Shown here piece by piece: positions 1 to 33,984 of a DNA stretch of 33,984 nt (the first letter of the stretch is position 1; each line of letters opens with the position of its first letter). The stretch spans positions 1-33,984 of the IMG/VR virus record IMGVR_UViG_3300044698_000164; one strand, 5' to 3'. Source of the DNA: a virus (Duplodnaviria; Caudoviricetes). A program made the position numbers and the translations under genes. A model generated the notes under the pieces. It was given only the letters and a program-made list of their open reading frames with translations, was not told the origin of the DNA and ran no database searches.

Positions 1-61
1 GTGGTGGGGGGGTGGATCGCGTGTGGGGGGTGCCCCCCTCCCCTAAGGCATTGAATGAATG

Positions 62-403
62 TCACCACAGGTCACGTTCCAATGGTATTCTTACGCCATT
101 TCCGTGCCGATTGTTATTGCCGAGCGTGGCGCCGTCTGATCTGCCACATCGCGCGTGTTCTGGCCGCGTGTTACTAATAGCGTTGCATTGTTCGGCTGTC
201 CATTGTGCGCGCCTGGCGTGGTAGCGGCTGGTGATGTGGCCGACGTCGAGACTGTTGGGTTGCCCTGGGGTGGTGGTGATGGATACGCCTGGCATCTGGC
301 ATCGGGTGGCCTGGCACGCCGGGTTGTAGTCGATGACCTGCCGTTCCCAGTGCGCGCGTGCTGCGCGCCAGGTGGGGTGGTCGAGCCACGGGTCTCGTGC
401 CAT
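62..403 (-). CDS. HNH endonuclease (packaging-associated)
   Basis: C-x4-C...LDVGH...NTRPEHARC pattern; last gene before terS on the circular map. Confidence 0.75.
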   Translation of the reverse strand: MARDPWLDHPTWRAARAHWERQVIDYNPACQATRCQMPGVSITTTPGQPNSLDVGHITSRYHARRAQWTAEQCNAISNTRPEHARCGRSDGATLGNNNRHGNGVRIPLERDLW

Positions 404-462
404 GAGCACATGATGCAGCCCACGGCACGGGTGTGCCGTGGGCTGCGAGCGCGGGGGGTCGG

Positions 463-1530
463 TCAGTCGCGGGTGGCGATACCGACGGCCTGCCTCCATA
501 GATCTTCGTTGCTCTCGACCAGCGCGAGAATCTGGTAGATCGTTTCCCGCTGCCTGGCGATGACCTGGTCAGCGGCCGCACCGGACCATGTCGGCGCGCG
601 GTCAAGGATGCGTTGCGACAGGACCGCGATGCGTTCGCCGCGCCGGTTGATTGTCCGTTCGGCTGCAGCCTGGTCGCTCGTGGCTTTCGCCTTGACGTCG
701 GCCAGTTGGCGTCGCAACTGGCTGGCCTCGGCATCGGCGTTGGCGATGTCCTTGCGTGCTTGGGCGAGGGCTGCGCGTGCCTGGTCGCGTTGTTCTGTGA
801 TCGCAATCCCGGCGTCCGTGTTGCGCTCCAGTTCGGCGCGTAGTTGCTTGAGGTCGCCGCTCTTCTGGGTGGCTTCGCGGCGGGCTCTGGCCTCGGCGTC
901 GCGCATCCGGTCGGCCTCGGAGAGCGCTCGTTCCGCGTCACCGAACGCGGTCGCGATGATGTGCGCCTGGCGCTCGGCGTCGGCGCGTGCCTGGTGCAGC
1001 TCGGCGCGGACGCGCCGCGCCTGGGTCCGTTCGGCGTCGTAGCGGGCGGCCACCCGGTGGAACGCGGCCGTGGTCTCGGCGAGGTCAGCGTCGAGCAGGG
1101 CGATCATGCCGTCAACCGCTCGTGCTGCGCCGGGCGTGAGGGTGACCGGGTGCCCGGTGTCGGGGTCGGTGAGGGTCCTGCCGTGCGGCTCTGTGCGGGC
1201 CGTGGACGCGTCGGGGGGTCCGGTGGTACCGGCCGTGGGGGTTTCGTCGGCTGGTGGTGGCGTGGCGGGCCGTTCTGCCGGGGTTGCGTCGGTGGCGTCC
1301 GGCGGGGTCGGGGCCCAGACAACGTGGAGCGGGACGCAGTGTCCGGGGGTGCTGGTGATCGTGACGGTGCGGGAGCGGGTCAGCCGGATCGTCACGGTGA
1401 CCGGGGGCCGCCGCGCGTTGACCATGATCGTGGTCCAGCCCAGCACCTCGGCGGGGATGATCCCGAGTTGCGCGAACGTGCAGCCGGTGAAGGCGAGATC
1501 ATTTGTGAGCCGGTCAATGTCAACGATCAT
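463..1530 (-). CDS. Hypothetical protein with Pro/Thr linker and long coiled coil
   Basis: 355-aa ORF with AGGAG RBS; heptad-rich Ala/Glu/Arg C-terminal half. Confidence 0.7.
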   Translation of the reverse strand: MIVDIDRLTNDLAFTGCTFAQLGIIPAEVLGWTTIMVNARRPPVTVTIRLTRSRTVTITSTPGHCVPLHVVWAPTPPDATDATPAERPATPPPADETPTAGTTGPPDASTARTEPHGRTLTDPDTGHPVTLTPGAARAVDGMIALLDADLAETTAAFHRVAARYDAERTQARRVRAELHQARADAERQAHIIATAFGDAERALSEADRMRDAEARARREATQKSGDLKQLRAELERNTDAGIAITEQRDQARAALAQARKDIANADAEASQLRRQLADVKAKATSDQAAAERTINRRGERIAVLSQRILDRAPTWSGAAADQVIARQRETIYQILALVESNEDLWRQAVGIATRD

Positions 1531-1798
1531 CAGTGGTGCTCCTGGTGGTGTGGCTGGGCGGGGTGATGGTGGCGTGGTAGCGGGCGCACAGGTGGCGGGT
1601 GGGGGTGATGTCCCAGCCTGCGAGTGCCGCGCGGGTCTCGGCGGCCGCGGGGTCGGTGGTGGTCAGGGTGATGCGCTGTGGGCACGTGCCGTACGGGCTG
1701 ACGTGGTCACAGACGTACGTGAGGCCCATCACCGGGGCACTGATTCCCTCGAGCGAACTGCACTCGTCTGGTGCAGATATGTCGGTCGGGGTCCGCAT
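1520..1798 (-). CDS. Small Cys/His hypothetical protein
   Basis: GGGAG RBS before ATG 1798; CD...C...GW...LC..H pattern common in actinophage small proteins. Confidence 0.6.
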   Translation of the reverse strand: MRTPTDISAPDECSSLEGISAPVMGLTYVCDHVSPYGTCPQRITLTTTDPAAAETRAALAGWDITPTRHLCARYHATITPPSHTTRSTTDDR

Positions 1799-2061
1799 GT
1801 CTTCTCCCTGGTCGAGAGTGCGTGGAGCACGTCGGGGGCCGGTGGGTCGACCCACTCAGTGATCGTGACCACCGGCGGGTCTGTGGGCATCGGGGGGAGC
1901 GGGTACGGGCGCCGTTCGTCGAGCCGGGTCGATGCGATGACGAGCGCGGCGAAGACCACAGCGAGGACCACGAGCGCGGCGAGGAGGATCCGGCTTGTGC
2001 GCTCAATCTCGCCGGCCGTGAAGTCTGGCCGGCCGGGGTTCGGTGGCCGCTGGTCCGTCAC
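1729..2061 (-). CDS. Single-TM hypothetical protein
   Basis: GTGA-coupled start; hydrophobic ILLAALVVLAVVFAALVIA. Confidence 0.55.
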   Translation of the reverse strand: MTDQRPPNPGRPDFTAGEIERTSRILLAALVVLAVVFAALVIASTRLDERRPYPLPPMPTDPPVVTITEWVDPPAPDVLHALSTREKTCGPRPTYLHQTSAVRSRESVPR

Positions 2062-2210
2062 CGTTCGGCCCCCGCCCCGAGGCTGGCGCAGAGCCCGGCG
2101 GCTAGGACGGCCGCGGCCCATGCGAGGACCGGGCCTCCGGTGACGGCCAGAGCGCAGCCGACCCCGGAGGACCATCCCGCGGCGAGCGTCCAAGCGTCCC
2201 GGGGGGTCAC
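2058..2210 (-). CDS. Small membrane protein
   Basis: GTGA overlaps at both ends; hydrophobic 50 aa. Confidence 0.5.
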   Translation of the reverse strand: MTPRDAWTLAAGWSSGVGCALAVTGGPVLAWAAAVLAAGLCASLGAGAER

Positions 2211-2503
2211 CGCTGCCTCCTGCGCCGGGCGACCTGCCGCTGCCGGTAGGCCTGGTGCATCTGCCGGCGCTCGGTGCGCTCCTGGCGCTCTGCGCGGCGC
2301 CGGCGCCGGAGTACCGCTTGCACGGTGGCTCTGTCGCTGCAGTAGCCGAGCAGATCGACCGAGACCAACCGGACGGGAGTCCACCGGGGGTCATGGCACG
2401 AACACCGCTGGTCCACGCACCGGCACGGGCCGGTGCCGTCGCACGGGCACGCCACCGGGCCCGTGTGCTCTGGTAGTGCGTTTCTGGCGCTGGCCTCGGT
2501 CAT
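2207..2503 (-). CDS. Cys-rich, Arg-rich hypothetical protein
   Basis: ATGA-coupled; CPC...CRC...CSCH followed by a basic helix. Confidence 0.55.
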   Translation of the reverse strand: MTEASARNALPEHTGPVACPCDGTGPCRCVDQRCSCHDPRWTPVRLVSVDLLGYCSDRATVQAVLRRRRRAERQERTERRQMHQAYRQRQVARRRRQR

Positions 2504-2607
2504 GATCCGGCCATGAATCGGCGGGCCGTGGTGATGATGTGCCAGGTGATGAATGCTCCGAGTGCTGGCAGGGATATGCGGGTGGGGGGTGGGGGTGGGG
2601 TGGTCAT
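2500..2607 (-). CDS. 35-aa micro-ORF (MTTPPPPPTRISLPALGAFITWHIITTARRFMAGS)
   Basis: ATGA overlap with the rep stop and with the next gene start; below the ORF-track cutoff. Confidence 0.45.
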   Translation of the reverse strand: MTTPPPPPTRISLPALGAFITWHIITTARRFMAGS

Positions 2608-3341
2608 GACGCCTCCGGGGTGATCGTTTCGGGGTGGTGCCGGGTCCAGTCGTGCAGTGCTCGGGTCTGCCGGGTCCTCTCGTCGATTGGATCATGGTTC
2701 GCGCTCGGCAAGATCGTCCCCTGGTGAGGTACAGGAGTAGGTGAGTAGTGGGTGGTGGTTTGGTTGGTACATGGTGGGTGCTCACTCAGGTGAGCGCAGT
2801 AGGGGCCAAAAGTGAGCGCAGTAGGGTCCGAAAGTGAGCGCAGTAGCGGGTCGGTTACAGGTCCTACTGCGCTCACCTGACCGAGCGCAGTACCTCGGTT
2901 ATCCACAGGTTCATCCACAGGGTTATCCACAGGTTCGGGGGTCTCTACTGCGCTCGCCACGGTGAGCGGAGTAGGACCAGTCTCGGCACCCGGGGCAGGG
3001 TCCGCCGGCCGCTCGTCCGGGTCCAGCAGCGTGAACCGGTCCAGGGCATCCACGGGGACCGTCAACCGGTATTCAGCGGACCGCGCGTTAACCCCCCGGC
3101 CGCCACCGTGCGACAACTGTTCGATAAGGCCATCGGAACGCAACTCGGCGACATAACGGCGCACCGTGGACATTCCCATGCCGGTAACGGACGCTAACCG
3201 TGGTTCCCCCGGCCGGATACCGCCACCCTTAATATCCCCGTATTGCGCGAGAATACACGCGACGAGTTTACGTTTCTGCGGCATCACGATACGGCGGATA
3301 ATCCTCTCCCACTCGAACCGTCCGCACGGCTGCAGCTCCAC
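2604..3341 (-). CDS. Helix-turn-helix replication initiator (RepA/O-like); alternative start 3371
   Basis: N-terminal winged HTH (RPGEPRLASVTGMGMSTVRRYVAELRSDGLI); low-complexity linker containing iterons; GGGAGG RBS before GTG 3341. Confidence 0.8.
   Translation of the reverse strand: MELQPCGRFEWERIIRRIVMPQKRKLVACILAQYGDIKGGGIRPGEPRLASVTGMGMSTVRRYVAELRSDGLIEQLSHGGGRGVNARSAEYRLTVPVDALDRFTLLDPDERPADPAPGAETGPTPLTVASAVETPEPVDNPVDEPVDNRGTALGQVSAVGPVTDPLLRSLSDPTALTFGPYCAHLSEHPPCTNQTTTHYSPTPVPHQGTILPSANHDPIDERTRQTRALHDWTRHHPETITPEAS
2790..2974. repeat. Replication-origin iterons GTGAGCGCAGTAG
   Basis: Exact direct copies at 2790, 2812, 2834 (22-bp period); exact inverted copy 2864-2876; variants at 2883, 2945 (inverted) and 2962. 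Confidence 0.9.
2899..2931 (+). promoter_or_regulatory. Three tandem DnaA boxes
   Basis: TTATCCACA 2899-2907, TCATCCACA 2911-2919, TTATCCACA 2923-2931; 12-bp period, flanked by iterons. Confidence 0.85.
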
Positions 3342-3397
3342 TGGCGGCCTCCCTGGTCGACGTGCCGGCATCCTCCCTCCCCCGTCACCAGCGGCCG

Positions 3398-3838
3398 CTA
3401 CGTGGCCCCCGCAGCACGCCGTGCGGCCTTCCGGCGCCTGCAGTACTCCCGGTTCGCCCGGTCCTCGTCTGGGGTCATCGGGCGGCCCCCACGGCGGGCC
3501 CGCTGCCTCGCCGCGCGGCCAGCACGCAACCGCTTGTCCGTCCACCCCGCAGCCTCGATCCGTTCATCGGCCCTCAGAGCAGCCAGGGTCGTGGCCAGCG
3601 CGTCACGAGCCCGCGCCGCCCTGCTCCGGGCACGCTCGATCTCGGCCAGCAGACGCGCCGTCCGTGGTGTCCCCGGTTGCGGCATCGGCAGCCACCGGGA
3701 GGCCTGCCGCATCCGCTCGTCGTACCGGGCCCGGCGGACCGCCATCGCTTCGGCCAGCACCTCGCGGTACGCGGCTTCCCGGGCCGGTAACGGCATGGTC
3801 CGCCACCGGTCCGTCAGCGACCCGCCAGGGTCCGTCAC
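3398..3838 (-). CDS. Arg/Ala-rich helical hypothetical protein
   Basis: GTGA-coupled start; 146 aa. Confidence 0.55.
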   Translation of the reverse strand: MTDPGGSLTDRWRTMPLPAREAAYREVLAEAMAVRRARYDERMRQASRWLPMPQPGTPRTARLLAEIERARSRAARARDALATTLAALRADERIEAAGWTDKRLRAGRAARQRARRGGRPMTPDEDRANREYCRRRKAARRAAGAT

Positions 3839-3996
3839 GGGCCGGTCATCGCGTCGTCGCTGTGGCACCAGCAGGAGCAGGCGACCAGCGCGTCATCCTC
3901 ACCACACCACCCGTCCCCCGAGCACGCCGCGTGCTTGTGTTGCTTGCAGTCCGGGGACCGGTGGGTTTCCGCGTTCGGGGCAGGGCAGCGGGTCAT
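3835..3996 (-). CDS. Small Cys/His (CxCxCH) protein
   Basis: ATGA-coupled; SPDC...KH..C.G..W...CSCWCH. Confidence 0.65.
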   Translation of the reverse strand: MTRCPAPNAETHRSPDCKQHKHAACSGDGWCGEDDALVACSCWCHSDDAMTGP

Positions 3997-4379
3997 GCGG
4001 CGCCGTCCTGTGCCTGCTCCGGGTCGGCCAGGCGTGCCGCGGCCGCAGCGAGCCGCCGGGAGGTCGCTCGCGCGAGGTTCCCGTACGGGTCGGCCGGTAC
4101 CCCGGAGACGTTCCACCAGACCCCGCCGGCGACACCGAACCGGTCGCCCCGAGGCTGGTCGAGCATCGCATCCATGCACTGATCACGTACGGGGCAAGGC
4201 CTCGGGCGCGGTCCGTGGCCCTGGCAGTAGTCGAACGCCATACGCAACGCTACGGGGACGTTCGTCCGGGTCATCGTGGCTGCGTGGGTGAGCACCCGGT
4301 CCGGGACCATCACGTCAGGGTCAGCGGACCCACACTCGGCATGGAACCGCCAATCATTGTCGCCGTTCCACGCAGTCAC
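3993..4379 (-). CDS. whiB: WhiB-family transcription factor (atypical)
   Basis: W-x5-C...C-x9-CPVRDQC...FGVAGG; four Cys and a G(V/I)xGG turn. Confidence 0.75.
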   Translation of the reverse strand: MTAWNGDNDWRFHAECGSADPDVMVPDRVLTHAATMTRTNVPVALRMAFDYCQGHGPRPRPCPVRDQCMDAMLDQPRGDRFGVAGGVWWNVSGVPADPYGNLARATSRRLAAAAARLADPEQAQDGAA

Positions 4380-4579
4380 CACTGGGCGGTCCGCTCGACG
4401 CCGGGCCGGAACCCAGACACGTGATCAACAGTGGTCTGCAGGCACCGCTGGTGATCCTGCCGGAACACCCCGGCATCTGTCCGGGCGGAACGGATCCCGC
4501 TCGTCGTGACACTGATCGACGCACCGCAACGGCACGTCAGCGCGATAGTCGTCTGGAGTCTGGCTGGCTTGTCCGTCAC
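4376..4579 (-). CDS. Small hypothetical protein (CxCG...H..C)
   Basis: GGAGGAGG RBS; GTGA coupling. Confidence 0.55.
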   Translation of the reverse strand: MTDKPARLQTTIALTCRCGASISVTTSGIRSARTDAGVFRQDHQRCLQTTVDHVSGFRPGVERTAQW

Positions 4580-4785
4580 GCCTCCTCCTCCTGCTCCTGC
4601 TGGCGCTTCCGGCGCCGCTGCAACCGGGCAGGGTCCTTCGCTGCGAGGGCCAGTTCGTAGGCCTCCCGCATCCTGCTCACGGGTGTCCGCGGCGCGTGGT
4701 GGCATTCACAGCCGGGGCACCCGGTGCAGTGGTGTGGCCGGTCGCCGCGGCATCCTGGCGAACGGTACGTGTCGCTGACCATCAC
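4576..4785 (-). CDS. Small Cys/His protein
   Basis: AAAGGGA RBS; SPGC...HHCTGCPGCECH. Confidence 0.6.
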   Translation of the reverse strand: MMVSDTYRSPGCRGDRPHHCTGCPGCECHHAPRTPVSRMREAYELALAAKDPARLQRRRKRQQEQEEEA

Positions 4786-4848
4786 GTGGTCCCTTTCTGT
4801 GGGGTGGCACGGGGGTAGGCGAGGGCCCCCGTGCCGTTGTCCTGGCCG

Positions 4849-5346
4849 CTACTCGCCGAGCCGCGGGTGAGCGACGTTCCGGAGGATGTCCCGGATCGCC
4901 TCGACGTCTTTCCGGAGGCTCCCAGCAGTCGATTTCGGTTGCGCCAGAACCGCCACGGCGTAATCGTGTGCGGCCCGGAGCGCGCCCACGGACCGGGCTG
5001 CCTCCTCATACGCGAGGTTCTCCCCGAGCCGCCGCATCGTCCCTTCGGACGCCGTGTAGTCCTGTTCTTCCGTCAAGGTGCCTTGCGCGGTCCGCAGCAC
5101 GTACAGCGCGTTCATCGCTTCCCGGAGCGCGTCCACCTGTTCCCCGGTAGGAACCTCCACCGCGGAAATACGGCACTTCACTACCGCGTCTTTCTCCTCG
5201 TCCGGTGCTGGTTGTGTGCGCTCTGTGTGCTGCAGCTCCACTATCGCGACGGTCCGGCACCCCGGACGGTCATAGATCCCTTTCACATGCGGGCCGAGAA
5301 CGTCACCCGCGCCTTTCCCGATGCCGTCCAGTTTGAGAGTGGTCAC
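4849..5346 (-). CDS. Conserved actinophage hypothetical protein
   Basis: GTGA-coupled; AIVEL...ER...V..RI..VEV...Y..RT..GTL pattern; GC3-rich codons. Confidence 0.7.
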   Translation of the reverse strand: MTTLKLDGIGKGAGDVLGPHVKGIYDRPGCRTVAIVELQHTERTQPAPDEEKDAVVKCRISAVEVPTGEQVDALREAMNALYVLRTAQGTLTEEQDYTASEGTMRRLGENLAYEEAARSVGALRAAHDYAVAVLAQPKSTAGSLRKDVEAIRDILRNVAHPRLGE

Positions 5347-5786
5347 GCCGGATCCTGTTCTGCGAGTAGGGAAATCTGACCGGTCCCCGGTTGAGGGCGG
5401 GTCGCGTGCTCCTCGACCGGACGGAACACCAGCCGCATACCGTCGTACCCGACCCGTTGCGGCGCAACGAAAGTTATCGCGTGCACCCATCTCGGGCCGT
5501 CGTCCGCGAGCACCCCCGAATCGACCACACCGTCAATCGCGCCCTTCGCTGCCAGCGCGCAAGCCAGCGCATCAGCGATGCCCCGGGCCCGGAACTCCTG
5601 CACCGTGATCGTTACCGGGACACGGAACCCCGGGAGCCCGGACGTCTCCTCCTTCGCCCACGCCCGCCACTCCCGGATCTCAGTGCGCCGTATCGGGACC
5701 ACCACGCCGAGCAACTCATTCAGCGTCCCCGGGCGATGCCTCCGCTCGATCCACAACGGCCCGCGCGGGCCCACCGGGCCGGTCAC
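5343..5786 (-). CDS. RusA-like Holliday junction resolvase
   Basis: TLN...WR...V.ITV...D...K.AIDG.VD.GVL.DD..RWV motif. Confidence 0.75.
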   Translation of the reverse strand: MTGPVGPRGPLWIERRHRPGTLNELLGVVVPIRRTEIREWRAWAKEETSGLPGFRVPVTITVQEFRARGIADALACALAAKGAIDGVVDSGVLADDGPRWVHAITFVAPQRVGYDGMRLVFRPVEEHATRPQPGTGQISLLAEQDPA

Positions 5787-5920
5787 CGGACCCACCACCG
5801 GACGTCATCGCGCGGGACCGGTGCGACCCTGCAGCGGCACGCCTGGTACCGCCCGACCCGCGGGCACCAGGCGTGCTCTGCCAGCGCAGCACGGACGGCG
5901 CCTAGCGGGACACGCCTCAC
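5783..5920 (-). CDS. 45-aa hypothetical protein
   Basis: GTGA overlaps at both ends (VRRVPLGAVRAALAEHAWCP...CRC...WWVR). Confidence 0.45.
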   Translation of the reverse strand: MRRVPLGAVRAALAEHAWCPRVGRYQACRCRVAPVPRDDVRWWVR

Positions 5921-6012
5921 GACAGCCACCCCATCACCCGGCACCCCAGCAGGACCAGCACGGCCGCCGTGCTGGTCGCCACGCACACGGCCCGGACGTC
6001 GCGTGACCTCAC
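5917..6012 (-). CDS. 31-aa hydrophobic micro-ORF
   Basis: GTGA overlaps at both ends (VRSRDVRAVCVATSTAAVLVLLGCRVMGWLS). Confidence 0.4.
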   Translation of the reverse strand: MRSRDVRAVCVATSTAAVLVLLGCRVMGWLS

Positions 6013-7181
6013 CGGACCTCACCCGCGTCCTGCGCTGCGATGGCGGCCGCGTAGTCGTCGTCCGGGTCCACCTGCGGCACCTGGCCAGCCGCGGCGACCT
6101 GGCCGCCGTCAACCTCAGCCGCGGCCGCCTCGACCCACCGGGCCCCAGCGTCCCCCGTCAGCGAGTGCAGGACCAGGCCCGCCTGCTCTGTCGTGAGCTG
6201 GTCAAGCGACGACTGGCCCGTGATCGCGGCGAGCAGCCACCGCGTGAGCGCCTTGTCCCGGTTGCTGCGCCCGCCGATGCCGCGTTCGGTGAGCGCCGCC
6301 CGGACCAGCGCGACGTCACCAGCGGACGCCGGCAGGGTGATGGTCCGTTCCGGGTCCTGCTGGACCGGTGCCGGTGGCGGTGTGCTGGCCGGGGCCACGG
6401 TGACGATGTCGGCCATCGTGAGCCGTCCGGCCGGAAACTCTTCTGCCGTAGTCGTTTCGCCCCGTTCGATGGAACGGAACAGAACCCCCAGGGTGACCAG
6501 GTCATCGGGGGTCCACACGGACGACGGATACCCCATGCGCGACTCGGCGCGTTCCCTGGTGACACCGAGCGCGGCCAGCCGCTCCAGCGCTACCCCGACC
6601 CGGGACTGCAGCGGGGTACCGTCGCCAGCCTTCATTGTCGCGCGGCAAATTTCCTGTGCCTCGTCGGTGAACCACGGGGGCAGGATCGCGAAAACCATTG
6701 ACCGGACACGCCTAGCGCCATGGTTCGCGTTGTTGTCGTAGATATCCCGCAGCGACGTCAGCGGCGCCCGCGACCCGTCCACGTCCCTCTCATGCGGCAC
6801 GACGAACGTGGTCGACGTCCGCGTATTCGTCTGCACGTCCCAAGCGAACGCCAGCATTTCCGACTGTGCCGCAATGTCATCGCGCCGCAGTTCCGTCAGG
6901 CCGTACTGCACGTTCCCCCAGACCCTGGCCAGTTCCCGGGCCAGATGGATCGACCCGCCAGTGACGTTCTTGCCTCCCTTCCTGAATCCGTAGAAAGCGA
7001 GGTCCGCGAACGCGAACCGCGAACATGAACGGCGCATCTCCGCGGCCGCCCGAGCAGGGTCGCGAGGGCACGCTTGCGCCACCTGGATCTGCCCGAGAAC
7101 CTCTGCGACAGAACGGGATTGCTCAATGGCGGTCCCCTGCCCGATGCGACCCGGGAGTGGGGACGGCTGCAGCTCGGTCAC
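6009..7181 (-). CDS. Putative ssDNA annealing/recombination protein (partner of the RecE-like exonuclease)
   Basis: AIEQSR..AEV...A...PRD...G.SI.LARELAR.WGN.QYG...AWD.QTN...RDIY.NNAN.GARR.R family, typically found next to exonuclease VIII; function inferred from synteny. Confidence 0.65.
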   Translation of the reverse strand: MTELQPSPLPGRIGQGTAIEQSRSVAEVLGQIQVAQACPRDPARAAAEMRRSCSRFAFADLAFYGFRKGGKNVTGGSIHLARELARVWGNVQYGLTELRRDDIAAQSEMLAFAWDVQTNTRTSTTFVVPHERDVDGSRAPLTSLRDIYDNNANHGARRVRSMVFAILPPWFTDEAQEICRATMKAGDGTPLQSRVGVALERLAALGVTRERAESRMGYPSSVWTPDDLVTLGVLFRSIERGETTTAEEFPAGRLTMADIVTVAPASTPPPAPVQQDPERTITLPASAGDVALVRAALTERGIGGRSNRDKALTRWLLAAITGQSSLDQLTTEQAGLVLHSLTGDAGARWVEAAAAEVDGGQVAAAGQVPQVDPDDDYAAAIAAQDAGEVR

Positions 7182-8125
7182 ATGGACTCCTCTCGCGCCC
7201 ACGCGGGCAGCGAAGCTAGATCGATGCCCTGATACCCGGGCCACTCACCGGACGTGGTGCACTTGTCGAACCAATGCTCGGCGACCTGATTCCGGCCGCG
7301 GCCAGCCCTGCGCGCCTCGTCATCCAGTTGAAAAACGTTGACACAGTAGGGCGGGGTGACCTCTTGGACGACGAACAGGCATTCGGGGTCCTCATGCCAC
7401 CCGACCGCACGCAGGCCACCCTCATACCAACCGCCCTGCTGGTGGTATCCGTGCTCGTTCACCTGCCGCTCGAACGATGCCCGGTCCGCGCGGCGAGCGC
7501 TGGTTTTGTAGTCTGCGAAACGGCGTTCACCCGCCCGGATCGCGTCGACACGGGCACGGCACCACCGGCCCGTCAACGGCGAACGCCAGAACATCGACTG
7601 TTCCACCTCGCAATCTTCGCCCAGCAGGGCCGAGGCCTCCGGGTGTCGCCGCAACTCGGCGGCCATGTCCTTGACCTGCTGCCACTCGGCAGTGAGCAGC
7701 GGGACCATGCCCTCAGCGCGTGCCGCGGCCGCGGCATCCTGCGCAGCCTGCCGTTTCCAGTTCTCGGCGGTGACCACCGCCACCGGCCAGCCGCGACCGA
7801 GGACCATCGCGTGTGCGGCGTGCCCGAGGTCGTACGCCCGTTTCGGTGGCTCGCCGTGCTCGCGCCACCATCGGTAGTGGGCTGGGGTGTTCGGCGGGGT
7901 GATCTTCCGTGCCCCGGTGGACGAGAGAGATCCGCCGTCCGCGGCTGGCGCCGGGTCCGCGTGGTACTCGGCCTCGCCGAGGTCGGGGTACAGCCCCTCT
8001 CTGGTGATCTCTGCCCGGAGTAGTCCAGCGGCCGTGGACACGGCGTCCTCAAGCCTGGTCCGGGCTGCGTCCCACTTGGTCACCGCAGACACCAGCCGCT
8101 CGTCGCTTCCCTGGCCGGTCGTCAC
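7178..8125 (-). CDS. RecE/exonuclease VIII-like PD-(D/E)xK nuclease (DUF3799-type)
   Basis: EYHADP...SLSSTGAR...G.AAHA.VL...EQSMFW...CRARVD...DYKT...GYHQQ..WY. Confidence 0.9.
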   Translation of the reverse strand: MTTGQGSDERLVSAVTKWDAARTRLEDAVSTAAGLLRAEITREGLYPDLGEAEYHADPAPAADGGSLSSTGARKITPPNTPAHYRWWREHGEPPKRAYDLGHAAHAMVLGRGWPVAVVTAENWKRQAAQDAAAAARAEGMVPLLTAEWQQVKDMAAELRRHPEASALLGEDCEVEQSMFWRSPLTGRWCRARVDAIRAGERRFADYKTSARRADRASFERQVNEHGYHQQGGWYEGGLRAVGWHEDPECLFVVQEVTPPYCVNVFQLDDEARRAGRGRNQVAEHWFDKCTTSGEWPGYQGIDLASLPAWAREESM

Positions 8126-8295
8126 TGGCCGACTCCCATCGCGTCGTGGCAGTGGCAGTGGCAGGCGACCAGAAGGCGCGCTGACCGGTCAGCGATCAGG
8201 TTCGCCAACTCGACCAGCTCACCCGCGGTGAAGTCCTGCGCGCCCGGAACCTCCATACGCTCCAACAGGTCTCGGGCCTGCTGTTCCGCGCTCAC
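8122..8295 (-). CDS. Small protein ending in CHCHCH
   Basis: GAGG RBS; GTGA coupling at both ends. Confidence 0.6.
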   Translation of the reverse strand: MSAEQQARDLLERMEVPGAQDFTAGELVELANLIADRSARLLVACHCHCHDAMGVGQ

Positions 8296-8648
8296 AGCGG
8301 CATCCTCGCGCGACGTCGGCCTGCCGCCTGCTGGACGCCGTACGGGCGCAGCGCGACGAACGCCGGGCCGCCGGCCGCGGGGTACCGGGCCAGCGTCGGC
8401 CGGCTCTTGGGCCGGATCGTGTGGCCGCGGTGCTCGCACCGGCCCGAGGCACACGCGCGCGTCTGCGCGAGCCCGAACGCTGGCCGCCGGTCGGCCAGCA
8501 GGTCCGGCTGGTGCTGCAGCAGCACCAGGCCAGCCGGGGAGGTCAGCGGCTGACGAGCGCGCCGCGCCTGGTGGCTGGGCACGCCACGAGCGGCGACCAG
8601 GCCCAGCACGAACAGCACGAGCGACCCGGACAGCAGGACGCCGATCAT
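8292..8648 (-). CDS. Hypothetical protein with N-terminal TM
   Basis: ATGA-coupled; MIGVLLSGSLVLFVLGLVAA. Confidence 0.55.
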   Translation of the reverse strand: MIGVLLSGSLVLFVLGLVAARGVPSHQARRARQPLTSPAGLVLLQHQPDLLADRRPAFGLAQTRACASGRCEHRGHTIRPKSRPTLARYPAAGGPAFVALRPYGVQQAAGRRRARMPL

Positions 8649-8848
8649 TCGGGGGCCCCGTCGTGGCCCGCGCGACGGCAGCACCCGTTGCAGCGGCCGC
8701 AGCAGTTGAAGGTGCGCAGCGTCCGGCATGTGGCGCACTCCACTGGGTGATCCCGTGGTTCGGTGTCGGTGTGGCGAGGCCCGCGAGCCTCGATCGGTGA
8801 AACCCGCACCGGCCGGCGCGGCTCGGGCGAGTGATTGCCTAACGGCAT
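8645..8848 (-). CDS. Cys-rich small protein
   Basis: AAGGAG RBS; CATC...CCGRCNGCC...H. Confidence 0.55.
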   Translation of the reverse strand: MPLGNHSPEPRRPVRVSPIEARGPRHTDTEPRDHPVECATCRTLRTFNCCGRCNGCCRRAGHDGAPE

Positions 8849-8878
8849 GCTTTACTCCTTACGGGGTTGTGTCTGGTC

Positions 8879-8935
8879 GACGATGGCCCCCGGACCCACC
8901 AGCAGGCGAGCCTGGCCGGTCCGGGGGCCATCGTC
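8879..8935. terminator. 18-bp perfect inverted repeat (terminator/attenuator-like hairpin)
   Basis: GACGATGGCCCCCGGACC 8879-8896 / GGTCCGGGGGCCATCGTC 8918-8935; intergenic; no U-tract. Confidence 0.55.
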
Positions 8936-9131
8936 ATGCCCTGGTCGTGCGGGCCCTGGACCACGCCTGCTCGGCGCGCCGGTCAGCGGCGACCAGCCGC
9001 CGTACCTCCCGGTACTGGCCCGGGGTGGGCAGCGCCGCATAGCTGACGATCATGTGCTGTCGCAGCGTCAGCGCGGCCGCGCGGTGCTGTGCCCGGTGGG
9101 TGACCCGGTTCGGGCCCTGGACGGTCGGCAT
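8934..9131 (-). CDS. Hypothetical protein
   Basis: TGATG-coupled start; 65 aa. Confidence 0.55.
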   Translation of the reverse strand: MPTVQGPNRVTHRAQHRAAALTLRQHMIVSYAALPTPGQYREVRRLVAADRRAEQAWSRARTTRA

Positions 9132-9274
9132 CAGACTCCCTTCGAAATGATCAGGCTGGCGGGGATGGTCACCAGCGCCGCGTGCAGTGACCGGTCGTGG
9201 AACCCGTACCGCAGGGAGCAGATCGGGCACCGGGTATCCAGTGCGATGGACGGTTCGATCCAGATCACGGACAT
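9131..9274 (-). CDS. 47-aa CxxC/H protein
   Basis: Strong AGGAGG RBS; CPIC...H...H. Confidence 0.6.
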   Translation of the reverse strand: MSVIWIEPSIALDTRCPICSLRYGFHDRSLHAALVTIPASLIISKGV

Positions 9275-9313
9275 CGGTTGCGTGCCTCCTGCTGGTCGGT
9301 GCCGGGGATGATG

Positions 9314-9481
9314 CTCGCGGCCACCCCTGCCGCACAACCCCCCGGGCAGGGGGCCCGGCCGGCGGGAGGGGTGGCCGCGAGGTCTAGTGACCGGCCGCCG
9401 GGTCGGGCCACGATTCGGCGGCCGGTCAGTCTGGGTGGTGCCGTCCGCCGGGCCTTGCGCGGCCGCCGGCGGACGGCACCA
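9314..9481. ncRNA. Candidate structured RNA / cis element with three adjacent hairpins
   Basis: Stems 9314-9328/9367-9381 (15 bp), 9388-9400/9416-9428 (13 bp) and 9436-9451/9466-9481 (16 bp) fill the largest gap of the early operon. Confidence 0.5.
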
Positions 9482-9483
9482 GA

Positions 9484-9729
9484 TCAGGTGCCGGCCATGT
9501 CCTCGCGGCGAGCAGCCAGGACGGCCCGGACCACGGCCAGGGTGACCGCGTCGGACTCCGGGGCAGGAACCGCTTCGTAGGATCGGGCCCACGCGTCGAT
9601 CACAGCGAGGGCGGCCCATCCGGTGACCAGCGCCCTGCTGTCGCCGACCTGGCAGGACGACAGCAGCCGCTGGTCACGCGCGTCGCGGTAGTCGCGTACC
9701 GCGACCCCAGCAGCGTGCCCTGGGGTCAC
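9484..9729 (-). CDS. Hypothetical protein
   Basis: GTGA-coupled; 81 aa. Confidence 0.55.
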   Translation of the reverse strand: MTPGHAAGVAVRDYRDARDQRLLSSCQVGDSRALVTGWAALAVIDAWARSYEAVPAPESDAVTLAVVRAVLAARREDMAGT

Positions 9730-9944
9730 CAGTCCTGCCTGCGCTCCCACTCGTGGAGCCCGTCGATCGCGGCTCGGGTCAGCGCGCCGTACAGGTCGTC
9801 TCGGTCGAACAGGAGTCCGGTGTACGCGCCGAGCAGGGCAATGAGCATCGACCGGACCGCGGCGCGCCCGTACGTGTGTTCCCGCGCAGCCTGTTCGACC
9901 AGTTCCGCGGCCTTCGCTCGCGCCTGCTCCACAGTGTCGATCAT
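9726..9944 (-). CDS. Hypothetical protein
   Basis: AAAGGA RBS; ATGA coupling. Confidence 0.65.
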   Translation of the reverse strand: MIDTVEQARAKAAELVEQAAREHTYGRAAVRSMLIALLGAYTGLLFDRDDLYGALTRAAIDGLHEWERRQDW

Positions 9945-10171
9945 GGCGTGTGGTCCTTTCGTGGTGTGACGAGCGCGGCCGGGGTCGCCCCGACCAGGTC
10001 AGCGACTGCGAGTAGCTCGCCGAGTCGCCAGGGGACGGCGCCTCGGAGTCTGCCGCGTACCTGCTGGACGGAGATCCCGAGCAGTGCCGCGACGTGCACC
10101 GTGGACACGCCGCGGGTGGTCATCAGGGCCCGCAGGGCCCGGTTGACCTCGGTTATCCGGGGGTCCGTCAT
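9941..10171 (-). CDS. XRE/Cro-like (BetR-like) HTH regulator
   Basis: LRALMTTRGVSTVHVAALLGISVQQVRGRLRGAVPWRLGELLAVADLVG; first gene after the leftward promoter, near-leaderless. Confidence 0.85.
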   Translation of the reverse strand: MTDPRITEVNRALRALMTTRGVSTVHVAALLGISVQQVRGRLRGAVPWRLGELLAVADLVGATPAALVTPRKDHTP

Positions 10172-10179
10172 GCGGCAGG

Positions 10180-10231
10180 ACACTACCCGCGAAAGCTACG
10201 CTTGCGCAAGCCTGGCTTTCGCGCGTATGGT
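10180..10231. promoter_or_regulatory. Divergent promoters sharing a palindromic -35, overlaid by two operators
   Basis: Plus: TTGCGC(10202)-N18-TATGGT(10226). Minus: TTGCGC(10209)-N18-TAGTGT(10185). 36-bp dyad 10188-10223. Confidence 0.75.
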
Positions 10232-10266
10232 CGATCACTGACCATCCCAGACCCTAGGGAGCACCG

Positions 10267-10650
10267 ATGCCAGACACCACCCCGACCCCCGACCAGTACC
10301 CCGGCGCGGACGCCAGCCACTGCACCGGGTGCAACGTCCTCCTGGCGCCCGATGGGCCGGACCACGCGCCCGGGTGCAGGTACCGCCCAGTGATGCCGCC
10401 CGATGACCGGTGCGCGACGTGCCACCGGGACGCCCACCGGCCCGGCATCACGACCACCGACCACGGACACCCCTACCGCGACCCCAGCCTGGTCGAGCCC
10501 GTCACCGACGCTGACGGACTCGTCGTCCCGGACGCGCCCGCCGGGTCCGGCCCGTTCTTCGCCGGCCGGGTCCGCGCGCTGGACTGCCCGCACTACATGG
10601 CGGCCAGCGAGCGCAAGGCCGGGTACCGGGTCTGCGAGCACTGCGCGTGA
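10267..10650 (+). CDS. Cys/His-rich putative zinc-binding protein
   Basis: AGGGAG RBS; CTGC..H...C, CATC...H...H, CPH...CEHC. Confidence 0.7.
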   Translation: MPDTTPTPDQYPGADASHCTGCNVLLAPDGPDHAPGCRYRPVMPPDDRCATCHRDAHRPGITTTDHGHPYRDPSLVEPVTDADGLVVPDAPAGSGPFFAGRVRALDCPHYMAASERKAGYRVCEHCA

Positions 10651-10781
10651 GGCTGCCCGAGTGCACCCGGACCGGTGCCCCGTACGTCACGGATCAACTC
10701 GACGTGCTGCTACTGCAGCTCACCCTGGCAACTGTCGCGTGGTCCGCCCGGTGCGGCCACTACCACGTAGAGAGGTACTGA
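10647..10781 (+). CDS. 44-aa micro-ORF
   Basis: GTGA start overlap and TGATG stop overlap with the LysM gene (VRLPECTRTG...CGHYHVERY). Confidence 0.5.
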   Translation: MRLPECTRTGAPYVTDQLDVLLLQLTLATVAWSARCGHYHVERY

Positions 10782-11311
10782 TGATCACGCCGTTCGTCCT
10801 GGTCCTGCTCACCCTCGCCGGTACCGGCCTCGTCGTCGCCGGTACCGGGCACGCCCGGATCCTGCGCCCGCCCGCGCCGTCCCCGGCCGTCGTCCGGACC
10901 GCGGCCGCCGGGAGCCTGGCCGCCGGGGTCGCGCTCGCCGGTACCGGCACCGCGGCCGCGGACGACGTCACCCCGTGGAGCGTCCGCCGGCCGCCGCCCA
11001 CAGCTACCGCACCCGAGGCCTCCGCACGGCCCGGGCCGGACAACCCGCAGGCCCTCCCGGACGGGTCCGTGTCCATCGACCCGGTACCGGAGGCCCCGGT
11101 GCCCTGGTCGGCTACCCGGGTGGTGCAGCGCGGCCGTGTAGTGGTGGTCAACGTCCACCGTGGGGACACCCTCACCCGGATCGCTGGAGCGAACTGCACC
11201 AGTGTGGTCCAGATAGCTCGAGCCAACCGGACCGCTCACCCGACCCTCGCCAGCAACCCGGACCTGATCCGGCCCGGGTGGCGCCTGACGGTGAAGGGGT
11301 GCCACCGATGA
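10781..11311 (+). CDS. Membrane-anchored/secreted LysM peptidoglycan-binding protein
   Basis: N-terminal hydrophobic segments, Pro-rich linker, C-terminal VHRGDTLTRIA...IARAN...NPDLIRPGWRL. Confidence 0.85.
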   Translation: MITPFVLVLLTLAGTGLVVAGTGHARILRPPAPSPAVVRTAAAGSLAAGVALAGTGTAAADDVTPWSVRRPPPTATAPEASARPGPDNPQALPDGSVSIDPVPEAPVPWSATRVVQRGRVVVVNVHRGDTLTRIAGANCTSVVQIARANRTAHPTLASNPDLIRPGWRLTVKGCHR

Positions 11312-11625
11312 CCGCGACTCTCCTGTCAGACCGGACGCTGGACCTGGCCGGAAACCAGGTCCGGGTCCGGTACTGGGCCAACACCACCCCAGGCGAGTCG
11401 TTCGACCTGGCAACCCTGTCGGTCACCGTGGACTGCCCGGACGTGCCGGCCGTCGCCGCGGCCGCAGAGCAGCGCCTCGGGCCGGATACCGCACTGGTGC
11501 TGGACATCGAAGGTGACCTGTTCGATCTCTTCGGGGCCAACGCTGGCGGATGGATCACGGATCCCATCAACCTGCCCGACCTCGCCGCAGACCTCGGCGT
11601 AGACCCGGGGAGCGTGCTCCCGTGA
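11308..11625 (+). CDS. Acidic hypothetical protein
   Basis: ATGA-coupled; 105 aa. Confidence 0.65.
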   Translation: MTATLLSDRTLDLAGNQVRVRYWANTTPGESFDLATLSVTVDCPDVPAVAAAAEQRLGPDTALVLDIEGDLFDLFGANAGGWITDPINLPDLAADLGVDPGSVLP

Positions 11626-11798
11626 CGTGCCACTGCACGGCCGTCATCGTCCACGGCCACCCCGCACACGAGGGGGTTCCCTGCCGCGAGTTCGCCGCCG
11701 CGGTGTACCCCACGATCGCGGGCCCGCGCGCCGAACTCCGAACCGCGCCCGCGCCCGACGTCGAGCGCGACGACTCCCCCGTCTACGTCCCCGCCTGA
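11622..11798 (+). CDS. Small hypothetical protein (CxC...H..H...C)
   Basis: GGGGAG RBS; GTGA coupling. Confidence 0.5.
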   Translation: MTCHCTAVIVHGHPAHEGVPCREFAAAVYPTIAGPRAELRTAPAPDVERDDSPVYVPA

Positions 11799-11809
11799 CC
11801 CGCCCCGGA

Positions 11810-12418
11810 ATGGACACGCCCCCGATGCTCGCCCTGCTCGCGGCCGCCACGCCGTCACCACCCGCGCCACCCTCGGCCGGGCCACCGCTGCCCGCGCCCG
11901 ACGTCATCGGCCCGGCCGGTGAGTGGCTCCTGCCGGCCCTGCTCCTCGCCGTTGCCCTGGCGCTGGACTACTCCGCGGCCGGCGCGAACGCTCGCCGTGA
12001 CCGCGTCGCGATGCTCCTGACCTATACCGCCGTCCTTGGCTTCGTGGGGATCTACGGGTGGTCCGATGACATCCGGAGGACCGTCGGCGCGTCCTGGTCG
12101 GCGGTCGTGCTCGGGTCGCTCGCGGCGGTGGTCCTGCACCTGCTGATGGTCCATGTGGCGATGCCGGATACCACGGAATGGGGGAAACGATCACGCGCGT
12201 TCCTGCAGGGCCGAGCGGGGTTCTCGTCGAAGGAATCGACAGCGGTCGGCCGGATCAACACCCGATTGCACATCTGGGCGGCCGTGACCGCGGCCAGCTA
12301 CGTGCTGTCCCGCGGGCCGTCCGCTTGGTTCCCGGAGCACATCGCCGGCGCCCTCAACCGTGCGTCGGGGTGGGCTGGTGGCCACCTGATCTATTGGCTC
12401 GGCGGGGGGTGGTGGTGA
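11810..12418 (+). CDS. Polytopic membrane protein (about 4 TM)
   Basis: Several hydrophobic helices; Pro-rich N-terminus. Confidence 0.75.
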   Translation: MDTPPMLALLAAATPSPPAPPSAGPPLPAPDVIGPAGEWLLPALLLAVALALDYSAAGANARRDRVAMLLTYTAVLGFVGIYGWSDDIRRTVGASWSAVVLGSLAAVVLHLLMVHVAMPDTTEWGKRSRAFLQGRAGFSSKESTAVGRINTRLHIWAAVTAASYVLSRGPSAWFPEHIAGALNRASGWAGGHLIYWLGGGWW

Positions 12419-12630
12419 TGTTCGCCCTCGCCGCCGGTGTGGCCCTGCTGTGGCTTGCCGCAGCGCTCTACGTCGGCTACCGCGACCAGGCGCCGATCCT
12501 GTGGGGCCGGGTCCTGCTCCTCGTCACCGCCGGGTACCTCGGTGGCGCGTGGGCAGGGGTGTGGCCGATCGACAGTGCCACGCCGGCGGCCCGGTGGGTG
12601 CTGGGGTGGCTGGGAGCGTGGCCGCAGTGA
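12418..12630 (+). CDS. Small 2-TM membrane protein
   Basis: TGATG coupling; Trp/Leu-rich. Confidence 0.65.
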   Translation: MFALAAGVALLWLAAALYVGYRDQAPILWGRVLLLVTAGYLGGAWAGVWPIDSATPAARWVLGWLGAWPQ

Positions 12631-13082
12631 CCGGCGACAGCATCGGCGCGACCCTCGCCCTGGTCGCCGCGGTCTACGCCGTCGGGGTGGCCAACCGGGG
12701 GTGGACATCGCCCCTGGACATCTGGCACGCGGCCACTGGACATCGCTGGTGTGGACACGATGAGTGCTGGTCAGACCCGGTGGACGGCCCCGACGTCCAA
12801 AACCAGCCCGCCGATGTCCAGACGTCCACCCCCGGTCCGTTGCGGCCGCCCGAGACCCTGGTCCACCCCATGACCGGGCCGGGGCCGCTGCCAGGCCAGC
12901 CGGTCACCGACCGGATCCCGCACGAGACCCGGATCGCGTGGGTCCGCCGGCAACTGGAGGCCGGGGTTCTCGGCCCGGGGGACATCGACGCGCTGGGCGC
13001 CGAACAGTTCGCGGTGTCCGAACGGCAGGTGCGCCGGTGGCGCGCGGCACTCGGCGACGACAGGAAAGGATCACCGGCATGA
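12627..13082 (+). CDS. Membrane-anchored protein with C-terminal HTH
   Basis: N-terminal TM (IGATLALVAAVYAVGVA), Pro-rich linker, IDALGAEQFAVSERQVRRWRAAL. Confidence 0.7.
   Translation: MTGDSIGATLALVAAVYAVGVANRGWTSPLDIWHAATGHRWCGHDECWSDPVDGPDVQNQPADVQTSTPGPLRPPETLVHPMTGPGPLPGQPVTDRIPHETRIAWVRRQLEAGVLGPGDIDALGAEQFAVSERQVRRWRAALGDDRKGSPA
12702..12828. repeat. TGGAC(A/G)TC octamer array, direct then inverted
   Basis: Forward 12702, 12715, 12737 (three different codon phases), near-copy 12752; reverse 12792, 12813, 12821. Confidence 0.75.
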
Positions 13083-13222
13083 AGGCTGTAGACGTGCTCG
13101 CCGCGGTGGAAGACGCGCTCGCGGTCCGCGATGAGCTGGTGGCGCGCGGCGAACCGATGGGCAGCGCGCTCGTCATCACCGGGTGCGCGCTCGGGGTCCT
13201 CATGGCTGGAGCGCGCACGTGA
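13079..13222 (+). CDS. 47-aa protein with C-terminal hydrophobic segment
   Basis: AAAGGA RBS; ATGA/GTGA coupling. Confidence 0.6.
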   Translation: MKAVDVLAAVEDALAVRDELVARGEPMGSALVITGCALGVLMAGART

Positions 13223-13970
13223 CCGCGCGCGCGCTCCCGCGCTGGCCCCTCCTGGTCATCGCGCTACCGGCCGCCGTGTCGGTGTGGGCTGGGTGGGTAG
13301 GCCTCGGCCAGGCCTGCGGATTCGGGGTGGTCCACCCGCTACCGGGCACCCCGCTCGCGCACTGGCGCGTCGATACCGCCATCACCCTGCCGATCGGGAT
13401 CGAGGCATATGGCGCGTACGCGCTGCGCGTGTGGCTCGGTGAGCGCGCCGACGCGCGCACGGTCCGGTTCGCCCGGGCGAGCGCGGTCGGCGCGCTGGTG
13501 CTGGGCATGGCCGGGCAGGTCGCGTACCACCTGCTGCAGTCCGGTGGCCACGCGCGGGCGCCGCTCCCGCTGGTCGCGCTGGTCGGGGTGCTCCCGGTCG
13601 GTGTGCTCGGTCTGGCGGCCGCGCTGTGGCATCTGGTGTCCAGCGCGGACGCGCTCCCGGTGCCCGCGCCAGCCGCGCCCGAGCAGCGCGCCGACGAGCG
13701 CGCGCCGCGCCAGCCGGGCGAGCGCGCCGCGCCACCGGAGCGCGCGCCAGAGCCGGACGGCGAGCGCGCCCCGGTGCGCCTGCTGGCCCCGGTGGCGCGG
13801 CGCGCTCGTGCGCGTCCGGTGGACGCGTCCGGGCTGGAGGATGCGCGCGCCGAGTGGGAGCGCGCCGAGCGTGGCCCGGCCCCGATGACCGGTGCGCGCC
13901 TGGCGGCCGCGCTCGGGTGCTCCGAAGGGCACGCGCGGAAGGTCGCGCAGGGCTGGCGCGCCGAGCGCGC
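13164..13970. repeat. GAGCGCGC octamer array (12 copies, both strands)
   Basis: Forward 13209, 13441, 13696, 13720, 13738, 13762, 13858, 13963; reverse 13164, 13185, 13229, 13800. Confidence 0.6.
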
Positions 13971-13998
13971 GCGGGAGGTTGAGAGCGCGTCCGGGTGA
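13219..13998 (+). CDS. SpdA/DUF2637-like 4-TM protein with C-terminal HTH (actinomycete plasmid/AICE family)
   Basis: WPLLVIALPAAVSVWAGWVGLG..CGFG.VHPLPG...DTAITLPIGIEAYGAYALRVWL...LG..GQVAYHLL...LPV.VLG; HTH TGARLAAALGCSEGHARKV. Confidence 0.75.
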   Translation: MTARALPRWPLLVIALPAAVSVWAGWVGLGQACGFGVVHPLPGTPLAHWRVDTAITLPIGIEAYGAYALRVWLGERADARTVRFARASAVGALVLGMAGQVAYHLLQSGGHARAPLPLVALVGVLPVGVLGLAAALWHLVSSADALPVPAPAAPEQRADERAPRQPGERAAPPERAPEPDGERAPVRLLAPVARRARARPVDASGLEDARAEWERAERGPAPMTGARLAAALGCSEGHARKVAQGWRAERAREVESASG

Positions 13999-14003
13999 CC
14001 GTG

Positions 14004-14036
14004 TTGACCACCAGCGCGCGAAAGGTGTACCTTCGC
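14004..14036 (+). promoter_or_regulatory. SigA/HrdB-like promoter with overlapping operator
   Basis: TTGACC(14004)-N18-TACCTT(14028); GCGAAAG-N5-CCTTCGC 14018-14036 covers the -10; AGGAGG RBS downstream. Confidence 0.75.
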
Positions 14037-14085
14037 AGTATCGCCACTCAAGGGCAACCGGGCCCGCTCTCAGGAGGAAACCGAA

Positions 14086-14391
14086 ATGACCAAAACCACC
14101 ACGCTCGTGCTGGACATCTGCACCCCGGAGGGAAAGACCTGGTGCGCTGCGATCACGGCACTTGGCGGCCGCTACGGATTCGAGCGTGACTTTGTCAACG
14201 CCGTGCAGCGCCGGACGTCGCGGTCCGGCATGACCGGGGCAGCCACATATGAACTGGAGGACGGGCCGTACGCCACGTGCGAGGGCCGACGTCGGCTCGG
14301 CCGCCGGTACTGGATCATCCGTGACGGTGCCGCGACCAAAGTCGACTCGGCAAAGCTCGCGTTTGCGGCGTTCGCTGTGGACGCGTCGTGA
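14086..14391 (+). CDS. Hypothetical phage protein
   Basis: Strong AGGAGG RBS; W.A.I...G.YG..R.F pattern. Confidence 0.8.
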   Translation: MTKTTTLVLDICTPEGKTWCAAITALGGRYGFERDFVNAVQRRTSRSGMTGAATYELEDGPYATCEGRRRLGRRYWIIRDGAATKVDSAKLAFAAFAVDAS

Positions 14392-14756
14392 GCCTGCCCG
14401 TCCCGACCTTCTACGAGCACCGGGACATGATGGCCGCTGCGCTGGCCTTCCAAGGGCCGGGAGAAGTCGTCACCCACGCTGACATCGTGACCGCCCTGAC
14501 CGATGCTGGGATCTTCCACCGGGTCTGGGAGCTGGGGCCCCGGGACTGGTACCCGGACGGCGTCAACGAGGTGATCATCTACGACTGTGACGGGTACATC
14601 TACGGATTCATGCCTGGCCGCACTCTGGAGAATGCGACGCGTGACGGCATCCGTGTCCGTCCCACGGGCCTTCCGGGTGGCGCCGAACGGTGGGTGCCGA
14701 CCATCGCAGACATGATCATTTCCGCCCTGTACATCGTCCGCCCGGACCTGCCGTGA
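14388..14756 (+). CDS. Hypothetical protein
   Basis: GTGA-coupled; 122 aa; globular composition. Confidence 0.7.
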   Translation: MSLPVPTFYEHRDMMAAALAFQGPGEVVTHADIVTALTDAGIFHRVWELGPRDWYPDGVNEVIIYDCDGYIYGFMPGRTLENATRDGIRVRPTGLPGGAERWVPTIADMIISALYIVRPDLP

Positions 14757-15142
14757 ACGCGCCGACCAGCATCGTCACGGCCGGCAACGTGGTCCTGGCC
14801 GCACTCGACGCGCGGCGGGCGCTGGGCCCCGACCGCGGCGCCGTTGAAATGTCCTGGGAGTTCGGGGGTGGCGGTTCGCTGTGGGAGCTGGACGGCGAGC
14901 CGGTGCCGGACGCGGACGTCATCCGGTGGTTCGTCGACGGTCGCCCGGTGGCCGCTTGCGCGCCGCGCCCGCGCCGTCCGATGGCACCGGCCGAGGTCGC
15001 GCTGCGGGTCCTGTCGATGTGGTGCCTGACCGACCCGCAGGGGTATCCGTACTCGCTGACCATGATTCCTGGGGGCCCGCGCGGCGAGTACCCCGAGGTC
15101 ATGATCAGTTCCGGTAACACCGTCGTCGTGAATTGGGAGTGA
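14753..15142 (+). CDS. Hypothetical protein
   Basis: GTGA-coupled; 129 aa. Confidence 0.65.
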   Translation: MNAPTSIVTAGNVVLAALDARRALGPDRGAVEMSWEFGGGGSLWELDGEPVPDADVIRWFVDGRPVAACAPRPRRPMAPAEVALRVLSMWCLTDPQGYPYSLTMIPGGPRGEYPEVMISSGNTVVVNWE

Positions 15143-15144
15143 TC

Positions 15145-15504
15145 ATGACTGGTGCCGACGCGTACGCCGCATATGAGGCAGCCATGGCCGAGCACCTGGC
15201 CGCGACCCGCACGGTGATGGATCATGCCGTGTGCGACAGCAACCGGTACGGGGACCGCCTGCTGGGCGCCGAAGCTTGGGCCCTCAACCGGGCCCGGGAG
15301 ATCCTCGCCGAGCACCAGAACCGGTGGACCCGGTACGCCGAGCGCGCTCGGGCGATCCACGGCGCACCCGACCCCGGGCCAGACCCCAGCTGGGCCCTCA
15401 GGACCGAAGGTCCGTCGGCTGACTTCCGCACGTGCATGAACGGCTGGCGCGCACAGCTGAACGAGTTGCGCGACCTGTGGCGCGCTCACCTCGGCGCGCT
15501 CTGA
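15145..15504 (+). CDS. Helical hypothetical protein
   Basis: GGGAG RBS; 119 aa; ends just before the terminator. Confidence 0.7.
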   Translation: MTGADAYAAYEAAMAEHLAATRTVMDHAVCDSNRYGDRLLGAEAWALNRAREILAEHQNRWTRYAERARAIHGAPDPGPDPSWALRTEGPSADFRTCMNGWRAQLNELRDLWRAHLGAL

Positions 15505-15517
15505 CCCCAGCACTCAG

Positions 15518-15553
15518 CGGGCCCCGACCTCGGGTGAGGTCGGGGCCCGTTTC
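15518..15553 (+). terminator. Intrinsic terminator between the convergent operons
   Basis: CGGGCCCCGACCTC-gggt-GAGGTCGGGGCCCG followed by TTTC. Confidence 0.85.
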
Positions 15554-15576
15554 TGCGCCGGCTGTACCGGGAAAGA

Positions 15577-15618
15577 TCAACAGATGAAGTAGAACCACCA
15601 GTGCCAGTGCACCATCAT
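15577..15618 (-). CDS. Possible 13-aa aromatic micropeptide MMVHWHWWFYFIC
   Basis: TGATG coupling to the upstream ORF; last ORF before the terminator. Confidence 0.3.
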   Translation of the reverse strand: MMVHWHWWFYFIC

Positions 15619-15866
15619 CACCACCCGTCCAGGATCGACAGCGGAACCGTCCCGTCCAGGACGAGGGTAACCGTCGGCGCGTCCCCCCGGCCCTCCAACC
15701 GACGGCGGCCGGCCGGTGGCGGTGCCGGGTCGCTCTGCAGCGGCGCCACGTCCGGCCCCCACGGTCCAGCAGGGGGGCCGCACCACCAGCGCAGTACCCG
15801 GCCGCCCGGGGCCACGTACCAGCCTGCTGCAGCACCCGGGTCAGGCAACTGCTGGTGCCTGGTCAC
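15618..15866 (-). CDS. Hypothetical protein (GWY..PGG..LRWW motif, DUF2510-like)
   Basis: GTGA-coupled; 82 aa. Confidence 0.45.
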   Translation of the reverse strand: MTRHQQLPDPGAAAGWYVAPGGRVLRWWCGPPAGPWGPDVAPLQSDPAPPPAGRRRLEGRGDAPTVTLVLDGTVPLSILDGW

Positions 15867-15949
15867 CAGGGGGCTACCCGCAGCGCCACGAGCGCGGCGG
15901 CCAGCAGGACCAGGCCACCGGCCACGAACACGACAGCGGCCAGCCTCAC
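15863..15949 (-). CDS. 28-aa single-TM peptide in the lysis cassette
   Basis: GTGA overlaps at both ends; VRLAAVVFVAGGLVLLAAALVALRVAPW. Confidence 0.5.
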   Translation of the reverse strand: MRLAAVVFVAGGLVLLAAALVALRVAPW

Positions 15950-16251
15950 AGCCCCGGACGGCCCTGCCTGGCCTCCCGCACGATCCGGTCGAAGTCCGTC
16001 CCGGCCGGGCCACCCGCGGCCGCAGCGACCGGCGCCGCGTACACCGGGGCACCGGCACGCCCGAGCAGCCACCCGAACCGCGGCGACCAGTACCGCTCGG
16101 CCAGCCGCACCAGCAGGTAGTACACCGCGCCGACGAGGGCACCGGCCGCGGCCGCGACCTGGCCGCTGGACAGGCCGAGCCACTCGGCGGCCCACGGCCC
16201 GGTCAGCGTGACCAGGATCGGGACCAGGGTCCGGATCAGGGATGCGAGCAT
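15946..16251 (-). CDS. Holin
   Basis: GGAGG RBS; 2 TM; RT.VP...YY..VR.AE..W.PRFGWLLG...P.Y actinophage holin pattern downstream of the endolysin. Confidence 0.75.
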   Translation of the reverse strand: MLASLIRTLVPILVTLTGPWAAEWLGLSSGQVAAAAGALVGAVYYLLVRLAERYWSPRFGWLLGRAGAPVYAAPVAAAAGGPAGTDFDRIVREARQGRPGL

Positions 16252-16265
16252 GATTCCTCCAGTGG

Positions 16266-16577
16266 TCAGCGCCTACCGGCGCGAGTGTGATACGCGAGAT
16301 GTTCCGCGAGCAACTCGCTCGTCTTCTGCCGCGCGACGGCCTCCAGTTCCTGCCGGCGCTCGATCCGTGCGACGGTCGCACGGATCGCGCGGACGTCGGC
16401 CCTGGCCTCTCCCCCCGGGTCGGCCAGGTCCCGCTCTTCCCGGGCGCCCTGCGCTGCCTCCGCGGACTGCTGGGAGGCTCGGGCCGATGATGACGATCGG
16501 GCCACCGCCCACGCACCGAGGCCAGTCGTGAGGGCCACACCGATGCCGGTCACGGTGTCCCAGGCCTCCGGGGGCAT
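16266..16577 (-). CDS. Lysis-cassette membrane protein (N-terminal TM plus coiled coil)
   Basis: TGATG-coupled to the endolysin; ends in EH..H. Confidence 0.65.
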   Translation of the reverse strand: MPPEAWDTVTGIGVALTTGLGAWAVARSSSSARASQQSAEAAQGAREERDLADPGGEARADVRAIRATVARIERRQELEAVARQKTSELLAEHLAYHTRAGRR

Positions 16578-17362
16578 CACGACTGCAGTCGCGCGGCGAG
16601 GGCATCGGCGAGGGCATCGGCCAGGCCCGGCCCGTCCGCCGTCACGCCCTGCGCTGCGAGCGCGGCCGCGAGCGCCTCGACGTCGAGCGCGCCGGCCGAC
16701 AGCCGCGCCTCGATCCGGACGAGCGCCTGGTAGGACCGGACGGCCGCCCACCGATGGGTCAACGGCAGGCCGTCGCTGCCGACCAGGCCGAGCGTCACCG
16801 GTAGCGGGGTGTCGAGCAGGGCATCAGCGATCTCTCGTGGGGTGGGCATGTCGTCTCCCTGGTCGTGTCCTGCTGGTGCTGGCATGCCGTCCTTCACCCA
16901 CTGGATCAGGATCCGGCCGGGGCACTCGGTGCCGTAGTCCTCGCCGTGCCAGGTGCGGCGCAGGGCCCGCCCGGTCCGCTCGCAGGCCTCCGCGTACAGC
17001 GTGCGCGCCGTCGCGAGCGCGGCCGTGGTCGGGGTCTGCCCTTCACCGACCGCTAGGTAGCAGCCGTACGCGGTGACGTTGTGGCCGGGGCAGTGCGCGC
17101 CCACCAGTGGCCAGCCGCGGCCCTCGAACGCGATGCCGTCGTCACCGACCATCCACGCGTAGCCGACCCCGGCCCACCCGCGCTCGCTGTAGTGGATCTG
17201 TTCTACGGCCTTCGCCATCGCCGCGCCGCGTGGGTGTGGTGGCCGCCCACCATGCCAATGGATCATGAATTCTGTGCGCTGCCCGACGGGGATGACACCG
17301 GGCACCATGCCCTTGCGCCAGGCCCTCGCACCCCACTCCGCGCGGGACACCACCGCCACCAT
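16577..17362 (-). CDS. Endolysin, N-acetylmuramoyl-L-alanine amidase (Amidase_2/PGRP-like)
   Basis: VSRAEWGAR...IHWH...H...RGW..VGY...EGRGW...GAHCPGHN...H.....TECPG. Confidence 0.92.
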   Translation of the reverse strand: MVAVVSRAEWGARAWRKGMVPGVIPVGQRTEFMIHWHGGRPPHPRGAAMAKAVEQIHYSERGWAGVGYAWMVGDDGIAFEGRGWPLVGAHCPGHNVTAYGCYLAVGEGQTPTTAALATARTLYAEACERTGRALRRTWHGEDYGTECPGRILIQWVKDGMPAPAGHDQGDDMPTPREIADALLDTPLPVTLGLVGSDGLPLTHRWAAVRSYQALVRIEARLSAGALDVEALAAALAAQGVTADGPGLADALADALAARLQS

Positions 17363-17373
17363 GAGGCCTCCGC

Positions 17374-20300
17374 TCAGGTCATCGTCACCAGGGCCATGCC
17401 GTCGTAGTCCACGGTCCGCGGGGTAGTGGTGCCGTCCCCGAGTGAGCCGATGCCCCAGTATCCGGTCCCGGTGACAGTTTCGGTGACCGCAGCACCAGAC
17501 CACGTGCCCGGCTCGCTGCCCGATGCGGCCCAGACGCGCGCGTTCAGCCACTTTCCGGCCAACCGGACCCGGACCCCGTACGCCGTGCTGGCGGCCAGGG
17601 TCTGTGACCACGTGGCGATGTCGGTGAACACCCCGCCGACCAGGGATTGCAGCCGCAGCGTCCCGGACGCGTCGAGCACCAGCACGTAGCCGGACGTCGC
17701 CAGCGTCGAGTTGCCCCGGACCGTGATCCGGGCAGTGCTCGCGCTGGACCCCAGCGTCACCCCACCGAACGTGATCTCTGCGTCTGCCCTGGCGGTGAGG
17801 TCCAGCCGTCGCGCGGTGTACGCGTTCGCGACGGTGCCGGAACTGATCCGGGCCTGGTTGCTCTGGATCTGCGCGGTGCCCCCGGTCCCAGTGACCCCAG
17901 CGACCCACTGTGCCGCGAGCGAGGCCCCGTTGCTCCCGGTGAAGGTGTCGCTCGCCAGGGTCGACGCGACCGCGGGTGACGTGTCGCACTCCAGCCACGC
18001 GACCCCGGGCCCCGAGTAGACCTCTTCCCACCCCTCCACATGGCAGTCCACCGTCGGATTGCCGAGCAGGCCGGTAGCACCTGGTCCGGCGACCCGTAGC
18101 CGCGCCGACGGGTAGAGCCCGTCCAGGGTCGCCGAGGTCGAGAACAGCGCCGGCACGTGATTGGTCACCGACCCGCACAGATCGATGCGCAGTTTCTGCA
18201 GCCGGTTCCCGGTGGTCCGGGGGGCCAGGAACAGGGCCCCCACGGCGGCCGCCGCGGTGGTGCTCTCGCATACCGTCGTGATCTTTTTGGATCGTTGCGC
18301 GCCGAACGCCTCCGCGTCCGCGGCGATGACGAGAGCCGACCCGCCCGGCCAGGCCACCTCCACGCGGGTCGGGGTCTGGTCGGTGGAGTCGTCCAGTTGC
18401 GGTGTCCCGTCGAGATCCTCTTGGACGTCGATGGTCGCCACCGGGGTATCGGGGCGGACCAGGGAAGGCCGGATCCCGTAGACGTTGCCGTCGCGTGGCC
18501 GTGCCCACAGCAGGCCACCCTCTGAACGCATGATCTCCCGGAGGACGTCCGCGCCGTACCGGTCGGACGTGTCCCCGGTGAGGACGTTCGCGCTGCCCGT
18601 GCCGACTAGGCCGATGGTCAGCGGCAACCGGTCCGCGAACGCGCCGATCGCGGTCACCCGGGCGGAGATCGACCCACCGGGAGCGCCAGTGAACGACGTG
18701 TCGTAGCTGACCACGGAATCCGTGCCGATCGCTGCGATACCGGCCCATGACCCGGCGGCTTTCAAGCTGACCCCGCCCGGTGTCTCAACCTGGCCGATGG
18801 TCCGGACGTCCAGTGCGGCATCGGTGACGGATGGCGCAGAACCACCATTAGTGATCACATATGCGTCCAGGTGCGCGGCATTCCCTGCGTTCTGGATCAG
18901 TGCTATCCGGATCCATTGCCCGCGCGGGAGATTCGTGATCAGACCAAGGTTGGTCGTGTTGTTCGCGTTCATCAGAAAGCAGCCGTTGGCTGCGCCATTA
19001 ACGGTGTAGATGATATTGCATACGAATGTTCCGTCAGATTCTTGGAACGACGCAATCGTGTAATAGCTCGAATCGGCTAGTTCCGTTGGCGTCTTGAAAT
19101 GCAATATGATCTGCAGTGGATTCGCTTGGAATCCGCATATCGTGGTATTGCTATTTCCCTCTGTCGAAGGTGTCGACGTGACCACCTTGCCACATGAAAT
19201 CTCCGAATCGCTCCCGAATTTCAGATTAGGGTAAGACCCGGAATAGGCATAGTTGGATCCCGCGGGGGATGCGTCATCGGTCAGGTTCGTTAACTCCACC
19301 TGCAGCCCGGAGGCCTCCCCGATCGGCTCCCACACGTCGAGCGCGCAGACGTCCGTACGGGCTCTCCAGCGCAATGTCTCGGTGAAGTTCGACGCCAACC
19401 GGAACTGCCCGAGCAGGCCGTTACCGTCGGTCGCGATAACCCTCGTCCGGCCCTTACGGTAGTCGCTGCCAGGCCACGACGAACGCCACCGCTGAACCCA
19501 CCCGGTCATCCTGACGTACTCGACCCCATCCATCGTGACCGAGAAACGCATCGGGACATTCTTTATGACATTGGGCCAGTACGCGCTAGCGGTATTGTCG
19601 GGCCGGTAATCACCGTCCGGGTCATTCAAGTCGAATTCAATCGACGTAGGCGAAATGTCATCGTACGGCGTAGACCGGCCAGGCTTGATTTTCACGGGCA
19701 TACGCAGCGCGTCCGACGCGTCCGTCCACACCCCGGGCTCGAACTCGAACTCCAGAACATGGGTCTCGAACCCCCGGAACCGGGCCAGCACCTCACCCGC
19801 AGCAGACCCCGTCAGGGCCCCCAGCGCGCCGGTCCCGGTGCCGGACACCACCGTGAAGCTGGACCCCACTGCAGATCCCGCGAGCGCGCCCAGAGCACCG
19901 GTCCCGACCCCGGTCACGGGAACCGCGCTCGACCCGGTAGCCGACCCGGCCAGGGCCCCCAGCGCGCCCGTCCCGATGCCGGTCACAGCGGCTGGCCGCA
20001 GCGCCGTCACGAACGCTGCAGCGACCACAGCGGCCGCTGGGGACACGTCCCACGTGCGCGTCCCGGACGCTCCCGCGGTTGGCCGGGCCTCGCTGGCAAG
20101 GGCCAGCGCGCGGCCGGTGGAGGCCGCCGAGTAGGCCGCCACCGACGTCATCCCCGATGGGGTGACCAGGGTCCGGGTGGACGTGTCCGCGATGGTGCCG
20201 GAGAGCAGCAGGGCCCCAGACGTCGCTGTGGTGACGCCGGTAGCGGCGAGCGCCATCGTCCCGGTGGTGACAGCGGCCGTGACGTCGATCGGGGTAGTGG

Positions 20301-20613
20301 TGTCGACCCCCGCCCACGATTGCATGATGGCGGTTACCCGGCCGGCGCTCGCGCTGGTGCTCGCGGTCGGCGCGCTCCCGGGGGTGAACTGGCGGTACGC
20401 GGCGATGGTCTGGCCGCCGGACGCGCCATCGTCGGTGGGTGCGACCACCTGCACCCATGACCCGCCGGGGCCGGTGAACTGAGCCGGTGTCCCGACCACC
20501 GCGAACACGACCAGGGCCAGGTCCCCCGATTGCCGGTCCGTCGGCAGCGTCCCGGTGACAGACGTCGCTGACGCGTTCTCGACAACGGTCGCGGTACGGG
20601 CAGTGAAACCCAT
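17374..20613 (-). CDS. Large multidomain tail-tip / receptor-binding protein (1079 aa)
   Basis: Directly after the TMP; WTD...GRS...L.D.DG.Y.P.N..S.YWPNV hub domain; beta-rich lectin-like regions. Confidence 0.85.
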   Translation of the reverse strand: MGFTARTATVVENASATSVTGTLPTDRQSGDLALVVFAVVGTPAQFTGPGGSWVQVVAPTDDGASGGQTIAAYRQFTPGSAPTASTSASAGRVTAIMQSWAGVDTTTPIDVTAAVTTGTMALAATGVTTATSGALLLSGTIADTSTRTLVTPSGMTSVAAYSAASTGRALALASEARPTAGASGTRTWDVSPAAAVVAAAFVTALRPAAVTGIGTGALGALAGSATGSSAVPVTGVGTGALGALAGSAVGSSFTVVSGTGTGALGALTGSAAGEVLARFRGFETHVLEFEFEPGVWTDASDALRMPVKIKPGRSTPYDDISPTSIEFDLNDPDGDYRPDNTASAYWPNVIKNVPMRFSVTMDGVEYVRMTGWVQRWRSSWPGSDYRKGRTRVIATDGNGLLGQFRLASNFTETLRWRARTDVCALDVWEPIGEASGLQVELTNLTDDASPAGSNYAYSGSYPNLKFGSDSEISCGKVVTSTPSTEGNSNTTICGFQANPLQIILHFKTPTELADSSYYTIASFQESDGTFVCNIIYTVNGAANGCFLMNANNTTNLGLITNLPRGQWIRIALIQNAGNAAHLDAYVITNGGSAPSVTDAALDVRTIGQVETPGGVSLKAAGSWAGIAAIGTDSVVSYDTSFTGAPGGSISARVTAIGAFADRLPLTIGLVGTGSANVLTGDTSDRYGADVLREIMRSEGGLLWARPRDGNVYGIRPSLVRPDTPVATIDVQEDLDGTPQLDDSTDQTPTRVEVAWPGGSALVIAADAEAFGAQRSKKITTVCESTTAAAAVGALFLAPRTTGNRLQKLRIDLCGSVTNHVPALFSTSATLDGLYPSARLRVAGPGATGLLGNPTVDCHVEGWEEVYSGPGVAWLECDTSPAVASTLASDTFTGSNGASLAAQWVAGVTGTGGTAQIQSNQARISSGTVANAYTARRLDLTARADAEITFGGVTLGSSASTARITVRGNSTLATSGYVLVLDASGTLRLQSLVGGVFTDIATWSQTLAASTAYGVRVRLAGKWLNARVWAASGSEPGTWSGAAVTETVTGTGYWGIGSLGDGTTTPRTVDYDGMALVTMT
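19786..19986 (-). repeat. Three 69-bp (23-aa) stalk repeats V(T/S)GxGTGALGAL(A/T)GSAxG
   Basis: Seen directly in the translation. Confidence 0.8.
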
Positions 20614-20616
20614 TCG

Positions 20617-22590
20617 TCAGCCTTTCCCGAACGTGCCGGAAGACCCGCCCTGACCTAGAACTCCCTCGACCGCCTCTGTCACCTGATCCATGAGGAAACG
20701 CTCAGAGCCGATCGCGCCAGCGTAGACATTCACTGTCACTCTGGGCCCGCCTCCGCCACCGAAACCGAATTCGTCGGCCCGGTCCAACGGGACCAGTGCT
20801 TCTGTCCCGGCCTCACCGAACACCCCGAGCGTGGGCCCGGTCGCGATGGCGCCGCGCGCTAGGTAGGGGATTGCCGGAACACCGAGCGAGAACCCCCCGA
20901 CGTTGACGCCGAACGCCGAGAAACCGGGGACCGTGAACCGCAATCGATTCCATCCCCCGATGATGAAATTGAGCGTTCCCCGGAATGCGTTCTTGATGCC
21001 GTCCCACATTCCCGACCCGATAGCCGATATCTTAGACTTCGCCGCTTGGATACCGCCGGTGATGGTGTCCCAGTGTTTCGCAATCATCAGGACGGCTAGG
21101 CCGATCGGGCCCGTGATGATAGCCAGCAGTAGCGGCCAATTCTCCTTGGCCCACCCGAACAGGGCTTTGCCTTTGTCCCACACCCACCCGAGACCCTCAG
21201 AAATGCCACCCATGGCTACACTGAATATCTTCCTCCCGACCTCGGTCTGCGTGAAAAACCAGACGAGGCCAGCGACCAGCGCGGCTATCCCGATGATCAG
21301 GAGACCGATAGGGTTGGCCGACAGCGCCAGGTTCCACAGCCACTGAGCGGCCGTCGCTACGCCCGTAGCGGCCGCGCCAGCGAGTTGTGCGATACGTGCC
21401 CCGGCCGCCGTTGCCGAGAACGCGGACAGTCCAGCCACGAGCATGCCAACCGACGATGCGGCCTCCAGCGTCGGGCCACCGAACGCACCGACCCCGGTAA
21501 CGACGAGACCCATAGCACCCTCAGACTCGGCCAGTCCTTGCGTCCATTCCGAGAACCCCCGCTTGAGGGATTCAATCTGAGATTTAGCGGACCCTCCAGC
21601 GGCCGCCCCGATACCGTCAATTGATCCGGCGACGGTATCCGATGCGTCATTCATTTCCGCGATACTCGGGAGGATCTGCCGTAGCGTGTCCTCCCATTGC
21701 GTCCCGAACAATGCGACCCCGGCCTCGTTCTGTTTCATGGGGTCTTTCATGTTATTGAGGCCCTGCAGTACATTAAATGTTGCCTCATTTGCGCGCGCTC
21801 CACCGGCTGCAACGTCCGCAGCGGTGGTCTGCGCATTAAGTCCAATTAGCTTGTATCCTTCGGCGACCCCTGTCGATCCGTCGATAGCGCGCAACGAGAA
21901 TTCCTTGAACGCGTCGGCGATGGTATCCGTGTCGCGTGCGCCAGCCTGTAGGCCGTCCTCCAATAATGCGAGCGCCTGGCTGCCGCTGATCCCCAGTTTC
22001 GCGAACTGCGGCGAGTACTCGCTGATGGTTTCCAGGAAATCTCCGCCACGGTCAGCGCCGTCACGGAACCCAGCGCCAAGGATGTCGAACGCCTCAGCCG
22101 AGTTAGCTGCGAGACCATTCTTTACGAGAATTCCAGCAGCCTTCGCTGACTCCCCTACATCTGCGCCGAACGTATCGGCAAGTATCTGCGCGGACGTCGT
22201 CAGTTTCGTTAGTTCGTCCTGCCCGAGGTCACCGACGTCACCGAGGTTCGTCGCGACCGTCCTTATCGTCTCGTTGACTTCGGCGATGGATTCACCCCAC
22301 CCCGCGCGGTACACGTCACCCGCGGCCGCCCCAGCAGTGGCAGCGTCAGCCTCGGACAACCCAAGCTGGGCGGACAGTTTCGCGTTCGCGTCCTGAATGT
22401 CCAGCGCGGCGCCGAACGCGGACGCCAGGCCAACACCGGCCGCGGCGCCCGCGGCGACCGCACCGGCCGTGAACTTGTCGAAACTGCGGCCAGTCTCGCG
22501 CGCTGAATCGTCGATGTTCTCGAACGCGCGTTCACCACCCGACGAATCACCGTCGATACGGAACATGAGTGAGGTAGTTTCACCGGACAC
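20617..22590 (-). CDS. Tape measure protein
   Basis: Ala/Gly-rich; D...T..EYS.QF.KLG...GARDTD.IADA.KEFS.R...LFGTQWED; hydrophobic ANPIGL segment; follows the chaperone. Confidence 0.93.
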   Translation of the reverse strand: MSGETTSLMFRIDGDSSGGERAFENIDDSARETGRSFDKFTAGAVAAGAAAGVGLASAFGAALDIQDANAKLSAQLGLSEADAATAGAAAGDVYRAGWGESIAEVNETIRTVATNLGDVGDLGQDELTKLTTSAQILADTFGADVGESAKAAGILVKNGLAANSAEAFDILGAGFRDGADRGGDFLETISEYSPQFAKLGISGSQALALLEDGLQAGARDTDTIADAFKEFSLRAIDGSTGVAEGYKLIGLNAQTTAADVAAGGARANEATFNVLQGLNNMKDPMKQNEAGVALFGTQWEDTLRQILPSIAEMNDASDTVAGSIDGIGAAAGGSAKSQIESLKRGFSEWTQGLAESEGAMGLVVTGVGAFGGPTLEAASSVGMLVAGLSAFSATAAGARIAQLAGAAATGVATAAQWLWNLALSANPIGLLIIGIAALVAGLVWFFTQTEVGRKIFSVAMGGISEGLGWVWDKGKALFGWAKENWPLLLAIITGPIGLAVLMIAKHWDTITGGIQAAKSKISAIGSGMWDGIKNAFRGTLNFIIGGWNRLRFTVPGFSAFGVNVGGFSLGVPAIPYLARGAIATGPTLGVFGEAGTEALVPLDRADEFGFGGGGGPRVTVNVYAGAIGSERFLMDQVTEAVEGVLGQGGSSGTFGKG

Positions 22591-22858
22591 GGCTACCCCT
22601 GCCTCTCGCTCGTCCCTGCTCCTGCTGTTGTGCGTGCAGTTGTTTCGCGGCCCTCACGTAATACGCCCACCAGTGGGCCGGTAGAGTCTCAACATTGTGC
22701 GGCCCGATCGCTGGCCAATACCGTGAGATGAACGCCAGCCATTCATGTATGGATTCGGCTATATCGTCGAATGGCCATTCGTCGGTGGCGTCTGGGGTAC
22801 GTCGCTGCCTGGTGTCACCGGGCCAGCGCTGCCCGGAGAGGTAGGGTCCGCGTCGCTC
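22580..22858 (-). CDS. Tail assembly chaperone G-T extension (-1 frame)
   Basis: -1 frame open from 22858 to TGA 22580 (...DEWPFDDIAESIHEWLAFISRYWPAIGPHNVETLPAHWWAYYVRAAK...); no ATG or RBS of its own. Confidence 0.75.
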   Translation of the reverse strand, partial: ERRGPYLSGQRWPGDTRQRRTPDATDEWPFDDIAESIHEWLAFISRYWPAIGPHNVETLPAHWWAYYVRAAKQLHAQQQEQGRARGRGSRVR

Positions 22859-23262
22859 TCACCCCCTGCCCGCTCGGGTGGGTCGGTGGCCTCCGGCACC
22901 TCCGCCAGGTCATCGTCGCAGACGTCCAGGCACTCCCGGAGGCCGACCACTTCGCCCGCTTTCCGGCGCGTCAGGAACACGGTGACCCCGGTCAGGATGA
23001 GGCCCTCGTCCGGCTGGTCCGGGGGGTCGGAATCCTGGCCCAGTTCGCCCGCCTCGACCCGGGCCCGCCACGCCTTGTCTGCGGCGATGTAGGCCTTCAC
23101 GGCGCGCTCCAGCCGCGACAGGCCCGCCATGCCGAGCGGTTCGGGGATGAGGCCCTCGTCGACGAGGGCCAGCGAGTGTGCCCGTAGCTCGATCAGGTGG
23201 AGGGCATGCGCGGTGGAGCGGGTCACCTGCTGGTATTCCCGGTCCCGGATCCTGATCTTCAC
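22759..23262 (-). CDS. Tail assembly chaperone (G)
   Basis: Immediately upstream of the TMP; acidic C-terminus with DPT. Confidence 0.8.
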   Translation of the reverse strand: MKIRIRDREYQQVTRSTAHALHLIELRAHSLALVDEGLIPEPLGMAGLSRLERAVKAYIAADKAWRARVEAGELGQDSDPPDQPDEGLILTGVTVFLTRRKAGEVVGLRECLDVCDDDLAEVPEATDPPERAGGESDADPTSPGSAGPVTPGSDVPQTPPTNGHSTI

Positions 23263-23272
23263 GCGTGCTCCG

Positions 23273-23788
23273 TCATCTCGTGGCGGCCGCGGCCGCGACC
23301 CGGGAGGCAGCCCGGATCATGGCTGCCTCGATCTCTTTCCGTGCCCGTACCGCGGTGGTCGACCGTAGCGGCCCGGTCCAGAACCCTGGCTTGACCATCT
23401 GGGGCCCGAACAGGCCGGCGCCGCCCTTCCTGCTCTGTCCCCACGCGTAGTGCATCACGCGTCCCCGGTTGATCGCGTTCAGGTCCGCGCGCGGCCCGGC
23501 CCGGCGGCCGCTCTTCGCCGCCGGTTTCCGGTTCATCGTGGCTTCCAGGGTGACGCCGGTCCTAGGGCCCGATGATGCCGCACGGGTCTGGACCTGCAGT
23601 AGCGCCGTCCACTCCCCGAGGTCCCCCGGCAGCGTGGTCCGTGCGGAGGCCCGTACCTCAGCCTCGACCGGTGCGACCGCGGTACGCATCGCCTCGACCA
23701 TCTCCGTCCGGATATGCCGCGGCGCGTCCTTCATGGCGCTGGACAGTCGCCGCATCGGGGCGGTGTCGATGGTGACGGATAGTGGCAT
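23273..23788 (-). CDS. HK97 gp10-like neck/tail completion protein
   Basis: Basic helical protein; IN.GR..H..WG...Q.VKPGFW..P. Confidence 0.65.
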   Translation of the reverse strand: MPLSVTIDTAPMRRLSSAMKDAPRHIRTEMVEAMRTAVAPVEAEVRASARTTLPGDLGEWTALLQVQTRAASSGPRTGVTLEATMNRKPAAKSGRRAGPRADLNAINRGRVMHYAWGQSRKGGAGLFGPQMVKPGFWTGPLRSTTAVRARKEIEAAMIRAASRVAAAAATR

Positions 23789-23791
23789 CGG

Positions 23792-24826
23792 TCACAGGGT
23801 GGTGCCGACGCACCGGTAGGCGAAGTACGCATCACGCGCCACGCCGTTGTTCCGGATATCGGCCGAGAAGTCCACCACGCGGCGTTCTCCTGCCTTCACC
23901 GGGGGCAAGTCTTTCATGGTGACCATCTGCGGGATGGACAATTGCATTCCAGCAGACACGCCGGTCGTGATCTCATCGGTGATGCCGGTGGACCACGTGC
24001 AGAAGAACGGCAGCTTGGTACCGGCGACGAGCGCGTCAGGCAACGTGGTGTCGTCGAAGTTGGCTTTCCCCGAGAACGTGATCTTAGGGATTCCAGCGAT
24101 CGGGCGACCCCGGGTGGTGCCCAGCTTCCAATCCTTATCGTCGATCTGGTGGTCAATCTCGAAAGAGAACTCCCGCCAGAAGTCCACGGACGTCGGACCG
24201 GTCCCGAACGCGCTGGTGGTGGGCACCGTCAGCGTGCCCCCGGTTCCGGTCGCGGTCACCCGGTATGCGTCGTACAGGGTGCTGGCCGAAGCATAGGATG
24301 CGGTCGCCGCGGCCGTCGCTGCGGTGAAGTTCAGTGCGTCGAACACGACCTCGATCGTGGGGATACCGTCCTCGGGCTGTTCAATGGTGACCTTGGATGG
24401 GGTGCAACCCCCGTACGTCTCGACGTAGTTCGTCCCGTCGTTCCGCACTTTCACATGCTGGATCGTCCAGGAATTCAGGTAGGTGCCGGTGATGCCAGGG
24501 TGGAACAGTTGGAATGACCCGCCCGGGGTACCGGCGATGGATACGACACTCTGCGTACCCCACGCCGCGTAGAGCAGAACCCCGCCCTGCTCGGACTCCA
24601 ATTCAGCTTTCATGGTGACGACACCCTGACCTGCCGTCGGATACGTCCGCGACGACAGGGGGGAGATCCTCCCGGACCCCCCGTGCAGGCCTTCACCGGT
24701 ACGGATCCGGGGATCCCACAACGATTTCATGGCGTCGAGATGCGGGTAGAAACGATCTACGGTGACGCGTGTCCCGAACACGCTTTCGATCTTCATTCCC
24801 ATGATGTCGTCAAGAACGGTAGGCAT
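23792..24826 (-). CDS. Major tail (tube) protein
   Basis: MG.K.ES.FGT.VTVDRF...SWTIQ...Y.GC...; beta-rich; position in the tail module. Confidence 0.85.
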   Translation of the reverse strand: MPTVLDDIMGMKIESVFGTRVTVDRFYPHLDAMKSLWDPRIRTGEGLHGGSGRISPLSSRTYPTAGQGVVTMKAELESEQGGVLLYAAWGTQSVVSIAGTPGGSFQLFHPGITGTYLNSWTIQHVKVRNDGTNYVETYGGCTPSKVTIEQPEDGIPTIEVVFDALNFTAATAAATASYASASTLYDAYRVTATGTGGTLTVPTTSAFGTGPTSVDFWREFSFEIDHQIDDKDWKLGTTRGRPIAGIPKITFSGKANFDDTTLPDALVAGTKLPFFCTWSTGITDEITTGVSAGMQLSIPQMVTMKDLPPVKAGERRVVDFSADIRNNGVARDAYFAYRCVGTTL

Positions 24827-24829
24827 CGG

Positions 24830-25114
24830 TCAGTCACCCTCTCCGGACGGCGCGGGAGCTTCACGCCACAGATCCATTTGCGCGAGGAGACCCGACCCGA
24901 GGTCTACGACTTCAATGATCCCTTTCCGGGTCCGGGTCTCGAATCCCGTCACGTCCTCCCCGGGGTCCGCTGGCCGCCAGTACGCGCCCTGGCCGGCCAC
25001 CTCGTCGGGTACCTGCAGCGGAACGCCGCGCTCGAACTCGTAGCCTTCCGGGCGGTCGGTGACCGGTGGGACGAACAGGTTCAGCGGCCCGTGATCGTAC
25101 TGGATCCACTTCAC
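24830..25114 (-). CDS. Small virion-morphogenesis hypothetical protein
   Basis: AAAGGGG RBS; RG.P..VPD.VAG...G.GLLAQ...W pattern that precedes tail tube genes. Confidence 0.7.
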   Translation of the reverse strand: MKWIQYDHGPLNLFVPPVTDRPEGYEFERGVPLQVPDEVAGQGAYWRPADPGEDVTGFETRTRKGIIEVVDLGSGLLAQMDLWREAPAPSGEGD

Positions 25115-25128
25115 GTGATACCCCTTTC

Positions 25129-25632
25129 TCAGATTGACGTCACGAACACGACGTACGCGTTTATCGTCACGATTGGCCCGGCGTTGATTTCCTGCCGCCA
25201 CGTATAGTCACGCGCGATTTCAGCGTGTTGCATCCATTGCGGACTGAGCCCGAGCCGTGGAGTTGTCCTGACATAGTTCTCCCACAATGCGAACTCGTCG
25301 AACGCGAAATCACGTACCACTTTCATGTCCGCTTTCCGGTCGCCGATCTGCGAGCAGATCCGCAACCGGACCCCGCCCCGTTCCTCCCGCTTCCGGTCGC
25401 CGAGCGCGGCCGTCCGCTGCCCAGCATCCCCGGCGTCTTCCGCAGCACCAGGCATACCCGACCACCCGACCGCAGCCCACGTGACGGCCCGGTCCGATGT
25501 GATGCCGTACTCGGGTCCGTCGAACACGGGGACACCGCTCGTGGCCGCGGTTGGAGCCCGGTGCCCGGTGAACGCCCGCCCGGCGTTCACCAGGGCATCG
25601 ACCACCAGCGGCACCCTCGACGTGTACGCCAT
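25129..25632 (-). CDS. Tail terminator-like protein
   Basis: V.DGP......VGW...Q.....G...R.E.G...C...G pattern; position in the neck region. Confidence 0.7.
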   Translation of the reverse strand: MAYTSRVPLVVDALVNAGRAFTGHRAPTAATSGVPVFDGPEYGITSDRAVTWAAVGWSGMPGAAEDAGDAGQRTAALGDRKREERGGVRLRICSQIGDRKADMKVVRDFAFDEFALWENYVRTTPRLGLSPQWMQHAEIARDYTWRQEINAGPIVTINAYVVFVTSI

Positions 25633-25636
25633 GGCC

Positions 25637-26461
25637 CTACCTCCCCAGGGTCCGCATCCACGTGGCCCAATGCTCGATCACGACGGTAGGCAACGTGTAG
25701 TGCGCTGCCATCGCAATATCCCAGTTCGCGCCACCGTCCGAGCGCGGCAGCCCGGACCCGCCGCGCTGCGTGGCCCACAGATGCTCGATCAGGTACAGGT
25801 TGCCCTGCCGGATCCCTTGCGGCACAACACCATCCGACGCGCCCGCAACGACCGTTGCGGCCACGTTCGCGACCCCGGGCGCCCAGCACCGTTGCCAGGT
25901 CTGCGTGCCCCGGTACAGCCGTCCCCGGGCCGCGTCTAGGTGGTACCCGGTCGAAGGCACCGTGATGCCGTTCTCGGTCACCGACGTCACTGAGATGACC
26001 GGCCGGGGGAGCTGCACGAACTCGCTGCCGCCGTACTTCACTGCCGACAGGGTCTGCCGTCGCCAGACCCTCGTCACGCGCTCGCAGTGCGCCGCGGACA
26101 CCATCGAATACCGCTGCAGCAGAGCATCATCGGACGTCGAGTAGGCCCGTACCTGCTCCCGCGCTTCGGCCAGCGACACGAGCGGCGGGAGGCTCCCCTC
26201 GACGTAGAACCCATCGACCGGTGGCGCGGTCGCGTTGCCCCCGGTGAACACCCACCGGACCCCGTACAGGCCCTCAGCGGCCGGCAGGTAGTCCACCGTG
26301 TAGGTCCCCGTCGTCGCCGGCGGATTGGTGACCGTGGGAGTGGCGGTGGTCCCGTCCGGCAGGGTGATGGTCAGCGTCACCGTGGTGGCGTTCGCGGCCG
26401 CTCCCGCGTCATCGACGACGAGCGCGGTCAGCGGGACCGGTTGCCCGAGCGCGTAGCTCAC
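25637..26461 (-). CDS. Head-tail connector (gp6-like) with N-terminal Ig-like extension
   Basis: TLTITLPDGT...G.Y...Y.....G.Y.VRW..TG domain, then LVSLAEARE...DD..L...LP.PV.SVTSV...LWATQRG. Confidence 0.8.
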   Translation of the reverse strand: MSYALGQPVPLTALVVDDAGAAANATTVTLTITLPDGTTATPTVTNPPATTGTYTVDYLPAAEGLYGVRWVFTGGNATAPPVDGFYVEGSLPPLVSLAEAREQVRAYSTSDDALLQRYSMVSAAHCERVTRVWRRQTLSAVKYGGSEFVQLPRPVISVTSVTENGITVPSTGYHLDAARGRLYRGTQTWQRCWAPGVANVAATVVAGASDGVVPQGIRQGNLYLIEHLWATQRGGSGLPRSDGGANWDIAMAAHYTLPTVVIEHWATWMRTLGR

Positions 26462-26465
26462 TGCC

Positions 26466-27335
26466 TCACCTGCTCCCGATCGTCGCGGCCGCGGCAGTCC
26501 CCGTGCCGATGGTCGCCGCTGGCGCCGTCCCGGTGCCGATGGACGACGAGCCCGCCACCGCGGCCGCCAGGACCACAGCACCAGCGACCCGGGGCAGCGA
26601 CCCCGCAGCCGTCCCGAGCACTGTCCGGACCCCGGCCGCCGCGCCCGCGATACTCGAGAGGACCCCGGCCCCGGTCCCCGTGACGGTGGCCGCTCCACCA
26701 GGTGCCCACGCCGCGAACAGGGCCGTACGGTCCGCGAACGCGTTCGATCCGCTGTCCGTCCAGGACAGCACCGGAGCTTGTGTCCCGGATCCGTCGGTGC
26801 GAGCCAGCGCTACCTGCTGCGCGGCCGTCCCGCCAGCGCCCTGCAGAGCGCTCGCCGCGGCCACCGTGTACCCCGTGGACCCGGTGGGGGACACCACGGC
26901 CCCGGACGCCGAGTGGAGGCCTCCAGAGAGCACGCACAATCGGTCCGTGCCACCGAGCGCCCCGGGCGCAACCGCCGGGGTGACCAGTCCTGGTACCGCC
27001 TCGACGCCCGCGGTAGCAGTCTGCTCCGGGGTGGCGGACGCTGCCCCGGAGTAGCGCAGGAACACCGCGGCGGCGTTGAAACTCCCGCTCGTGGTGATCG
27101 TGACGGTGCTGGCCTCGGCTGCACCGGCCAGCCGTGCGAACAGGTACGCGCCCTGCGCGACCACCCGCGACGCGACCAGCGTCCACCCTGACGGGGTAGA
27201 CACGGTGGTGTCGGAGTTGACTGCGAGGACCAGCAGGTCTCCCTGGTCGGGGGCCCCGCCGGGGTAGGTGACGACGTGACCGGACCCACCGTCAGCGAAC
27301 GCCGCGGTGGTGGAGTCGAGCAGAGCAAACGCCAC
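26466..27335 (-). CDS. Putative head/neck fibre or decoration protein
   Basis: P.G...GDLLVL.V...TPSGWT...LF.R.A beta domain plus G/A/T-rich stalk. Confidence 0.65.
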   Translation of the reverse strand: MAFALLDSTTAAFADGGSGHVVTYPGGAPDQGDLLVLAVNSDTTVSTPSGWTLVASRVVAQGAYLFARLAGAAEASTVTITTSGSFNAAAVFLRYSGAASATPEQTATAGVEAVPGLVTPAVAPGALGGTDRLCVLSGGLHSASGAVVSPTGSTGYTVAAASALQGAGGTAAQQVALARTDGSGTQAPVLSWTDSGSNAFADRTALFAAWAPGGAATVTGTGAGVLSSIAGAAAGVRTVLGTAAGSLPRVAGAVVLAAAVAGSSSIGTGTAPAATIGTGTAAAATIGSR

Positions 27336-27344
27336 GTTTGCCCC

Positions 27345-27710
27345 TCAGCTTGCCAGGGGGAACGCGACGTCAAGGTCACCAGCGGCGATGGTGAACGTAT
27401 CCCCGGCGGTGACGGCGTTCGCTGTGATCGTCCCCGAGTGGCCGAACGTGCCCGCGGTTGACGCGGTCCACCCGGTGTAGTGGGTGTAGTCCTCGCTGCC
27501 AGCGACCGACGTCCACGTCAGGACCCCCGAGTTGGACGACGCGCCACCGCTGGACGCTGACCACGTCGCTTGCTTCCTGGTCGTCTCGGTCGCGGCGTTC
27601 GCGGTGCCACCCGCCCCGGGCGCCGCGGTGTGCAGCTTGATCCATGGGTAGGCCGCGAGCAGCGCGTCAAGGGCGGTGTTCGCACCGGCCGACCCGAGGC
27701 CCTCAGCCAT
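27345..27710 (-). CDS. Small fibre-base / structural protein
   Basis: ANTALD...IKLHT..PG..GT.N....R....W...THY..W.A.T.G.F...GDTFTI..G.L.V family found after capsid genes. Confidence 0.75.
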   Translation of the reverse strand: MAEGLGSAGANTALDALLAAYPWIKLHTAAPGAGGTANAATETTRKQATWSASSGGASSNSGVLTWTSVAGSEDYTHYTGWTASTAGTFGHSGTITANAVTAGDTFTIAAGDLDVAFPLAS

Positions 27711-27966
27711 CGGTGGTGGTCCGGCGCGTCGGGCGCCGCTCCCCCGGTGCCGCGGTCGCCTGCTCCACCGGGGCAGCCCGGTGGATCCTGGTCTGCGCGT
27801 CCCGCGCGGCTGCCTCGTCGATCTCCTCGAACAGGGGTTCCCTGCCGAGCAGGATCGGATCACCCGCAGCGATGATCTTCCCTGCGTTGACCGTCAACGG
27901 CGGAACGCCGTCCGGCATCGCTGCGATGAACGTCTCGCGGGCCCGGAAATACCCGGTGCTGGTCAT
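27703..27966 (-). CDS. Conserved post-capsid hypothetical protein
   Basis: DP...GRE.LFE...VEQATAAPGERR motif. Confidence 0.75.
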   Translation of the reverse strand: MTSTGYFRARETFIAAMPDGVPPLTVNAGKIIAAGDPILLGREPLFEEIDEAAARDAQTRIHRAAPVEQATAAPGERRPTRRTTTDG

Positions 27967-28007
27967 CCTTGGTGGTCCTTCCCTGGTGGCTGACGGGGTG
28001 GTGTGAG

Positions 28008-28041
28008 CCGGGGCCCTGGCGAGCGCTCGCCAGGGCCCCGG
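28008..28041. terminator. Perfect 34-bp palindrome after the capsid gene
   Basis: CCGGGGCCCTGGCGAGC|GCTCGCCAGGGCCCCGG. Confidence 0.7.
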
Positions 28042-28048
28042 GGTCCGG

Positions 28049-29545
28049 TCACGTGACGTCGAGCAACTCGAACGCCGAATCGTTCACGGAGTCCGCGCCG
28101 TGCATGCAGTACGCCAGGAACCCGCGCTGACCGGACGGCCTGTTGTTGCCCGTGTGGAACAGGTGCGGGATGGTCTCCACCACCATTCCCATGCGGTCCA
28201 CGATGTAGTAGTACGAGAAATCGCCCAGCAGGAGGACCAGGTTCGTGGCGGTCGCGGTAATGGTCCCGTCCATCGCGGACGACTTCCGGGTCGGCGAACC
28301 GAGCAGCTCCGGGGGAAGGCCACCACCGAGGTACTCCCACAGCCCGGCACCGCCGCTGGTATCGAACTGGCGGATGAGGTTGTAGATCGCCTTGTTCGCG
28401 ACCCATGTCGCTTTGTCCAGGTACCGGTCAGGAAGCGCGTTCGGCAGTTTGTAGACGTCGCCGATCGCGAACGTGTCCGTGGTAGTGGACGCGAGCGCTC
28501 CAGCCGTCACGGCGGTGACGATCCCGAAAGGCTGGGAGGACCCGGTTCCGGTGGCGAACGTGCTCGCCTCCAGATCATCCTTGCCACCGGCAAGGACCAT
28601 CGCGATAGTCCCGGTAACGTTCGGTTCGTACGCCAGTCCCTCGATCGAGATCGGGATAAACCCGCGGGCCGTGTATAGCGAGATCGGGGGCTGCGCGAAC
28701 GTCGTCGCGTCGTCGCTGACTTCCGCGGCCTCCGCGTCGTACGACCATGCCGCGTGAGTGGTGGAAACCCCGTTCCACACATCCGACGTTCCGACCTTCT
28801 TGGTGGCCAGCTCCCGGAACGGGTTGACGCTCCCGTCAGCGGTCAGGATGAGTGCCGGGTCCAACTGCTGGGGGATGAGGTAACCACCCGCAGCGTCGGT
28901 CAGCGACATCGCGCGAGCGAGTTCGCTCGCGGCCCGCATCGCTCTCTTCTCGCCGTCCGTGAGGTCCCACATCTGACCCCGCAGGCCCTTGGAGAACGCC
29001 GCCAGATACTCCGGATCGGACGCGATGAGAACGTGTCGCGCCAGGTCGGCGCGCTCGTTGTCCTGCTCCTGCAGCATGCGCACCAGGACGGCCCGCTGAC
29101 GGTCCGTGGATCCGGGCATGCGGCCGGCCGCGGACACGGCGCGGGCCGACAGCTCCCGCGCGACAGCCTCCGCGGGCCGCCCGAACGCCTGCACCCTCGA
29201 CAGGTCCCACGGGTTGCCTCCGCGGTTGCGGCCGCCCACCGGGTCAGCGTCCCGGGGGTCGCCGATCGGATCACGGTCGTAGCCGTCGCCCTCGCCGAGC
29301 GCGTTCCTGGCCGCGCCGTCGCCCTCCTCGACCTGGCCGCGGCCGCGGACCTCGGTGACCACGAACACCTGCTCCCGGGCCTCCCACGCCGCGATGCTCG
29401 CGGCCAGGGTCTCCCGCTCGGCCCGCAGCGCGTCGAACGCGGCTTGCTGGTCGGCGGTGAACGCGGCATCACCGGCCGCGGTGTGGATCGCTCGCATTTC
29501 GGTGAGCGCGGCCAGGAACCGCGCCCTCATCTCTGCCAGGGTCAC
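28049..29545 (-). CDS. Major capsid protein (HK97 fold) with N-terminal delta domain
   Basis: Coiled-coil N-terminus; AGGYLIPQQLDP...E..E...F....GTG..QP.GI...LLG.P...GDFS.Y.I.DR.G. Confidence 0.95.
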   Translation of the reverse strand: MTLAEMRARFLAALTEMRAIHTAAGDAAFTADQQAAFDALRAERETLAASIAAWEAREQVFVVTEVRGRGQVEEGDGAARNALGEGDGYDRDPIGDPRDADPVGGRNRGGNPWDLSRVQAFGRPAEAVARELSARAVSAAGRMPGSTDRQRAVLVRMLQEQDNERADLARHVLIASDPEYLAAFSKGLRGQMWDLTDGEKRAMRAASELARAMSLTDAAGGYLIPQQLDPALILTADGSVNPFRELATKKVGTSDVWNGVSTTHAAWSYDAEAAEVSDDATTFAQPPISLYTARGFIPISIEGLAYEPNVTGTIAMVLAGGKDDLEASTFATGTGSSQPFGIVTAVTAGALASTTTDTFAIGDVYKLPNALPDRYLDKATWVANKAIYNLIRQFDTSGGAGLWEYLGGGLPPELLGSPTRKSSAMDGTITATATNLVLLLGDFSYYYIVDRMGMVVETIPHLFHTGNNRPSGQRGFLAYCMHGADSVNDSAFELLDVT

Positions 29546-29547
29546 GA

Positions 29548-30360
29548 CTACTCCAGTTCAGGGAAGACGAGGGCACGCCTGGTGGCGTGTCCTGGTCCGT
29601 CCGAGTGGCGTCGCGCCGGGTCGGCCGGGAGGTACAGCGCGGGTCCTTCCCCGGGCGCCCCGGCCTGGCCGGCCGTTGCGGTAGGGACACGGAGTGCGCG
29701 TGAGCGCTGCAGCAGGTCCAGCGTCCGCGCGTCACGCGCGGCCGCCCGTTCGTAGTATGCATCGGTCAGGCTGGTCATGGCCTGGCCGCGTGCCTCAGCG
29801 GTCGCTGTGGGTGAGGCAGGGAACGTCACGGGGCCCGCCTCGAATAACCGGATCTGAGTCATGGTCCGTTCCGGCAGGCCTTTCGGATTGTGGTCCGACG
29901 TCCCCGGTTCGTCATTCCATGTCTCCTCGATCACCCGGAAACGGAACGATGACCCGTACACGTTCGCCCGCAACCCCGGTTCGAGATCACGATTGTATGA
30001 CGTGTCGAACAGGTCGCCTTCCAATACCGCGGAATCGGGGTCCTCGCGCAGGTCTTCCGTCGCGGACAGGACTTTGTTCCCGATCGACGGATCGTAGCCG
30101 TGATCGAACAATGCGCGGACAGAATAGTTGCCGTCCGCCATGAGTGAATTCTTGATGGTCCGGGCAAACGCGCCCCGGACAGTGCGCTCCAGGAAATTGC
30201 CCTCCCACCATGAGTCAACCTCATACCAGGCATTGAACGGCGAGAACCGGACGACGAGGCGCCCGAGGTTACCGGCGTCCGGGGCGGCCGCCCGGAACAG
30301 GACCGGGTTACGCGGCGCCGGAATGGCCCGGATCAGGTCAAGCTCCCGAACAGTTTCCAT
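29548..30360 (-). CDS. HK97-family prohead protease
   Basis: F.E....GAF..T...LFDHG.D...G...G.SFRF.V...RT..Q..L.E.GPVTFPA. Confidence 0.93.
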   Translation of the reverse strand: METVRELDLIRAIPAPRNPVLFRAAAPDAGNLGRLVVRFSPFNAWYEVDSWWEGNFLERTVRGAFARTIKNSLMADGNYSVRALFDHGYDPSIGNKVLSATEDLREDPDSAVLEGDLFDTSYNRDLEPGLRANVYGSSFRFRVIEETWNDEPGTSDHNPKGLPERTMTQIRLFEAGPVTFPASPTATAEARGQAMTSLTDAYYERAAARDARTLDLLQRSRALRVPTATAGQAGAPGEGPALYLPADPARRHSDGPGHATRRALVFPELE

Positions 30361-30369
30361 GATTTCTCC

Positions 30370-31725
30370 TCACTTCACCGGGGCCGGGTTGACGCCGGGA
30401 GCCTGCAACTGCACCGAGAACAATCCGGAATGCTTCAGCCGTGACCAGTCGTTCGCCAGGATTGCCTGCGTCACCGAATCGGCCGTGTATCCGGCGTCCA
30501 GCAGGGTCCGGAATGTCGTCGCTTCCTTCGCTTGAATCTCCGCGACCACGGCCGCGTCATCGCGCAGGAATGCGATATCCCGCGCGTCGTACCATAGCCG
30601 CGAACTGACCGGCTTATTCCTCAGTAGCCGCGTAATGGACCCGGCGAAATTGCGCCACAGTGGACGGAAAGTCCGGTCCACGGTGGAATCCCGGGCCACC
30701 TTATAGTTGCCGGAATTCAATGCTGACCCGGCCAGACCTTCCTGCACTGCCGCAACTACCGGGTGGATACCGGCGGCGTTCACTATCCGGGTTTCCCCGG
30801 ATCCTTGCGTGGCCGACAGGTCCATTTCCTGCAGGTTCGATCCGATCACCGTCACGTCGGCACCGGCCGCCGTGTAAAGCGTCTTATAGGCGTTGCCAAC
30901 TCCCTTATGGTCCAGTTCCATTCGTTCCACGAATTCGTCGAACACTTCCGGATCGTGCGTTTTCAGGGATACCGCAAGGTTAGGGGTCGCCGCATTCTCG
31001 AAGAACTTCCCCTTGTGTTTCGTGGCCTGCATGTCGATCTGCAGTTCCCGGATTACCGGGGTCAGCCACGACCGGCCCCGGTACGTCGCGAGAGGATCCG
31101 GGTTAGGCGCGAAATGCGCGAACTCACCCGCGACGAACACCGCTGGTTTACTGCCCGATCCTTCGCCGGCCTGGTAGTAGAGCAGTCCTACGATTTTCCA
31201 TCCGACGTCAACCATCGTGCCGCCCTTACCGCGGCGCATCTCGCGCGGCGCAAGGACCAACTTGCACCAGTCGGGCCGTAGCCTGATAAATTCTTCCTCC
31301 GGCCGGACCGTGTAACTGTTGCCCGCGAAATCCGCGTCAAGAATGGCGCGGGATAACAGGTCGCCGGTGGTTCCGCCCGTCCAGGGTTCTTCTAAAGAGG
31401 CTAGTTCAGGGGTCCAGAACAGTTCCGCTGGACGGCCATTCTGGAATCCCTGCCACAGGAAACGGGCCTCACTGAACACATTGTGCCGCAATGTCGACAC
31501 GTTCGCGACGATACTGTTGCCGAACAGTCCGGCGATGATGTATCCCACATAATCGTGGGTGATTTCCTCGGCGGGATTCGGGCCGTACGTCGTCTGCAGC
31601 CCGGTCATCGGATACGTGTTCCCACCGAAACCCAGCTGACCCAGATACCAGTCCCAATCGGACCGGACCCCGTACAACCCCGGTTGCGCCGGTTCGGGCC
31701 TCCGGTCACGGACCCACAGACTCAC
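30370..31725 (-). CDS. Portal protein (HK97-like)
   Basis: L..PW...T...L......D..GN.Y...LRPD...H......Y.G.S.L...FF.N.ATP. Confidence 0.93.
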   Translation of the reverse strand: MSLWVRDRRPEPAQPGLYGVRSDWDWYLGQLGFGGNTYPMTGLQTTYGPNPAEEITHDYVGYIIAGLFGNSIVANVSTLRHNVFSEARFLWQGFQNGRPAELFWTPELASLEEPWTGGTTGDLLSRAILDADFAGNSYTVRPEEEFIRLRPDWCKLVLAPREMRRGKGGTMVDVGWKIVGLLYYQAGEGSGSKPAVFVAGEFAHFAPNPDPLATYRGRSWLTPVIRELQIDMQATKHKGKFFENAATPNLAVSLKTHDPEVFDEFVERMELDHKGVGNAYKTLYTAAGADVTVIGSNLQEMDLSATQGSGETRIVNAAGIHPVVAAVQEGLAGSALNSGNYKVARDSTVDRTFRPLWRNFAGSITRLLRNKPVSSRLWYDARDIAFLRDDAAVVAEIQAKEATTFRTLLDAGYTADSVTQAILANDWSRLKHSGLFSVQLQAPGVNPAPVK

Positions 31726-31919
31726 GACCCCTCACCCCGCCGGCGCGCCAGGACCAGCAGGACCGACGCCCCGGTTAGGGCCAGGCCAGCCGCGAGGATC
31801 CCCCCACCAGCCGCAGCCACCGGCCGCCACATGCCGGCCAGGCCAGCGACCAGGACACCCACCCCGGCCGCCACCAGCAGTAGCGCCAGCACGTCAAGCG
31901 CGGTCGTCACCTGCTCCAC
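31722..31919 (-). CDS. Small 2-TM protein between terL and portal
   Basis: GAGAGG RBS; TTALDVL.L..VAAG pattern. Confidence 0.7.
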   Translation of the reverse strand: MEQVTTALDVLALLLVAAGVGVLVAGLAGMWRPVAAAGGGILAAGLALTGASVLLVLARRRGEGS

Positions 31920-31939
31920 CCGCGGCCACCTCTCGTCGC

Positions 31940-33517
31940 CTACTTGCCCCATCGTCCCATCGGTGCGTGCTCTGCCGGGGTCACGACCAGGCCGTGAAGC
32001 GCCTCGGCTATCGACACGATCGGGGAGATGTCTGTCTCGCTGGTCGATCTGCCGAACGCCCATCCACCATCACCGATCTTTCTACGTGCCGCGCCGCGTA
32101 GCGCGTCCGTCACGATTGTGTCGCCCCGGTGCCACGCATCGGGCGCGTCACCAGCCGTCGCATCCCACAGACCAGCGCACGCGCGGCCCATCTCGACCGC
32201 GCCGAGCACCACCAGTGTGCCGGTCGGGTCTTCCTTCGTCCGTAGCCGCAGCCCGGCACGGACCAGCGCGGGTATCTCCGACCCCGCCGGGGATGCGCCA
32301 TCGACCACCACCGCGACCGCGCGGTGTTTCTTCGCGAGCGCCACCAGCCGGCGGACCGCCCACGACGTGCCCGGCGCGTGCTCGATCAACGCCAGGTGCT
32401 TCGTTCCGTCGGCGCGCCATCCCGCGCCACCGATCGACGCTGACCCCCGGTCCGGTGCGATGTCCAGGGCCAGCGCTCGCCGTCCGGCAGGCTCCGACCC
32501 CGGGTCGATCCTGGCCTCCCACGCCGCAACGGAGATCGTGATCCCGCCAACGGCCGGTTCTTCGGGCCACCCGAGCCGCTCCCGCGCGTACTCGGCTGGC
32601 AGCGCGGACAGCTCCTGCCGCTCACCGAGCAGGTACTCCTGGGTGATGCCCCCGTGGTACGCCCGGGGGTTCGCTGCGCGGACCAGGGCCAGGTCATCGA
32701 ACACGCACCCGGTGACCCCCGGTGCGTGGGTGCAGCGCGGGATCAGGCAGCCCGGTGCGGCGAGCGACCCGGGGGCCCCCCACTCGGCGTAGGCCATGAG
32801 GCCAGCGCGGCCGCGGCGCACGACGTCGTGCAGGACCAGCGAGTCAGCGTGCGGATGGCTGGACCCGTACATGATCAACCCGTTGCGGCGGGTCGAGAGG
32901 ATCGGCAACAGGCTGCCCATGTGCGACGCGACCAGCGCGAACGCCTCGTCAAGAATGACGAGGTCACCGGCCAGGCCACGCCCACCGGACTTGATACGCG
33001 CCTTGAATTTCAGGCGCGCGAACTCCCATTTACCATTCTTCCCGCGTCGTTTAAACGTGATGAATTCACGTCCGGTGGAACGATTGATGGCGTGAACGTG
33101 ATTCCGGAACCACGGATACAATGCCAGGCCGGTATCCGGGTCTTCCGCCTCATACCATCCGACCATCCGCAGGAAAGTTTCCTGCGCAGTAGACACCTCA
33201 TGCGCCGACCATACCGCCAGGGAATCACCACCCGGACGCAGCAACCGGGAAAGGGTAATCAATTCAAGAATGAACGTTTTCAGATTCTGGCGAGGGCAGA
33301 TAATCGCGGCACCCAGCGTCGCCGGACGACCGTCCGCGCGCGCCGACGTCAACACGTCCGCAGCGAACCGCTGCGTTGGATCCAGGGTGAGCCGCAACTT
33401 CCCGGCCACGCCCTCAACAGCCCGGACGAACGACCCCGCACGCTGCGCAGGGATCGCGTAGTGCGACGGCACGCAGATACCGGACGGCAGGACCACGGCC
33501 GCGGCCGCAGCGCTCAC
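31940..33517 (-). CDS. terL: Terminase large subunit
   Basis: Walker A variant PRQNLKT, Walker B LVILDEA, ANP motif, RERLG, nuclease ALDIAPDR and DISP. Confidence 0.93.
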   Translation of the reverse strand: MSAAAAAVVLPSGICVPSHYAIPAQRAGSFVRAVEGVAGKLRLTLDPTQRFAADVLTSARADGRPATLGAAIICPRQNLKTFILELITLSRLLRPGGDSLAVWSAHEVSTAQETFLRMVGWYEAEDPDTGLALYPWFRNHVHAINRSTGREFITFKRRGKNGKWEFARLKFKARIKSGGRGLAGDLVILDEAFALVASHMGSLLPILSTRRNGLIMYGSSHPHADSLVLHDVVRRGRAGLMAYAEWGAPGSLAAPGCLIPRCTHAPGVTGCVFDDLALVRAANPRAYHGGITQEYLLGERQELSALPAEYARERLGWPEEPAVGGITISVAAWEARIDPGSEPAGRRALALDIAPDRGSASIGGAGWRADGTKHLALIEHAPGTSWAVRRLVALAKKHRAVAVVVDGASPAGSEIPALVRAGLRLRTKEDPTGTLVVLGAVEMGRACAGLWDATAGDAPDAWHRGDTIVTDALRGAARRKIGDGGWAFGRSTSETDISPIVSIAEALHGLVVTPAEHAPMGRWGK

Positions 33518-33930
33518 CCGACCTCCCACTGGATGCCGTCGCCCTGGTCCCCAGACGCGCCCGCAGCGCCAGCCGCGGGCGCACCAGCGCACGCATCCTG
33601 CAGCGCAGCCCGGAACTCCCGGACCAGGGCAGCCATCGACGCCCCCGAATGCGTCCCGACGTCGATCGACCGGGCCAGCAGGACCACCGCCACCGCCTCA
33701 GGCTCCTCGATCACACCGAGCGCCTCCAGTCGCGCCGTCGCGGCAGCCTCCAGCGACCAGACCGGGCCGTCCTGGTCGCCGAGGCCCTCCCCCGGATCGT
33801 CCACCGGCCGCGGGCCCCGCCCATCGGGGCCCAGAGCTGGCCGGCATGTGGTGCACCACCGCCGCGGCCGCCCCGGACCGGACGGAATCGGCAGGACGCC
33901 ACCGCACCCACGACACCCCTCAGCACCCAC
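33514..33930 (-). CDS. terS: Terminase small subunit with N-terminal CxxC-CxxC finger
   Basis: GTGA-coupled to terL; A..LA..ID...G..MAAL.RE.R..L actinophage terS pattern. Confidence 0.75.
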   Translation of the reverse strand: MGAEGCRGCGGVLPIPSGPGRPRRWCTTCRPALGPDGRGPRPVDDPGEGLGDQDGPVWSLEAAATARLEALGVIEEPEAVAVVLLARSIDVGTHSGASMAALVREFRAALQDACAGAPAAGAAGASGDQGDGIQWEVG

Positions 33931-33984
33931 AGCACACCCCCGATTGACGGCTACTCAGGGTTACCGGCGCGCGCGACGGACCAC

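Follow-up and report, generated by a model that had tools for sequence, protein, structure and literature searches.

A putative pump-less spd module with an intragenic DNA-word array in a sediment phage genome

A phage record of 33,984 nt from sediment, analysed here over its full length (the window), carries between its early and lysis genes an operon that we interpret as an spd module devoid of its DNA pump. The last gene of this operon encodes an SpdB2-like protein that would grip an array of short words in its own gene, tether the phage DNA to the membrane and aid its passage along hyphae, a reading to which we give about an even chance of being right. Comparative sequence analysis defines here a recurring cassette, a new membrane protein family (c78) and a predicted DNA site for each of the membrane-HTH proteins.

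Genome and operon organization

The record contains capsid, portal, protease, tube, and tape measure families, as expected of a tailed phage, and its host is likely a filamentous actinomycete. The original prediction took the genome to be apparently complete. The layout of its ends (HNH...terS-terL) agrees with this, whereas the CheckV completeness (47%) and the record class (“linear”) do not; because of that layout we consider the genome probably complete. Between one edge and the start of terL lie 467 bp, and 61 bp remain between the end of the HNH-like gene and the opposite edge; in the best terL relatives terL is gene 2, with the match starting at position 522-620, and three of five IMG/VR relatives start 470-487 bp upstream of the match. 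Since a contig from a second study spans positions 10507-13794 with 0 differences, the operon core is not a misassembly.

Codon-model gene calling places ten plus-strand ORFs over 10267-13998:

10267..10650, plus strand: 127-aa Cys/His-rich soluble protein, no family (gene call, family searches, hydropathy)
10647..10781, plus strand: 44-aa ORF, no family (gene call, family search)
10781..11311, plus strand: 176-aa LysM protein with N-terminal anchor, predicted cell-wall anchor (Pfam LysM, E 5.2e-6)
11308..11625, plus strand: 105-aa soluble ORF, no family (gene call, family search)
11622..11798, plus strand: 58-aa ORF, no family (gene call, family search)
11825..12418, plus strand: 197-aa polytopic membrane protein, divergent c78-family member (profile match)
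12418..12630, plus strand: 70-aa membrane protein (gene call, hydropathy)
12627..13082, plus strand: 151-aa TM-linker-HTH protein in the c249 slot (mainly by position)
13079..13222, plus strand: 47-aa membrane ORF with five AGCGCG copies (gene call, hydropathy, word count)
13219..13998, plus strand: 259-aa SpdB2-like protein with a four-helix membrane bundle and a C-terminal HTH joined by a flexible linker (model, fold search, neighbours)
13114..14018, both strands: 27 AGCGCG words, to which the HTH of the SpdB2-like protein is predicted to dock (word count)

Stop and start codons overlap at eight of the nine junctions (the exception being 11798 to 11825), as anticipated for a largely translationally coupled operon, and hydropathy detects a membrane segment in six ORFs (starts 10781, 11825, 12418, 12627, 13079, and 13219), which correspond to the LysM protein, three membrane proteins and two TM-HTH proteins already recognized. 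Four soluble ORFs (127, 44, 105, and 58 aa) had been omitted from that set. NCBIfam provided no family for any operon gene. The LysM protein found only itself among 5169 candidates, with no phage match; judged by these searches, its gene is specific to this genome and lies outside the conserved cassette.

An SpdB2-like protein of probable conjugative-element origin

The model of the 13219-13998 protein (pLDDT 83) has helices at residues 9-32, 53-73, 79-108, and 116-144 and an HTH at 203-258, namely the four membrane helices and C-terminal DNA-binding part of an SpdB2-type protein, and its family (1821 relatives) is encoded beside traB in conjugative elements. HTH families occur in up to 13 of 66 family members, among the families listed. 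SpdB2 is described as a four-helix integral membrane protein and SpdA2 as the binder of the sps palindrome (PMC4447253, PMC4170104); the name SpdB2-like follows from this distinction. The modelled membrane architecture suggests SpdB2 rather than SpdA, and the SpdA context, between rep and sso of a rolling-circle plasmid, has no counterpart, as no rolling-circle replicon was found among the families of the record. On its model, the protein is SpdB2-like and probably not a pSVH1-type SpdA. The resemblance to SpdA/DUF2637-type proteins proposed earlier needs correcting: the protein has no Pfam family at E<=0.1, does not reach the curated cut-off of DUF2637 (PF10935), and DUF2637 is absent from the 25 families listed, out of 66, for 66 members of its family. 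The link to DUF2637 is a weak structural one, with an hhalign profile match of E 0.0068 (probability 5.6%, 88 columns in register against 8 sequences), a weak Foldseek match to a DUF2637 protein (E 1.1e-2, viral fold search) and Atlas scores of 0.87-0.89 that are leads at most. That DUF2637 protein comes third in the viral fold search, behind a P1312-like protein (named from length and identity) and phiC31 gp25 (E 7.5e-3). A PDB fold search with the model gave no match at E<=0.001, and single-protein locus scans with this protein and P0002 as queries returned nothing.

The expectation that such proteins normally accompany a TraB/FtsK translocase was borne out: one lies within 6.5 kb of the family in 57 of 71 chromosomal loci (from the best 80 of 537) and in 24 of 34 viral loci, and 38 of the 71 chromosomal loci also carry a Prim-Pol gene as in the AICE layout. 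These sets remained after removal of 9 of 80 chromosomal and 22 of 56 viral loci (duplicates, no called gene, or flank under 3 kb). The TraB, integrase, and DUF-slot labels derive from our own profiles of these loci, checked on representatives; the TraB cluster representatives match the plasmid TraB model NF041214 weakly (E 3.4e-4 and 8.2e-7). These sequence comparisons support an origin of the operon in actinomycete conjugative elements.

The c78 cassette in actinophages

The polytopic protein at 11825-12418 (model pLDDT 84) matches the prophage subfamily profile of c78 with a probability of 96% (E 4e-9). c78 is an unnamed family of 76 representatives and serves as marker of the cassette, both in actinophages and in prophages; it had no match in plasmids, and its fold searches gave nothing clear (best Foldseek E 0.55, best Z 6.0). 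Behind it, the 12627-13082 protein has the right place and layout for the c249 TM-HTH gene, with an HTH similarity to the c249 profile that is not significant (E 0.0023 pairwise, probability 13%; E 0.05 among 5141 proteins) and no usable match in the Atlas. The soluble c138 gene that precedes c78 elsewhere was not detected (best window match E 0.026, 7 bits), and the gene order differs from that of the conserved cassette (SpdB2-slot, c138, c78, c249). A complex prediction for c78 and c249 of a relative (L149, paired alignments) scored 0.00, speaking neither for nor against an interaction.

FtsK is missing from 31 of 40 c78 loci, in conserved order (15 of 55 loci were left out for a short downstream flank). 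Pfam DUF2637 proteins above cut-off occupy the SpdB2 slot in six loci, one c78 locus lies in an AICE-like element (L237), a c249-type anchor is fused to FtsK in another (L159, E 9e-7), and in some relatives a host-type FtsK gene stands directly behind the cassette. A second complete carrier (G451), of cos type, likewise has no integrase, cI or pump.

The recurrence of this pump-less form in conserved order makes it very unlikely that the operon is the remnant of an AICE transfer region after loss of traB, without a present role, as the missing pump, integrase, and c138 and the lack of detected relatives for LysM and each of the four soluble ORFs might suggest, since every ORF is intact and coupled, the promoter and the array are intact, and the core is identical in the second study.

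An intragenic array as predicted docking site

The 27 AGCGCG words are divided between the membrane-coding part of the SpdB2-like gene (11), its linker/HTH part (10), and the sequence outside that gene (6). The 21 copies in the gene compare with 4.5 expected under a synonymous null, and none of 2000 nulls equals 21, although the floor p is also reached by 3 other window genes of 40. The 12627-13082 gene has a weak TGGACA array (p 0.033). Among the membrane-HTH genes of relatives, which are not independent, the best 6-mer exceeds all 40 synonymous nulls in 66 of 108 (SpdB2-like 30/55, c249 23/34, DUF2637-slot 13/19), against 10 of 91 controls (c78 4/41, lysin 1/25, integrase 5/25). Such arrays could stem from local duplication in low-complexity linkers. 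As a predicted binding site, the array lends support to the membrane tether of the original prediction. Our literature search, mostly of open-access main texts, found no report of intragenic arrays in phage spd genes.

By analogy with SpdA2 of pIJ101 and its sps site, the C-terminal HTH of the SpdB2-like protein would bind the AGCGCG array, while the four-helix domain may oligomerize in the membrane as in pSVH1 SpdB2, and a wall-anchored platform may be built from the c78 protein together with LysM and the small membrane proteins. The motor, if any, would be that of the host, presumably of FtsK or SffA type; we propose a borrowed motor because of the host-type FtsK genes placed directly behind the cassette in relatives. 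Used early in lytic infection, the module would allow more of the mycelium to be colonized. A bolder version, in which the membrane-HTH tethers act as a “membrane centromere” handing the phage DNA to the septal translocase of the host, so that a phage could persist and spread virion-free despite lacking integrase, repressor, and parAB, seems to us rather unlikely.

Missing maintenance functions and a putative shared operator

The reported absence of an FtsK-type ATPase, integrase, and ParA withstood our searches. PF00589, PF00239, PF01580, and PF13614 had no match in the record (0 prefilter candidates for each), family searches found neither integrase nor resolvase, no recombinase, ParA, ParB, or FtsK family occurs among the 116 + 16 ORFs, and the Walker A pattern [GA]xxxxGK[ST] is absent from all six frames. 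The record has no FtsK-like TraB ATPase of the kind that characterizes TraB/Spd conjugation, no int/xis with an AICE replication module, and no ParA Walker ATPase with ParB as in parABS plasmid prophages. Integration at dif by XerCD was rejected (6 two-mismatch matches versus 2.1 expected, 0 at the operon and three within rep/early genes). The operon indeed occupies the usual place of cI and int, which relatives such as L012 carry at this position, and the genome has no cI-position repressor. The elements that flank the operon are:

9941..10171, minus strand: single Cro-position HTH regulator, gene 1 of the leftward early unit (PHROG 4583, E 5.9e-13; Pfam BetR/HTH_26)
10179..10232, no strand: 54-bp palindrome with predicted back-to-back promoters and a common -35 region, TTGCGCAA (inverted repeat I14)
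14004..14036, plus strand: predicted second promoter TTGACC-18-TACCTT and third operator-like site (motif scan)
15516..15551, plus strand: terminator-like hairpin, 16-pair stem, -36.2 kcal/mol (fold energy)

The operon starts divergently from the HTH gene. The 54-bp palindrome contains two overlapping 19-bp operator-like palindromes (at 10189 and 10204) and two of the six genome-wide matches to the pattern TTG..TA..T; a strict sigma-70 scan found no promoter there. CGCGAAAG occurs in three copies versus 0.98 expected, and 8 of 100 shuffles reach three. One putative operator spans both divergent promoters, and the HTH regulator is predicted to bind it. An N15-type telomere was rejected for the palindrome, which parses as two promoters, and no protelomerase family was found among the ORFs of the record. 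The predicted second promoter opens a separate four-gene unit (14086-15504), and the terminator-like hairpin separates the plus-strand region from the lysis genes.

These features bear on the main rival to a spreading module, a plasmid prophage that remains unintegrated and relies for partition and stability on the tether rather than on int or parAB, which we regard as unlikely. It would account for a probably complete genome without integrase or ParA match, and the rep gene carries three DnaA-box matches besides six GAGCGCAGTA iterons, at 2792-2955, which fits an autonomous origin, but it is also normal for lambda-like phages to have iterons within rep. Four of 18 near-complete carriers of cassette genes lack both recombinase families; however, an integrase or resolvase is encoded in 40 of the 50 virus records with cassette genes that were searched (out of 72, picked for a length of >=30 kb), so that the cassette neither replaces integration nor is bound to plasmid life. 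Plasmid precedents exist, since spdB2 is reported to stabilize the linear plasmid SLP2, and SpdA2/sps to stabilize pIJ101 (PMC4170104). Against a plasmid prophage stands the lack of a repressor at the cI position and, because the operator overlaps both promoters, no state with the lytic genes off and the operon on is evident. With cI and int missing and one operator covering both divergent promoters, the present phage is most likely non-lysogenizing. The usual pump-less form, the absent repressor, and the shared putative operator accordingly weaken the plasmid-prophage purpose first proposed for the operon: a tether is supported by the array, while its role in maintenance as a substitute for int or parAB has become less likely.

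Superinfection exclusion or modification of the host envelope, with the word arrays serving autoregulation alone, is less probable still. The operon lies between immunity and lysis genes, the usual place of accessory genes, it encodes a surface LysM protein and several small membrane proteins, and the intragenic sites are possibly operator-like, but no exclusion protein appeared among family or fold matches, and the close linkage to TraB/FtsK that is seen in phages as well as AICEs argues against it.

Comparison with known systems

A close counterpart of this putative spreading module is the spdB3-spd79-spdB2 operon of plasmid pSVH1 (Streptomyces venezuelae), which is described with coupled small membrane genes, a cell-wall-binding partner, and a four-helix SpdB2 with a DNA-binding C-terminal part, as here (PMC4447253). 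pSVH1 SpdB2 is reported to form pores and to bind peptidoglycan and DNA, the latter non-specifically in contrast with the predicted intragenic site of the phage, and TraB is required for spreading (PMC4447253). Unlike pSVH1, the phage operon has no TraB or TraR and lies in a genome that encodes virions. In pIJ101, SpdA2 binds a site in its own gene, as is predicted here, although sps is a single palindrome whereas the predicted site here is a dispersed 6-mer array in a membrane-protein gene (PMC4170104). The clt repeats of pWTY27, in contrast with our array, are described as bound by the pump; TGACAC, the word found in c249 genes of relatives, forms part of the clt repeat TGACACC, a likeness that may be due to chance (PMC3583192).

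SpdB2 homologues are mentioned for some actinophages, including phiC31 and VWB, phages without a pump (PMC4447253), so that spread genes in pump-less phages are already known. The phiC31 homologue meant is probably gp25, which shares with the 13219-13998 protein membrane helices, a Pro-rich linker, and a C-terminal HTH-like segment; at the sequence level, HMM comparison of phiC31 genes with our family profiles gave nothing significant. Like the present phage, phiC31 has no annotated TraB, but it has an integrase, a repressor, and one spread gene, whereas the present phage lacks the first two and has an operon of ten genes that include c78, LysM, and a further TM-HTH protein. The Micromonospora phage pMLP1 (CP058906), on which our literature search found no paper, and related prophages carry SpdB2-slot, c78, and c249 genes between immunity and lysis genes with no FtsK within 10 kb; pMLP1 differs by its integrase, cI, and GntR regulators, another SpdB2-slot family and gene order, and the absence of LysM. 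A divergent GntR-UTRA regulator adjoins its cassette, which is the TraR/KorSA arrangement. Conjugation-type genes are also described in Thermobifida phage P1312 (PMC4569894) and the plasmid-phage pZL12 (cited in PMC3583192), both of which, unlike the present phage, have an FtsK/Tra pump, P1312 also a serine integrase; P1312 ORF62 belongs to the 13219-13998 family, stands next to FtsK, and has its own word array.

Implications for phages of filamentous bacteria

SpdB2 homologues were proposed in 2015 to aid the spread of actinophage DNA within mycelia, a proposal for which our literature search found no test. The cassette, the c78 family, and the predicted sites make this idea testable. If it is true, phages of filamentous bacteria would cross the cross-walls of their hosts virion-free and without a pump of their own, which would be relevant to soil phage ecology and to vector stability in industrial actinomycetes.

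Genome organization and completeness

The window, an entire virus record of 33,984 bases, encodes capsid, portal, protease, tail tube, tape measure, amidase, RecE-like, WhiB and rep proteins, with a plus-strand block placed between leftward early genes and leftward lysis genes. Codon-model gene calling divides 10267-13998 into 10 ORFs that overlap at 8 of 9 junctions, six with a membrane segment and one with a LysM domain, in agreement with the original description of this operon; its proposed right boundary also holds, as a predicted promoter opens a separate unit there. A contig from another study matches 10507-13794 with 0 differences. Two features delimit the remainder of the block:

14004, plus strand, predicted promoter, start of a separate four-gene unit
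15516-15551, hairpin closing the plus-strand block

The four genes of that unit (14086-15504), with their own predicted promoter and operator-like site, are soluble orphans whose sole PHROG match (26647) is weak. Within and upstream of the LysM gene, 10379-11090 contains a GGTACC/CCGGTA cluster (CCGGTA, 8 copies versus 0.7 expected), partly accounted for by three duplicated AGTG peptides. Near one genome end, a 355-aa coiled-coil protein (463-1530) with only weak SMC-like matches precedes the HNH gene.

Despite a CheckV completeness of 47%, the genome is probably complete because its end layout recurs in relatives: terL begins 467 bp from one end and an HNH-like gene stops 61 bp from the other, terL is gene 2, near the genome end, in the closest named terL relatives, three of five IMG/VR relatives begin at the same distance from terL, and a related record rated 100% complete (G451) has the same layout. 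Profile searches of the whole record gave no match to PF00589, PF00239, PF01580 or PF13614, and neither recombinases nor ParA, ParB or FtsK turned up in Pfam scans of 116 + 16 ORFs, confirming the lack of integrase, ParA and FtsK noted originally. The canonical Walker A motif is absent from every reading frame.

An SpdB2-like protein and its cassette

At least 1821 proteins make up the family of the last operon gene (13219-13998). The predicted structure of its product comprises four long helices and, after a flexible linker, a three-helix HTH. The DUF2637 HMM does not match it; among its viral fold matches, phiC31 gp25 (E 7.5e-3) and then a DUF2637 protein (E 1.1e-2) rank next after a P1312-like protein, and comparison of the family with the DUF2637 profile gave E 0.0068 at low probability. 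TraB/FtsK genes lie within 6.5 kb of family members at 57 of 71 chromosomal and 24 of 34 viral loci, and many of the chromosomal loci also contain integrase (50) and Prim-Pol (38) genes. The SpdA/DUF2637-type resemblance first proposed was in the right direction. The TraB context is strong; we call the protein SpdB2-like by architecture and context, a predicted function with a putative family assignment. Most of the named chromosomal carriers are filamentous actinomycetes (Kribbella, Nocardia, Saccharopolyspora, Kineosporia, Micromonospora and kin), from which we infer a host of this type. Some relatives have an N-terminal HTH (L013 9698-10426; L012 9644-10417), which in L013 and L160 shows similarity to the gamma domain of FtsK (E 5.5e-4). 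In the DUF2637 proteins of L158 (4057-4806), L161, L175 and L176, the second half aligns to just the profile's first third, which suggests a circularly permuted helix order.

An unnamed membrane family (c78; 76 representatives) includes the product of 11825-12418 as a divergent member; fold searches with c78 gave no clear match. In relatives, the SpdB2 slot, filled by the 13219-13998 family or by Pfam DUF2637 proteins, is followed by a soluble gene (c138), c78, a TM-linker-HTH gene (c249) and sometimes FtsK. Of 401 genomes sampled from the family to which a Micromonospora genome belongs, 22 carry this cassette, chiefly within prophages, where it lies between int and the lysis genes; it is also present in the Micromonospora phage pMLP1 and an AICE-like element (L237). 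FtsK is present in only 9 of 40 cassette loci with enough flank. The copies checked have the alpha and gamma domains of the chromosomal type, and L159 carries FtsK as a fusion with a c249-type anchor. The window has c78, the SpdB2-like gene and a weakly matching TM-HTH gene in the c249 slot; c138 was not found there, and the LysM gene is an extra for which no relatives were found. In pMLP1, a Pycsar-effector-like membrane gene (PycTM, E 1.6e-5; L148 5343-5786) interrupts the cassette. In L164, L166 and L180, c138, c78 and a truncated c249 occupy another genomic slot, immediately after a large terminase-like gene.

Lifestyle and regulation

Among 50 virus records of at least 30 kb carrying an SpdB2-like or c78 gene, 30 encode a tyrosine integrase, 18 a serine recombinase or resolvase and 40 at least one of these types, so the cassette does not substitute for integration; ParA occurs in one. 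Neither recombinase family is found in 4 of 18 near-complete carriers. G451, whose head genes are related to those of the window, closely resembles it, with its cassette between lysis and early genes and no detected integrase, cI or pump. A complete 36.5-kb phage with terminal repeats (G423; L245, L246) encodes an SpdB2-like protein and TraB, with no match for integrase, resolvase or ParA, making it a candidate small conjugative phage.

A 54-bp palindrome in the window can be read as a predicted pair of back-to-back promoters whose operator-like sites overlap. A third such site lies within the predicted 14004 promoter, the consensus being derived from these same sites; taken by itself, the core 8-mer is only weakly enriched, with 8 of 100 shuffles reaching its count. 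A single HTH gene faces the palindrome, with no cI behind it. Because a repressor on the shared site would turn off both transcription directions, we infer that the operon is expressed early in lytic infection and is not a lysogen-specific unit.

Intragenic word arrays

In 13119-14085, the interval with the strongest enrichment in the genome, GCGCGC reaches 26 copies versus 1.4 expected, and 13219-13998 contains 21 AGCGCG copies versus 4.5 across 2000 synonymous recodings (maximum 12). Of the 27 AGCGCG copies, 11 fall within the conserved part that codes for the membrane domain, 10 within the linker and HTH, and 6 beyond the gene. Because they occupy both strands and five frame classes, a simple in-frame duplication of the linker does not account for them. 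Word enrichment recurs in three membrane-HTH gene groups (30/55, 23/34 and 13/19, relatives not being independent), against 4/41, 1/25 and 5/25 genes of control groups. The enriched word varies among SpdB2-like genes, and it is GTGTCA in 18 of 34 c249 genes. This controlled, family-wide signal marks the arrays as candidate docking sites of membrane-HTH proteins. The rep gene contains an origin-like block (2792-2955) of six GAGCGCAGTA iterons, three direct at 22-bp spacing and the others inverted, around three DnaA-box matches (2899, 2911, 2923); the iteron core is similar to AGCGCG.

A possible role in phage DNA spreading

SpdB2 is described as a pore-forming four-helix membrane protein that binds peptidoglycan and DNA and is required with TraB for intramycelial spread; its homologues in phiC31 and VWB might aid phage DNA spreading (PMC4447253). 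SpdA2 was shown to bind a sequence within its own gene (PMC4170104). From this Spd literature, and that on AICE layout (PMC2440964), clt repeats and pZL12 (PMC3583192), P1312 (PMC4569894) and actinophages with ftsK genes (PMC10117723), we give roughly an even chance to a membrane tether that would hold phage DNA and help its passage along the hypha, any motor being borrowed from the host. A stabilizing role of spdB2 on SLP2 is cited in PMC4170104; maintenance of a plasmid prophage, as originally suggested, seems unlikely here. Superinfection exclusion by these membrane proteins is less likely still, and a mere remnant the least likely.

Pump-less spread genes are already known in actinophages, and most carriers integrate. 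New here are the c78 cassette as a recurring unit, its presence in complete genomes that lack an integrase, and the controlled intragenic-array signal; the predicted docking arrays turn the published speculation on phage DNA spreading into a directly testable idea.
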